Notes under the pieces: generated by a model
Seen by the model: only the letters and a program-made list of their open reading frames with translations
The model's database searches: none
What the model was told of the DNA's origin: nothing
Assembly: GCA_016192205.1 (NCBI GenBank)
Contig: JACPUP010000068.1
Span: 1 to 39,161, forward strand
Length of the DNA stretch: 39,161 bases
Direction: 5' to 3'
DNA from: Candidatus Kerfeldbacteria bacterium
GTDB lineage: Bacteria > Patescibacteriota > Patescibacteriia > SBBC01 > JACPUP01
Made by a program: the position numbers and the translations under genes
Shown: positions 1 through 39,161 of the stretch, in pieces
Layout of the letters: each line of letters begins with the position of its first letter
Position numbering within the stretch: the stretch's first letter is position 1

Positions 1-156
1 CACGTTCGAGAAGGGCGGCTGGTGCGGGCTGGCCCTGGTAATCGGGGTTTCCGCCTTTGTCCCTCGACTGCGTTCGGGACTTCTGCGGACCAGCCGAAGC
101 CTTAGTAGGCGGAGGCTGGCGAGCCCCTGCCCCGGAGTGGTCGTCCCGGAGTTTCG

Positions 157-1701
157 CTACAGCACTTCACCGCCGAACGCGTCGGCAATGCCCTGGACCA
201 CCGCATCGTCGGCGTTCGTTCGCGGCACCACGACGCACTTGACTTTGAGGGGCGTGCTCAACGTCTCGGCCAGCACGCGCTCGAGCGCAGCCCGGTTCTT
301 CACGTCCACCAGCCGTTCCGCGTGGAATGGAAACCGCACGCCGAGGATGAGCGTATCCCCTTTCACGTCTGACGGCGCGACCGACTTGAGCAACAGGGCA
401 ATGCCGTGGTTGACCGACTTCATGGCGGTGATGATCCGAGGCCAGGCCTGTTCGACCGCCGTCAGTTCCACCGACCGCGTGCTCGCAGCGGCTGGCAACG
501 TGACTGCGCTCGATTTCTTCGCTGCCCGCTTCGGCTTTGGCGTTGGTGGGGCTGCCGCGGTGACCCGCGGGGGTGGCGGGGCAGCGCGGTGTTCCGTCGC
601 TCCATTGACCGGAATGGCTTTGAGAATGGCGAGCTCCACTGGCAGCTGCGGCAAGGGCGCGTGTTTCACCTGCCGTTCCAAGTCATGGAACGCCTCCAGA
701 ATCCGGATCAAATCCTCGAGGGTCAGAGACGGCAGAGCGGCCAGCAGTTCCTGCTCCTGTTGAGCGTCGAGCGCAATGAGTCCGCCGCGCTCCAACGCCG
801 GGTTCACTTTGAGGAGCATGAGGCCGCGGACGAACGCGAGGAACGCCGTCAGAAAGTGGGGCAAGGACACGCCTTCTTCCACGATCGTGTTCAGCGTGGT
901 CAAGGCCGCGACCCGGTCGCGACGAACAAACGGATCGAAGAAATCGAGCAACACTTGCACATTCGTCCGCGGCAGCGCTATGGCCGCGACGTCAGCCGTG
1001 ACGCGTTTCTCGCCCAAGGCCAACAACTGCCCTAAGAGCGATTCAGCATCGCGGACCGACCCTTCAGCCCGACGCGCCACGTCGTCGAGCACGTCGTCAT
1101 CCACCTGAACACCCTCGGCGCGAACGATGGTCTGCAACCGTTCCTTGAGTGCGTCCAGGCTGACGCGGTGAAAGTCAAACCGCTGGCAACGGGAGAGAAT
1201 GGTCTCGGGCACCTTGTGGACTTCGGTCGTTGCCAAGATGAACAGTGCGTGGTCCGGCGGCTCTTCCAAGAGTTTGAGGAGCGCGTTGAAGGCGCCGATC
1301 GAAAGCATGTGTACCTCGTCGATGATGAACACCTTGGTCTTGAGGCTGGCCGGTGCCACGCGCGCATTGGCGATGATGTTCTCCCGCACGTGATCAACGC
1401 CCGTCTGTGACGCCGCATCGATCTCAATGAGGTCCAACGCTTGACCATTCAGCATGGCTTGGCACGCCGGACAGGTGTTATCTGGTTCAGCCATGCCGTC
1501 CTTCCGACCAGTGCAGTTGACTGCCCGCGCCAGCAGCCGCGCCACGGTCGTCTTCCCCACCCCGCGCGGGCCCGTGAAGACGTACGCGTGCGCCAATTTT
1601 CCCGACGCAATCTCGTGCGTCAAGGTAACCTGAATGTGTCGCTGCCCGACGAGCTCCTCAAACAACTTCGGGCGGTATTTCCGATACAACGTCACTGCCA
1701 T
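157..1701 (-). CDS. dnaX: DNA polymerase III subunit gamma/tau
   Basis: 514-aa ORF. N-terminal YRPKLFEELVGQ, Walker A GPRGVGKTT, Walker B IIDEVHML, sensor SRCQRF, and a Cys cluster (CTG..CPAC). A Pro/Ala-rich linker precedes the C-terminal domain. Confidence 0.95.
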   Translation of the reverse strand: MAVTLYRKYRPKLFEELVGQRHIQVTLTHEIASGKLAHAYVFTGPRGVGKTTVARLLARAVNCTGRKDGMAEPDNTCPACQAMLNGQALDLIEIDAASQTGVDHVRENIIANARVAPASLKTKVFIIDEVHMLSIGAFNALLKLLEEPPDHALFILATTEVHKVPETILSRCQRFDFHRVSLDALKERLQTIVRAEGVQVDDDVLDDVARRAEGSVRDAESLLGQLLALGEKRVTADVAAIALPRTNVQVLLDFFDPFVRRDRVAALTTLNTIVEEGVSLPHFLTAFLAFVRGLMLLKVNPALERGGLIALDAQQEQELLAALPSLTLEDLIRILEAFHDLERQVKHAPLPQLPVELAILKAIPVNGATEHRAAPPPPRVTAAAPPTPKPKRAAKKSSAVTLPAAASTRSVELTAVEQAWPRIITAMKSVNHGIALLLKSVAPSDVKGDTLILGVRFPFHAERLVDVKNRAALERVLAETLSTPLKVKCVVVPRTNADDAVVQGIADAFGGEVL

Positions 1702-1710
1702 GGCGGGGGC

Positions 1711-1739
1711 ATTGTAGCGCAGGGACGGGCGTGAATCAA
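1711..1739 (-). promoter_or_regulatory. sigma70-like promoter for dnaX (TTGATT-17 nt-TACAAT)
   Basis: Read on the minus strand: -35 TTGATT (1739-1734), 17-nt spacer, -10 TACAAT (1716-1711). Only 9 nt separate the -10 box from the dnaX ATG (1701), which implies a leaderless or near-leaderless mRNA. Confidence 0.5.
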
Positions 1740-1813
1740 GAATCGCGAATAAAGAATCATGGATAAGGCAAGGACGCAGACAACCATCCCGTGATTCGCG
1801 ATTCTCTACTCAC
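1731..1813. repeat. GAATC-unit imperfect inverted repeat (family copy 1)
   Basis: Left-arm segment GAATCGCGAAT (1740-1750) is perfectly complementary to ATTCGCGATTC (1794-1804). There is extra pairing GGAT/ATCC around a loop of about 21 nt. Same architecture as the copies at 14646-14723 and 17245-17329. It lies directly after the stop of the 1830-2408 ORF. Confidence 0.5.
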
Positions 1814-1829
1814 CATTCGCCCGCTCGTC

Positions 1830-2408
1830 CTACTCGCTCGCCGACGCCTCTGGCATCGCCATGCCAGTGCCACCCTTAATCACGTTCTCCACCGCCCCCC
1901 ACTTGCTCTCACTCTCTTTCGGTACGAGCACGACCACTTCGTCGCCCACCTCACCCTTGAAGTACGTAATGGACGCCAGGAGCACACGGTAACTCTTGCC
2001 GCCAGCCAGGACGCGGTACTCGTCGGTCAACTCGTCCTTGACGAGCGTGCCAATGAGCCGCTGCCGGTCCACTGGGCCAATCTGTTTGTAGACAAACGCG
2101 CCGTCCACGGAAATGGTCAGCTTCAAACGATCACCCTCGACGAGCTTTGACTTGGACGCGTAGTTCGCCGGGACCGAGTAGCGTTTACCGTCTGGCCCCA
2201 CCATGTTCTGGCCGTCGAAGACGCCTTCGATGACCTTGGCGCCATCCACGCTACTCTCGCTGCCGGCCTCGCGCGCTTTGTCGGTCAGCGTGATCGGCGG
2301 ACGTTCCCCGAGCAAATCACGGACAAGTTCGCGCGCCTCATTCAGGCTCGTCTGGGCAGCTTCGATGTACTGTTTGATGACGTCAATCTTGTTGTTGGAC
2401 GAGGGCAT
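1830..2408 (-). CDS. hypothetical protein (192 aa)
   Basis: Clean ORF with a strong RBS (AGGAGG 8 nt before the ATG) and its own consensus-like promoter. No family recognised by eye. Confidence 0.7.
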   Translation of the reverse strand: MPSSNNKIDVIKQYIEAAQTSLNEARELVRDLLGERPPITLTDKAREAGSESSVDGAKVIEGVFDGQNMVGPDGKRYSVPANYASKSKLVEGDRLKLTISVDGAFVYKQIGPVDRQRLIGTLVKDELTDEYRVLAGGKSYRVLLASITYFKGEVGDEVVVLVPKESESKWGAVENVIKGGTGMAMPEASASE

Positions 2409-2475
2409 TTGTGTTACCTCCTGCCACGCAGTGTCGTTTCCGTTCAGGTTTATTTACTTTTGGGTGACGGTGTGG

Positions 2476-2504
2476 ATTGTACCCTGAACCGGTCCGGCCG
2501 TCAA
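2476..2504 (-). promoter_or_regulatory. sigma70-like promoter (TTGACG-17 nt-TACAAT) for the 192-aa ORF
   Basis: Minus strand: -35 TTGACG (2504-2499, overlapping the methyltransferase stop codon), 17-nt spacer, -10 TACAAT (2481-2476). The leader of about 60 nt ends in AGGAGG. Confidence 0.55.
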
Positions 2505-3025
2505 ACACGGTACAAAAACACGCGGGTCGACGTCGGCGTCGGACGATCGACCACGGTCGGCGACCAGTCGGGGATGGCGAACGCATACGAGACGATGCGA
2601 CTACCAGGCTTCAGCTCGCGGTGCAGCTTGCCGGCGAGCTTGCGCATGGCGCGCGGGGTCAAGAACGCCGTGACAACATCCGCTGATGAGAGGTCAGCGT
2701 GGTAGAAATCGCGGTACCGAACCTCGGCCTGCCCACGCCGGAGCTCGCGCCAGAGGATGAGCCGCGAGATGAAGTACGGTACCAGTGCCAGTTCAAATCC
2801 CAGCCCGCGGCCGCCGAACTGCCTGACCGCGGTGCGGAGGAATCTCCCGTCGCCCGATCCGAGGTCAACGACGAGTTCACCCGGCTGCACGTTGGCCGCA
2901 CGCAGCATTCGCTCCACGTCCTGCTGCCGCGTCGGAACCCAGGGTGCGGCCTTGTACGCCCCCAACGCCAGCGTACCAAAGATACCAATGAGCAGCAGCA
3001 AGAAGAAAAAGAAAAACACGGTCAC
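2501..3025 (-). CDS. membrane-anchored class I SAM-dependent methyltransferase
   Basis: SAM motif I VVDLGSGDGR. N-terminal hydrophobic helix FFFFFLLLLIGIFGTLALGAY followed by PWVPT. The track ORF extends to 3091 but would overlap the upstream gene, so a GTG at 3025 (or 3019), just after the upstream stop (3042), is the likelier start. Confidence 0.8.
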   Translation of the reverse strand: MTVFFFFFLLLLIGIFGTLALGAYKAAPWVPTRQQDVERMLRAANVQPGELVVDLGSGDGRFLRTAVRQFGGRGLGFELALVPYFISRLILWRELRRGQAEVRYRDFYHADLSSADVVTAFLTPRAMRKLAGKLHRELKPGSRIVSYAFAIPDWSPTVVDRPTPTSTRVFLYRV

Positions 3026-3041
3026 GCCCCTCTGCGCCTCC

Positions 3042-6000
3042 TCACTGCCGCGGCTCAAGACTCGGCGGCTGGGCTGCACCGCTGACGCCACCCAGCTGAC
3101 TGCGTTCGAGAATGTCAGCCTCGACCTCGGCTCGATCTCGCCCGTATTTGAGGTGCGAGAGCTCGCGAATCGCCCGGGCCACCTCGCTGCTCGTCGGCGA
3201 CGGCGGGAATGTCTGGAGATGGAAAGCCTTGCCCACCGAGTTGTTGATGAGCAACTTCACGTAGGCGTTAAACCGTTCCTGGTTGACCAAGTCGTAGGCG
3301 TCGAACACCGGCGCAAACTCCTTGGCCAATACCTCCGCGTCTTCGACGCCAATCCTGAAGGCGATCTTCGTGCCCACGTTCCCGAGCACTGCATCGCGGA
3401 CTTTGGTGTCACCGCCCGGTGAGAGCTGCCCCATGTACTGGTGGGCCATGGTGAGGTTCAGCCGGTACTTCCGCGCTTCGGACAGGATGGTGGCAATGGA
3501 GTCCGTGATGAAGTTTTGGAACTCGTCAATGTAGAGGTAGAAGTCTTTGCGCTCGGCTTCGGGCTGGCTGGCGCGCGCCAACGCCGCCATCTGGAGCTTC
3601 GACACGATGATGAGCCCGAGCAACGATGCGTTCACCTCGCCGACCTTCCCCTTCGACAGGTTTACCAGGAGAATTTTTTCTTTGTCCATGACCTCGCGGA
3701 AATCAAACCCCGAGCGCGGCTGGCCAATGATGTTCCGCATCATCGCGTTCTCGACGAACCGACCAACTTTAGAAATGAGGTAGCCGAGCATTTCGGATTT
3801 GTGGAAGTCCGAGGTCTTGGCCATCTCCTTTTCCCAGAACGCGCGCACGATCGGGTCGGTCACCTTGGCGAGCTTGTACCGCTGGAACGCCTTGTCCGTG
3901 AAAATGCGCGGGACGTCCGTGATGGTGCCGGGGTACTCACGATCCTCCATGAGCGTCAGCATGGCGTTGCGCATATTGTGCTCGAACATCGGGCCGATCA
4001 TCTCCGGCGGGAACAGCTTGTAGAAAATGGCAATCATCTCCTGCACGGCAAAGTCGCGTTCCTCTGGGGTATCGGCCTCGAGCATATTGAGACCGAGAGG
4101 ACGGACGGTATCCGACGGATCGAACAGGATGACGTCCTCGGCGCGCTCTTTCGGCACCGCGCCGATGACCGCGTCCACGAGCGAGCCGTGCGGATCCACC
4201 ACGCACACGCCACGGCCTTCGCGGATGTCTTGCTTGGCCATTTCCTCCATGAGCACAGACTTCCCCACGCCAGTCATGCCGATGATGTAGACGTGGCGGC
4301 GGCGGTCGTCGGGCGCGATGCGGATGGTGGTGTCGACGCCGCGGTAGCGGTTCAAGCCCAGCACCAACCCCGCCGTTGGTACGTTGACGGGCGCTGGTGC
4401 CTTGCGCGCAGCCAGCCACAGGATGTTTGGCGTTTCCGTGGTCGGCAGCGGCAGGTGGTAGACGCTCGTTAATTCTTCGGAATTGAGGACAAAGCGCATG
4501 CCTTCGTGAAAATGCCGGAAAATAAAATCATGCACGAACCGCGCTTTGTGCAAGGTCGGCTTTTTCTGAAATCCCGTATTCGACTCTTGGGAGGTGTACT
4601 GGGAAAACGCATTCACGACATTCATGAGCGTTGACCGCGCCTGCTCCTGGGTCGGCGCCGACACCACCACGCGGAGGTTCACATCGAACCCGTACTTACT
4701 CGCCTTCTCTTCGAGCGACTTCACGAGCTCCTGGTCCATGGGCGTGAGCGACGGCGGCACTTGCGTTTTCTTGAGCTCCTCTTCTTGGGACTTCGTTTTG
4801 AAGCTGGAGAAGATGGAACCGCTGACCTTGCCCACGGCTGACCAACCACCTCCTCCGACTGCCGCCATGGCCTCGTTGAAATTCTTGCCGTGCTGGACGA
4901 GCCGGGCCACGCGCTGGCCAGCTGCCCGCCAGCCCTTGCGCGCCGGCCGGATGACGTACTGAATGGCCACGCCTTCTTCCGGACCGAGTTTCGACAAGGT
5001 GTTCGTCACGGCATTGAGCGGGTCGGCGTCGAGTTTTCGGTACGTGCGAATCTGGAACATCGAACGGCGCGACAGCCCAAGGTACGTTCCGACAATCTTC
5101 CCCTGCGGCGAAAAAATGTTGTAATCCTCCACTTCCTCAATGTGCGCCTTGTCGTACTGGGCGTGGACTTGCTGTTCCACCAGACGCTGGAGGTGCCGCG
5201 GAACTGCGAGATAGAACACGATCAACCCTTTCTGGGAGACGATCTCGAGCGAGAGTTGGTCATTCCGGCCATGCCAAAAGTTCAGCCAACTCGTGTGGAG
5301 CACATTGCGGCCCTGCTCGGGACGGATGTTGCCTAGGTTCAAGTAGAGCGTTTCGGCAGCTGCCAAGAGCTCTTTCGGGTCAGGCGCGGGCTGGCCTTCT
5401 TTCGTTCCCGCTTCTTTGGGCACGAGCACGCGGAGGATGACGAGCTGGAGCGACAAGGGCAGCTTGTTCGATCGGCGCAAGCCCAGGCGGATGAGTGCGA
5501 TGACGGCGACCGCGACACCGATGGCGAGCACCCCCAGCAGAATGAGCTGCACGATGGGCTGCTCGAGCAACCCGTCCGCTCCATCCGACGCGCTGGCCGA
5601 CGGCCCAACCGACAACCCCAACTGGAGCACAGCGTGCAATCGCTGGCCCCGCTTCTTTTGCGCTAGGGCGATAACCTGGTCAGCTTTGATCTTGGCTTCT
5701 TGCTCGAGGAAGAACCGGTTGACGCCCGGGATGAGCTTGAGCCAGCCGCGGATGAGGTTCAAAATGGATTTCGTCTTGAGCTTGACCTGTTCGATGAGCC
5801 GGCCAATGCGCGTGGCCACCTCTTCGCCCTCGCGACGAAACCGCTCTTGGTCCTCGGGCGACAGCCGCACGTACACGTCCTGCAAATCCTCGGCCAAGAT
5901 GTGCTCGATTTCAAGCACAAGTGAACTCTTTGCTCCAGGCGGTACCGGCGACAGTGGGGTGGGGACCGGCGCTGGTGCCGGACGCTCGGCCGGCGCTGGC

Positions 6001-6119
6001 TGGGCCTGCCCTGGCCGTTGCTCTGGCTGCTCTGACGCAGGAAAATGCTCGGGCTGCTCACCTGGCTGCTCGCGTCTCGGCTGGATCGGTGGTCCCTCTG
6101 GAATGCTTGGCTTTTCCAT
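3042..6119 (-). CDS. large membrane-anchored P-loop ATPase resembling type IV coupling proteins (TraD/TraG/VirD4-like)
   Basis: 1025-aa ORF. Pro/Gln/Glu-rich N-terminus, then a TM segment (IVQLILLGVLAIGVAVAVIALI). The C-terminal half has Walker A IIGMTGVGKS, Walker B FYLYIDEFQNF and MAHQY..Q motifs typical of coupling-protein / HerA-FtsK-like ATPases. Confidence 0.8.
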   Translation of the reverse strand: MEKPSIPEGPPIQPRREQPGEQPEHFPASEQPEQRPGQAQPAPAERPAPAPVPTPLSPVPPGAKSSLVLEIEHILAEDLQDVYVRLSPEDQERFRREGEEVATRIGRLIEQVKLKTKSILNLIRGWLKLIPGVNRFFLEQEAKIKADQVIALAQKKRGQRLHAVLQLGLSVGPSASASDGADGLLEQPIVQLILLGVLAIGVAVAVIALIRLGLRRSNKLPLSLQLVILRVLVPKEAGTKEGQPAPDPKELLAAAETLYLNLGNIRPEQGRNVLHTSWLNFWHGRNDQLSLEIVSQKGLIVFYLAVPRHLQRLVEQQVHAQYDKAHIEEVEDYNIFSPQGKIVGTYLGLSRRSMFQIRTYRKLDADPLNAVTNTLSKLGPEEGVAIQYVIRPARKGWRAAGQRVARLVQHGKNFNEAMAAVGGGGWSAVGKVSGSIFSSFKTKSQEEELKKTQVPPSLTPMDQELVKSLEEKASKYGFDVNLRVVVSAPTQEQARSTLMNVVNAFSQYTSQESNTGFQKKPTLHKARFVHDFIFRHFHEGMRFVLNSEELTSVYHLPLPTTETPNILWLAARKAPAPVNVPTAGLVLGLNRYRGVDTTIRIAPDDRRRHVYIIGMTGVGKSVLMEEMAKQDIREGRGVCVVDPHGSLVDAVIGAVPKERAEDVILFDPSDTVRPLGLNMLEADTPEERDFAVQEMIAIFYKLFPPEMIGPMFEHNMRNAMLTLMEDREYPGTITDVPRIFTDKAFQRYKLAKVTDPIVRAFWEKEMAKTSDFHKSEMLGYLISKVGRFVENAMMRNIIGQPRSGFDFREVMDKEKILLVNLSKGKVGEVNASLLGLIIVSKLQMAALARASQPEAERKDFYLYIDEFQNFITDSIATILSEARKYRLNLTMAHQYMGQLSPGGDTKVRDAVLGNVGTKIAFRIGVEDAEVLAKEFAPVFDAYDLVNQERFNAYVKLLINNSVGKAFHLQTFPPSPTSSEVARAIRELSHLKYGRDRAEVEADILERSQLGGVSGAAQPPSLEPRQ

Positions 6120-6131
6120 TTTGGTACACCC

Positions 6132-6160
6132 AGTATACCAAAAAATGGCCGGCTTTTCAA
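6132..6160 (-). promoter_or_regulatory. sigma70-like promoter (TTGAAA-17 nt-TGgTATACT) for the coupling-protein-like gene
   Basis: Minus strand: -35 TTGAAA (6160-6155), 17-nt spacer, extended -10 TGg TATACT (6137-6132). 12 nt lie between the -10 box and the ATG at 6119. Confidence 0.55.
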
Positions 6161-6188
6161 TGGAGCGGCACGCTCTCGGACTTAGGTC

Positions 6189-6217
6189 TTGACTTTATTT
6201 TCAGGGTGTGATAGGGT
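6189..6217 (+). promoter_or_regulatory. candidate promoter (TTGACT-17 nt-TAGGGT)
   Basis: -35 TTGACT 6189-6194, 17-nt spacer, -10 TAGGGT 6212-6217. Divergent from the promoter at 6132-6160. Confidence 0.45.
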
Positions 6218-6285
6218 GTTCTGTTCGTCGCGTAAATGTCAGGTTTTATGCGGCCCGCCAGGTCGCAAAAGAACTGGAGAATGTC

Positions 6286-6702
6286 ATGAGAAGAATCGCC
6301 CTTTCCATCATCGCACTCCTCGTGCTCCTGCCCGCCTGCGCCTGCCGGGTCGTCGATATCGTCGGCTACGCGCTCCCCATCGAGCGCACGTTCGGCGACC
6401 TGTACGTCTACAACAAGGATGGGATTCCCATCCGCGTCGTAGTCGACAGAGCCGATCGCGATCCCCAGATGAGGGACGTGGCCGTGGTGCTCAACCCCGG
6501 GCACGAAACGTCCTTCCCCTTCTCGCTGGGCGAGCACGTCGTCCACAGCCAGTGGCAGCGGTACGACGGCAAGTGGATCGGGATCGGGTCGGCGCGCTTC
6601 ACCATCGAAGCGACCGACAGAAACGGCGACGGCACGGTGGATTCGCGGGACGACCCTTGCTACTCGGTCGCCCGCGGCGAGGGGTTCCGCCCATGCCACT
6701 GA
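6286..6702 (+). CDS. small secreted protein / possible lipoprotein
   Basis: The internal ATG at 6286 is preceded by GGAGA with a 5-nt spacer. Signal-like N-terminus MRRIALSIIALLVLLPAC with a Cys after the hydrophobic core. The track ORF starts at 6208, but that upstream part has no RBS. Confidence 0.7.
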   Translation: MRRIALSIIALLVLLPACACRVVDIVGYALPIERTFGDLYVYNKDGIPIRVVVDRADRDPQMRDVAVVLNPGHETSFPFSLGEHVVHSQWQRYDGKWIGIGSARFTIEATDRNGDGTVDSRDDPCYSVARGEGFRPCH

Positions 6703-6751
6703 CGAGCGAGGACCTCTTTCTCCACGAACGGAGGAAGACCGCACCCATCCG

Positions 6752-6797
6752 AGGGCCCAATCGAAACGGAAATTCGATTGCGGCCCTCAACTTTTAT
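6752..6797 (+). terminator. rho-independent terminator
   Basis: Stem GGGCCCAATCGAA (6752-6764) pairs with TTCGATTGCGGCCC (6772-6785), followed by the T-rich TCAACTTTTATT. Confidence 0.6.
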
Positions 6798-6806
6798 TCC
6801 GCACAC

Positions 6807-6835
6807 TTGCAAAACGTCTCGTCGTGTGCTATACT
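6807..6835 (+). promoter_or_regulatory. sigma70-like promoter (TTGCAA-17 nt-TGcTATACT)
   Basis: -35 TTGCAA 6807-6812, 17-nt spacer, extended -10 TGc TATACT 6830-6835. Lies in an AT-rich stretch upstream of ORF 6871. Confidence 0.6.
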
Positions 6836-6870
6836 AATGAGCGAAAAGAATCATCAAAACAAAAATCGCG

Positions 6871-7746
6871 ATGAAATCATCGGAAAATGTAATGGCCGTT
6901 GCGCCGTGGCTCACGTTTCCTGAAGCCACGCTTTTGACCGCGCGCGCACTCAAACGCGTCATCCCGCAGTTGGCCGGTGCGGACGAGTACCAGGTGGCCT
7001 CACAAACCTTGCGGCCCACTCTTGTGAAGCGTACCGGCTACACGTTTATCACAGCGGTTGCTCCGCGCTACAATCGTGCGACCTGCGATCTCTCGACCAC
7101 AGGCGTTTTCGTATTCGCCACGCCTCAATCCGTCGTCGCGGTCTACCACCGGTTCCCCGTGCGGCCGGAAGATGACGCTGCGCTCCAAGCACTCGGGCCG
7201 TCAGCCACACCGCCTGCCAAACTCGGGGCACTCATGGAGCAACTCCTCCGTTGCTACCAACGGACACTGGCAGCCATCGCCGCCCAAGCCACACACGCAG
7301 AGCGTGGCGAGGGGACGTCCGCGCGGGAACGGATGCTCGTGGGCCGGAACGTGGGCGAGTTCCACGCCCTCCTGCAAGCGACCCTGAAACCGCTTTCGAA
7401 GCTTGGGGCCGACCCGGCGCTCATCTCAACCGACCGCGCCGCCAGCCTTCGCCTCATGCGCGACGCCATCACCACGCGCTGGCACGACCTACGGCGCGAG
7501 GTGGGCAGGCGCCACGGTCGCCCGGCTTCCGCCACCCTCCCCGAGCCGCTGCAGCGGTCGCTCAACCGCTACCTGGCCGTGGGCGGCGTGGTCGTCGCGT
7601 TCGTCCTGGCCGCCACCACCTTCGGCTTCGGCTCGCGGCACCGTCCCTTACTCGAACAACCCTTCCTCTTCTGGTTCATTGGCACCACGCTGGTCTTTGC
7701 CGTCCTCGGTGTGCTAGAATTCCTGCGGAGGAAGCAACTCCTCTAG
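6871..7746 (+). CDS. hypothetical protein with two C-terminal TM helices
   Basis: 291-aa ORF (alternative start at M8, 6892). Soluble N-terminal region of about 225 aa, then LAVGGVVVAFVLAATTFGFG and FLFWFIGTTLVFAVLGVLEFL. No family recognised. Confidence 0.7.
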   Translation: MKSSENVMAVAPWLTFPEATLLTARALKRVIPQLAGADEYQVASQTLRPTLVKRTGYTFITAVAPRYNRATCDLSTTGVFVFATPQSVVAVYHRFPVRPEDDAALQALGPSATPPAKLGALMEQLLRCYQRTLAAIAAQATHAERGEGTSARERMLVGRNVGEFHALLQATLKPLSKLGADPALISTDRAASLRLMRDAITTRWHDLRREVGRRHGRPASATLPEPLQRSLNRYLAVGGVVVAFVLAATTFGFGSRHRPLLEQPFLFWFIGTTLVFAVLGVLEFLRRKQLL

Positions 7747-7750
7747 CCCT

Positions 7751-7942
7751 ATGACCCAGGTCGCCACCGAAACGAAAACGCAGCTTGCCACCCACCAGCG
7801 CGTTGCCGTCTCCTTCATTCTTGGCACCGCGACCATGGTCTTGGTCTCGGTCATCGTCGCCGCCATCATCACGTTGACCATCAACCAGTCCGCGACCACC
7901 ACCAGCTTCCCCGTCGAGGGCGACCGGACCTTCGAAACCTAA
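7751..7942 (+). CDS. small single-pass membrane protein (63 aa)
   Basis: ORF starts 4 nt after the upstream stop. Central TM segment [25 protein letters not shown]. It sits tightly between two co-directional genes. Confidence 0.55.
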
Positions 7943-7952
7943 GGAGGCGGCT

Positions 7953-8951
7953 GTGCCTGCCCTCCCCTCCTGGCTGACGTACCTCGTGGTCGGCTTTGTG
8001 TTTGCCGCGGTCGGCGCCTGGCTCTACAAGGAGAACATGCGCGAGAAGTCCATGACGCCAACGCTCGATCAGTTTTCCAAAGACCTCACGAAACTCGCGC
8101 GGGCGAACAAGCTCGACCCGGTCGTCGGCCGTGAGCACGAGATTGAGCGCGTCATCCAAATCCTCTCGCGCCGGACGAAGAACAATCCGGTCCTCATCGG
8201 CGAGTCCGGCGTCGGCAAAACCGCGATCGTCGAAGAGCTCGCCAACAAGATTGCGCGCGGTGACGTACCCGAGACCTTGAAAGACAAGCGGGTTATTTCT
8301 CTTGACCTGTCCGCGCTCGTGGCCGGTACCAAGTACCGCGGGGAATTCGAGAAACGCCTGAAGCTCGTGCTCAATGAGATTGTTGGTGCCAAACGGAGTA
8401 TTATCCTGTTCATCGACGAGCTGCACGAGCTGGCCGAGGCCGGCGAGGCCACCGGTGCCATTGACGCGGCGGACATCCTCAAACCCGCGCTCGCCCGCGG
8501 CGAATTACAAGCGATTGGCGCAACGACCTTCAGCGACTTTGCTAAGCACATCGAGGGGGACGTGACGCTGGAACGCCGGTTCCAACCGGTGAAAGTGAAA
8601 GAGCCAACCGCCGCGGAAACGGTCGAAATCATGCGTGGACTCCGCGGCCGCTACGAGGAACATCACCACGTCTCGATTTTAGATGAGGCGATCGAAACGG
8701 CAGTGCAATTGGCTGACTCCTGCCTCAAGGACCGTCACTTCCCAGACAAGGCTATTGACGTGATCGACGAGGCCGCAGCCAAAATCCGGCTCGAGGCCAT
8801 CCGTCATCCCGAGCGGTTCCGCAACGGGCTGCCCGAACTCCACAAGAAAGACGTGCAGGACATCATCAGCGAGTGGCGATCGGACCTCATCTGCTTCGTC
8901 GACCAGCGACCGCCCCAGGTCGTGCCGCAGACGCCGCTCGCCCGGGCCTAG
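7953..8951 (+). CDS. membrane-anchored Clp/Hsp100-type AAA+ ATPase, first nucleotide-binding domain only
   Basis: GTG start preceded by AAGGAGG. N-terminal TM helix [22 protein letters not shown]. This is followed by the signature ClpA/B/C D1 sequence: [36 protein letters not shown], Walker [18 protein letters not shown], and [12 protein letters not shown]. There is no N-domain, middle domain or D2. Confidence 0.85.
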
Positions 8952-8955
8952 CGCG

Positions 8956-8985
8956 TTGCGAAGGTCACCCGCCCTCGCGTACAAT
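8956..8985 (+). promoter_or_regulatory. candidate promoter (TTGCGA-18 nt-TACAAT) upstream of cysS
   Basis: -35 TTGCGA 8956-8961, 18-nt spacer, -10 TACAAT 8980-8985. 10 nt containing GAGGAG precede the ATG at 8996. Confidence 0.4.
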
Positions 8986-8995
8986 GTGAGGAGCT

Positions 8996-10399
<1,404 letters not shown>

Positions 10400-10418
10400 G
10401 AGTTGAGCTCAACCTTCT

Positions 10419-11408
10419 ATGCCATCGTTCTGGCAACAGCTGGCCAAACCCATTCTCGCCCTGGCGCCGATGGAAGGGTACACAGACTCCGCCTTCCGGC
10501 TTCTCGCCCGGGAGCAGGGGGCGGACGTCGTCTACACGGAGTTCGTGTCGTCCGACGCAATTGCCCATCGGGGGAAGACAGCTCTCGCCAAGCTGACGTT
10601 CGACCCGGCCGAGCAGCCCGTGGTCGCCCAGATCTTCGGTCGCGATCCGGCGGCCTTCGTCACCGCCGCGAAGGAGATCGAGCGTCGCGGCTTCGCCGGT
10701 CTCGACCTGAACTTCGGCTGCCCGGCGCGGAAGGTCATAGGTTCGGGTGCCGGCGTGGCGCTCCTGCGCGATCCCCAGTACGCTCGGCGGTTAATTGAAT
10801 CAGTCCTCGACGTCCTCACCATCCCCCTTTCCATCAAAATCCGCGCCAGCATCCGGGCCGAGCGACGTGAGGTCGCACCGGACACCGAGCAACGACACAC
10901 GGCACTCGACCTGATTGAGGCCATCCGCGACCTGCCGGTGGCGACCGTCATGGTCCACGGCCGGAGTTTCGAGCAGGGGTTTTCCGGCGGTCTTGACGTG
11001 GAGATGATTCGCGCGGTCAAACAGCGTTTCCCTGGCCTGGTGCTCGCCAACGGCGGACTGCGGACAGTGGAGGATGTAGAGCATCTGCTCACGGCTACCG
11101 GTGCCGACGGCGTTGGCCTGGCGCGCGGGGCACTGGGTTGCCCATGGCTGTTCCGACAGATCCGGGCGTACTTGAGCGGCCGAGACGTCCCGGAACTGTC
11201 CTGGCCGGAGATCCGCGCGGTTGCCGAACGCCATGCTCGGCAGGCGGTAGCCGCCAAGGGCGGGCGCGGCCTGACTGAACTCCGGAAGCACCTGGCGCAC
11301 TATGCGACCGGTCAGCCGCGGGCGGCGACGCTACGCGCGCGGCTGGTGCGCGCGGCCACGCTCGACGATGTCCGACGGACGCTGGCTGAAGTCACTGTTC
11401 ACGCCTAG
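10419..11408 (+). CDS. dus: tRNA-dihydrouridine synthase
   Basis: 329 aa. LAPMEGYTD start, catalytic NFGCPARKV, TIM-barrel Dus pattern and a C-terminal helical domain. Confidence 0.92.
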   Translation: MPSFWQQLAKPILALAPMEGYTDSAFRLLAREQGADVVYTEFVSSDAIAHRGKTALAKLTFDPAEQPVVAQIFGRDPAAFVTAAKEIERRGFAGLDLNFGCPARKVIGSGAGVALLRDPQYARRLIESVLDVLTIPLSIKIRASIRAERREVAPDTEQRHTALDLIEAIRDLPVATVMVHGRSFEQGFSGGLDVEMIRAVKQRFPGLVLANGGLRTVEDVEHLLTATGADGVGLARGALGCPWLFRQIRAYLSGRDVPELSWPEIRAVAERHARQAVAAKGGRGLTELRKHLAHYATGQPRAATLRARLVRAATLDDVRRTLAEVTVHA

Positions 11409-11411
11409 CCG

Positions 11412-11436
11412 AAACGGTGCGACCCGGCCCGTTTTT
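11412..11436 (+). terminator. terminator hairpin between convergent genes
   Basis: AAACGG (11412-11417) pairs with CCGTTT (11429-11434), followed by TTTGG. Lies between the dus stop and the stop of the convergent 11478 ORF. Confidence 0.45.
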
Positions 11437-11477
11437 GGGATCTGCATTGGCAGCCGGTGCTGACGCCCGGTAGCCGT

Positions 11478-12581
11478 TTACGACCGGTCTTGATCGAGGA
11501 CGTAGATCGCTTTGGCCGTCGTGCCACTGGTTGTGACGGCGCGAACTTGGACGTTGTGCCCGACCACCAGGTCCTCGAACAGGATGGCCCGGCCACGCTT
11601 ATTGATGAGGACCGTCTCGGCCGTCAGGCTGATCGTCAGCGCCGCCTTACCGGCTGACGTGCGATCAAGCACCAGGGTTAAAACGGTCGGGTCGAGGCTC
11701 GCGATGGAACCTGGGAACAGGTACGACCGCGCGTCAATACGCTGGTCCATGACCTGGAGTGCGCGGAGGGCGTTGGTGCCGGTCCTCAAGCCACGGACCC
11801 CCACGCGGTCGCCGCTCTTGAGCGATGCGCAGGCCACCGGATCGAGGCCTCGGTCACGGATGACCGTGGCCGCCGTTAGCGCGACGGTCCAGCTGGCCTG
11901 TTCGCCGCGACTCTTGACCGACACGCCCAGGCTCCCGCCGGCGCAGTCGACCGACGCGAGCTGGCCCTCGAGCATCGTTATGCGGATGAGCACCCGATCA
12001 GCGGCGATCGTGTCCTGGCCCTTCGGCCGCTCGCCTAAGACCTTGACGGTCATCCCCACCCCTAAGTCGCTGAAGGCACCGGGGCGATTCCCCTGGAAAA
12101 TCGTGGTCGCATTGGTGGTGGTGACGGTCTGGTTCGGCAGATTCTGCTTGGCTGGGTTGACGGGGTTCAGCACAAAGGTCTGGGCGGCCGGATCAATGCT
12201 CTCGATCGTTCCGCGGAAGAACGGGCCGCGCCGGAGCGACCAGTTCTTGACCTGGGTCGCGGTAATCGTCGTGCCGGCGAGCGTCCCCCAGACCTGCAGA
12301 TCATCGCCGAGGCCGAGCTCATCGAGCGCCGAGTAGACCCGGGACTGGCGAACGAGCGTCGCGGTGTCGGCGATCCGAACCAGGTACGTCTTCGTCCCAA
12401 CTTGGAGCTGTAGGGTGGCCGGGAAGGTCGGAGCGCTGAACGCGGTCAGAGCGCCGCGCCAGGAAGACGACGTCGGATCGTCAACGGCCCGGGTTGCCAT
12501 TGGAAAACCGACCAAGCCGAGGACGACCGCGAGCGCCAGCGCATACCGGACAGGACGGGTGGAGGTGAGGGAGGCAGTCAT
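11478..12581 (-). CDS. secreted protein with 4 tandem beta-domain repeats (DUF5666-like)
   Basis: Signal-like N-terminus (RYALALAVVLGLVGFPMATRAVDD). Four modules of about 80 aa, each starting G(T/S)I.S(I/L)D and ending (V/L).VG..V.V.G. Paralogous to the next gene upstream. Confidence 0.8.
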   Translation of the reverse strand: MTASLTSTRPVRYALALAVVLGLVGFPMATRAVDDPTSSSWRGALTAFSAPTFPATLQLQVGTKTYLVRIADTATLVRQSRVYSALDELGLGDDLQVWGTLAGTTITATQVKNWSLRRGPFFRGTIESIDPAAQTFVLNPVNPAKQNLPNQTVTTTNATTIFQGNRPGAFSDLGVGMTVKVLGERPKGQDTIAADRVLIRITMLEGQLASVDCAGGSLGVSVKSRGEQASWTVALTAATVIRDRGLDPVACASLKSGDRVGVRGLRTGTNALRALQVMDQRIDARSYLFPGSIASLDPTVLTLVLDRTSAGKAALTISLTAETVLINKRGRAILFEDLVVGHNVQVRAVTTSGTTAKAIYVLDQDRS

Positions 12582-12653
12582 GATATGGGTAAAGGGTTAA
12601 AGCGGGAGCGTAGGCAGGACGGCTAAAACACTGGCGCTGGTCGAGCCCGAACG

Positions 12654-13991
12654 CTAGTCGTCCGACCCGAGGTCTTTATCCTTGACGAGCATGGCCGTGA
12701 GCTCGGTCCGGACCCGCGTGCCTTTCACCTGCACCTCATCGCCGACCGAGAGGTTGCCGAATTCGATGGTCACGCCCTTCTTGTTGACGATGGACGTTTC
12801 GCTCGTGACGATGACGGTCAGGTCTTCGCCCTCTTCTTGGTCGAGCACGAAGGTTCGGGCATCGGCATCAAGGCTCCCGATAGTTCCATGTTCGGTTACC
12901 CGCCAGGTGTCGAGGAGCGTCTTGTTACGAACAACGAGCGCTGTCAGCTCGTCATCGGCGAGCACGCCCCACACTTGCACCGTGTCGCCAACGGCCAGGT
13001 CAGCAAAAGCCATGACCGTCCCGTCTTTGTTCACCAGTACCGTGCCGGTGACCACCAGCACGGTGAGGTCATCCCCCTGTTTCTGCTCCATCACAAAGGT
13101 CATGGCATCGGCGTCGATACTCTCAATGGTTCCGTGCTCAACCCGGAAGCGTTTCCGCTCGCTCTTGTCCCAAACGACCAGCGCGGTCAGGGCCGTGTCG
13201 CCGGTTTTCAAGCCGCGCACGTGCACGGCGTCCCCGACTTCGAGCGTGTCGAAGCTGGTGAGGCCGAAGTACCGCGTGTGGAAGACGGTTTCGTCGTTCG
13301 TGGTGATGACGTGCGTCGTTTCCACACCGCGTTTCCGCACAAGCAGGTCGAAGGTTTTGGCGTCCGCATCGACCGCGGTCACTTTGCCGTTGAGCGTTGT
13401 GAGCTTGATGAGGATGCGGTTGGCCGCAATGGTGTCGGCGGACTTGTTCCAGACGCCGATGACCCTCACCGTCATGCCGACCTCCAAATCGGCGAACTCG
13501 CCGGCGCGATTGCCCTGGAAGACCTTCGTGCCGTCGTTGGTCGTGACAGTCAGGGGGTCGCCGCGCTTCGGCGTATAGACGAACGACTTCGCAGCCGCGT
13601 CGATGCTGTCAATGGTGCCCCAGAGCGCGTGCCGGCCGCGCCACTGGATGCTGTAGTTCTTGATGTGCGTGGCGGTCATGGACGTGCCGGCAAGCGTCCC
13701 GCGCACGCGCAAGTCGTCACCAATGCCGAACTCGGACAGTGCTGACCGGCCGTTGTACTTACGGACGAGTTTCGTGTCAGCGGTGACCGTGACTGTGTAG
13801 GTCGTTGCCTCGGACTGCACGGTGAGCGTGGCTGGCAACGCCGTGTCGCTCAAGCTCGTGAGCGTCCCCCGAATGGTCGTCAGCGCCTCATTGTCATCAT
13901 CAGCGGCCGACACTGGCGCAACGGACAACGGTGCAATCGCAAAGAACGACGCGAAGGCCATGATGAGCCCGCGTTGCAAAATTGTTTTCAT
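12654..13991 (-). CDS. secreted protein with 5 tandem beta-domain repeats (DUF5666-like)
   Basis: RBS GGAAGGAG. Signal peptide MKTILQRGLIMAFASFFAIAPLSVAPVSA-ADD. Five modules, for example GTIESIDADAMTFVMEQKQGDDLTVLV...LAVGDTVQVWG and GTIGSLDADARTFVLDQEEGEDLTVIV...LSVGDEVQVKG. Confidence 0.85.
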   Translation of the reverse strand: MKTILQRGLIMAFASFFAIAPLSVAPVSAADDDNEALTTIRGTLTSLSDTALPATLTVQSEATTYTVTVTADTKLVRKYNGRSALSEFGIGDDLRVRGTLAGTSMTATHIKNYSIQWRGRHALWGTIDSIDAAAKSFVYTPKRGDPLTVTTNDGTKVFQGNRAGEFADLEVGMTVRVIGVWNKSADTIAANRILIKLTTLNGKVTAVDADAKTFDLLVRKRGVETTHVITTNDETVFHTRYFGLTSFDTLEVGDAVHVRGLKTGDTALTALVVWDKSERKRFRVEHGTIESIDADAMTFVMEQKQGDDLTVLVVTGTVLVNKDGTVMAFADLAVGDTVQVWGVLADDELTALVVRNKTLLDTWRVTEHGTIGSLDADARTFVLDQEEGEDLTVIVTSETSIVNKKGVTIEFGNLSVGDEVQVKGTRVRTELTAMLVKDKDLGSDD

Positions 13992-14013
13992 GAGGTACTC
14001 CTTCCGGGTAAAG

Positions 14014-14583
14014 TTATTCGTAGTCGTACTCTCGCCGACGATTCTTCTCTCGTGCCCCGCCCTTCATAATCATCATGCCGATGATGGGCGCAACAATCCA
14101 CAAAAACAGGGCGGTGTCGCCGGAGAAGAGCGTCTGGGTCATGGGTGCCAAGCTCTCGACCGAACTCGGCGGCAGGAACGACAGCGTGATGGCCGTCAGC
14201 AACCCGACGTGGAGGAACGAAAACAGCAATACTTGCCACCAGGCCCCGCGTGAATCGGATGACGCGATGGTCGCCAAGAGCGCAGACCGCGAGATGAGGA
14301 AGAACAGCAAGATGAACAGAATGAGGAAGGCCGACACCTTCAGCACGAAGAACGACTCAATACCCACCTGGGCTGACCCCTGGCCAATGAATGGCGCCGT
14401 ATTCACGACTGCCAGCGACATATAGATGGAGACCAGAATGACCACGATGCGGTCGCGGCCCAGTGAGAGCCCGTACAGGAAGCCGGCAATGACGAAAAAC
14501 AGGATGATGAACAGATCCCAGGTCGGCTGGGCCCAGTTCACATTCGCGACGAAGGTTTGGGCTGTTTCTGCGGCTTCGGGCAT
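14014..14583 (-). CDS. multi-pass integral membrane protein (possibly CvpA-like)
   Basis: Start taken at the internal ATG 14583 (MPEAAETAQ...). About 4-5 hydrophobic helices. The upstream part of the track ORF overlaps a repeat element and the promoter. Confidence 0.65.
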   Translation of the reverse strand: MPEAAETAQTFVANVNWAQPTWDLFIILFFVIAGFLYGLSLGRDRIVVILVSIYMSLAVVNTAPFIGQGSAQVGIESFFVLKVSAFLILFILLFFLISRSALLATIASSDSRGAWWQVLLFSFLHVGLLTAITLSFLPPSSVESLAPMTQTLFSGDTALFLWIVAPIIGMMIMKGGAREKNRRREYDYE

Positions 14584-14607
14584 GGGTGGGTGTTTATTTG
14601 TATTTGC

Positions 14608-14636
14608 AGTGTACCACAAAGTTTGTTCGTGTGCAA
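14608..14636 (-). promoter_or_regulatory. sigma70-like promoter (TTGCAC-17 nt-TGgTACACT)
   Basis: Minus strand: -35 TTGCAC (14636-14631), 17-nt spacer, extended -10 TGg TACACT (14613-14608). 24-nt leader to the ATG at 14583. Confidence 0.5.
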
Positions 14637-14645
14637 CGTGTGGAT

Positions 14646-14723
14646 GAATCATGAATGAAGAATCGTGAATTGCGAACGTGATGCCGCAGCCCATGATTCA
14701 TGATTCGTGATTCGCTATTCTTC
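14646..14723. repeat. GAATC-unit imperfect inverted repeat (family copy 2)
   Basis: Left arm GAATCATGAATGAAGAATCGTGAATTGCGAA. Central segment CGTGATGCCGCAGCC. Right arm CATGATTCATGATTCGTGATTCGCTATTCTTC. The right arm overlaps the last codons of dnaJ. Confidence 0.5.
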
Positions 14724-15812
14724 GTCTTGCAAATCCTCGTAGAGCTTCTTCTGCTTCCGCGACAACTTCTCCGGTACCTTCACGACCACTTCAACCAAGT
14801 GGTCGCCCCGACCTCGGCCACGCAACGACGGCACGCCCTTACCTTTCAAGCGCAGCCGGCGGCCCGGCTGGGTGCCGGCTGGCACTTTCACCGCCACCAC
14901 GCCGTCCACGGTTCGCACGTCTACTTTTATCCCGAGTGCCGCATCGGCCGGACTCACGGTCGTGCGCGTCACAATATCGTCTCCGTCTCGCCGCAGTTCT
15001 GGATCTGGCCGCACGCGCACGAGGATGTGCACATCACCCGGACGGCCGCCGCGCGGGCCAGCATCGCCCTGACCCTGCAAACGCAGGGTTTGGCCGTCAG
15101 CGATACCCGCGGGGATGGCGACCTCGAGCCGTTTGAGTTTGCGCTCGCGACCCTGGCCCTTGCACGTGGTACAGCGTTTAGCCGGCACCTCGCCCTCGCC
15201 CTGACAGGTGGGACAGACCAGGGCCGTCTGGAACTGGCCCAGGAGCGTAGCGCGCGTTTCCATCACCTGACCAGCGCCGCGGCAGGTGGAGCACTGCTTC
15301 AAGCCGCTGCCGGGTTCACGGCCAGTGCCGTCGCACCTCGCACAGGCGTGCTGGGCGTCGAGCTCAATGGTCTTGCTCGTGCCAAAGACTGCTTCGGGGA
15401 AGTCTATGGTCAAGGTCAGCTCATACGAGTTCCCCGCCGTCTGTTGCCGACCGTGGCGTGAACCGCCGAAGCCAAACAAGTCGCCGAAGATATCGCCGAG
15501 GTCGCCGACGTTGCCAAACCCGCCTTGGAACCCGCCCTGCCGGAAAAAGTCCTCCCACGACACAGTGCCAAACCCGCCGCCTCCGCCCGGCGCGCCCTGG
15601 CCAAAACCAGCCGCGCCAAACCGGTCATACTGCTGGCGCTTGTCGGGGTTGCCAAGGATTTGGTAGGCGGCGTTCAATTCCTTGAACTTGGCTTCGTTGC
15701 CGCCCTGCTTGTCCGGGTGGTACTGGTGGGCGAGCTTGCGGTAGGCCTTGCGGATGTCGTCTTGCGAAGCGTCTTTGGAAACGCCCAAAATCTCGTACGG
15801 GTCCGGCGTCAT
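14715..15812 (-). CDS. dnaJ: molecular chaperone DnaJ
   Basis: J-domain DPYEILGV...YHPDK, a G/F-rich linker, four CxxCxGxG zinc motifs (CARCDGTG, CSTCRGAG, CPTCQGEG, CTTCKGQG) and the C-terminal domains. Confidence 0.95.
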   Translation of the reverse strand: MTPDPYEILGVSKDASQDDIRKAYRKLAHQYHPDKQGGNEAKFKELNAAYQILGNPDKRQQYDRFGAAGFGQGAPGGGGGFGTVSWEDFFRQGGFQGGFGNVGDLGDIFGDLFGFGGSRHGRQQTAGNSYELTLTIDFPEAVFGTSKTIELDAQHACARCDGTGREPGSGLKQCSTCRGAGQVMETRATLLGQFQTALVCPTCQGEGEVPAKRCTTCKGQGRERKLKRLEVAIPAGIADGQTLRLQGQGDAGPRGGRPGDVHILVRVRPDPELRRDGDDIVTRTTVSPADAALGIKVDVRTVDGVVAVKVPAGTQPGRRLRLKGKGVPSLRGRGRGDHLVEVVVKVPEKLSRKQKKLYEDLQDEE

Positions 15813-15813
15813 A

Positions 15814-16764
15814 TCACGTCAGTTCCAACCGCTCGGCTTCGACCGTTCGCCGCCCAATCCGCACAATCCCGAACCGTTCGAACAGCCTGAACAAGATCAG
15901 CGCAACGCCCAAAATGCCCCAAACCAAGAACGGGCTCAAGAGCTTGAGCAGCAAGAACAGCGACACGATGAGGAGCGGAAACACGTACGACGCATAGTCA
16001 ATGACCGCGGGTTTGACGCGGCGCTCAATGGCCAAGCGGATGACCTCGCTCATGGTTTCGCGGCCCGTCAGCGGAATGCGCAAGTAATCAGACAGGTTCG
16101 TCCGGACCTGCTCTATGGTCATGTGCGCGTCCCCGGTGTCGAGTTGCTCCTGGTAGTAGGTGTCGAGCACTTTGTTGCGCTCAAAACCCGGCACGACCAG
16201 CGGTGCAACGCGCTCAACCCCGAGGACTGCGCTGTTCATGGTTTGGTCCAGGAGTTGCTCTGGGCCTTCGAACGGCGCGGCCGCGGCCAGCGACTGGACG
16301 GCTACGGCCAAGAGGATGAGCGTCAGGGAAAAGCCTAGGCCAAGGCGAATGACCTTGCTGGCGGAAAACTTCACCCGCTCGGAGAGCTCTTGAAGGACCG
16401 CGTGGCGGTAGTACGCCAGCCCGCCAAACAGCAAACCCAGGACCGGCAGGGTCATGGCGGCGAAGCCGGAGAACACAGCCGAGACCGTCATGAGACTCAC
16501 GAGCACCCAGTGGTCGCTTCGTCGCCGTAACACCATGAGCGCGATGGCAAACGTGCCGAGCGAAAAAACGAATGTGACCACAGCCAGGCCGACCATGGCG
16601 AACACGTCGCCAGCGTCACCGCCGCGCTGTTGGATGACGAACAACGAGCCGATGATGACCCAGGTCAGCAACGAGAATAACGCCGGCAACACGAGCAGCA
16701 GGCCGCGCACAGCCGGGTGGGCGTGGGGAAGATGGTGCGCGTGGGAAGGGCTCGTGGCAGTCAT
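15814..16764 (-). CDS. multi-pass membrane protein of unknown function
   Basis: The ORF stop lies 1 nt before the dnaJ ATG. Multiple hydrophobic helices. The first ATG is at 16764; the track start at 16788 is a TTG codon. Confidence 0.65.
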   Translation of the reverse strand: MTATSPSHAHHLPHAHPAVRGLLLVLPALFSLLTWVIIGSLFVIQQRGGDAGDVFAMVGLAVVTFVFSLGTFAIALMVLRRRSDHWVLVSLMTVSAVFSGFAAMTLPVLGLLFGGLAYYRHAVLQELSERVKFSASKVIRLGLGFSLTLILLAVAVQSLAAAAPFEGPEQLLDQTMNSAVLGVERVAPLVVPGFERNKVLDTYYQEQLDTGDAHMTIEQVRTNLSDYLRIPLTGRETMSEVIRLAIERRVKPAVIDYASYVFPLLIVSLFLLLKLLSPFLVWGILGVALILFRLFERFGIVRIGRRTVEAERLELT

Positions 16765-16796
16765 TCGTAGTTCACGTGGTTTTAGCAAGGCGCGGG

Positions 16797-16896
16797 ATCG
16801 AGCGCGAATATCGAATAAGGAATGTGGAGTATGGGAAAGTTGTTTGCTCTTTCAGAATCCGATACTCGATACTCCCTATTCGCTATTCCCCTGATC
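16797..16896. repeat. 100-bp imperfect palindrome in a divergent intergenic region
   Basis: Arm GAATATCGAATAAGGAATGTGGAGTATGGGA (16806-16836) against the reverse complement of TCCGATACTCGATACTCCCTATTCGCTATTC (16858-16888) matches at about 25 of 31 positions. Flanked by GATC on both sides. Confidence 0.5.
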
Positions 16897-16959
16897 CTGA
16901 CTTGACATTGACTTATTTTTTTGATTGGCTGGGGCCACCGGTGCGAGAGGAGGACCGCG

Positions 16960-17211
16960 ATGCTGGCCGATAAAGCCGTCAAGGTCGAGGTCGGCTCGCG
17001 CGTCCGACGGCGGATGTTCCCCCTGAGCCCTCATATGTTCCAGGGCAAGGGGCAACCGCGGGAGGGGTGGACCTATACGGTCACGGAGGTGCGGACGCTT
17101 TCGTACCTGACGCTGATCCGTCTGGAGGGGCTGCCGAAGACGCGCGGCGGAGAAGCAAACTGGTTCAATGCTGCGCTCTTCGAACTCGAGTGCGGCTGTG
17201 GCCCTGCCTGA
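16960..17211 (+). CDS. small hypothetical protein (83 aa)
   Basis: The ATG at 16960 is preceded by GAGAGGAGGA. No family recognised. C-terminal CGCG. Confidence 0.5.
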   Translation: MLADKAVKVEVGSRVRRRMFPLSPHMFQGKGQPREGWTYTVTEVRTLSYLTLIRLEGLPKTRGGEANWFNAALFELECGCGPA

Positions 17212-17244
17212 TACGGGGGGCCACATTCTTGTGCTCAAGAACGG

Positions 17245-17329
17245 GAGAATCGTGAATCACGAATCGTGAATCGAGGAACGATGCCATGATCACAACCCAT
17301 GATTCTCTATTCTTTTATTCATGATTCAT
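17245..17329. repeat. GAATC-unit imperfect inverted repeat (family copy 3)
   Basis: Left arm GAGAATCGTGAATCACGAATCGTGAATCG. Central segment AGGAACGATGCCATGATCACAACC. Right arm CATGATTCTCTATTCTTTTATTCATGATTCAT. Lies between convergent stops (17211 and 17330), so it may act as a bidirectional terminator. Confidence 0.5.
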
Positions 17330-17614
17330 TTACCTTGCTTGAAACCCGACTTCAGCGCCTGGCGCTGACGCTTCCTCGATCTGGCCAAACTGCTTCTCGT
17401 ACTTGTCGAGGTTGTCTTTGAGCGCCGCGGCGATGCGCTTCAAGTGGCCTGGGCTCGTAATGACCCGCGCGGTCAGCAGGCCCTGGGGCGGGAACAAGTT
17501 CATGAAGTCCATCACGAACTCCTCCTTGGAGTGTTGGACCTGCATCATGTTCGCGTACGCACCGCGCATGGTTGCGTCGTCTGCCTTTATTTGGAGTTGC
17601 TGTGGTTGGTTCAT
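17330..17614 (-). CDS. DUF3467-like small protein
   Basis: 94 aa. The pattern YANMMQVQHSKEEFVMDF...ARVITSPGHLKRIAAALKDNLDKYEKQFG matches my recollection of the DUF3467 family. RBS AGGAA. Confidence 0.75.
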   Translation of the reverse strand: MNQPQQLQIKADDATMRGAYANMMQVQHSKEEFVMDFMNLFPPQGLLTARVITSPGHLKRIAAALKDNLDKYEKQFGQIEEASAPGAEVGFQAR

Positions 17615-17633
17615 AGATAGATTCCTTTATGAG

Positions 17634-17724
17634 GCTAGTAGGCTGTAGGCTTGTAGGCCGGTAGGTGAATGGTTTAATACGCATTTTTCGCCCTACTCGC
17701 CTACTATCCTACCTGCCTACTTCC
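17634..17724. repeat. GTAGGC/CCTAC-unit imperfect inverted repeat
   Basis: Left arm GCTAGTAGGCTGTAGGCTTGTAGGCCGGTAGGTG. AT-rich loop TTTAATACGCATTTTT. Right arm CGCCCTACTCGCCTACTATCCTACCTGCCTACTTCC. Confidence 0.4.
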
Positions 17725-17833
17725 TCGACTGGCCTTGATTTGGACTTGGCGCTGCTGGGACTGTGGTGCGTTGCCGTTCATAGGGAGAGGAAGTAAAGGG
17801 TGAGGGTTGAGGGGCTAGGTTCTAGTTCCTTCG

Positions 17834-19729
17834 TCATTTCTTCTCCTTGAACTCGGCATCAACCGAGCCCTTGTCATCGCCATCCTTCTTGCTCTTCTCG
17901 GCGTCTACGCCCGACGCCTTATGCCCTACGCCCTCTTGGTACATCGCACTCCCAATTTTCTGCATGGCCTCTGACAGCGCCTTGGACGCTGCCTCAATCG
18001 CGGCCTGGTCGTCTTTGCCAAGCACGCTCTTCAACGCCGTCACCTTGTCCTCGACCTCGCGCTTGACCTCGGGTTTCACCTTGTCGCCAGCGTCCTTCAA
18101 GGCTTTTTCAGCTGTGTACGCGAGCGTTTCGCCCAAGTTGCGGGCTTCGATGAGCGACTTTTTCTTCTCGTCCTCGGCCTGGTGGAGCTCGGCTTCCTTC
18201 TGCATCTTCTCCACCTCTTCTTTGCTCAAGCCGGACGAGGCGGTGATGCGGATGGACTGCTCCTTGTTCGTGGCCTTGTCTTTGGCCTTCACGTCTAGGA
18301 TGCCGTTGGCGTCAATGTCGAAGCTCACCTCGACCTGCGGCACGCCCCGGGGTGCGGGCGGAATCCCGTCAAGGATAAACCGGCCGAGCGTCTTGTTGTC
18401 GGAGGCCAAAGGCCGCTCGCCCTGGAGCACGTGGATTTCGACTGACGTCTGGTTGTCGGCTGCGGTGGAGAACGTCTGGGATTTGGACGTGGGAATCGTG
18501 GTGTTGCGCTCGATGAGCGGGGTAGACACGCCGCCCAAAGTCTCAAGCCCGAGCGTCAACGGTGTCACGTCAAGCAACAGCACGTCTTTGACGTCGCCTT
18601 GGAGCACGCCCGCTTGGACGGCCGCGCCGACCGCCACGACCTCGTCAGGGTTCACGGACACGTTCGGCTTCTGGCCGAAGAATTTCTCGACCGTCTCAAT
18701 CACTTTCGGCATGCGCGTCATGCCGCCCACGAGCACGACTTCGTTCACGTCCGAGGCCGAGAGTTTGGCATCGTCGAGCGCCTGCTTGACTGGCCCGAGC
18801 GTTTTTTCAATTAAGTCGCCGACCAGCTCCTCAAGCTTGGCGCGCGTCAATTTCATCACCAAATGTTTTGGTCCGCCCTCGCCCGAGGTGATGAACGGCT
18901 GGTTGATTTCGGTCTCGGAAGCCGAGGACAGTTCGATCTTCGCTTTCTCGGCCGCCTCTTTGAGTCGCTGCAAGGCCAGCTGGTCTTTGGCCAGGTCAAT
19001 CCCCTCTTGCTTTTTGAACTCGGCCAATATCCAGTGGATGAGCACCTGGTCAAAATCGTCGCCGCCCAAGTGCGTGTCGCCATTGGTGGATTTGACCTCG
19101 ACCGTGTCGGCCGACACCTCGAGGATGGAGATGTCGAACGTGCCGCCGCCCAAGTCATAGACGGCAATCTTCTCGTCCTTCTTCTGGTTGAAGCCGTAGG
19201 CCAGCGCCGCGGCCGTTGGCTCGTTGATGATGCGTTTGACGTCGAACCCGGCGATCTTCCCCGCGTCCTTCGTGGCTTGGCGCTGCGAGTCGTCGAAGTA
19301 CGCCGGCACGGTAATGACCGCTTCGGTGATTTTCTCGCCGAGCTTGGCCTCGGCGTCGGCCTTCAATTTGGCCAAAATCATCGCCGACACCTCCTGCGGA
19401 GTGTACTCATTGTCGCCCATTTTCACTTTCACGCCTTCGCCCGCGTGGACAATTTCGTAGGGCAGGGTTTTGACGTCGCGCTGGACTTCGGCGTCGTCCC
19501 AGCGCCGGCCAATGAGCCGTTTGACGGAGAAAATGGTGTTTTTCGGGTTGGTGACGGCCTGGCGCTTGGCCAACAGCCCGACCAGCCGTTCGCCGCTTTT
19601 CGAGATGGCGACGATGGACGGGGTGGTGCGGTTGCCTTCTGCGTTTTCCAGCACTTTGGGCTCGCCGCCTTCAATGACAGCCATGGCCGAGTTGGTGGTG
19701 CCGAGGTCAATGCCGAGGATCTTGCTCAT
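17834..19729 (-). CDS. dnaK: molecular chaperone DnaK (Hsp70)
   Basis: 631 aa. [17 protein letters not shown] and [10 protein letters not shown] motifs, plus an acidic/Lys-rich C-terminus. Confidence 0.97.
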
Positions 19730-19758
19730 AACGTTCGGGTGATTCCTTCCTAAGCGAG

Positions 19759-20145
19759 CTAGGTGCTAATGAGGTCGAGGGCGTACGCGTCTTCGCGGTC
19801 GAGCGCGGTGTGGAGGTCAAGGACGTCATCGCCGGTGACGGTCCGCCGCGAGTCCTCGTCGAGCACCTCGTCGCTGCCCAGGTCCGTGAGGAGGCCGGTG
19901 GCCGACAAGCCCAGGGGCGAAATGGTGAGGATGGACAGGATGGCCCCGCCGCAGTGGTGGCAATCGATGTACGTCAGGATTTCCTGCTCCCGCTCGCCCA
20001 GGATTTTCAGCCGGCGGAAGTCGTAGTTGTGGCTGCAAATGGGGCAGCGGCCGTCCAGCCGGATGCTCGGCCGCCGGCCATTGCCGTTGCCGCCGCTAAA
20101 GCCTCCGAAGCGATTGTTGAAGTTGTTGTTGAAGCTCTTGGCCAT
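19759..20145 (-). CDS. small zinc-ribbon-like protein inside the chaperone operon
   Basis: Start taken at the ATG (MAKSFNNNF...); the track start at 20175 is GTG. Asn/Gly-rich N-terminus, then CPIC ... CHHC, a four-Cys/His arrangement. No recognised family. Confidence 0.5.
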
Positions 20146-20201
20146 TGGTGATGGGGAGTTCGTAGTCCGGAGCACGTCGTGCGTAGCCGGTCGTTACCAT
20201 C

Positions 20202-20615
20202 TTACGACTTTTTCACCGTTACCGCGATCTTCTTCGGCTTGGCCTCCTCGGCCTTGGGGACGGTAATCTTCAACACGCCTTTGTCAAACGTGGCCTCGGC
20301 CGCGTCGCCCTTGACGGCCTTGGGCAAGGCCACGGACCGGTAGAACGAGCCGCTGCGCACTTCCCTGCGGTAGTAGTGCTTGTCGTCAACCTCGGACGTA
20401 CGCTCGGTCGAGCCGGAGAACGTCAGGACATTATCCTCAATCTCGATGGTGACCTTGTTCGGGTCAACGCCGGCGAGCGGAGTCTCGACAATGACGTGGT
20501 GCTCGTCCTCGTAGACATCAAGCGCCGGGGCGAAATCGCGGTCGCCAGAAAACATCGGGGGTCCGAACTCGTCATCAAACCAGGGTCGCATCGGATGCCA
20601 TTTGATCATTCGCAT
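20202..20615 (-). CDS. hsp20: Hsp20/alpha-crystallin family small heat shock protein
   Basis: 137 aa. Alpha-crystallin domain PALDVYEDEHHVIVETPLAGVDPNKVTIEIEDNVLTFSG ... GVLKITVPK. RBS GGAGA. Confidence 0.9.
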   Translation of the reverse strand: MRMIKWHPMRPWFDDEFGPPMFSGDRDFAPALDVYEDEHHVIVETPLAGVDPNKVTIEIEDNVLTFSGSTERTSEVDDKHYYRREVRSGSFYRSVALPKAVKGDAAEATFDKGVLKITVPKAEEAKPKKIAVTVKKS

Positions 20616-20632
20616 ACTTCGTCTCCGTATCG

Positions 20633-21160
20633 TTAGTGGTGATCTGACGGTTGTTCGTTGCTGCTGACTTTCACCTTCGCGGGGACTATCACGGTGCCGT
20701 GCAGCGTGAAGCCAGTGGCGACTTCTTCGAGCACCTGATTGTCTGGCGCGCCGTCGCGGTGCTCGCGGGCAACGGCGTCGTGGAGGGTCGGGTCAAAGGG
20801 CTGGCCCACAGTCGGAATTTCCTCAATGCCCAGCCGCTGGAGAAACCTTTGGAGCTCGGTGGAGATGTGCCGGACGCCCGTCATCCACTGGTGGCCAGCA
20901 AGGTGCAGGGGGACCTGCTGGGTGGCACGCTTCAGGTGCTCGTAGATGGGGAGCAGTTCAACGAGCAGGGCGGCGTTGGCGAACTTGCCGATCTCCTCTC
21001 TGTCCTTCTCCAGTTGCTTTTTCAAGTTGCTGTAGTCGGCCTTGGCCCGCTGCCAGCCTTTCAAATACTCGTCGGCTTTCTGTCGCAGCTGGACGAGCTC
21101 CTCCGGCGCCCCCTGATTCCCAACTCGCGATTCGTTATTCCTCTTCTCTTCCATGTTCAT
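20633..21160 (-). CDS. grpE: nucleotide exchange factor GrpE
   Basis: Start at ATG 21160 (MNMEEK...), overlapping the hrcA stop as ATGA. Coiled-coil YLKGWQRAKADYSNLKKQ and a C-terminal beta domain FDPTLHDAV. The track ORF extension to 21295 overlaps hrcA and is not credible. Confidence 0.9.
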   Translation of the reverse strand: MNMEEKRNNESRVGNQGAPEELVQLRQKADEYLKGWQRAKADYSNLKKQLEKDREEIGKFANAALLVELLPIYEHLKRATQQVPLHLAGHQWMTGVRHISTELQRFLQRLGIEEIPTVGQPFDPTLHDAVAREHRDGAPDNQVLEEVATGFTLHGTVIVPAKVKVSSNEQPSDHH

Positions 21161-21879
21161 ACAGTTTTCAGCAGCTGCGTTGCATAGCGCAACAGCGGCA
21201 GATGGTTCGCGTAATCTTGGCGCACGGGGCCGAGCACGGCCATCATCCCAGGTTCGTGGCGCGGCAGCACGTACTGGGTGACGAGGAGACTGCACGAGTC
21301 GCCTAAGGGATTGTCACGGCCCAAGAGCACGTCAATGCGGTCGCGGGCGGTGTCGTACAAATCACCAACGAGCTCATCGAGACGGTCGACGAGTGCCGAA
21401 ATCGCCACCACGCTCCGCACCTCGCTGAACTCCGGCTGACTGAAAAGGTGCGACAGGCCCGTGTAGTAGACGTCCTGGCGGGACAGGCCGACGATGACAG
21501 CCTCGTCGAACACCTCGGCCAGCTGCTTGGCGAACACACGAACCAAGCGGTCGGGATCGCGGCGACTAGCGTCAAGCGCGGTCTGGAGCTGCTCGACGGC
21601 CGGGTGTACGGGCTCAGCCGTATCTTCAAGGTTGGTCAGGAGTTCATCAACGTACAAACGCCAGGCCGCTTGGCTGGGGATGCGGCCGGCTGACGTGTAG
21701 GGCTGCTCCAGGTAGCCGGCCTGCTCGAGCTCCAGCAGCTCGTTGCGGATGGTGGCCGGTGAAACGTCCAAACCGCGCTTCCCTACCAGGGCCTGTGAGG
21801 CCACGGGCGTGGCGGTGAGGACATACTCCCGTATGAGCGAGGTGAGCAGGGTGTGTTGGCGCTCGTTGAGGCTTTCCAT
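21157..21879 (-). CDS. hrcA: heat-inducible transcription repressor HrcA (short, 240 aa)
   Basis: N-terminal winged-helix LNERQHTLLTSLIREYVLTATPVASQAL...VSPATIRNELLELEQAGYLEQPYTSAGRIP. Directly preceded by a CIRCE-type operator. Confidence 0.9.
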   Translation of the reverse strand: MESLNERQHTLLTSLIREYVLTATPVASQALVGKRGLDVSPATIRNELLELEQAGYLEQPYTSAGRIPSQAAWRLYVDELLTNLEDTAEPVHPAVEQLQTALDASRRDPDRLVRVFAKQLAEVFDEAVIVGLSRQDVYYTGLSHLFSQPEFSEVRSVVAISALVDRLDELVGDLYDTARDRIDVLLGRDNPLGDSCSLLVTQYVLPRHEPGMMAVLGPVRQDYANHLPLLRYATQLLKTV

Positions 21880-21880
21880 G

Positions 21881-21913
21881 GCATTAGCAGTCTAGCATGG
21901 AGACTGCTAATGC
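21881..21913. promoter_or_regulatory. CIRCE-type operator (variant TTAGCAGTC-N9-GACTGCTAA)
   Basis: Perfect 13-nt arms GCATTAGCAGTCT (21881-21893) and AGACTGCTAATGC (21901-21913). Matches the CIRCE consensus TTAGCACTC-N9-GAGTGCTAA except for one symmetric position per half-site. Confidence 0.8.
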
Positions 21914-21914
21914 C

Positions 21915-21943
21915 ACAATACCCTAGCGGATTTTGGGGGTCAA
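21915..21943 (-). promoter_or_regulatory. sigma70-like promoter of the hrcA operon (TTGACC-17 nt-TATTGT)
   Basis: Minus strand: -35 TTGACC (21943-21938), 17-nt spacer, -10 TATTGT (21920-21915). The predicted transcription start falls inside the CIRCE element. Confidence 0.6.
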
Positions 21944-21956
21944 CCCCTGTTTGGTG

Positions 21957-21981
21957 ACTGCTGCGCAGGCAGTGGTTTTTT
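21957..21981 (+). terminator. orphan terminator-like hairpin plus T6 on the plus strand
   Basis: ACTGC(TGCGCAG)GCAGT followed by GG TTTTTT (T-run 21976-21981). No plus-strand gene lies upstream. An equivalent hairpin with T6 precedes the sister element at 36518-36560. Confidence 0.35.
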
Positions 21982-21983
21982 GG

Positions 21984-22145
21984 CAACCCCGCTCTACGGC
22001 GGGGTAGGCCCGTACCCTAACCCTTCAGTCCACGGATGAGCGCCCTACCGGCAGGCTGCGGGATTCGCTTTCAGCTCATCCCTCCGCCGGGTGGCAGCGC
22101 TTGTTGGTGTTTGTTGTTTTTTCCCGTGCGCAGCCGGAGGCGGTG
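21984..22145. repeat. structured GC-rich intergenic element, copy B (inverted relative to copy A at 36290-36515)
   Basis: Shares with copy A the blocks CCCCGC(T/C)CTACGGCGGGGTAGGCC(C)GTACCC, GGGATTCGCTT, a T-rich run, and GCAGC(C)GGAGG. Internal stems: ACCCCGC/GCGGGGT (21986-22005) and GGATGAGC/GCTCATCC (22034-22041 with 22074-22081). Confidence 0.45.
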
Positions 22146-22153
22146 CCTCAGTT

Positions 22154-22190
22154 TACTCACCCTACTCCCTACTCTCTACTCCCTACTCAC
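22154..22190. repeat. degenerate tandem heptamer CCTACTC (about 5 units)
   Basis: TACTCAC CCTACTC CCTACTC TCTACTC CCTACTC. Spans the last codons and stop of the glycosyltransferase gene. Confidence 0.5.
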
Positions 22191-23303
22191 CACCCGCTCA
22201 AAGACCGCCTCTAGCTTGTCGACGACGCGTTCCCACGCGTACAGCTGGGCGGTCTCCAGGCCGCGGCTCGCAATGCGCTGGCGGAGGGCCGGATCTTCGT
22301 AGAGCCGGACAATGGCGTCGGCAAGAGCGAGCGAATCGCGCGGCGGCACGAGGAGCGCGTCCCGTTCGTGCTCGACGACCGTCTTGTAGCCCGGAATATC
22401 CGAGGCGACGAGCGCTTTGCCGGACGCCAACGCCTCGACCAGGACGATACCAAAGCTCTCGCCCCCGGTGGCTGGTGCCACCACGACGTCGGCTGTGGCA
22501 CAGTAGCGCGGCAAGTCTTCGGCCGAGACGTACCCGACAAAATCCACGCGTGGCCGGAACACGTCCGGGAGGTAACGCTGGTAGTAGGGGTGGAGAATGC
22601 CGCCGCCGACCACGATGAGCCTCGCCGTCGGAACCCGACGGTACACCTCGGGAAACGCGCGCAACAGGTACTTAATCCCCTTGCGCGGGTCCATCCGGCC
22701 GACAAACACCACGTTGAATGCGTCGCGGCTGTACCGTTCCATGGGCTTTCCCTGCGGGGAAAACCGGTGGACGTCCACGCCGTTCGGGACGATGTCGTAC
22801 GCGCCAGGAAAGTACGAGTTGATGAACGACAGCGCTGCCGTCGAGACCACGGTGCGTGCTTTGAGCCGCGCGAAATACTGTTCGAAACGGCGGTGGAACC
22901 GATCATACCAAAACACACGCTGTTTGCCTTCGACATAGGTATGGAACGTGCCGACGAGCGGTGCGCGAAGCGTCCTCGCAGCAATCATGGGCAGGACGGG
23001 CTCCAGCGGCGAGTGGATTTGAACGACCTCGAACCGTGCTTCACGTTCGACGGCGCGCAGGTGATTGGCAAGCTGCCACCCAATCGTTATATTGACGAAC
23101 GCGCCGTTGCGGCCGGGCAAGGCAATGTTCTTGCCAATGCGCCGTACGTCCAAACCGCGGTTGTTGTCGAACGGGGTATACCGCGACGTTATGACCGTAA
23201 CGTCGTGCCCGCGCCGCTGCAGCTCCAACGCCGAATTGAGCGCGTTCTCGGACACGCCCCCTCGCGCAGGATAAAAATCCTGTGAGACGATGCCAATCCT
23301 CAT
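22176..23303 (-). CDS. glycosyltransferase family 4 (GT-B fold)
   Basis: 375 aa. N-terminal MRIGIVSQDFYP.RGGV and C-terminal GESFGIVLVEALASGKALVASD, typical of GT4 enzymes. Confidence 0.88.
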   Translation of the reverse strand: MRIGIVSQDFYPARGGVSENALNSALELQRRGHDVTVITSRYTPFDNNRGLDVRRIGKNIALPGRNGAFVNITIGWQLANHLRAVEREARFEVVQIHSPLEPVLPMIAARTLRAPLVGTFHTYVEGKQRVFWYDRFHRRFEQYFARLKARTVVSTAALSFINSYFPGAYDIVPNGVDVHRFSPQGKPMERYSRDAFNVVFVGRMDPRKGIKYLLRAFPEVYRRVPTARLIVVGGGILHPYYQRYLPDVFRPRVDFVGYVSAEDLPRYCATADVVVAPATGGESFGIVLVEALASGKALVASDIPGYKTVVEHERDALLVPPRDSLALADAIVRLYEDPALRQRIASRGLETAQLYAWERVVDKLEAVFERVVSRE

Positions 23304-23333
23304 ACGCGCACCACTGGCCAGATCCGGAAACCT

Positions 23334-23876
23334 TCAAAAACCGAGGTCTAACGTCGCTTCCTGGTCTGATGACGAAAACACCAACCGGAAATTGTGCTCA
23401 TCATTGCCAACCGTAAACCACAAATAGCCGGAATCGGTGTTCGCGCCGGCGCCGATAATTTTCACTTCCCGGAGCGTCGCTCCCGCGCCAGTCGACGACA
23501 CCAGCTTCACGTCATGACTCACCCACTCGCTCGGGTCAGGCTCGCTCTCGCTCAAGGGCGCGACGAACAGCACCACGTACTTCTGACCCTCGTCGGCCGT
23601 TTGCTGGTGGAACGTATCGAGCTCGCCGGCGGTCGTCAGCTGGAAATCCACGCCGCGGTAACTGACGCGCTTGTCAAGGGCAATCCCTCCCTTTTCTTCT
23701 TGGGTGATGATGCGGCGGACGAGCTCCGTACTCGTATTCTCATTCGGTGCGGCCGTCTCGACGGTCCCGTCGGACGTGGCCCTGTTCTCCTTCGACCCAA
23801 CAATCATATAGGTGACCGCGGCCGCAACGACCAAGAGAACGAGGAGCATGATGGCGAGAATAAGTGCTCGGTTCAT
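23334..23876 (-). CDS. N-terminally anchored extracytoplasmic protein (possibly DUF4352-like)
   Basis: RBS GGAGG. TM anchor LILAIMLLVLLVVAAAVTYMIV followed by a beta-rich domain of about 130 aa. The family assignment is tentative. Confidence 0.65.
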   Translation of the reverse strand: MNRALILAIMLLVLLVVAAAVTYMIVGSKENRATSDGTVETAAPNENTSTELVRRIITQEEKGGIALDKRVSYRGVDFQLTTAGELDTFHQQTADEGQKYVVLFVAPLSESEPDPSEWVSHDVKLVSSTGAGATLREVKIIGAGANTDSGYLWFTVGNDEHNFRLVFSSSDQEATLDLGF

Positions 23877-23962
23877 AGGATGTTTTCCTCCAACCTTCTT
23901 CGAGTATAGGGTACACCAAACCGCCCTGAACGTACACGTTCGGGCCAGCCAGGACGCATCCC

Positions 23963-24115
23963 CTAGTCAACGTCGATGAAGCCTACGCCAAACATGACCA
24001 TGAGCGTGAGGCTGGCAACGGCGAGTGACCCGAACACGGTCGCGAAGAACATCTTCCTCCGGCCGTAGCATCGAACGGTCACCCACGTGAAGGCAACGAT
24101 GAACAAGGGAAGCAT
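23963..24115 (-). CDS. candidate 50-aa two-helix membrane peptide
   Basis: Not on the track because it is under 60 aa. GGAGAGC precedes the ATG at 24115. Sequence MLPLFIVAFTWVTVRCYGRRKMFFATVFGSLAVASLTLMVMFGVGFIDVD, TAG stop at 23963-23965. Starts 20 nt after the tRNA-Glu 3' end. Confidence 0.4.
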   Translation of the reverse strand: MLPLFIVAFTWVTVRCYGRRKMFFATVFGSLAVASLTLMVMFGVGFIDVD

Positions 24116-24135
24116 GCTCTCCGGTCAATGATGCA

Positions 24136-24210
24136 TAGCCCCATCGGGATTTGAACCCGAGTTTTCTGGATGAGAACCAGATGTCCTAGACCGGTCTAGA
24201 CGATAGGGCC
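24136..24210 (-). tRNA. tRNA-Glu (anticodon CUC)
   Basis: 75-nt cloverleaf folded by hand. Acceptor GGCCCTA/TGGGGCT, anticodon stem TCTGG/CCAGA with loop TTCTCAT, T-arm TCGGG-TTCAAAT-CCCGA. The TCGTCTAG...GGACA D-region resembles bacterial tRNA-Glu. CCA is not encoded. Confidence 0.85.
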
Positions 24211-24281
24211 TCGCTCCTCCGGGCGGGCGTGGCGCACGCCGGGAATACGACTCTAGCAGAGTCGAGGGTGAGCGACAAGCC

Positions 24282-24464
24282 CTACTCGTGCGCGTGCGCA
24301 GTCGCGATCGCAGCCAGCATACCGAAGATGCCGAGCTGCAGGTAGAAGTCCGAGGTCAGGTAGATATTCGTGCCGTAGACCTCGGTGACGACCGCAAAGA
24401 GCGCCAGCACGAGCCCGAACCAGAAGAACGCCTTGCCGAGGACCTTGTTGGAAAGTGACATCAT
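24282..24464 (-). CDS. small two-helix membrane protein (60 aa), translationally coupled to gap
   Basis: ATG at 24464 overlaps the gap TGA as ATGA, and a GGGGGTGAGG purine tract lies upstream. Sequence MMSLSNKVLGKAFFWFGLVLALFAVV...LGIFGMLAAIATAHAHE. Confidence 0.5.
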   Translation of the reverse strand: MMSLSNKVLGKAFFWFGLVLALFAVVTEVYGTNIYLTSDFYLQLGIFGMLAAIATAHAHE

Positions 24465-25501
24465 GTTCGCCTCACCCCCTTTCGCGTGGTTGATACCGAC
24501 GCAGCACCAATCGAAGCCGCCAGTTCCACCAGGCGGTTGGCGTAGCCCCACTCGTTGTCGTACCAGGCCAAGACGCGGACGAGCGTGCCGTTGACCTGGG
24601 TGGAGAGACCATCAATGATGGCCGAGTGTGGGTTATGGACAATGTCGCTCGACACGAGCGGCAGGTCCGAGTACTCGAGGATGCCCTGGAGCGCTCCGCG
24701 AGCGGCGGCCGCCTGGAACGTGCGGTTGACCTCGTTGGCATCGCGCGGGGCCTTGCGCACGACCGCCACGAAATCCGTGATCGAACCGCAGGGTGTGGGC
24801 ACGCGCAAAGCCAGCCCCTCGAGTTTCCCTTTCAGGTGCGGGATGGTTTTGGTCGTGGCCTGCGTCGCGCCGGTCGTGGTCGGGATAATGTTGAGGGCGG
24901 CGGCCCGGGCCCGGCGCAAATCTTTGTGTTCCAAATCCAAAATGCGCTGGTCATTCGTGTACGAGTGCACGGTCGTCATCATTCCGCGCACGACGCTGTA
25001 GTGCTGGTCAAGCACTGCCACGACAGGCGAAAGTGAGTTCGTCGTACAGCTGGCATTCGACACGACGACATCCGACGGCTGGCACGCCTCCTCATTGACG
25101 CCGCGCACGACGGTGACGTCAGCGTCGTCAGACGGCGCCGAAATGATAACCCGCTTGGCCCCGGCTTTGACGTGGGCCAGGGCATCGGCCTTCTTCGTAA
25201 ACCGGCCGGTGCACTCCAGCACCACATCAATGCGCAACCGCTTCCACGGCAACTTGGCTGGGTCTTTCTCTGACAGCACCCTGACCGTTCGGCGCCCCAC
25301 CCGGATTGCCCCTGTGAGTGCCCGGACGGGTTCTGACAGCTCGCCGTGGACCGAATCATGCTTGAGCAGGTGGGCGCTTGTTGCCGCGTCGCCCAAGTCA
25401 TTGAGCGCGGCAAAAGTGAGGTTCGGCAACGACAACCCCGCCCGCAGCGCCAGGCGCCCGATGCGACCGAACCCGTTAATGGCGATGCGAATTGGTTTCA
25501 T
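24461..25501 (-). CDS. gap: type I glyceraldehyde-3-phosphate dehydrogenase
   Basis: INGFGRIGR NAD-binding motif, catalytic SNASCTTN, TTVHSYTNDQ, and WYDNEWGY near the C-terminus. Confidence 0.95.
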   Translation of the reverse strand: MKPIRIAINGFGRIGRLALRAGLSLPNLTFAALNDLGDAATSAHLLKHDSVHGELSEPVRALTGAIRVGRRTVRVLSEKDPAKLPWKRLRIDVVLECTGRFTKKADALAHVKAGAKRVIISAPSDDADVTVVRGVNEEACQPSDVVVSNASCTTNSLSPVVAVLDQHYSVVRGMMTTVHSYTNDQRILDLEHKDLRRARAAALNIIPTTTGATQATTKTIPHLKGKLEGLALRVPTPCGSITDFVAVVRKAPRDANEVNRTFQAAAARGALQGILEYSDLPLVSSDIVHNPHSAIIDGLSTQVNGTLVRVLAWYDNEWGYANRLVELAASIGAASVSTTRKGVRRT

Positions 25502-26388
25502 AGGTGTTTTGGGAATGCTCGGCCGCGACCTTCAGAGCCGAAGAGGCGGAGTTTGTCGGCCGTCAGAGCTTCCACCGCATCAATGGACGGTTCGAGCAGA
25601 TCGCGCGGGTCGTACTCGTCAGGCAGCTCCCGAGCGGTCTGGCGCAGCTGGTCGGTGAACGCGAGCTCGAGTTCGGTGACGATGTTGATAATCTTGATCC
25701 CGCGACCGATCGCCGCTTCGAGCTGTTCATGTTTCAAAGCCGAGGCGCCGTGGAGGACAAGGGGGATATCGGGGATGGATTCGTGGATGGCGGCCAACCG
25801 GTCCAGATCGAGCGGGGGCGCCCCCTGGCGCATCTTGCCTCTACCGTACACGTTTCCGACGGCAACGGCAAGCGTGTCGATTCCCGTTGCTTTCACGAAC
25901 GCCACGGCTTCGCGTGGGTCGGTCAGGTACCGCTGCCGGTCGGCTGCCGCGGCAAACTCCTCGGCCGTCTTCACGTTCCCAATCTCGCCCTGGGCGAGCG
26001 CGTTGCGCTTGTGCGCGTAGTCCACGGCCTGGCGCGTCAAGATGACGTTCTCATCGAACGGCAAGTCGGATGCGTCAATCATGATGGACGAGAAACCAGC
26101 GTGGATGCACTCGGCGATGGAACGGAAGGACTTCGCGTGGTCGAGGTGGAGCGCAACCGGCACGTTCACCGCGGAGTTCTTCGCGATAGTCTCGACGATG
26201 TGCGTGATGGGTTTCAAACCCGCGTACTCGATGGTCGTTTCGGTCACGGTGATGATGACCGGCGCTTGGACCTCGACCGCGGCCCGGATGATGCCGAGCG
26301 TCATCTCGAGATTGACCGTGTTGAACGCGCCAATGGCGTACTGGTGTTTGGCAGCGTGCTGGAGGAGTTGACGGACCGAGACGAGCAT
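25498..26388 (-). CDS. fba: class II fructose-bisphosphate aldolase family protein
   Basis: 296 aa. YAIGAFN, ALHLDHAKS, LVLHGAS and a TIM-barrel pattern. ATGA overlap with the gap start. Confidence 0.9.
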   Translation of the reverse strand: MLVSVRQLLQHAAKHQYAIGAFNTVNLEMTLGIIRAAVEVQAPVIITVTETTIEYAGLKPITHIVETIAKNSAVNVPVALHLDHAKSFRSIAECIHAGFSSIMIDASDLPFDENVILTRQAVDYAHKRNALAQGEIGNVKTAEEFAAAADRQRYLTDPREAVAFVKATGIDTLAVAVGNVYGRGKMRQGAPPLDLDRLAAIHESIPDIPLVLHGASALKHEQLEAAIGRGIKIINIVTELELAFTDQLRQTARELPDEYDPRDLLEPSIDAVEALTADKLRLFGSEGRGRAFPKHL

Positions 26389-26391
26389 ACG

Positions 26392-27105
26392 TTAGAGGAG
26401 GGCCACGAGTGAACGCGCGCGGAGCGACGCCTGGCCGACCAGGCCGCCGCGGAAGTGGACGCCGTCGAGGAACGACGCCGCATTCCGCTGGACCACGCTG
26501 CCGCCGTAGATGAGCGGCTGCGACCGACCGCCAAGCGTGCGCCAGATGACGCGCGCCATGCGGAACGCTTCAGCCGGGGCAATGGGACCGCCGGGCGAAA
26601 TGGCCCAGACGGGCTCATAGGTCACGAGAACGTTTCGGCGCTGGGCAGGCGAAACACGTTCCAGCGCGCTCCGCAGCTGCTGTTGGACCACGCGGACCGC
26701 TCGGCCGGCCTTCCGGTCTGCCCAGCGTTCGCCAATGCACAGGACTGGCGTGAGACGAGCGCCCAGCGCCGTTTTCACCTTGGCGTTGACCTGTGCGTCG
26801 GTCTCGCCCAGGGCCCGGCGGTCCGAATGCCCGACAATCACGTACTGGCAGCCATAGGCCTTGAGGTCGCGAGCTGAAACGTCACCGGTGTACGGACCTT
26901 TGAGCGACGGTGACAAGTCTTGGCCGCCCAGGGCAATGGGCGAGCCGTGGAGGACGCGGCTGACTGCGCCAATGGCCGTGGCGGACGGACAGAGCACCAG
27001 CCTTGACCGACGCGGCAATCGAGAATGCCGCAGCATCAATGCCACGTGCACGGCTTGGCTGACCGTGAGCTGCATTTTCCAGTTGGCGATGATGAGCCGC
27101 TGCAT
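26392..27105 (-). CDS. tpiA: triosephosphate isomerase
   Basis: Start at ATG 27105 (MQRLIIANWKM), one nt after the upstream stop. Catalytic Lys (NWK), His (GHSDRR) and Glu (YEPVWA), plus IYGGSV. The track ORF extension to 27147 is rejected. Confidence 0.9.
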   Translation of the reverse strand: MQRLIIANWKMQLTVSQAVHVALMLRHSRLPRRSRLVLCPSATAIGAVSRVLHGSPIALGGQDLSPSLKGPYTGDVSARDLKAYGCQYVIVGHSDRRALGETDAQVNAKVKTALGARLTPVLCIGERWADRKAGRAVRVVQQQLRSALERVSPAQRRNVLVTYEPVWAISPGGPIAPAEAFRMARVIWRTLGGRSQPLIYGGSVVQRNAASFLDGVHFRGGLVGQASLRARSLVALL

Positions 27106-27106
27106 A

Positions 27107-27601
27107 TTAGAAGACGCGTTGGAGGCCGACGGTCGCCGCACCAACAATAATGCCGGCCGCGGCTACGCCCACGACCAGCGCCGGGATGCTCACGCGCCGC
27201 GACACGCCAAACAGAAACGCGGCCACGGAGCCGGTCCACGCGCCCGTGACCGGCAGCGGGATGGCGACGAACGTGGCGAGTGCCAGGAATTGGCCATAGC
27301 GCGCAAAGTGGTGTTCACTTTTTCGCCGAGTCCGGGCCAACAGCCAAGAGAAAAAGCGTTGCATGGCGCTTGAGTGCACGGACAGCCGATGCGACAGCGG
27401 TCCAAGCGCATAGAGAAGGATCACGGCCGGGATCATGTTCCCAACGAGTGATAAGAGGTAGGCGCTCCAAAACGGGAGGTCGTACACGGTGAGCGCAATC
27501 GGCAAGGCCAGCCGCAGTTCGGCGATCGGGAGCATGGCGATGAGCACAGTCGCCAGTGCCGGCGGAATGCCGCTGAAGAAGGTCGCGAGCGCTTCACTCA
27601 T
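27107..27601 (-). CDS. small membrane protein (putative small multidrug export / COG2426-like)
   Basis: Start at ATG 27601 (MSEALATFF...), overlapping the scpB end by 8 nt. LPIAELRLALPIAL motif and 4-5 TM helices. Confidence 0.7.
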   Translation of the reverse strand: MSEALATFFSGIPPALATVLIAMLPIAELRLALPIALTVYDLPFWSAYLLSLVGNMIPAVILLYALGPLSHRLSVHSSAMQRFFSWLLARTRRKSEHHFARYGQFLALATFVAIPLPVTGAWTGSVAAFLFGVSRRVSIPALVVGVAAAGIIVGAATVGLQRVF

Positions 27602-28202
27602 GGCGCTGCCCCTCCTCAGCGGTCGGCACCTCCTGCGCCCTTGCTTCATCGACCGGTACCCGCTCCTCGACCTGGGCCAGGAGTTCCTGGAGATTCTCGT
27701 CATTGCGCAACTGCTCGTAGTCCGGCAATTCTTCAGTGCTCCGGAGTCCCAGGAACCGGAGGAAATCAAAGGTGATGTGGTAGCGCGTCACCAGCGCCTC
27801 TTTGTCTTCTTCGGCTTCGACGAGACCTTTAATCATCAGATGGCGCAGGATGAGCGCGCAGTTCACCCCGCGGATGTGGTCGAGTTCGGCTTTGGTGATG
27901 GGTCCACGGTACGCAATAATGGTGAGCGTCTCAATGGCCGGGTCGGTCAGCTCACCGGACTGCTCGTCCTTCAAAAACGCGGCCACGGTCTTGGCGGCCA
28001 ACGGACTCGTGACCATCTGTACTTGCTGGCCGTGCTGCTGGATTTGAATCCCCTTCTCGTCGCGGTTGTACTCGGACTTCAACTCCGCCAGCACCTGCTG
28101 CACCGCCTCGACTGGCGCGTCGGCGAGTCCGGCCAGTTTCTTGATGGACAACGGCTTGGCCGCAGCGAACAGGAGGCTCTCGACATTCCGGCGGACGCTC
28201 AT
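27594..28202 (-). CDS. scpB: segregation and condensation protein B
   Basis: VESLLFAAAKPLSIKKLA...LTDPAIETLTIIAYRGPITKAELDHIRGVN is the tandem winged-helix ScpB pattern. Confidence 0.9.
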   Translation of the reverse strand: MSVRRNVESLLFAAAKPLSIKKLAGLADAPVEAVQQVLAELKSEYNRDEKGIQIQQHGQQVQMVTSPLAAKTVAAFLKDEQSGELTDPAIETLTIIAYRGPITKAELDHIRGVNCALILRHLMIKGLVEAEEDKEALVTRYHITFDFLRFLGLRSTEELPDYEQLRNDENLQELLAQVEERVPVDEARAQEVPTAEEGQRHE

Positions 28203-28957
28203 ACGGACTCCCCGTCAGCCTCGGCTCGGACAATCGCAATCTCTTGGAACATCCCGTCTTGGACCACGGCAATCGTCCGCTGCTTCACGAGCTCCAGCAA
28301 GGCCAGGAAGGTGACGATGACGTCCACTTTGGAGCGGGATTCGTCCAGCAAGCGGGAAAAATTGAGCGACGTCTCGGCGAGCACCCGCTCGCGAATGGCG
28401 CGGATCTTTTCTTGGAGGTTCAAGGTGCGGACAATGATTTCCCGGGGCAACCGGATGACTGGCTCGAGGCGGTTGAGCACGGTTTGGAACGTCTCGTGGA
28501 GCATCGAGACTTCCAGGCGCGTCGGCGGCGTGAACACGGGCAGCGGCGGCAGCTGTTGGCGGGGGTAGAGCACGCGCTTTTTCCGGAGGAGCTTCCGGAG
28601 CGCCTTGGCCGCGTCGAAGTACACCTTGTACATTTTCAACTGCCGCTCGAGGTCGCGGCTGTCGTCGTCCTCCGCCGCTTCCAAATACGGCAACAGCACG
28701 CGCGACTTGATGAGGATGAGCTTGGCCGCGACCACGAGGAAATCCGCCAGTTCCTCGGGGTTCTTCTGTCCGACCTGCTGGAGGCTGACGATGAACTGCT
28801 CGGCGACCTGCGCGAGCGAGACGTCCGTAATGTCGAGCTTCTCGGCTTCGATCAGCTCGAGGAGGAGGTCGAGCGGCCCTTCAAACTTTTCAACGCGGAT
28901 GGTGAGCACTGGTTTGGTTTTCGTTCCTTTCTTTTTTTCGTTTCGGTTTCTCGGCAA
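28199..28957 (-). CDS. scpA: segregation and condensation protein A
   Basis: FEGPLDLLLELIEAEKLDITDVSLAQVAEQF kleisin N-terminus. ATGA overlap with scpB. An alternative GTG start at 28909 would shorten the overlap with the upstream ORF. Confidence 0.9.
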   Translation of the reverse strand: MPRNRNEKKKGTKTKPVLTIRVEKFEGPLDLLLELIEAEKLDITDVSLAQVAEQFIVSLQQVGQKNPEELADFLVVAAKLILIKSRVLLPYLEAAEDDDSRDLERQLKMYKVYFDAAKALRKLLRKKRVLYPRQQLPPLPVFTPPTRLEVSMLHETFQTVLNRLEPVIRLPREIIVRTLNLQEKIRAIRERVLAETSLNFSRLLDESRSKVDVIVTFLALLELVKQRTIAVVQDGMFQEIAIVRAEADGESV

Positions 28958-29450
28958 TCGCGCCGGTGACCGGCTGTTCCGACCGTTCGAAATCTTTGAC
29001 TTTCAGGCGCAGCGAGTGCGTGAACGAGCCGGCCCCGAACAGCGCATGACCAACCTTCCGGAGGCCGGCGTCCATCACGACCTTGAGCCGGTGGTGGCCG
29101 CCGAACGGCGTCTGCGCACCAGCTTCACCTTTCGTGGCCTGTGCCACCTCTTTCTCGGACGCGATGGTGACCTTTTTCGCGCCGAGCAGTTTTTTCACCT
29201 TGGCCAGGTCAACGCGCACATGGGCCGGCAGGACCGCGAGAACGTGATGGATGCCTTTCTGTTCCTGGGGATCATCCGACAGTTTTTTCGGCTCATGCAC
29301 CTTTAAGACGAGCGTCTTCGCCACAGCCTGCAGTTTCTCCTTGGTCGTTTGCGCCAAATCATAGGCCGTGTAGATGGTCTTGTGCTCCACCACGTCAAAC
29401 TTGAGCTTCTGCTTTTTCAAGTAGCGCTGGAGTTGGGCTGGGATGCTCAT
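28890..29450 (-). CDS. YbaK/ProX-type aminoacyl-tRNA deacylase domain protein
   Basis: 186 aa. AKTLVLKV (conserved Lys region) and GEAGAQTPFGG resemble the YbaK/EbsC editing domain. The basic C-terminal tail overlaps the scpA start. Confidence 0.7.
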   Translation of the reverse strand: MSIPAQLQRYLKKQKLKFDVVEHKTIYTAYDLAQTTKEKLQAVAKTLVLKVHEPKKLSDDPQEQKGIHHVLAVLPAHVRVDLAKVKKLLGAKKVTIASEKEVAQATKGEAGAQTPFGGHHRLKVVMDAGLRKVGHALFGAGSFTHSLRLKVKDFERSEQPVTGAIAEKPKRKKERNENQTSAHHPR

Positions 29451-29761
29451 AGGGATTTGGCGCGTTTGGTATTGAAGGCGAACTGTTGCTGTTGGCCGAG
29501 GAGGGCCCGGGCAGTGCGCCGGCCTTTGGCGGTCAGCCGCACCTCATCAATGAACCACTTGTGCGGCGTGCGCCGGCCAAAGCCGACCAGGAGCTCTTTG
29601 TCGATGAGCCGCTCGAGTGAGCGGGTGATGACATTATCTGGGTCTTTGGGTTTAACCTTAGCCTGGTTGTAAAAGGCCTTGAACTGGCGGCGCGGGCAGC
29701 GCTGGCGCGGACTGCCATGGGTCTCCGTCAGGATGTACCGCTGGAGCCGGGAGAGCGTCAT
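29447..29761 (-). CDS. small basic protein, winged-helix-like (104 aa)
   Basis: ATG at 29761; the track start at 29773 is GTG and lies inside the -10 box. ATGA overlap with the downstream gene. No family recognised. Confidence 0.55.
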   Translation of the reverse strand: MTLSRLQRYILTETHGSPRQRCPRRQFKAFYNQAKVKPKDPDNVITRSLERLIDKELLVGFGRRTPHKWFIDEVRLTAKGRRTARALLGQQQQFAFNTKRAKSL

Positions 29762-29771
29762 ACCCAGCCTC

Positions 29772-29800
29772 ACTATACCACAAATCGGGAAGAAACGGAA
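29772..29800 (-). promoter_or_regulatory. extended -10 promoter (TTCCGT-17 nt-TGgTATAGT)
   Basis: Minus strand: TGg TATAGT (-10 at 29777-29772) with 10 nt to the ATG at 29761. Weak -35 TTCCGT. Confidence 0.5.
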
Positions 29801-29815
29801 GATACAGTGTATTCT

Positions 29816-31198
29816 CTACTTCTTCACTTGGATGTGGACGTCCTTCAGTTGCTCGTCTGAAAGTTCGCTGGGTGCGCCGAGCATCAGGTCTTTGGCGTCG
29901 GTGGTTTTCGGGAAGGCCATGACCTCGCGGATGTTGGGCTCGTTTTCCAAGACCATCATGAGCCGGTCGAGCCCGGGCGCAATGCCGCCGTGGGGCGGAG
30001 CGCCGTAGGTGAGCGCCTTGAGAAACGCGCCGAACTTCTCCTCGATTTGGGCCTCGGAGTTTCCGAGCAGGGAAAAAATCTTACGTTGAAGTTTGGCCTC
30101 GTGATTGCGGATGCTGCCGGAGGCCAGCTCGACGCCGTTGAGGACAAGGTCATATTGGAAACTTCGCGCTTGCAGCGGATCGGTGTCGAGCAGCGGTATA
30201 TCCTCGTCGTGCGGTCGCGTGAACGGGTTGTGCGCGAACGTGAGTTTACCGTCAGCAGCCTGCTCGAAGAGCGGAAAGTCTGTGATCCAGCAGAACGCGA
30301 GCTCGTCGGCGTTCTCCGAGTCCTTCCGCAGATCGGGCCGGTCGGTCTTGAACTTCTTCATCACCTCGTCATAGCTCATTCGCGGCCAGGGTGCCTGCGC
30401 GATGCGTTTGCCAGGATAGACTTCCGTGAGCATGGCGGTGAGCAGTTCTTCCATCAGCTGCCAAACGTCCGCGGGTTCGACGAACGACATCTCGAGGTCG
30501 AGCTGCGTGTGCTCGGGTTGGCGGTCGCCGCGTTCGTCCTCGTCGCGGTAGCAGCGGGCAAATTGATAGTACTTTTCGAAGCCGGCGACCATGAGGAGTT
30601 GCTTGAACGTCTGCGGCGCTTGCGGCAGCGAGTAGAACTTGCCGGGGTAGAGCCGCGACGGTACCACGTACTCGCGCGCGCCCTCGGGACTGTCTTTAGT
30701 GAGCACCGGCGTTTCGATCTCGACGAACCCGCGACTATCCAGCCACTGCCGGCAAAAGTGTGCCACGCGTGAGCGGTTGCGCAGATTTTTCTGCAAGCGG
30801 TTGCTGCGGAGGTCAAGGTAGCGGTACTCGAGCCGGAGCTCCTCTTTGACGTCTTTCGTGTCGGCGTCCACCTCGAACGGTGGGGTCTCGGACGCATTCA
30901 AGATGGTGAGCTGCTCGGCGACGAGCTCGACCTCGCCCGTTGGCAGGTTCGGGTTCTTCTTCTTCCGTTCCACCACGTTTCCGGACACGGCGATAACGAA
31001 CTCGGCCCGGAGTTGGTCAGCCGTCGTGTGCGCTTGTGGAAAGTCCGGGGAAAAAACCACTTGGACAATGCCGCTGCCGTCTCGCAGGTCAATGAAGATG
31101 AGCTTGCCGAGGTTGCGGCGCACGTGCACCCAGCCCTTGAGCGTCACGGTTTTGCCGACAGCGTTGGTCGTCTCGATGGCGAGTGTTCGGTTGCTCAT
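29816..31198 (-). CDS. aspS: aspartate--tRNA ligase (bacterial-type core without the GAD insertion domain)
   Basis: Start at ATG 31198 (MSNRTL...), overlapping the asnS stop as ATGA. LPQAPQTFKQLLMVAGFEKYYQFARCYRDEDERGDRQPEHTQLDLEMSF (motif 2) and GGIAPGLDRL (motif 3). The sequence passes from DRPDLR almost directly to FCWITDFPLFE. Confidence 0.92.
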   Translation of the reverse strand: MSNRTLAIETTNAVGKTVTLKGWVHVRRNLGKLIFIDLRDGSGIVQVVFSPDFPQAHTTADQLRAEFVIAVSGNVVERKKKNPNLPTGEVELVAEQLTILNASETPPFEVDADTKDVKEELRLEYRYLDLRSNRLQKNLRNRSRVAHFCRQWLDSRGFVEIETPVLTKDSPEGAREYVVPSRLYPGKFYSLPQAPQTFKQLLMVAGFEKYYQFARCYRDEDERGDRQPEHTQLDLEMSFVEPADVWQLMEELLTAMLTEVYPGKRIAQAPWPRMSYDEVMKKFKTDRPDLRKDSENADELAFCWITDFPLFEQAADGKLTFAHNPFTRPHDEDIPLLDTDPLQARSFQYDLVLNGVELASGSIRNHEAKLQRKIFSLLGNSEAQIEEKFGAFLKALTYGAPPHGGIAPGLDRLMMVLENEPNIREVMAFPKTTDAKDLMLGAPSELSDEQLKDVHIQVKK

Positions 31199-32514
31199 GG
31201 CCGCAAACGGTTCAACAGCCGCGGGAACGGAATGGCCTCGCGGATGTGCTCGATGCCGCCGATCCAACGCACCAGGCGCTCCAGGCCAATGCCAAACCCC
31301 GAATGCGGCACCGACCCGTACTTCCGCAAGTCGAGGTACCAGGCGTAATCCGACTCCTTGAGCTTCCACTCCCTAAGGCGCTTTTTCAGCAGTTCGTAGT
31401 CGTCAATGCGCTGCGACCCGCCGATGATTTCGCCGAAGCCCTCGGGCGCAATGAGGTCAGCACAGAGCACGCGCTCGGGGTGGTCCGGGTGCGGTTGCAT
31501 GTAGAACGCCTTGATGGTGGTGGGGAAGAACTCGATGAACACCGGCTGGTCGTAGTCTTGGGAAATGAGTTCTTCCTCGGGCGCGCCAAAATCGTCACCG
31601 AGCTTTATCTTCGAACCCTGCTTGATGAGTCGCGCGACGGCCTCATCGTAGGTGAGGCGCGGGAACGGCGCGGTGATCTTGGCGAGCGTGGAAACGTCCC
31701 GGCCGAGGATCTCGAGTTCGCGCAGCCGCGCCTTGACCGTCTCGGCAATGACGTCAGCGATGAGGTGCTCCTGAATCTCGAGGTTGCCGACGTGGTCCAC
31801 GAACGCCGCCTCGGCGTCCATCATCCAGAACTCGACCAGGTGCTTACGCGTCTTGGATTTTTCCGCGCGGAAGGTCGGGCCGAAATCGTAGACGCGGCCC
31901 AAGGCCATGGCCGTGGCCTCAAGATAGAGCTGGCCGGTCTGGGCCAGGAAGGCCGGCTCACCGAAGTAGTCGGTTTTGAACAGCGTGGTCGTGCCCTCGG
32001 CCGCCGTGGGGGTGAGGATGGGCGAGTCCGTCAGAACGAAATCGTGCGCATGGAGCCAGGAGCGCAGCTGCCAGACCACCTCATCGCGCAACCGCAAGAT
32101 GGCTGACTGCTTCTCGGAGCGCAGCCACAGGTGCCGCTGGTCGAGGAGGAAGTCCGGACCGTGCTCCTTTTTGCCGATCGGGTACTCCGCGGCTTTTTGC
32201 ACGAGCTCGAACTGCACGACCTTCATCTCCCAGCCAGACGGGCTGCGCGGTTCGTTCTTCACCTCCCCCGTGATGCGGACGGAGGACTCGAGCGTGGCGT
32301 CTTTCGCCGCTGCAAACGTCTTCGCGTCAACCGCGTCTTTCGCTACCACCGCCTGAATCACACCAGTGCCGTCACGGACCTGGAGAAAGATGAGCGCGCC
32401 AGACGAGCGGACATTGGCAACCCAGCCAGCGATGGTGCCGCTGGTGGGCTTGGTGAGCTTGGCGATAGTCAGGGGGGAAGGAGGCATACGACCCGTATGC
32501 CGGTCGGATGGCAT
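31195..32514 (-). CDS. asnS: asparagine--tRNA ligase
   Basis: FRAEKSKTRKHLVEFWMMDAE (motif 2), YAWYLDLRKYGSVPHSGFGIGLERL (motif 3), and HLWLRSEKQSAILRLR. The start is ambiguous between ATG 32514 and ATG 32487. ATG 32529 abuts the -10 box and is unlikely. Confidence 0.9.
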   Translation of the reverse strand: MPSDRHTGRMPPSPLTIAKLTKPTSGTIAGWVANVRSSGALIFLQVRDGTGVIQAVVAKDAVDAKTFAAAKDATLESSVRITGEVKNEPRSPSGWEMKVVQFELVQKAAEYPIGKKEHGPDFLLDQRHLWLRSEKQSAILRLRDEVVWQLRSWLHAHDFVLTDSPILTPTAAEGTTTLFKTDYFGEPAFLAQTGQLYLEATAMALGRVYDFGPTFRAEKSKTRKHLVEFWMMDAEAAFVDHVGNLEIQEHLIADVIAETVKARLRELEILGRDVSTLAKITAPFPRLTYDEAVARLIKQGSKIKLGDDFGAPEEELISQDYDQPVFIEFFPTTIKAFYMQPHPDHPERVLCADLIAPEGFGEIIGGSQRIDDYELLKKRLREWKLKESDYAWYLDLRKYGSVPHSGFGIGLERLVRWIGGIEHIREAIPFPRLLNRLRP

Positions 32515-32529
32515 TGGCAATATGCTCAT

Positions 32530-32558
32530 AGTGTAGGTTCGAATCGGTCGCCAGTCAA
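32530..32558 (-). promoter_or_regulatory. sigma70-like promoter (TTGACT-17 nt-TACACT) for asnS-aspS
   Basis: Minus strand: -35 TTGACT (32558-32553), 17-nt spacer, -10 TACACT (32535-32530). Confidence 0.55.
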
Positions 32559-32597
32559 TGAAGGCTGGGTCTTCATCCATCCGACGGCCGCCAGCGA

Positions 32598-33188
32598 TCA
32601 GGTGTCGGTCGTCGGCAGCTTGGGAAACGGCTTTTGAAAACGCGCAGCAAAGTACCAGGCCGCGCCAGCGGCAGCCAGAAAGTTCCACAGCAGGTCGTCG
32701 GCCGTGTCATAGAGGTCGGTCACGCGCACGGTATCAAACAGCCAGTCGCCCACGTACTCGCTCACCTCGTAGAGCCCGGCCAGCAGCATGGCCACGCTGA
32801 CCGCGTACAACCAGTGATGGAACGCTGGCAGCGAGAGCCGTCGGTTCTCGAGAAACAGCTTGAAGCTCAACCAAACTGCGCCAGCGACTGCGGCCGTACC
32901 AACGACGTGCGCGAGCTTGTCCCACCACGCGATGTTCGCATAGAGGTGCGCGAAATTCCCGGCCGCGTCGAACCAGATTGCCGCTACGGCCAGCCAGCTG
33001 ACGGCTGCTGGCAGTCGGCTTCCGGCACGGATGAATCGCGACCCGATGAAGATGAGCAATCCCGTGCCAACGACGTTGGTGACCGCCAGGGCGATCTGGC
33101 GCTCAAGGGTATCGTACCGAGCGATGAGCTCGATCCCGAGCAACACCGCTTGCAGCGGAAGCATTGGCCGGGGAAGCAACCGGCTCAT
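32598..33188 (-). CDS. multi-pass membrane protein of unknown function
   Basis: 196 aa with about 5 hydrophobic helices. ATGA overlap with the stop of the P-type ATPase. Confidence 0.65.
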   Translation of the reverse strand: MSRLLPRPMLPLQAVLLGIELIARYDTLERQIALAVTNVVGTGLLIFIGSRFIRAGSRLPAAVSWLAVAAIWFDAAGNFAHLYANIAWWDKLAHVVGTAAVAGAVWLSFKLFLENRRLSLPAFHHWLYAVSVAMLLAGLYEVSEYVGDWLFDTVRVTDLYDTADDLLWNFLAAAGAAWYFAARFQKPFPKLPTTDT

Positions 33189-35938
33189 GCGGAGTGCGGG
33201 TTACGCCAGCGCACGATTGCTTTGCGCATCTCTTCGACGACCAGGACCGGCAGTCCGAACGCGAGCACGAGAGCCCAGTCAGCCAGCGAGAGCGGCGCGA
33301 CGTGGAAGACCTCAGCCAGGGCTGGGAGGTAGAGAATCGCCAGGTGCATGGCCACCACCATGACCAAGGTTGGCCAGAGCAGCGCGTTCGTCCAGAACAT
33401 CCTGAAGAGCGAGGTACGACGAGCGCGGAACGCGAAGGCGGACAGCCACTCGCCCAGAGCGATGGTTGTCAGCGTCATCGCGAGCACGTGTTCGCGCCGG
33501 GCGTCCGTGCGGATCTCCATAAGGAAGACGGCCAGTGCGCTGAGGCCGATGACCGCGGCCAACAGGAAGATCCGCAACCACTGCTGCCCGCTGATAATGG
33601 GTGCGCGGAGCGGCCGTGGCGGCTCGTGGAGGATGGTGGCCTTGCGCGGCTCACGGGCCAAGGCGATGCCCATGAACGGATCAGTAATGGCGTTGAGCCA
33701 GATAATCTGCGTTGGCAGCAGCGGCAGCGGAAGCCCGCCGAACAACGCAACGAGGATGAGCAGTAATTCGGAAAAGTTCGACGCCAACAGGAACATGAGC
33801 ACGCGCTGGATGTTCCGGTAGATGTTCCGGCCCTCGGCAATCGCGGCGACGATGGAGGACAGCCGGCCGTCTGTGACCACCATGTCCGAGGCTTCCTTCG
33901 CCGCGTCCGTCGCGCCCTGGCCAATGGCAATGCCGACGTTCGCTTCGGACAGCGCTGGCACGTCATTGATGCCATCGCCGGTCATGGCCACGACCTCCTG
34001 CCGGGCTTTGAGCGCGCGGGCAATGCGGAGTTTCTGCTCGGGCGAGACGCGGCTCGCGACCCGGAGCGTGGGCAGTCGCTCCGCAAGTTCATCGTCCGAC
34101 AACGTTGCCAGCTCCTCGCCGTCAATGAGCGCGTCGTGTTGACCGGCCTCGAGTAAATCCACCTCCTGGCCGACCGCGGCTGCGGTCACGCGGTAGTCAC
34201 CAGTCAACATCATGAGCTTGATGCCGGCGCGCTGCGCGGTTTCCATGGTCTGACGCGCCTCTGTGCGGATGGGATCGCGCAAGCCCGCGAGTCCGAGGTA
34301 CGTGAGTTTACCTTTGAGCTCGTGCGCTTCCAGGGACCGCCAGTCATCCTTCGTTTCGGCGTAGGCAATGGCCAATCCGCGCAGGGCCCGACTGGCCATC
34401 TGCTCGTACCGCTCCCGAACCTCGCGCCGGTGGCGGTCCGTCATGGTCTGGACCTTCCCGTCAATGGAAATGTTCCCGCAGAGGTCGAGAATCTGTCGCG
34501 GCGCGCCTTTGACAGCCACGAACTGCTTGCCGGCCTCGTCCGTGCGGTGGAACGTGACCATGTACCGCAACGCGAAATCAAACGGGAATTCGCCGACGCG
34601 CGGCATCGTCTCGTTGAGCTTGCGCGCTGGGAGCCCGGCTTTGGCGCCGGCAACGAGCAAGGCGATTTCCGTTGGGTCGCCAATGGGTTGCTGCTGGCCG
34701 TCCGCGGCAGTGGAGAAACGCGCATCGTTGCACAACACGCCGACGCGCAGAGCGAGCGCGACCTCGGGGTGTTCCAACGGATCAGCCGGTTGATCATCAA
34801 GGTAATAATCGCCCTGCAGCCCATACCCCTCGCCGGAGACGCGGTAGGTCCGACCAATGGTAACAACTTCCTCCACCATCATTTGGCCGTGGGTGAGCGT
34901 GCCGGTTTTGGCAGCGGCAATGATCGTCACTGACCCGAGTGACTCGACCGCAGCCAGCCGGCGGATGAGCGCTTTCCGCTTGGCCATCTGCCACATGCCG
35001 AAGGCGAGCGTAATGGTGATGACCACGGGCAGCCCCTCGGGGATGAGCGAGACGATGAGGCTAACCGAGAGCAGGAAGATTTCCTGGATGGCAAAATCGC
35101 GGAACAGGCCGACGACGAACACGATGGCCGCGAAAATGATGATGGCAACCGTGAGCTTCTTCGCGAATGAGCCGAGGTTTTGCTGGAACGGCGTTTCCTC
35201 ACGTCCGGTGTGGCTCACCGCGCGGACAATCTGGCCGAGCCGCGTGGCCATGCCCGTGCTGGTGACCAGGAGCCGGCCGCGGCCGTTCACGACCGTGGTC
35301 CCGCGCCAAGCCATATCGGTCTGGTCAGGTTGTCCGGTCGGCTCGGGAACGGGCTCGCTCCCCTTTTCGGCTGGCACGGACTCGCCGGTGAAGACGGCTT
35401 CGTTAATCTTGAGGTTGACGGCTTCGATGAGGCGGCCATCAGCCGGAATGACCACGCCGGACTCGAGCACGACCACGTCGCCCGGCACGACCTCTTCGCT
35501 GGGCACCAACCGTTCGTCGCCGTCACGGATGACGTGGACCTCCTGCGGCGTGAGTGAGCGGAGCTGTTCCATGGCCTGGCCAGCCCGGCGCTCCTGGATG
35601 AATCCCACCACGGCGTTCACAATGACCACGCCGAGGATGACGTAGCCGTCCGTCATCTCCCCAACGAGGAGGCTCACGATGGCCGCGATGAGCAGAATCA
35701 GGATGAGCGGGCTCTTGAATTGCGCAACCAGCAACAGCAGCGCGCTCGGCGGACCACGGTGCTCGACGCGGTTTGGGCCGTGCTCGGCGAGGCGCTTGGC
35801 CGCCTCCTCGCGAGTCAGGCCATTGGTGGTCACCTCGAGCTGCGCGGCAACATCGGGGACGCTCAAGCTATGCCAGCTGAGGACTTTCACACGCAAAGAC
35901 AAAACTGATACTTCACGTCTGGAAGTGTACCACAACAC
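33185..35938 (-). CDS. P-type (E1-E2) cation-transporting ATPase, P2-like, with AKTGT instead of DKTGT
   Basis: TGES (VFTGESVPAEK), PEGLP, KGAPRQIL, MLTGD, TGDGINDVPAL and a C-terminal TM bundle are all present. The phosphorylation motif reads IIAAAKTGTLT. The true start may be GTG 35890 (VKVLSWHSLS), because a TGgTACACT -10-like box lies at 35929-35924. Confidence 0.9.
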   Translation of the reverse strand: MLWYTSRREVSVLSLRVKVLSWHSLSVPDVAAQLEVTTNGLTREEAAKRLAEHGPNRVEHRGPPSALLLLVAQFKSPLILILLIAAIVSLLVGEMTDGYVILGVVIVNAVVGFIQERRAGQAMEQLRSLTPQEVHVIRDGDERLVPSEEVVPGDVVVLESGVVIPADGRLIEAVNLKINEAVFTGESVPAEKGSEPVPEPTGQPDQTDMAWRGTTVVNGRGRLLVTSTGMATRLGQIVRAVSHTGREETPFQQNLGSFAKKLTVAIIIFAAIVFVVGLFRDFAIQEIFLLSVSLIVSLIPEGLPVVITITLAFGMWQMAKRKALIRRLAAVESLGSVTIIAAAKTGTLTHGQMMVEEVVTIGRTYRVSGEGYGLQGDYYLDDQPADPLEHPEVALALRVGVLCNDARFSTAADGQQQPIGDPTEIALLVAGAKAGLPARKLNETMPRVGEFPFDFALRYMVTFHRTDEAGKQFVAVKGAPRQILDLCGNISIDGKVQTMTDRHRREVRERYEQMASRALRGLAIAYAETKDDWRSLEAHELKGKLTYLGLAGLRDPIRTEARQTMETAQRAGIKLMMLTGDYRVTAAAVGQEVDLLEAGQHDALIDGEELATLSDDELAERLPTLRVASRVSPEQKLRIARALKARQEVVAMTGDGINDVPALSEANVGIAIGQGATDAAKEASDMVVTDGRLSSIVAAIAEGRNIYRNIQRVLMFLLASNFSELLLILVALFGGLPLPLLPTQIIWLNAITDPFMGIALAREPRKATILHEPPRPLRAPIISGQQWLRIFLLAAVIGLSALAVFLMEIRTDARREHVLAMTLTTIALGEWLSAFAFRARRTSLFRMFWTNALLWPTLVMVVAMHLAILYLPALAEVFHVAPLSLADWALVLAFGLPVLVVEEMRKAIVRWRNPHSA

Positions 35939-36024
35939 CGTCGACGCGTACTGATACGGGGAGTCGGGTGCGCAGGCCGAGTAGGTCTCGGCTTGCTATG
36001 CACCGGAGCAAAGCGACTGGTGCA

Positions 36025-36100
36025 TGGTGGGAGCGGTGGGATTCGAACCCACGACCCACGGCTTAAAAGGCCGCTGCTCTACCAGCTGAGCTACACTCCC
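36025..36100 (-). tRNA. tRNA-Lys (anticodon UUU)
   Basis: 76-nt cloverleaf: GGGAGTG-TA-GCTC-AGCTGGTA-GAGC-A-GCGGC-CTTTTAA-GCCGT-GGGTC-GTGGG-TTCGAAT-CCCAC-CGCTCCC-A-CCA. CCA is encoded. Confidence 0.9.
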
Positions 36101-36109
36101 TCGGCCCAG

Positions 36110-36170
36110 ACGATACCAGCATTTACATGCTTGGTCAATCACCAAAACCATTATTAGTAAAACAAATATT
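36110..36170 (-). promoter_or_regulatory. tRNA-Lys promoter (TTGACC-17 nt-TATCGT) with an AT-rich UP-like element
   Basis: Minus strand: -35 TTGACC (36138-36133), 17-nt spacer, -10 TATCGT (36115-36110), 9 nt before the mature 5' end. An AT-rich stretch at 36139-36170 lies upstream of the -35. Confidence 0.55.
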
Positions 36171-36234
36171 GGCCAGCTCCGCTGGCCGGAAATTTGCGAC
36201 CCAGGGGAGGGGCTGGGAATAAACGCCCCTCCCC
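36171..36234. other. two perfect GC-rich hairpins
   Basis: GGCCAGC-tcc-GCTGGCC (36171-36187), and GGGGAGGGGC (36204-36213) pairing with GCCCCTCCCC (36225-36234) across an 11-nt loop. Confidence 0.6.
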
Positions 36235-36289
36235 TACGTCGCGCCTACCCCACCCTTCCACCGGTGAGGCCTGGTACGGCTAACGCTCC

Positions 36290-36515
36290 GGGCGCTCGCT
36301 GCTGCTCGGCCCTCCGCTGCACTGGCGAGGCTTTTTTCTCTTTGTTTTCAGATAAAAAAGAAAAAACATACCGAGCGACGTCACCGGCCGCGCAGGGTGA
36401 GCGAAGCGAATCCCGGAGCGTGCCGTACTGCACCCGCCGCACCAAGGGGGTTGGGGGTACGGCCTACCCCGCCGTAGGGCGGGGTGGCCTCAAGATGCCA
36501 ACCTAGGTTGACAAA
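36290..36515. repeat. structured GC-rich intergenic element, copy A
   Basis: Core GGGTACGGCCTACCCCGCCGTAGGGCGGGGTGG (36455-36487) with stem ACCCCGCC/GGCGGGGT. Block AAGCGAATCCC (36404-36414) is enclosed by stem GGGTG/CACCC (36395-36399 with 36431-36435). Homologous to the reverse complement of 21984-22145. Confidence 0.45.
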
Positions 36516-36517
36516 CC

Positions 36518-36560
36518 AAAAAACCCCAGGAAGGCGCTGTGCCTTTCCCTGCAGAAAGGC
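36518..36560 (-). terminator. rho-independent terminator of the exonuclease gene
   Basis: Minus strand after the stop codon: GCCTTTC-TGCAGG-GAAAGGC, or alternatively CAGGGAAAGGC-ACAGC-GCCTTCCTG, followed by GGGG TTTTTT. Confidence 0.6.
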
Positions 36561-36562
36561 AA

Positions 36563-37084
36563 CTAACGCTCTGCCAATTTGAACAAAACCTCGCGCAACG
36601 TTTCCACGTCTGCCATTGCGCGGTGGGCGTGGGGCTGCGGGATTTTGAGGAAGCGCGCGACGGAGGCGAGCGAATACGACGGCAGGATGAGCACCGCCCG
36701 TGCCAAGGCAATCGAATCAATGGCCTGATTCGCGAGTCGCGGCAAGTTCAAACGGTTGTGGTGGGCGTGGAGAAACGCCAGGTCAAAACCGACGTTGTGC
36801 GCGATGAGCGGCGTCGTGCCGACGAACGCGGCAAACGCCGGGAACGCCTCGATCGGAGCGCGGCCATTCGCGATGAGCTCAATCTCGGAAATGCCGTGCA
36901 CCTTCACCGCATCAGGATCCATGGCGTGCCCCGGATTCACCAACATCTCGAACCGACCAATCACCCGACGCCCGGCAATCTTCTGGGCTGCCAACTCAAC
37001 GATGGAATGACCGTCCTCTGGCCGCATACCCGTCGTCTCGGTGTCGAGGACGATAAAGGTGGGGGGGAGGGTAACCTTCGCCAT
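36563..37084 (-). CDS. DnaQ-like 3'-5' exonuclease (DEDDh; DNA polymerase III epsilon family)
   Basis: Exo I VLDTETTG, Exo II AHNVGFDLAFL, Exo III HRAMADVE. 173 aa. Confidence 0.88.
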   Translation of the reverse strand: MAKVTLPPTFIVLDTETTGMRPEDGHSIVELAAQKIAGRRVIGRFEMLVNPGHAMDPDAVKVHGISEIELIANGRAPIEAFPAFAAFVGTTPLIAHNVGFDLAFLHAHHNRLNLPRLANQAIDSIALARAVLILPSYSLASVARFLKIPQPHAHRAMADVETLREVLFKLAER

Positions 37085-37092
37085 ACGATACA

Positions 37093-37123
37093 GGGTAGAG
37101 GGTTTAGGGGTGAGGGTCTAGGG
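37093..37123 (+). other. canonical G-quadruplex-forming motif
   Basis: GGG TAGA GGG TTTA GGGG TGA GGG TCTA GGG: five G-tracts separated by loops of 3-4 nt, in the divergent exonuclease/dnaB intergenic region. Confidence 0.5.
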
Positions 37124-37164
37124 ATGTGGAGAACCTCGGTGGATAGATTGTGCACGTACCGGTC

Positions 37165-37193
37165 TTGCAGCCGCCACCCTTGACGGATACAAT
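37165..37193 (+). promoter_or_regulatory. candidate dnaB promoter (TTGCAG-17 nt-TACAAT)
   Basis: -35 TTGCAG 37165-37170, 17-nt spacer, -10 TACAAT 37188-37193. 9 nt to the ATG at 37203. Confidence 0.45.
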
Positions 37194-37202
37194 GAGACGG
37201 CT

Positions 37203-38558
37203 ATGGCCGAGCCAGTCCCTGTCGAGAAAGTCCCGCCCCAGAACCACGAGGCAGAACAGTCCGTCCTCGGCGCGCTCTTGATTGACAAAGAGGCCATCGT
37301 GAAAGTGGCGGATTCGCTGCGGCCCGAAGACTTCTACCGAGACACGCATGGGATGATTTACCAGGCCATGCTCGATGTCTACGAGGCGCGCGAGCCGATT
37401 GACCTCGTCTCGCTCACGAACCGCCTGTCCGAAAAAGAACGACTCGAACTCATCGGCGGCCGCACCTACCTCTCCCAGCTCGCCAATGTGGTGCCCACGG
37501 CCAGCCACGTCGCCCAGTACGCCGGCATTGTCCAACGCAAAGCCACGCTCCGGCGGCTCATCTCCGCGGCCAGCGACATTGCCCGGCTGGGGTACGAGGA
37601 GAGCGACAACGTCGACCAAACGCTCGACCAGGCCGAACAGCGCGTGTTCGAAGTCTCGCAGAAATACCTGAAGCAACGGTTCGTTCCGCTGAAGGCCGTC
37701 TTGACCGAAGCATTCGAGCGCATTGATGACATCCACAAAGAACCAGGCAAGCTGCGCGGGACGCCCACCGGCTTTTCTGACCTCGACCGGCTCCTGGCTG
37801 GTTTGCAGAAATCCGACCTCATCATTCTGGCATCCCGGCCATCGGTCGGAAAAACCACATTGGCCCTGGACATCGCACGTTTGGTGGCAATCAAACAGAA
37901 ACTGCCCGTCGGCATTTTCTCGCTCGAAATGTCCAAAGAGCAGCTCGTGGACCGGCTCATCTGCGCCGAGGGCGGGGTGGACATGTGGAAGATGCGCACG
38001 GGCCGGCTGTCCGAGGACGAGGACTTCTCGAACATCGGCCATGCCATGGGCGTGTTGTCCGAAGCGCCCATCTTCATCGATGACTCGGCCGTGACGTCGG
38101 TCATGGAAATGCGGACCAAAGCGCGCCGGCTCCAGTCCGAACACGGGCTCGGGCTGCTCGTCGTTGACTACCTCCAGCTGCTCGAAGGGCGGGCCAGCCT
38201 GGAAAACCGCGTGCAGCAGGTCGCGGAGATTACGCGCGGCTTGAAGGGCATTGCCAAAGAGCTCAACATTCCGGTGCTCGCCCTCTCCCAGCTTTCGCGC
38301 GCGACTGAAGCGCGCACGCCGCCCATCCCGAAGCTCGCCGACCTGCGCGAATCAGGGTCCATCGAGCAAGACGCTGACGTGGTCTTGTTCATCTACCGCG
38401 AAGCCATGTACAAACACGACACGGACAGACCGAATATTGCCCAGATCTTCGTGGCCAAGCACCGCAATGGTCCGACCGGCCAGCTCGAGCTCTTCTTCGA
38501 CCACGACAAGGTCAGCTTCCGCAATCTGGAGAAGACTAGTCAGGCTCCGGCGCAATGA
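37203..38558 (+). CDS. dnaB: replicative DNA helicase DnaB
   Basis: 451 aa. PPQNHEAEQSVLGALL N-terminus, Walker A ASRPSVGKTT, Walker B LLVVDYLQL, and SQLSR / ESGSIEQDAD motifs. Confidence 0.96.
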   Translation: MAEPVPVEKVPPQNHEAEQSVLGALLIDKEAIVKVADSLRPEDFYRDTHGMIYQAMLDVYEAREPIDLVSLTNRLSEKERLELIGGRTYLSQLANVVPTASHVAQYAGIVQRKATLRRLISAASDIARLGYEESDNVDQTLDQAEQRVFEVSQKYLKQRFVPLKAVLTEAFERIDDIHKEPGKLRGTPTGFSDLDRLLAGLQKSDLIILASRPSVGKTTLALDIARLVAIKQKLPVGIFSLEMSKEQLVDRLICAEGGVDMWKMRTGRLSEDEDFSNIGHAMGVLSEAPIFIDDSAVTSVMEMRTKARRLQSEHGLGLLVVDYLQLLEGRASLENRVQQVAEITRGLKGIAKELNIPVLALSQLSRATEARTPPIPKLADLRESGSIEQDADVVLFIYREAMYKHDTDRPNIAQIFVAKHRNGPTGQLELFFDHDKVSFRNLEKTSQAPAQ

Positions 38559-39157
38559 GCTCACGACCAGCCGCGCTGGAAAAACTCATTGCCGAGTTCA
38601 CCAAGCTGCCGGGAATTGGACCGAAGGCAGCCGAGCGGATGGTGTTCCATTTGCTGGCCCGACCGCCAGAGGCCACCGACGAGCTCACCAAAGCGATTGC
38701 TGCCTTGCGCGAGCAGATTGTGCGCTGTTCAGTCTGCGGCACGTTCGACACCCAGTCCCCGTGCGCCACCTGCAGCGACCGCGACCGCGATGCAACCATC
38801 ATCTGCGTCGTCGCCGAGCCGTCGGATATTCGCGCCATTGAAAAAACCGGCGAGTTCAAAGGCCGGTACCACGTGCTCCACGGGCTCCTCAACCCAGTCG
38901 AGGGCATAACCGCCGACGATTTGTCCATCCAGCCGCTGCTCGACCGCGTGGCCAACGACGGCGTGCGCGAAGTCATTCTGGCGCTCAACCCGACCGTGGA
39001 GGGAGAAGCGACCGCGCTCTACTTGAAGAAAGCGCTGTTGCCCGGCCGTGGCCGCGTCACCAAACTCGCCCGGGGGCTGCCGGTGGGCGCGGAGGTGGAC
39101 TACGCCGATGAAATCACGCTCGGCGATGCGCTGAAAGGACGGCGGGAAATGTCCTAA
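38555..39157 (+). CDS. recR: recombination protein RecR
   Basis: LPGIGPKAAERMVFHLL helix-hairpin-helix, C4 zinc finger CSVCG...CATC, and Toprim VVAEPSDIRAIE. ATGA overlap with the dnaB stop. Confidence 0.95.
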   Translation: MSSRPAALEKLIAEFTKLPGIGPKAAERMVFHLLARPPEATDELTKAIAALREQIVRCSVCGTFDTQSPCATCSDRDRDATIICVVAEPSDIRAIEKTGEFKGRYHVLHGLLNPVEGITADDLSIQPLLDRVANDGVREVILALNPTVEGEATALYLKKALLPGRGRVTKLARGLPVGAEVDYADEITLGDALKGRREMS

Positions 39158-39161
39158 AACA

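Follow-up and report, generated by a model that had tools for sequence, protein, structure and literature searches.

Can the first AAA+ module (D1) of a Clp/Hsp100 unfoldase stand alone at a membrane, or is a gene that encodes only this module the remnant of a longer one? This question is raised by a gene at 7953..8951 (+) of a 39,161-nt stretch of DNA (hereafter referred to as the window) from a Candidatus Kerfeldbacteria assembly, and the same group supplied the nearest named homologues of the gene product, which we call TM-D1, in a database search. The genome (880 kb, 96% complete, 69 contigs) belongs to the CPR/Patescibacteria, ultra-small and uncultured bacteria with episymbiotic cells.

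ORF calling yielded a frame of 332 aa with a GTG start for TM-D1. A Shine-Dalgarno sequence, AAGGAGG (7941..7947, +), can be read off 5 nt before GTG 7953, where it overlaps the TAA stop of an upstream 63-aa ORF; the 332-aa frame with a strong ribosome-binding site and GTG start that an earlier note had described from the sequence was thus borne out. The public gene call, P0001, is 304 aa long, begins at Met29 and is without the membrane helix described below (positions 7953-8036 are affected). Two observations favour GTG 7953 over Met29 as the start, namely the Shine-Dalgarno site and the N-terminal conservation of the orthologues: among the closest of these, which are 81-74% identical, the N-terminus is conserved through the entire helix region. 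Automatic annotation may hide the membrane anchor of this family.

Analysis of the protein confirmed a hydrophobic helix at about residues 4-25, as previously proposed. A Kyte-Doolittle scan placed this membrane helix at L4-Y25 (7962..8027, +), the AlphaFold model at residues 6-32, and an N-terminal hydrophobic helix was present in 119/119 family members. After about 30 residues of linker follows the D1 module, with Pfam matches to AAA (80-192) and AAA_lid_9 (220-291). All motifs that had been quoted for a ClpA/B/C-type D1 directly after the helix and ahead of a short tail are present on the forward strand: Walker A, GESGVGKT, at residues 83-90 with K89 (8199..8222); pore loop-1, KYRG, K127-Y128-R129-G130 (8331..8342); Walker B, IILFIDELH, at 150-158 with D155 and E156 (8400..8426); the sensor-1 region GATT at 189-192 with T192 (8517..8528); and the arginine fingers R208 and R209 in ERRFQP, 207-212 (8571..8588). 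In an alignment of 54 members, S85, K89, D155, E156, G189, A190, T192 and both arginine fingers were invariant, as was the entire pore-loop block KYRGEFE, while D300 and W308 in the lid were nearly so. Ser85, which replaces the usual Pro of Walker A, is a signature of the family, since G-x-S-GVGKT was found in 118/118 short homologues. The D1 small (lid) domain (8610..8900, +) comprises the AAA_lid_9 match and an AlphaFold helix at 298-316. It is followed by a variable, Pro-rich C-terminal tail and the stop codon (8901..8951, +); the tail is not conserved and has a pLDDT of 66-69.

The protein contains only the first AAA+ module, as the earlier note had stated. A Pfam scan of TM-D1 detected no Clp_N, AAA_2, ClpB_D2-small or Peptidase_M41, and the NCBIfam models for ClpB, ClpA, ClpV, ClpG and ClpK aligned to it by their D1 part alone. 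For the ClpB model, positions 152-407 of 853 were covered, and the whole-protein cut-offs were far from being reached (394 bits against a cut-off of 1232). NCBIfam holds no model dedicated to the TM-D1 family.

The charge distribution around the helix was equally uniform across the family. The flank before the helix has a median length of 5 residues and a mean of 0.04 K/R, while the 15 residues past the helix carry a mean of 3.3 K/R, and K+R after the helix exceeded K+R before it in 119/119 members. Given the short, K/R-poor flank and the positive charge after the helix, we infer an N-out/C-in orientation, with the ATPase in the cytoplasm and a helix that is not a cleaved signal peptide. Across the family, 24-33 residues separate the helix from the DPVIGR motif, so the ring must be near the bilayer. 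AAA+ arginine fingers work in trans, across subunit interfaces, and their conservation therefore implies that TM-D1 assembles into an oligomeric ring.

Orthologues of the same build were present in 20/20 genomes of the same order that were searched and in about 29 of the 151 class genomes sampled, as open frames of 317-373 aa whose alignment with the query begins at about residue 5. Outside the class the short form is rare, with two clear cases in about 380 genomes. Databases contained at least 118 clusters of it (the best 118 are all 309-367 aa long), some of them on contigs of about 1 Mb, and members are labelled generically as Clp ATP-binding subunit or AAA family ATPase. The short architecture thus recurs on long contigs of many related genomes, one of the checks that had been suggested. 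Another, for D2 remnants or a frameshift downstream, detected neither: cysS begins 44 nt past the TM-D1 stop, leaving no space for a D2 remnant. Based on these comparative data, truncation or frameshift of TM-D1 was rejected. TM-D1 is an intact, conserved protein in which an N-out/C-in helix and a linker precede a complete D1 whose catalytic and substrate-gripping residues are strictly conserved.

We next compared the predicted structure with known ones. A single chain was modelled by AlphaFold2 with the family alignment as input, and the model (pLDDT 89.5, pTM 0.80) showed a complete D1 behind the helix at 6-32. The first Foldseek matches against the PDB were the D1 domains of ClpC/ClpC1 (8a8u, 9gi1, 9if4 and 7abr), with 57-60% identity and an rmsd of 2-3 Å over 274 columns; those of ClpB and ClpA ranked after ClpC, and all of the top 50 matches were Clp D1 domains, with no Msp1 among them. 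Walker A and B, the KYRG pore loop, sensor-1, the double arginine finger and AAA_lid_9 are common to TM-D1 and to the ClpC/ClpC1 structures compared (M. tuberculosis ClpC1, 8a8u and 9if4; S. aureus ClpC, 9gi1 and 9rai; B. subtilis ClpC, 7abr). In contrast to ClpC, TM-D1 has a membrane helix instead of the N-domain, a linker of 12 residues at the position of the M-domain (as seen against the ClpC of this genome and in the AlphaFold model), Ser rather than Pro in Walker A, and neither D2 nor its LGF loop. The last lid helix is retained and aligns to ClpC IGKQDVAEVVSRITGVPL, after which the Pro-rich tail begins. The sole V-G-F of TM-D1 falls within the membrane helix, and the ClpP-docking (I/L)G(F/L) loop is absent together with D2. 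The earlier suggestion that a D1-only ring would be unable to dock ClpP fits the sequence, given that the loop lies in D2 of the genome's own ClpC.

Canonical Clp components, which the earlier note had proposed to look for, are encoded elsewhere in the genome. Its ClpC (853 aa) consists of Clp_N, D1 with a GDPGVGKT Walker A, a short M-domain, D2 with an LGF-type loop (ALGF) and D2-small; ClpP and FtsH are also encoded, the latter on contig C17. A second full-length Clp of 924 aa lies outside the window (C2:13704-16478, +) and has an N-terminal zinc ribbon (CPEC...CPRC) and two membrane (hydrophobic) helices. Its D1 is degenerate, with the Walker B Glu changed (DN) and the pore-loop Tyr and both arginine fingers lost, and its D2 is intact, with no LGF loop. 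Homologues of 900-1000 aa of this dead-D1 Clp were found in nearly all class genomes searched. Since the D1 motifs evidently decay when unused, as in this paralogue, their invariance in TM-D1 is meaningful. AAA_2, the D2-type domain, was confined to the two full-length Clp genes, which lie on contigs C57 and C2 without linkage to the TM-D1 gene. This search of the whole genome revealed no D2-only partner gene, and the idea of a Clp split into two genes, one of them for D2, was rejected accordingly. Membership in a defence system was rejected as well, PADLOC having returned weak generic AAA matches only.

When D1 regions were placed in a tree with the dead-D1 paralogue as root, the short, membrane-anchored forms grouped in one clade (SH-aLRT 87), with two full-length Clp clades as its neighbours (SH-aLRT 99 each), and TM-D1 diverged as deeply as these two. 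On this phylogeny, TM-D1 is a third Clp paralogue with a clade of its own beside the normal ClpC/ClpP pair. The base of the short clade is occupied by forms of 387-399 aa, L101 (G044:C83) and L102 (G088:C5), in which a membrane helix and a D1 with canonical GDPGVGKT are combined with a coiled-coil M-domain, and which end directly past the WAGIP lid motif. They resemble intermediate stages on the way from ClpC to the D1-only form, which suggests that replacement of the N-domain and loss of D2 came first and loss of the M-domain later. Two-ring Clp proteins of about 700 aa were also found in other classes of the phylum (L103, L104 and L107), with a ClpE-like CxxC...CxxC zinc ribbon replacing the N-domain. 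We rejected these as membrane-anchored intermediates because of their N-terminal zinc ribbon and the lack of a membrane helix.

TM-D1 is predicted to be in an operon with a CorA-like gene and the gene of the 63-aa membrane protein, here termed SP-up. The gap between the CorA-like gene and SP-up is 4 nt, and that between SP-up and TM-D1 is 10 nt. A consensus promoter scan found 4 sites, compared to 0.6 expected in shuffles. One promoter-like site, TTGCAA-17-TATACT with TG (6807..6835, +), precedes the three genes, and another, TTGCGA-18-TACAAT (8956..8985, +), lies in the gap ahead of cysS and likely marks the end of the operon; both are consensus matches only. The first gene (6871..7746, +) encodes a degenerate CorA paralogue of 291 aa with a cytoplasmic domain and two C-terminal membrane helices. 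It had no Pfam match but reached an E value of 4e-92 with a profile of its syntenic orthologues, and all of the top 50 Foldseek matches of its model (pLDDT 80) were CorA. It shares the CorA fold, but GFG takes the place of the GMN that closes the first membrane helix of CorA (FGFGS, versus YGMNF in the canonical GMN copy of this genome on contig C14). At four loci of family f3 (L014, L016, L017 and L018), the CorA-like neighbour has only 223-272 aa, with the N-terminal domain and one membrane helix, and is an open frame in 4/4. The CorA-like gene of L009 (G010:C16, 210-1136) has an in-frame stop that separates two same-frame ORFs (210-656 and 690-1136); either a pseudogene or an error in sequencing could explain it, and the genome is only 80% complete.

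Two families of small membrane proteins, which we count as new here, flank the ATPase gene in many lineages. SP-up (7751..7942, +) is a single-pass protein of 63 aa whose Thr/Lys-rich N-tail leads into a membrane helix and whose C-terminal motif is DRTFET, as delimited by the ORF and the family alignment; across the family, the outside tail is Ser/Thr/Pro-rich and ends in DR(S/T)F(T/E)T. SP-down proteins (about 50-70 aa) have a polar N-tail, an LVEVxGG motif and a helix at the C-terminus, and are therefore tail-anchored. In profile searches, SP-down was detected in 13 of 29 ATPase-bearing genomes, always directly downstream of the ATPase gene, and in 0 of 30 genomes without the ATPase. SP-up gave 8 strong matches and 1 weak match in the same 29 genomes, all directly upstream, and 0 strong matches in the 30 controls. 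The profiles were built from neighbours of the ATPase and the sampled genomes are mutually related, so that the absence from ATPase-less genomes is partly circular. SP-down was not found in the present genome, and both proteins went undetected in many ATPase-bearing lineages in the profile search. Both nevertheless persist where CorA is not adjacent (G051, G163 and G122), and in G183, which belongs to another class, the ATPase gene is directly preceded by a gene for a 366-aa protein with a similar K/T-rich tail and helix at its start. From this neighbourhood pattern, SP-up and SP-down are the likeliest candidates for partners or clients of TM-D1.

A genome-wide search for the N-tail of SP-up retrieved SP-up alone under strict rules and one weak candidate (E ~1e-3) on contig C14, outside the window. 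The predicted product of this gene (C14:17444-18832, +; likely start MNTKTSTSVFSKVSLGVRQKVAIGFFLVGAV) has a Thr/Lys-rich tail and a helix followed by about 340 residues, and may be a second protein with an SP-up-like tail.

With moderate confidence, we propose that TM-D1 functions as a threading ring that faces the membrane, is independent of ClpP and, in its build, is a bacterial analogue of Msp1/ATAD1 derived from a Clp D1. On the cytoplasmic side of the membrane, its subunits would form one AAA+ ring, probably hexameric. With the membrane helix in place of the N-domain at the entry face of D1, the pore entrance would point at the bilayer. There, the Tyr128 pore loops would grip the cytoplasmic tails of membrane proteins, and ATP would drive pulling or unfolding, so that the gripped proteins would be extracted or remodelled. 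Lacking D2 and the LGF loop, TM-D1 could not feed ClpP. SP-up in this genome and SP-down in its relatives would be the likeliest partners or clients of the ring, and the CorA-like neighbour would be a possible partner. TM-D1 would act on membrane or secreted substrates, along the lines that had been suggested before, and its exclusive small membrane-protein neighbours lend this idea some indirect support. It should be considered here that, in some Hsp100 proteins, D1 oligomerises poorly once isolated and that D2 is the main motor of ClpA and ClpB. More tentatively, and as a possibility that we consider less probable, the D1-only ATPase and its small single-pass partners might constitute an undescribed bacterial machine that grips short cytoplasmic tails of membrane or surface proteins for protease-free extraction or remodelling, a Clp-derived and independently evolved counterpart of the eukaryotic Msp1. 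The N-tail of SP-up would then be cytoplasmic, and the task would possibly concern surface proteins needed by the episymbiotic cells.

The neighbourhood of the gene could also be taken to mean that TM-D1 is a dedicated partner of the CorA-like protein, gating, assembling or remodelling a CorA-derived pentamer that no longer conducts Mg2+. In 20 of the 29 ATPase-bearing class genomes, a CorA-like gene immediately precedes the ATPase gene; this adjacency holds for all f1 and f2 loci as well as for another class (G206), often with a gap of just 4 nt. Moreover, this copy stays an open frame despite the loss of GMN (and, in f3, of the second helix) and with a canonical CorA elsewhere in the genome. 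However, corA is also found directly upstream of cysS where the ATPase gene is missing (G065, G043 and G041), and 9 of the 29 ATPase-bearing genomes have no adjacent CorA, with no member of the CorA family detected in 4 of these 9. The CorA-like protein also evolves very fast, being 32% identical to its G001 orthologue, compared to 82% for TM-D1, between two genera of one family. As for GMN, raw counts by family seemed suggestive, with 10 losses against 2 retentions and 1 partial motif (GIN) in the presence of the ATPase and 8 retentions against 3 losses in its absence, but give way, on the CorA tree, to about 3 losses with the ATPase and about 3-4 without. Since a single clade accounts for most of the ATPase-linked losses and GMN is lost just as often without the ATPase, we rejected the idea that the ATPase drives GMN loss and attribute the pattern to phylogenetic inertia. 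Taking together the corA-cysS arrangement without the ATPase, the genomes without adjacency and the equal frequency of GMN losses, the CorA link looks mainly like inherited synteny. The corA-cysS arrangement may predate the one with the ATPase gene, and we regard a dedicated CorA partnership as unlikely.

Another conceivable reading is that TM-D1 forms no ring of its own but joins or docks onto a two-ring Clp, for example by tethering ClpC via mixed rings or by giving a live D1 to the dead-D1 Clp. This would agree with its 60% identity to the D1 of ClpC and with the presence, in the same genome, of the membrane-anchored 924-aa Clp with its inactive D1 and active D2. Yet the dead-D1 Clp shows no co-occurrence with TM-D1, as it is found in nearly all class genomes including those without TM-D1; and the invariant Ser85 signature, a divergence as deep as that of the full-length clades and the lack of linkage to the genes on C57 and C2 make such mixed assemblies quite improbable. 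TM-D1 could instead be a nucleotide-dependent membrane switch or scaffold that binds partners without threading. Torsins, which are single-ring relatives, are described as acting with partner proteins and not as classical unfoldases (PMC4999309, PMC7175109). Such a switch would, however, be free to lose KYRGEFE and both arginine fingers in the way the dead-D1 paralogue lost its corresponding residues, and their invariance renders this role doubtful. It is, finally, extremely improbable that TM-D1 is merely a 3'-truncated or frameshifted clpC or clpB remnant, or an assembly artefact, without a function of its own. The similarity to the D1 of ClpC and the draft state of the genome might raise this suspicion, but the identical short build recurs in dozens of genomes and in the 118 or more clusters, including those on contigs of about 1 Mb. 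A clade, a membrane helix and a Ser85 of its own set the family apart, its catalytic residues are invariant, cysS follows after 44 nt, and D2 occurs nowhere except inside the two full-length genes. We thus favour the threading ring over these alternatives.

Clp/Hsp100 proteins are classified by whether they combine D1 with D2 or have a single D2-like ring, the class II module of ClpX and HslU being homologous to D2 (PMC5415569). With class I, TM-D1 shares the features of D1, but not the two modules per chain or Clp_N; the coiled-coil M-domain of ClpB and ClpC is also absent from it and is kept in the basal relatives from G044 and G088. With class II, it shares the single AAA+ module per chain, but this module is of the D1 type (AAA plus AAA_lid_9, not AAA_2). 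TM-D1 therefore falls into neither class, since it has a single module that is nevertheless D1-type. The likeness to Msp1/ATAD1 is one of build only and consists in an N-terminal anchor that a short linker joins to a single, cytoplasm-facing AAA+ ring, and in the lack of a protease domain. Msp1 is described as a membrane-anchored AAA+ protein that extracts membrane proteins (PMC7018516, PMC12793716), but it belongs to another AAA+ lineage, whereas the top 50 structural matches of TM-D1 are all D1 domains of ClpC, ClpB or ClpA. FtsH is likewise a bacterial membrane-anchored AAA+ ring, yet it has an M41 peptidase and two membrane helices, while TM-D1 has no peptidase domain. The dead-D1 Clp is a membrane-tied Clp-family ATPase of the same organism, but with two rings, of which D1 is inactive and D2 active, and in the tree the D1-only family is rooted on it.

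TM-D1 represents a widespread and strictly conserved family of membrane-anchored proteins, each predicted to form a D1-only ring outside both textbook Clp classes, and no Clp of this kind, D1-only or membrane-anchored, turned up in our literature search. New in the present analysis are the corA-cysS synteny without the ATPase, the event-level test of GMN loss, the basal forms that bear an M-domain and the two small-protein families exclusive to the neighbourhood of the ATPase. If our proposal is true, D1 would be able to serve as a stand-alone motor, and bacteria would have a second kind of membrane-bound AAA+ machine beside FtsH, one that is protease-free. Because the tiny genomes of Patescibacteria keep few such genes and yet retain TM-D1, its retention points to an important task in membrane proteostasis or in the handling of surface proteins. 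Despite the uncultured hosts, the protein should be practical for biochemistry and cryo-EM, since it is small (332 aa) and predicted with high confidence.

We further observed several features in the surroundings of the operon. A gene at 3042-6119 (-) encodes a 1025-aa coupling-protein ATPase similar to VirD4/TrwB/TraG. In the distant relatives L021 and L023, a gene with DUF8128 and T4SS-DNA_transf lies upstream of the corA/ATPase pair, and since this coupling-protein gene is similar, conserved synteny reaches beyond the operon. Two adjoining genes, at 11478-12581 (-) and 12654-13991 (-), each contain DUF5666, and a DnaJ gene at 14715-15812 (-) has the same placement in relatives.

Follow-up and report, generated by a model that had tools for sequence, protein, structure and literature searches.

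We analysed a 39,161-nucleotide contig of a Candidatus Kerfeldbacteria bacterium (JACPUP010000068.1; the window), which carries on its minus strand a gene for a P2A-type (SERCA/PMR1-like) P-type ATPase (33185..35890). The start of the deposited protein (P0121) and of the Logan gene calls is the GTG at 35890, giving 901 amino acids; the frame stays open upstream to the first GTG at 35938, which yields the uninterrupted 917-aa ORF described in the initial annotation. The stop codon, a TGA at 33185-33187, overlaps the ATG of a gene for a 196-aa, six-helix, distantly DUF2238-like membrane protein on the same strand (32598..33188), and the letters at 33185-33188 (...GCATGAGCC...) agree with the ATGA coupling that had been proposed. 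A tRNA-Lys(UUU) gene (36025..36100, minus strand) lies just upstream of the ATPase gene and is mentioned as context only. The ORF map of the window contains no broken genes.

The other hallmarks that the initial annotation had listed were all located on the minus strand within the ATPase ORF, namely TGES, the dephosphorylation motif of the A domain (35378..35389), PEGLP (35027-35041), KGAP in the N domain (34499-34510), MLTGD with the TGD of the P domain (34196-34210), and TGDGINDVPAL, the P-domain hinge and Mg-binding motif (33950..33982), and DPIR (DPxR, P domain) is also present (34265-34276). TGES and TGDGINDVPAL were found intact in the invariant-column test described below. The Pfam families PF00690, PF00122, PF13246, PF00702 and PF00689 all scored above their cut-offs, in the order Cation_ATPase_N, E1-E2_ATPase (A domain and M1-M4), an N domain inside the HAD-type P domain, and the C-terminal transmembrane bundle. 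Among the NCBIfam models, TIGR01494 reached 287 bits (cut-off 62.3), whereas TIGR01522 (PMR1-type, 605.4 bits) and TIGR01116 (SERCA-type, 560.3 bits) stayed below their equivalog cut-offs of 798.3 and 703.4, so that the window ATPase is an orthologue of neither type. Judged by these scores, the PMR1-type and SERCA-type enzymes are the closest subfamilies, and the window ATPase is an equivalog of neither.

The minus-strand codons across 34924..34898 read ATT GCC GCT GCC AAA ACC GGC ACG CTC, that is, I-A-A-A-K-T-G-T-L, as reported previously. The phospho-Asp position is thus occupied by Ala (codon GCC, 34910..34912; Ala327 in the 901-aa numbering, Ala343 in the 917-aa numbering), and the motif is AKTGT (34898..34912, minus strand) where every relative has DKTGT. 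The exact Ala protein was found in NCBI nr, indicating that the substitution was already part of the deposit rather than a later addition. In a phmmer search against the PDB, the best solved relative was LMCA1, the bacterial P2A-type Ca2+-ATPase of Listeria monocytogenes (PDB 6ZHF, 6ZHG, 6ZHH and 9EUQ; E = 8e-151), and the query segment ...tiiaaAktgtlt... was aligned opposite ...svictDktgtlt..., so that by alignment the window Ala sits exactly on the phospho-Asp position of the solved Ca2+-ATPases. In the alignments with relatives of known structure, no different Asp was placed at the phosphorylation position.

The alignment with LMCA1 is full-length (residues 27-908), and the two proteins agree in domain order and in the motifs of the A, P and N domains. 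Apart from DKTGT in LMCA1 against AKTGT in the window, the two proteins differ at the ion sites, where LMCA1 has Arg in place of the SERCA-like M8 Glu of the window protein and Ala in place of its M5 Glu, suggesting that the window protein is two-site and SERCA-like rather than one-site and LMCA1-like. The putative ion-site residues span 33446..35041 on the minus strand and match SERCA Ca2+ sites I and II; the residues that we take to be SERCA-like ion ligands are the E in PEGLP (35027-35041), the N and E in SNFSE (33767-33781), the N, T and D in NAITD (33680-33694) and the E in LGEW (33446-33457). In an ungapped alignment with SERCA1a segments all seven SERCA ion-ligand positions (M4, M5, M6 and M8) are presumably kept, which we treat as a lead. 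SPCA1/PMR1 and SERCA1a/SERCA2 are also similar (PDB matches to SPCA1 with E = 1e-145 and to SERCA with E of about 1e-120 to 1e-123), but at 901 aa the window protein is shorter than these, its residue at the D351 position is Ala in this one contig, and its coupled partner is a membrane protein specific to Patescibacteria, not a regulator of the phospholamban or sarcolipin type.

The coupling of the ATPase and the membrane-protein partner is kept in 7/7 loci of the ATPase clade. This clade, annotated as 'HAD-IC family P-type ATPase' in Kerfeldbacteria and other Patescibacteria (P0002-P0036; L004, L084-L086, L088 and L089), is 44-66% identical to the window ATPase and shares the operon, in which the DUF2238-like partner comes after the ATPase, and frequently also the Asp/Asn-type tRNA synthetase genes downstream; it differs from the window in having DKTGT in every member. 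The deposited version of the partner is 188 aa long and starts from an internal Met (P0123). Precomputed annotations assign PF09997 (DUF2238) to all members of the partner family; in our hmmscan with PF09997 (cut-off 26.4 bits), the window copy had no match and two relatives scored 13-15 bits. An AF2 model of the partner was confident, with a pLDDT of 91.7, and a Foldseek search of this model against the PDB returned nothing with E below 1. The partner has an invariant cluster made up of D74, N78, H94, E141, E144 and D148. The partner could be an accessory subunit, which we regard as a modest lead.

For a difference of a single base, chance statistics are irrelevant and the yardstick is the sister sequences. 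Three independent sister assemblies (runs SRR12113422, SRR12113419 and SRR12113385) come from the same population as the window, and with the window they make up the four observations from which this population is known. They (L001, L002 and L003) aligned to the window without gaps at 99.876%, 99.960% and 99.809% nucleotide identity, respectively, and 3/3 have GAC (Asp) at the phospho-Asp codon. The change from GAC to GCC thus involves one base, as had been noted: position 34911 is C on the coding (minus) strand of the window (G on the plus strand) and A in all sister assemblies. The question raised in the initial annotation, whether Ala is conserved in sister genomes, is therefore answered in the negative. 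Between 36489 and 27389 (9.1 kb), L002 and the window differ at this base only. At the protein level, the 90% cluster holds three sequences, of which P0001 and P0122 (three Logan assemblies from different runs) carry Asp, and P0122 equals the window protein save for D327A.

Across 12.3 kb the four sequences have 29 variable sites, about 10 of them non-synonymous, and the window resembles a patchwork of haplotypes like those of L002 and L003. The sites private to the window are only 34911 and 24998; the change at 24998 is a synonymous transition and has the look of a genuine SNP. Within the ATPase gene, seven further sites vary, with six synonymous changes and H4L at the N-terminus, indicating that the gene is under purifying selection. 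Exact-pattern scans of genome contigs and metagenome contigs with N at 34911 gave no match across the site for either allele, and exact-protein look-ups returned no record for the window Ala protein or for two other window proteins. A separate look-up with DnaB found one more short contig, with ordinary SNPs and a 1-bp intergenic indel.

Beyond the population, DKTGT was found in all 120 best homologues, including the 45-66% identical sister clade. Loss of the catalytic residue was thus seen in 1/4 near-identical sequences and in 0/117 other homologue clusters (120 best matches, with P0001 counted as near-identical). In an alignment of 119 homologues, 61 columns were invariant, and the window departs from these at D327 alone; among the 127 columns with conservation of at least 95% it has two further deviations, N192D and S823A, each also present in 3 homologues. 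The initial annotation had asked about relaxed conservation at other catalytic positions; no drift was seen at TGES, TGD, TGDGxND or any other invariant column. Relaxed constraint elsewhere in the ATPase is ruled out, as one invariant column in 61 deviates and this is the Asp itself. In a regular-expression survey of 89 fetched loci, with L001-L003 counted in, one exception appeared among 84 phosphorylation motifs: in a Fischerella MAG contig at 3.6x coverage (L058), the orthologue has GGC (Gly) in place of the Asp codon but is intact in all other respects, indicating that such singletons occur in MAG data.

The phosphorylatable Asp in DKTGT, which marks the P-type (E1-E2) ATPase superfamily, is absent from the window allele and present in the three sister assemblies; the gene is a member of this superfamily (HAD-IC) by descent, and the deposited allele lacks the catalytic residue. 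The gene encodes an ordinary P2A-type export ATPase, kept by selection, of an uncultured, Kerfeldbacteria-like member of the Patescibacteria; the substrate of the pump is probably Ca2+ and possibly Mn2+. The normal protein would work as a standard E1-E2 pump with Asp327 as the phosphorylated residue. Engineered phospho-Asp mutants of SERCA (D351A/N) and Na,K-ATPase (D369N/A) are expected to form no phosphoenzyme and not to transport, with nucleotide binding retained. By analogy with this mutagenesis, the Ala version, if it exists in cells, would still bind ATP and the ion but would form no aspartyl-phosphate and would not pump. The same residue is replaced in those mutants, which are laboratory constructs, whereas the window allele comes from the consensus of a deposited environmental contig.

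The comparisons show that the residue is substituted, that the change is private to the window, that every relative conserves Asp and that purifying selection acts on the gene. The Ala is not a trait of the lineage; the A-to-C difference at 34911 occurs in the deposited contig only, and we hold with high confidence that it is a singleton, private and not conserved, in the gene of an ordinary pump. The initial annotation had offered either a base-call or assembly error or a conserved pump incapable of forming the phosphoenzyme. The former stays fully viable; the latter runs into the refuting condition that the initial annotation itself had set, since close relatives read GAC and all 120 homologues have DKTGT. 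A third option, absent from the initial annotation but possible in our view, is a real loss-of-function allele that is evolutionarily very young or held by a minority. We rate the artefact and this null allele about equally likely, neither quite reaching an even chance.

If the Ala codon is an artefact, for which we put the chance just under one half, the true sequence is GAC, and either a low-coverage miscall was fixed as the consensus or the wrong path through a bubble was taken in a mixed-strain assembly or co-assembly. Consistent with this, none of the three independent assemblies shares the base, and the haplotype that carries it is otherwise identical for 9.1 kb. The base also falls on a residue invariant in 119/119 homologues; at such a site selection acts strongly against real variants, while errors are placed at random. 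The Asp-to-Gly one-off in L058 is analogous, and the two-haplotype mosaic appearance of the window is frequent in consensus sequences of mixed populations. Weighing against an error, per-base consensus errors are rare in short-read assemblies, and the rest of the window bears no mark of low quality, with intact genes and, besides 34911, one private difference in 12 kb (the synonymous transition).

The null allele, which stands level with the artefact in our estimate, would mean that a sub-population is truly D327A and that the null pump is transiently tolerated or conditionally neutral; a further Ca2+/Mn2+ exporter or a host environment that buffers the ion could, for example, account for this. 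The polymorphism of the population (29 variable sites in 12.3 kb, about 10 non-synonymous) suits this explanation, as does the second private SNP at 24998. With this SNP and its mosaic appearance, the window stands for a consensus or strain that is distinct to some degree and could contain a real private mutation. Bubbles of low coverage are usually discarded during assembly, so that the Ala codon would need appreciable read support, and a second P-type ATPase nearby in some relatives (L089) hints at possible redundancy in the clade. However, Asp is found in 3/3 other assemblies, and the mostly synonymous nature of the other within-population changes in the ATPase indicates active purifying selection on the gene. 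Moreover, further decay is absent, with no frameshift, no stop and no other invariant column changed, suggesting that the allele, if real, arose extremely recently.

Far less probable is an evolved pseudo-enzyme, that is, a phosphorylation-dead homologue maintained as a sensor, an ion or ATP binder, a channel, or a scaffold for the co-translated membrane partner. The intact ORF, the preserved remaining motifs and the coupling to a conserved partner gene would fit such a role, and a binding-only function is biochemically conceivable, given that SERCA D351A still binds nucleotide tightly. However, the sister assemblies already contradict this reading: Ala was seen in no relative, strains about 99.9% identical included, and in six other loci of the seven examined the partner is coupled to ATPases bearing DKTGT, suggesting that the coupling is a property of active pumps. 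A pseudo-enzyme would be expected to show a clade-wide substitution together with relaxed TGES, TGD and TGDGxND, none of which was seen; clade-wide loss of the residue under purifying selection was not found. Still less credible is a misalignment in which another Asp is the phosphorylation site and the pump is active, and we reject it because the LMCA1 and SPCA1 alignments are gap-free around the motif (E about 1e-150) with identical flanks SLG...KTGTLT, the ungapped alignment with the SERCA M4-P segment gives the same register, and the residues preceding KTGT in the window, T-I-I-A-A-A, include none that is acidic.

Had a conserved P-type ATPase truly lacked its phospho-Asp, it would have been a notable pseudo-enzyme; the evidence here is instead a private base difference in one deposited contig. 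The case advises caution, in that a catalytic residue missing from just one MAG contig calls for comparison with sister assemblies and with reads before any interpretation, and the same approach brought to light the parallel Asp-to-Gly case in the 3.6x-coverage Fischerella MAG. We consider it very improbable that GCC is real and dominant in a sub-population in which the dead pump is kept, together with its six-helix partner, to sense the ion or ATP or to provide a regulated leak, for example; if GCC did prove dominant and the role one other than transport, the gene would be a naturally occurring, freshly born P-type pseudo-ATPase.

On the minus strand, the codons from 34924 to 34898 read ATT GCC GCT GCC AAA ACC GGC ACG CTC and encode IAAAKTGTL. 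Translation from the first GTG (35938) runs uninterrupted for 917 amino acids until the TGA at 33185. The GTG at 35890 is the start chosen both for the deposited protein (P0121) and by independent gene calls; it yields 901 amino acids, and the altered residue is designated Ala327 in this numbering. The predicted protein has a complete P-type ATPase architecture in Pfam and scored far over the cut-off of the general P-type NCBIfam model, and the top NCBIfam models were the PMR1-type (605 bits) and then the SERCA-type (560 bits) Ca2+-ATPases, both under their equivalog cut-offs. In a gap-free alignment to solved relatives, of which the closest were Listeria LMCA1 (E = 8e-151), human SPCA1 (1e-145) and SERCA (about 1e-120 to 1e-123), the Ala occupies the position of the Asp in ICTDKTGTLT, and TGES, PEGLP, KGAP, DPIR, MLTGD and TGDGINDVPAL were each found. 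The codons, architecture, alignment and motifs thus show that the initial annotation, which described AKTGT with Ala at the phosphorylated Asp in an uninterrupted frame with the other hallmarks intact, was correct in every detail.

When 5.8 billion protein clusters were searched, the matches included a sister clade at 45-66% identity, several members of which are labelled Candidatus Kerfeldbacteria, and many further P2A ATPases at approximately 40% identity. DKTGT is present in all 120 homologues among the matches listed. The top match, P0001 (about 100% identical), forms a 90% cluster with P0122 and the window's own P0121; D327A is the sole difference between P0122 and the window protein, and P0001 differs by D327A and H4L. 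The sister proteins are encoded in three Logan assemblies from different sequencing runs, which align to the window without gaps: L001 (SRR12113422, 8.1 kb, 99.876% identity), L002 (SRR12113419, 12.4 kb, 99.960%) and L003 (SRR12113385, 11.5 kb, 99.809%). Base 34911 is A in all three (GAC, Asp), and it is the one base at which L002 and the window differ between 36489 and 27389. Among reference genomes, a Candidatus Kerfeldbacteria MAG with 52% protein identity comes nearest, and neither allele was found in the GTDB representative genomes or JGI metagenome contigs. Judging from these sequences, the Ala is not a property of the lineage; a conserved-looking pump without a phosphoenzyme is ruled out as a lineage feature by GAC in closely related assemblies, the observation named beforehand as refuting it.

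In a MAFFT alignment of the window protein with 119 homologues, the window deviates at only one of the 61 invariant columns, D327, and relaxed conservation at other catalytic positions was not seen. The 127 columns conserved at 95% or more add two deviations, N192D and S823A, each of which also occurs in three homologues. In gap-free alignment with what we take to be the transmembrane segments of SERCA1a, every Ca2+ ligand (the equivalents of E309, N768, E771, N796, T799, D800 and E908) is kept, and among the presumed SERCA1a segments compared, D351 alone is replaced. No other hint of a decaying gene or a pseudo-enzyme was found in the invariant columns or ligands of the ATPase gene.

The Ala results from an A-to-C transversion that is private to a single deposited contig. 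Over the 12.3 kb common to the window and L001-L003, 29 sites are variable, and the window carries a private base at just two of them: 34911 and 24998, the latter a synonymous Tyr change (TAT to TAC) in the GAPDH gene. The remaining seven variable sites in the ATPase gene comprise six synonymous changes and H4L at the extreme N-terminus, from which we infer that the gene is under purifying selection in the sampled population. The window has the L002 haplotype across the ATPase end (36489 to 27389) and L003 alleles at 27388, 27385 and 25972; the region 24136-36489 therefore resembles a mosaic of two population haplotypes, which could be a natural recombinant or a mixed-strain consensus. L001 and L002 both stop at window position 36489, and another contig (L087) begins at 36480. 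In the intergenic sequence there, L087 and the window are separated by clustered SNPs at 36523, 36529 and 36541 and by an indel of 1 bp within a run of A (36505). The region 36480-36530 seems to be either hypervariable or a place where assemblies break locally.

A consensus artefact, whether a low-depth miscall or an incorrect path taken when mixed strains were assembled, has a nearly even chance of being the explanation; because errors land at random, they are likelier than surviving mutations to strike an invariant residue. A real null allele, very young or in the minority, is about as probable, falling just short of an even prospect; the population is visibly polymorphic, genuine SNPs in it are far commoner than consensus errors, and at least one other private SNP of the window looks genuine. 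These arguments roughly cancel. Of the two explanations in the initial annotation, the base-call or assembly error thus still fits, whereas the conserved pump lacking a phosphoenzyme does not stand against GAC in the sister assemblies, and a pseudo-enzyme is not supported by the sequences compared.

As a control, the phosphorylation motif was sought by regular expression in 89 fetched loci, including L001-L003 and 80 reference-genome loci, and 84 motifs were matched. One further exception, an otherwise intact P-type ATPase frame of 1,011 amino acids in a Fischerella sp. MAG contig (L058; NODE_10, cov_3.6), has SGKTGT instead of SDKTGT at 4961-4987, with GGC (Gly) at 4973-4975, a single transition from GAC. 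One-off losses of the phosphorylated Asp therefore do occur in MAG data, this second case being in low-coverage data.

The proposed ATGA overlap of the ATPase gene with a gene for a 196-residue membrane protein (32598-33188, minus strand) is real and lies at 33185-33188. The start of this partner is ambiguous: the deposited protein (P0123) has 188 residues from an internal Met, and the Logan version has 196 from the ATG overlapping the ATPase stop, an overlapping start also found in L084, L085 and L089. In each of the seven loci inspected, the partner directly follows the ATPase: the window, L004 (6658-7299), L084 (6694-7257), L085 (6718-7323), L086 (6736-7332), L088 (5001-5588) and L089 (5001-5564). 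The overlap is 4 bp in the window, L084, L085 and L089 and 37 bp in L086, and L088 has a 9-bp gap. The ATPases of the six relatives all have DKTGT; the coupling therefore belongs to active pumps and gives no support for a special role of the Ala. Among 80 more distant ATPase loci, the partner is adjacent in the Kerfeldbacteria locus only. Its family consists of 33 clusters, the few with a source name being labelled Patescibacteria or Kerfeldbacteria, and 22 positions, mostly charged/polar or aromatic, are invariant among 22 aligned members. The AF2 model predicts a confident six-helix bundle (pLDDT 91.7), which had no significant match in the PDB. Precomputed annotation assigns DUF2238, and our own profile scans were under threshold. 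This small, Patescibacteria-restricted, weakly DUF2238-like protein is a candidate accessory subunit or metal-related partner. After this pair, two adjoining class IIb aminoacyl-tRNA synthetase genes of the Asp/Asn/Lys type (29816-32688, minus strand; 439 and 460 amino acids, overlapping by 4 bp) carry tRNA-synt_2 and anticodon-binding OB domains; the arrangement is kept in L084 and also in L088, there with other genes between the two.

The Asp version would operate as a standard E1-E2 pump: cytoplasmic ions would be bound at the M4/M5/M6/M8 sites, the gamma-phosphate of ATP would be transferred to Asp327, the E1P-to-E2P transition would release the ions on the outer side, and TGES would catalyse dephosphorylation. 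Its set of ligands points to two SERCA-like ion sites. In L085 and L089, the orthologous ATPase is directly preceded by an Nramp (Mn2+/Fe2+ transporter) gene (at 2735-3991 and 1050-2291, respectively), and in L089 another P-type ATPase lies upstream of that Nramp gene in turn. These neighbours hint at a divalent-metal (Ca2+/Mn2+) homeostasis cluster, and the substrate of the pump is a prediction from sequence. In the window (GC about 61%, genes tightly packed), no Nramp gene is ahead of the ATPase, which is preceded by tRNA-Lys in that place. Mutants of SERCA D351 and Na,K-ATPase D369 are the basis for the expected behaviour of Ala327; by analogy, the Ala327 protein would keep nucleotide binding, and phosphorylation and transport would be impossible. 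Apart from the Ala, a private single-base anomaly that is either an artefact or a transient null allele, the gene is ordinary and of an already-known kind.
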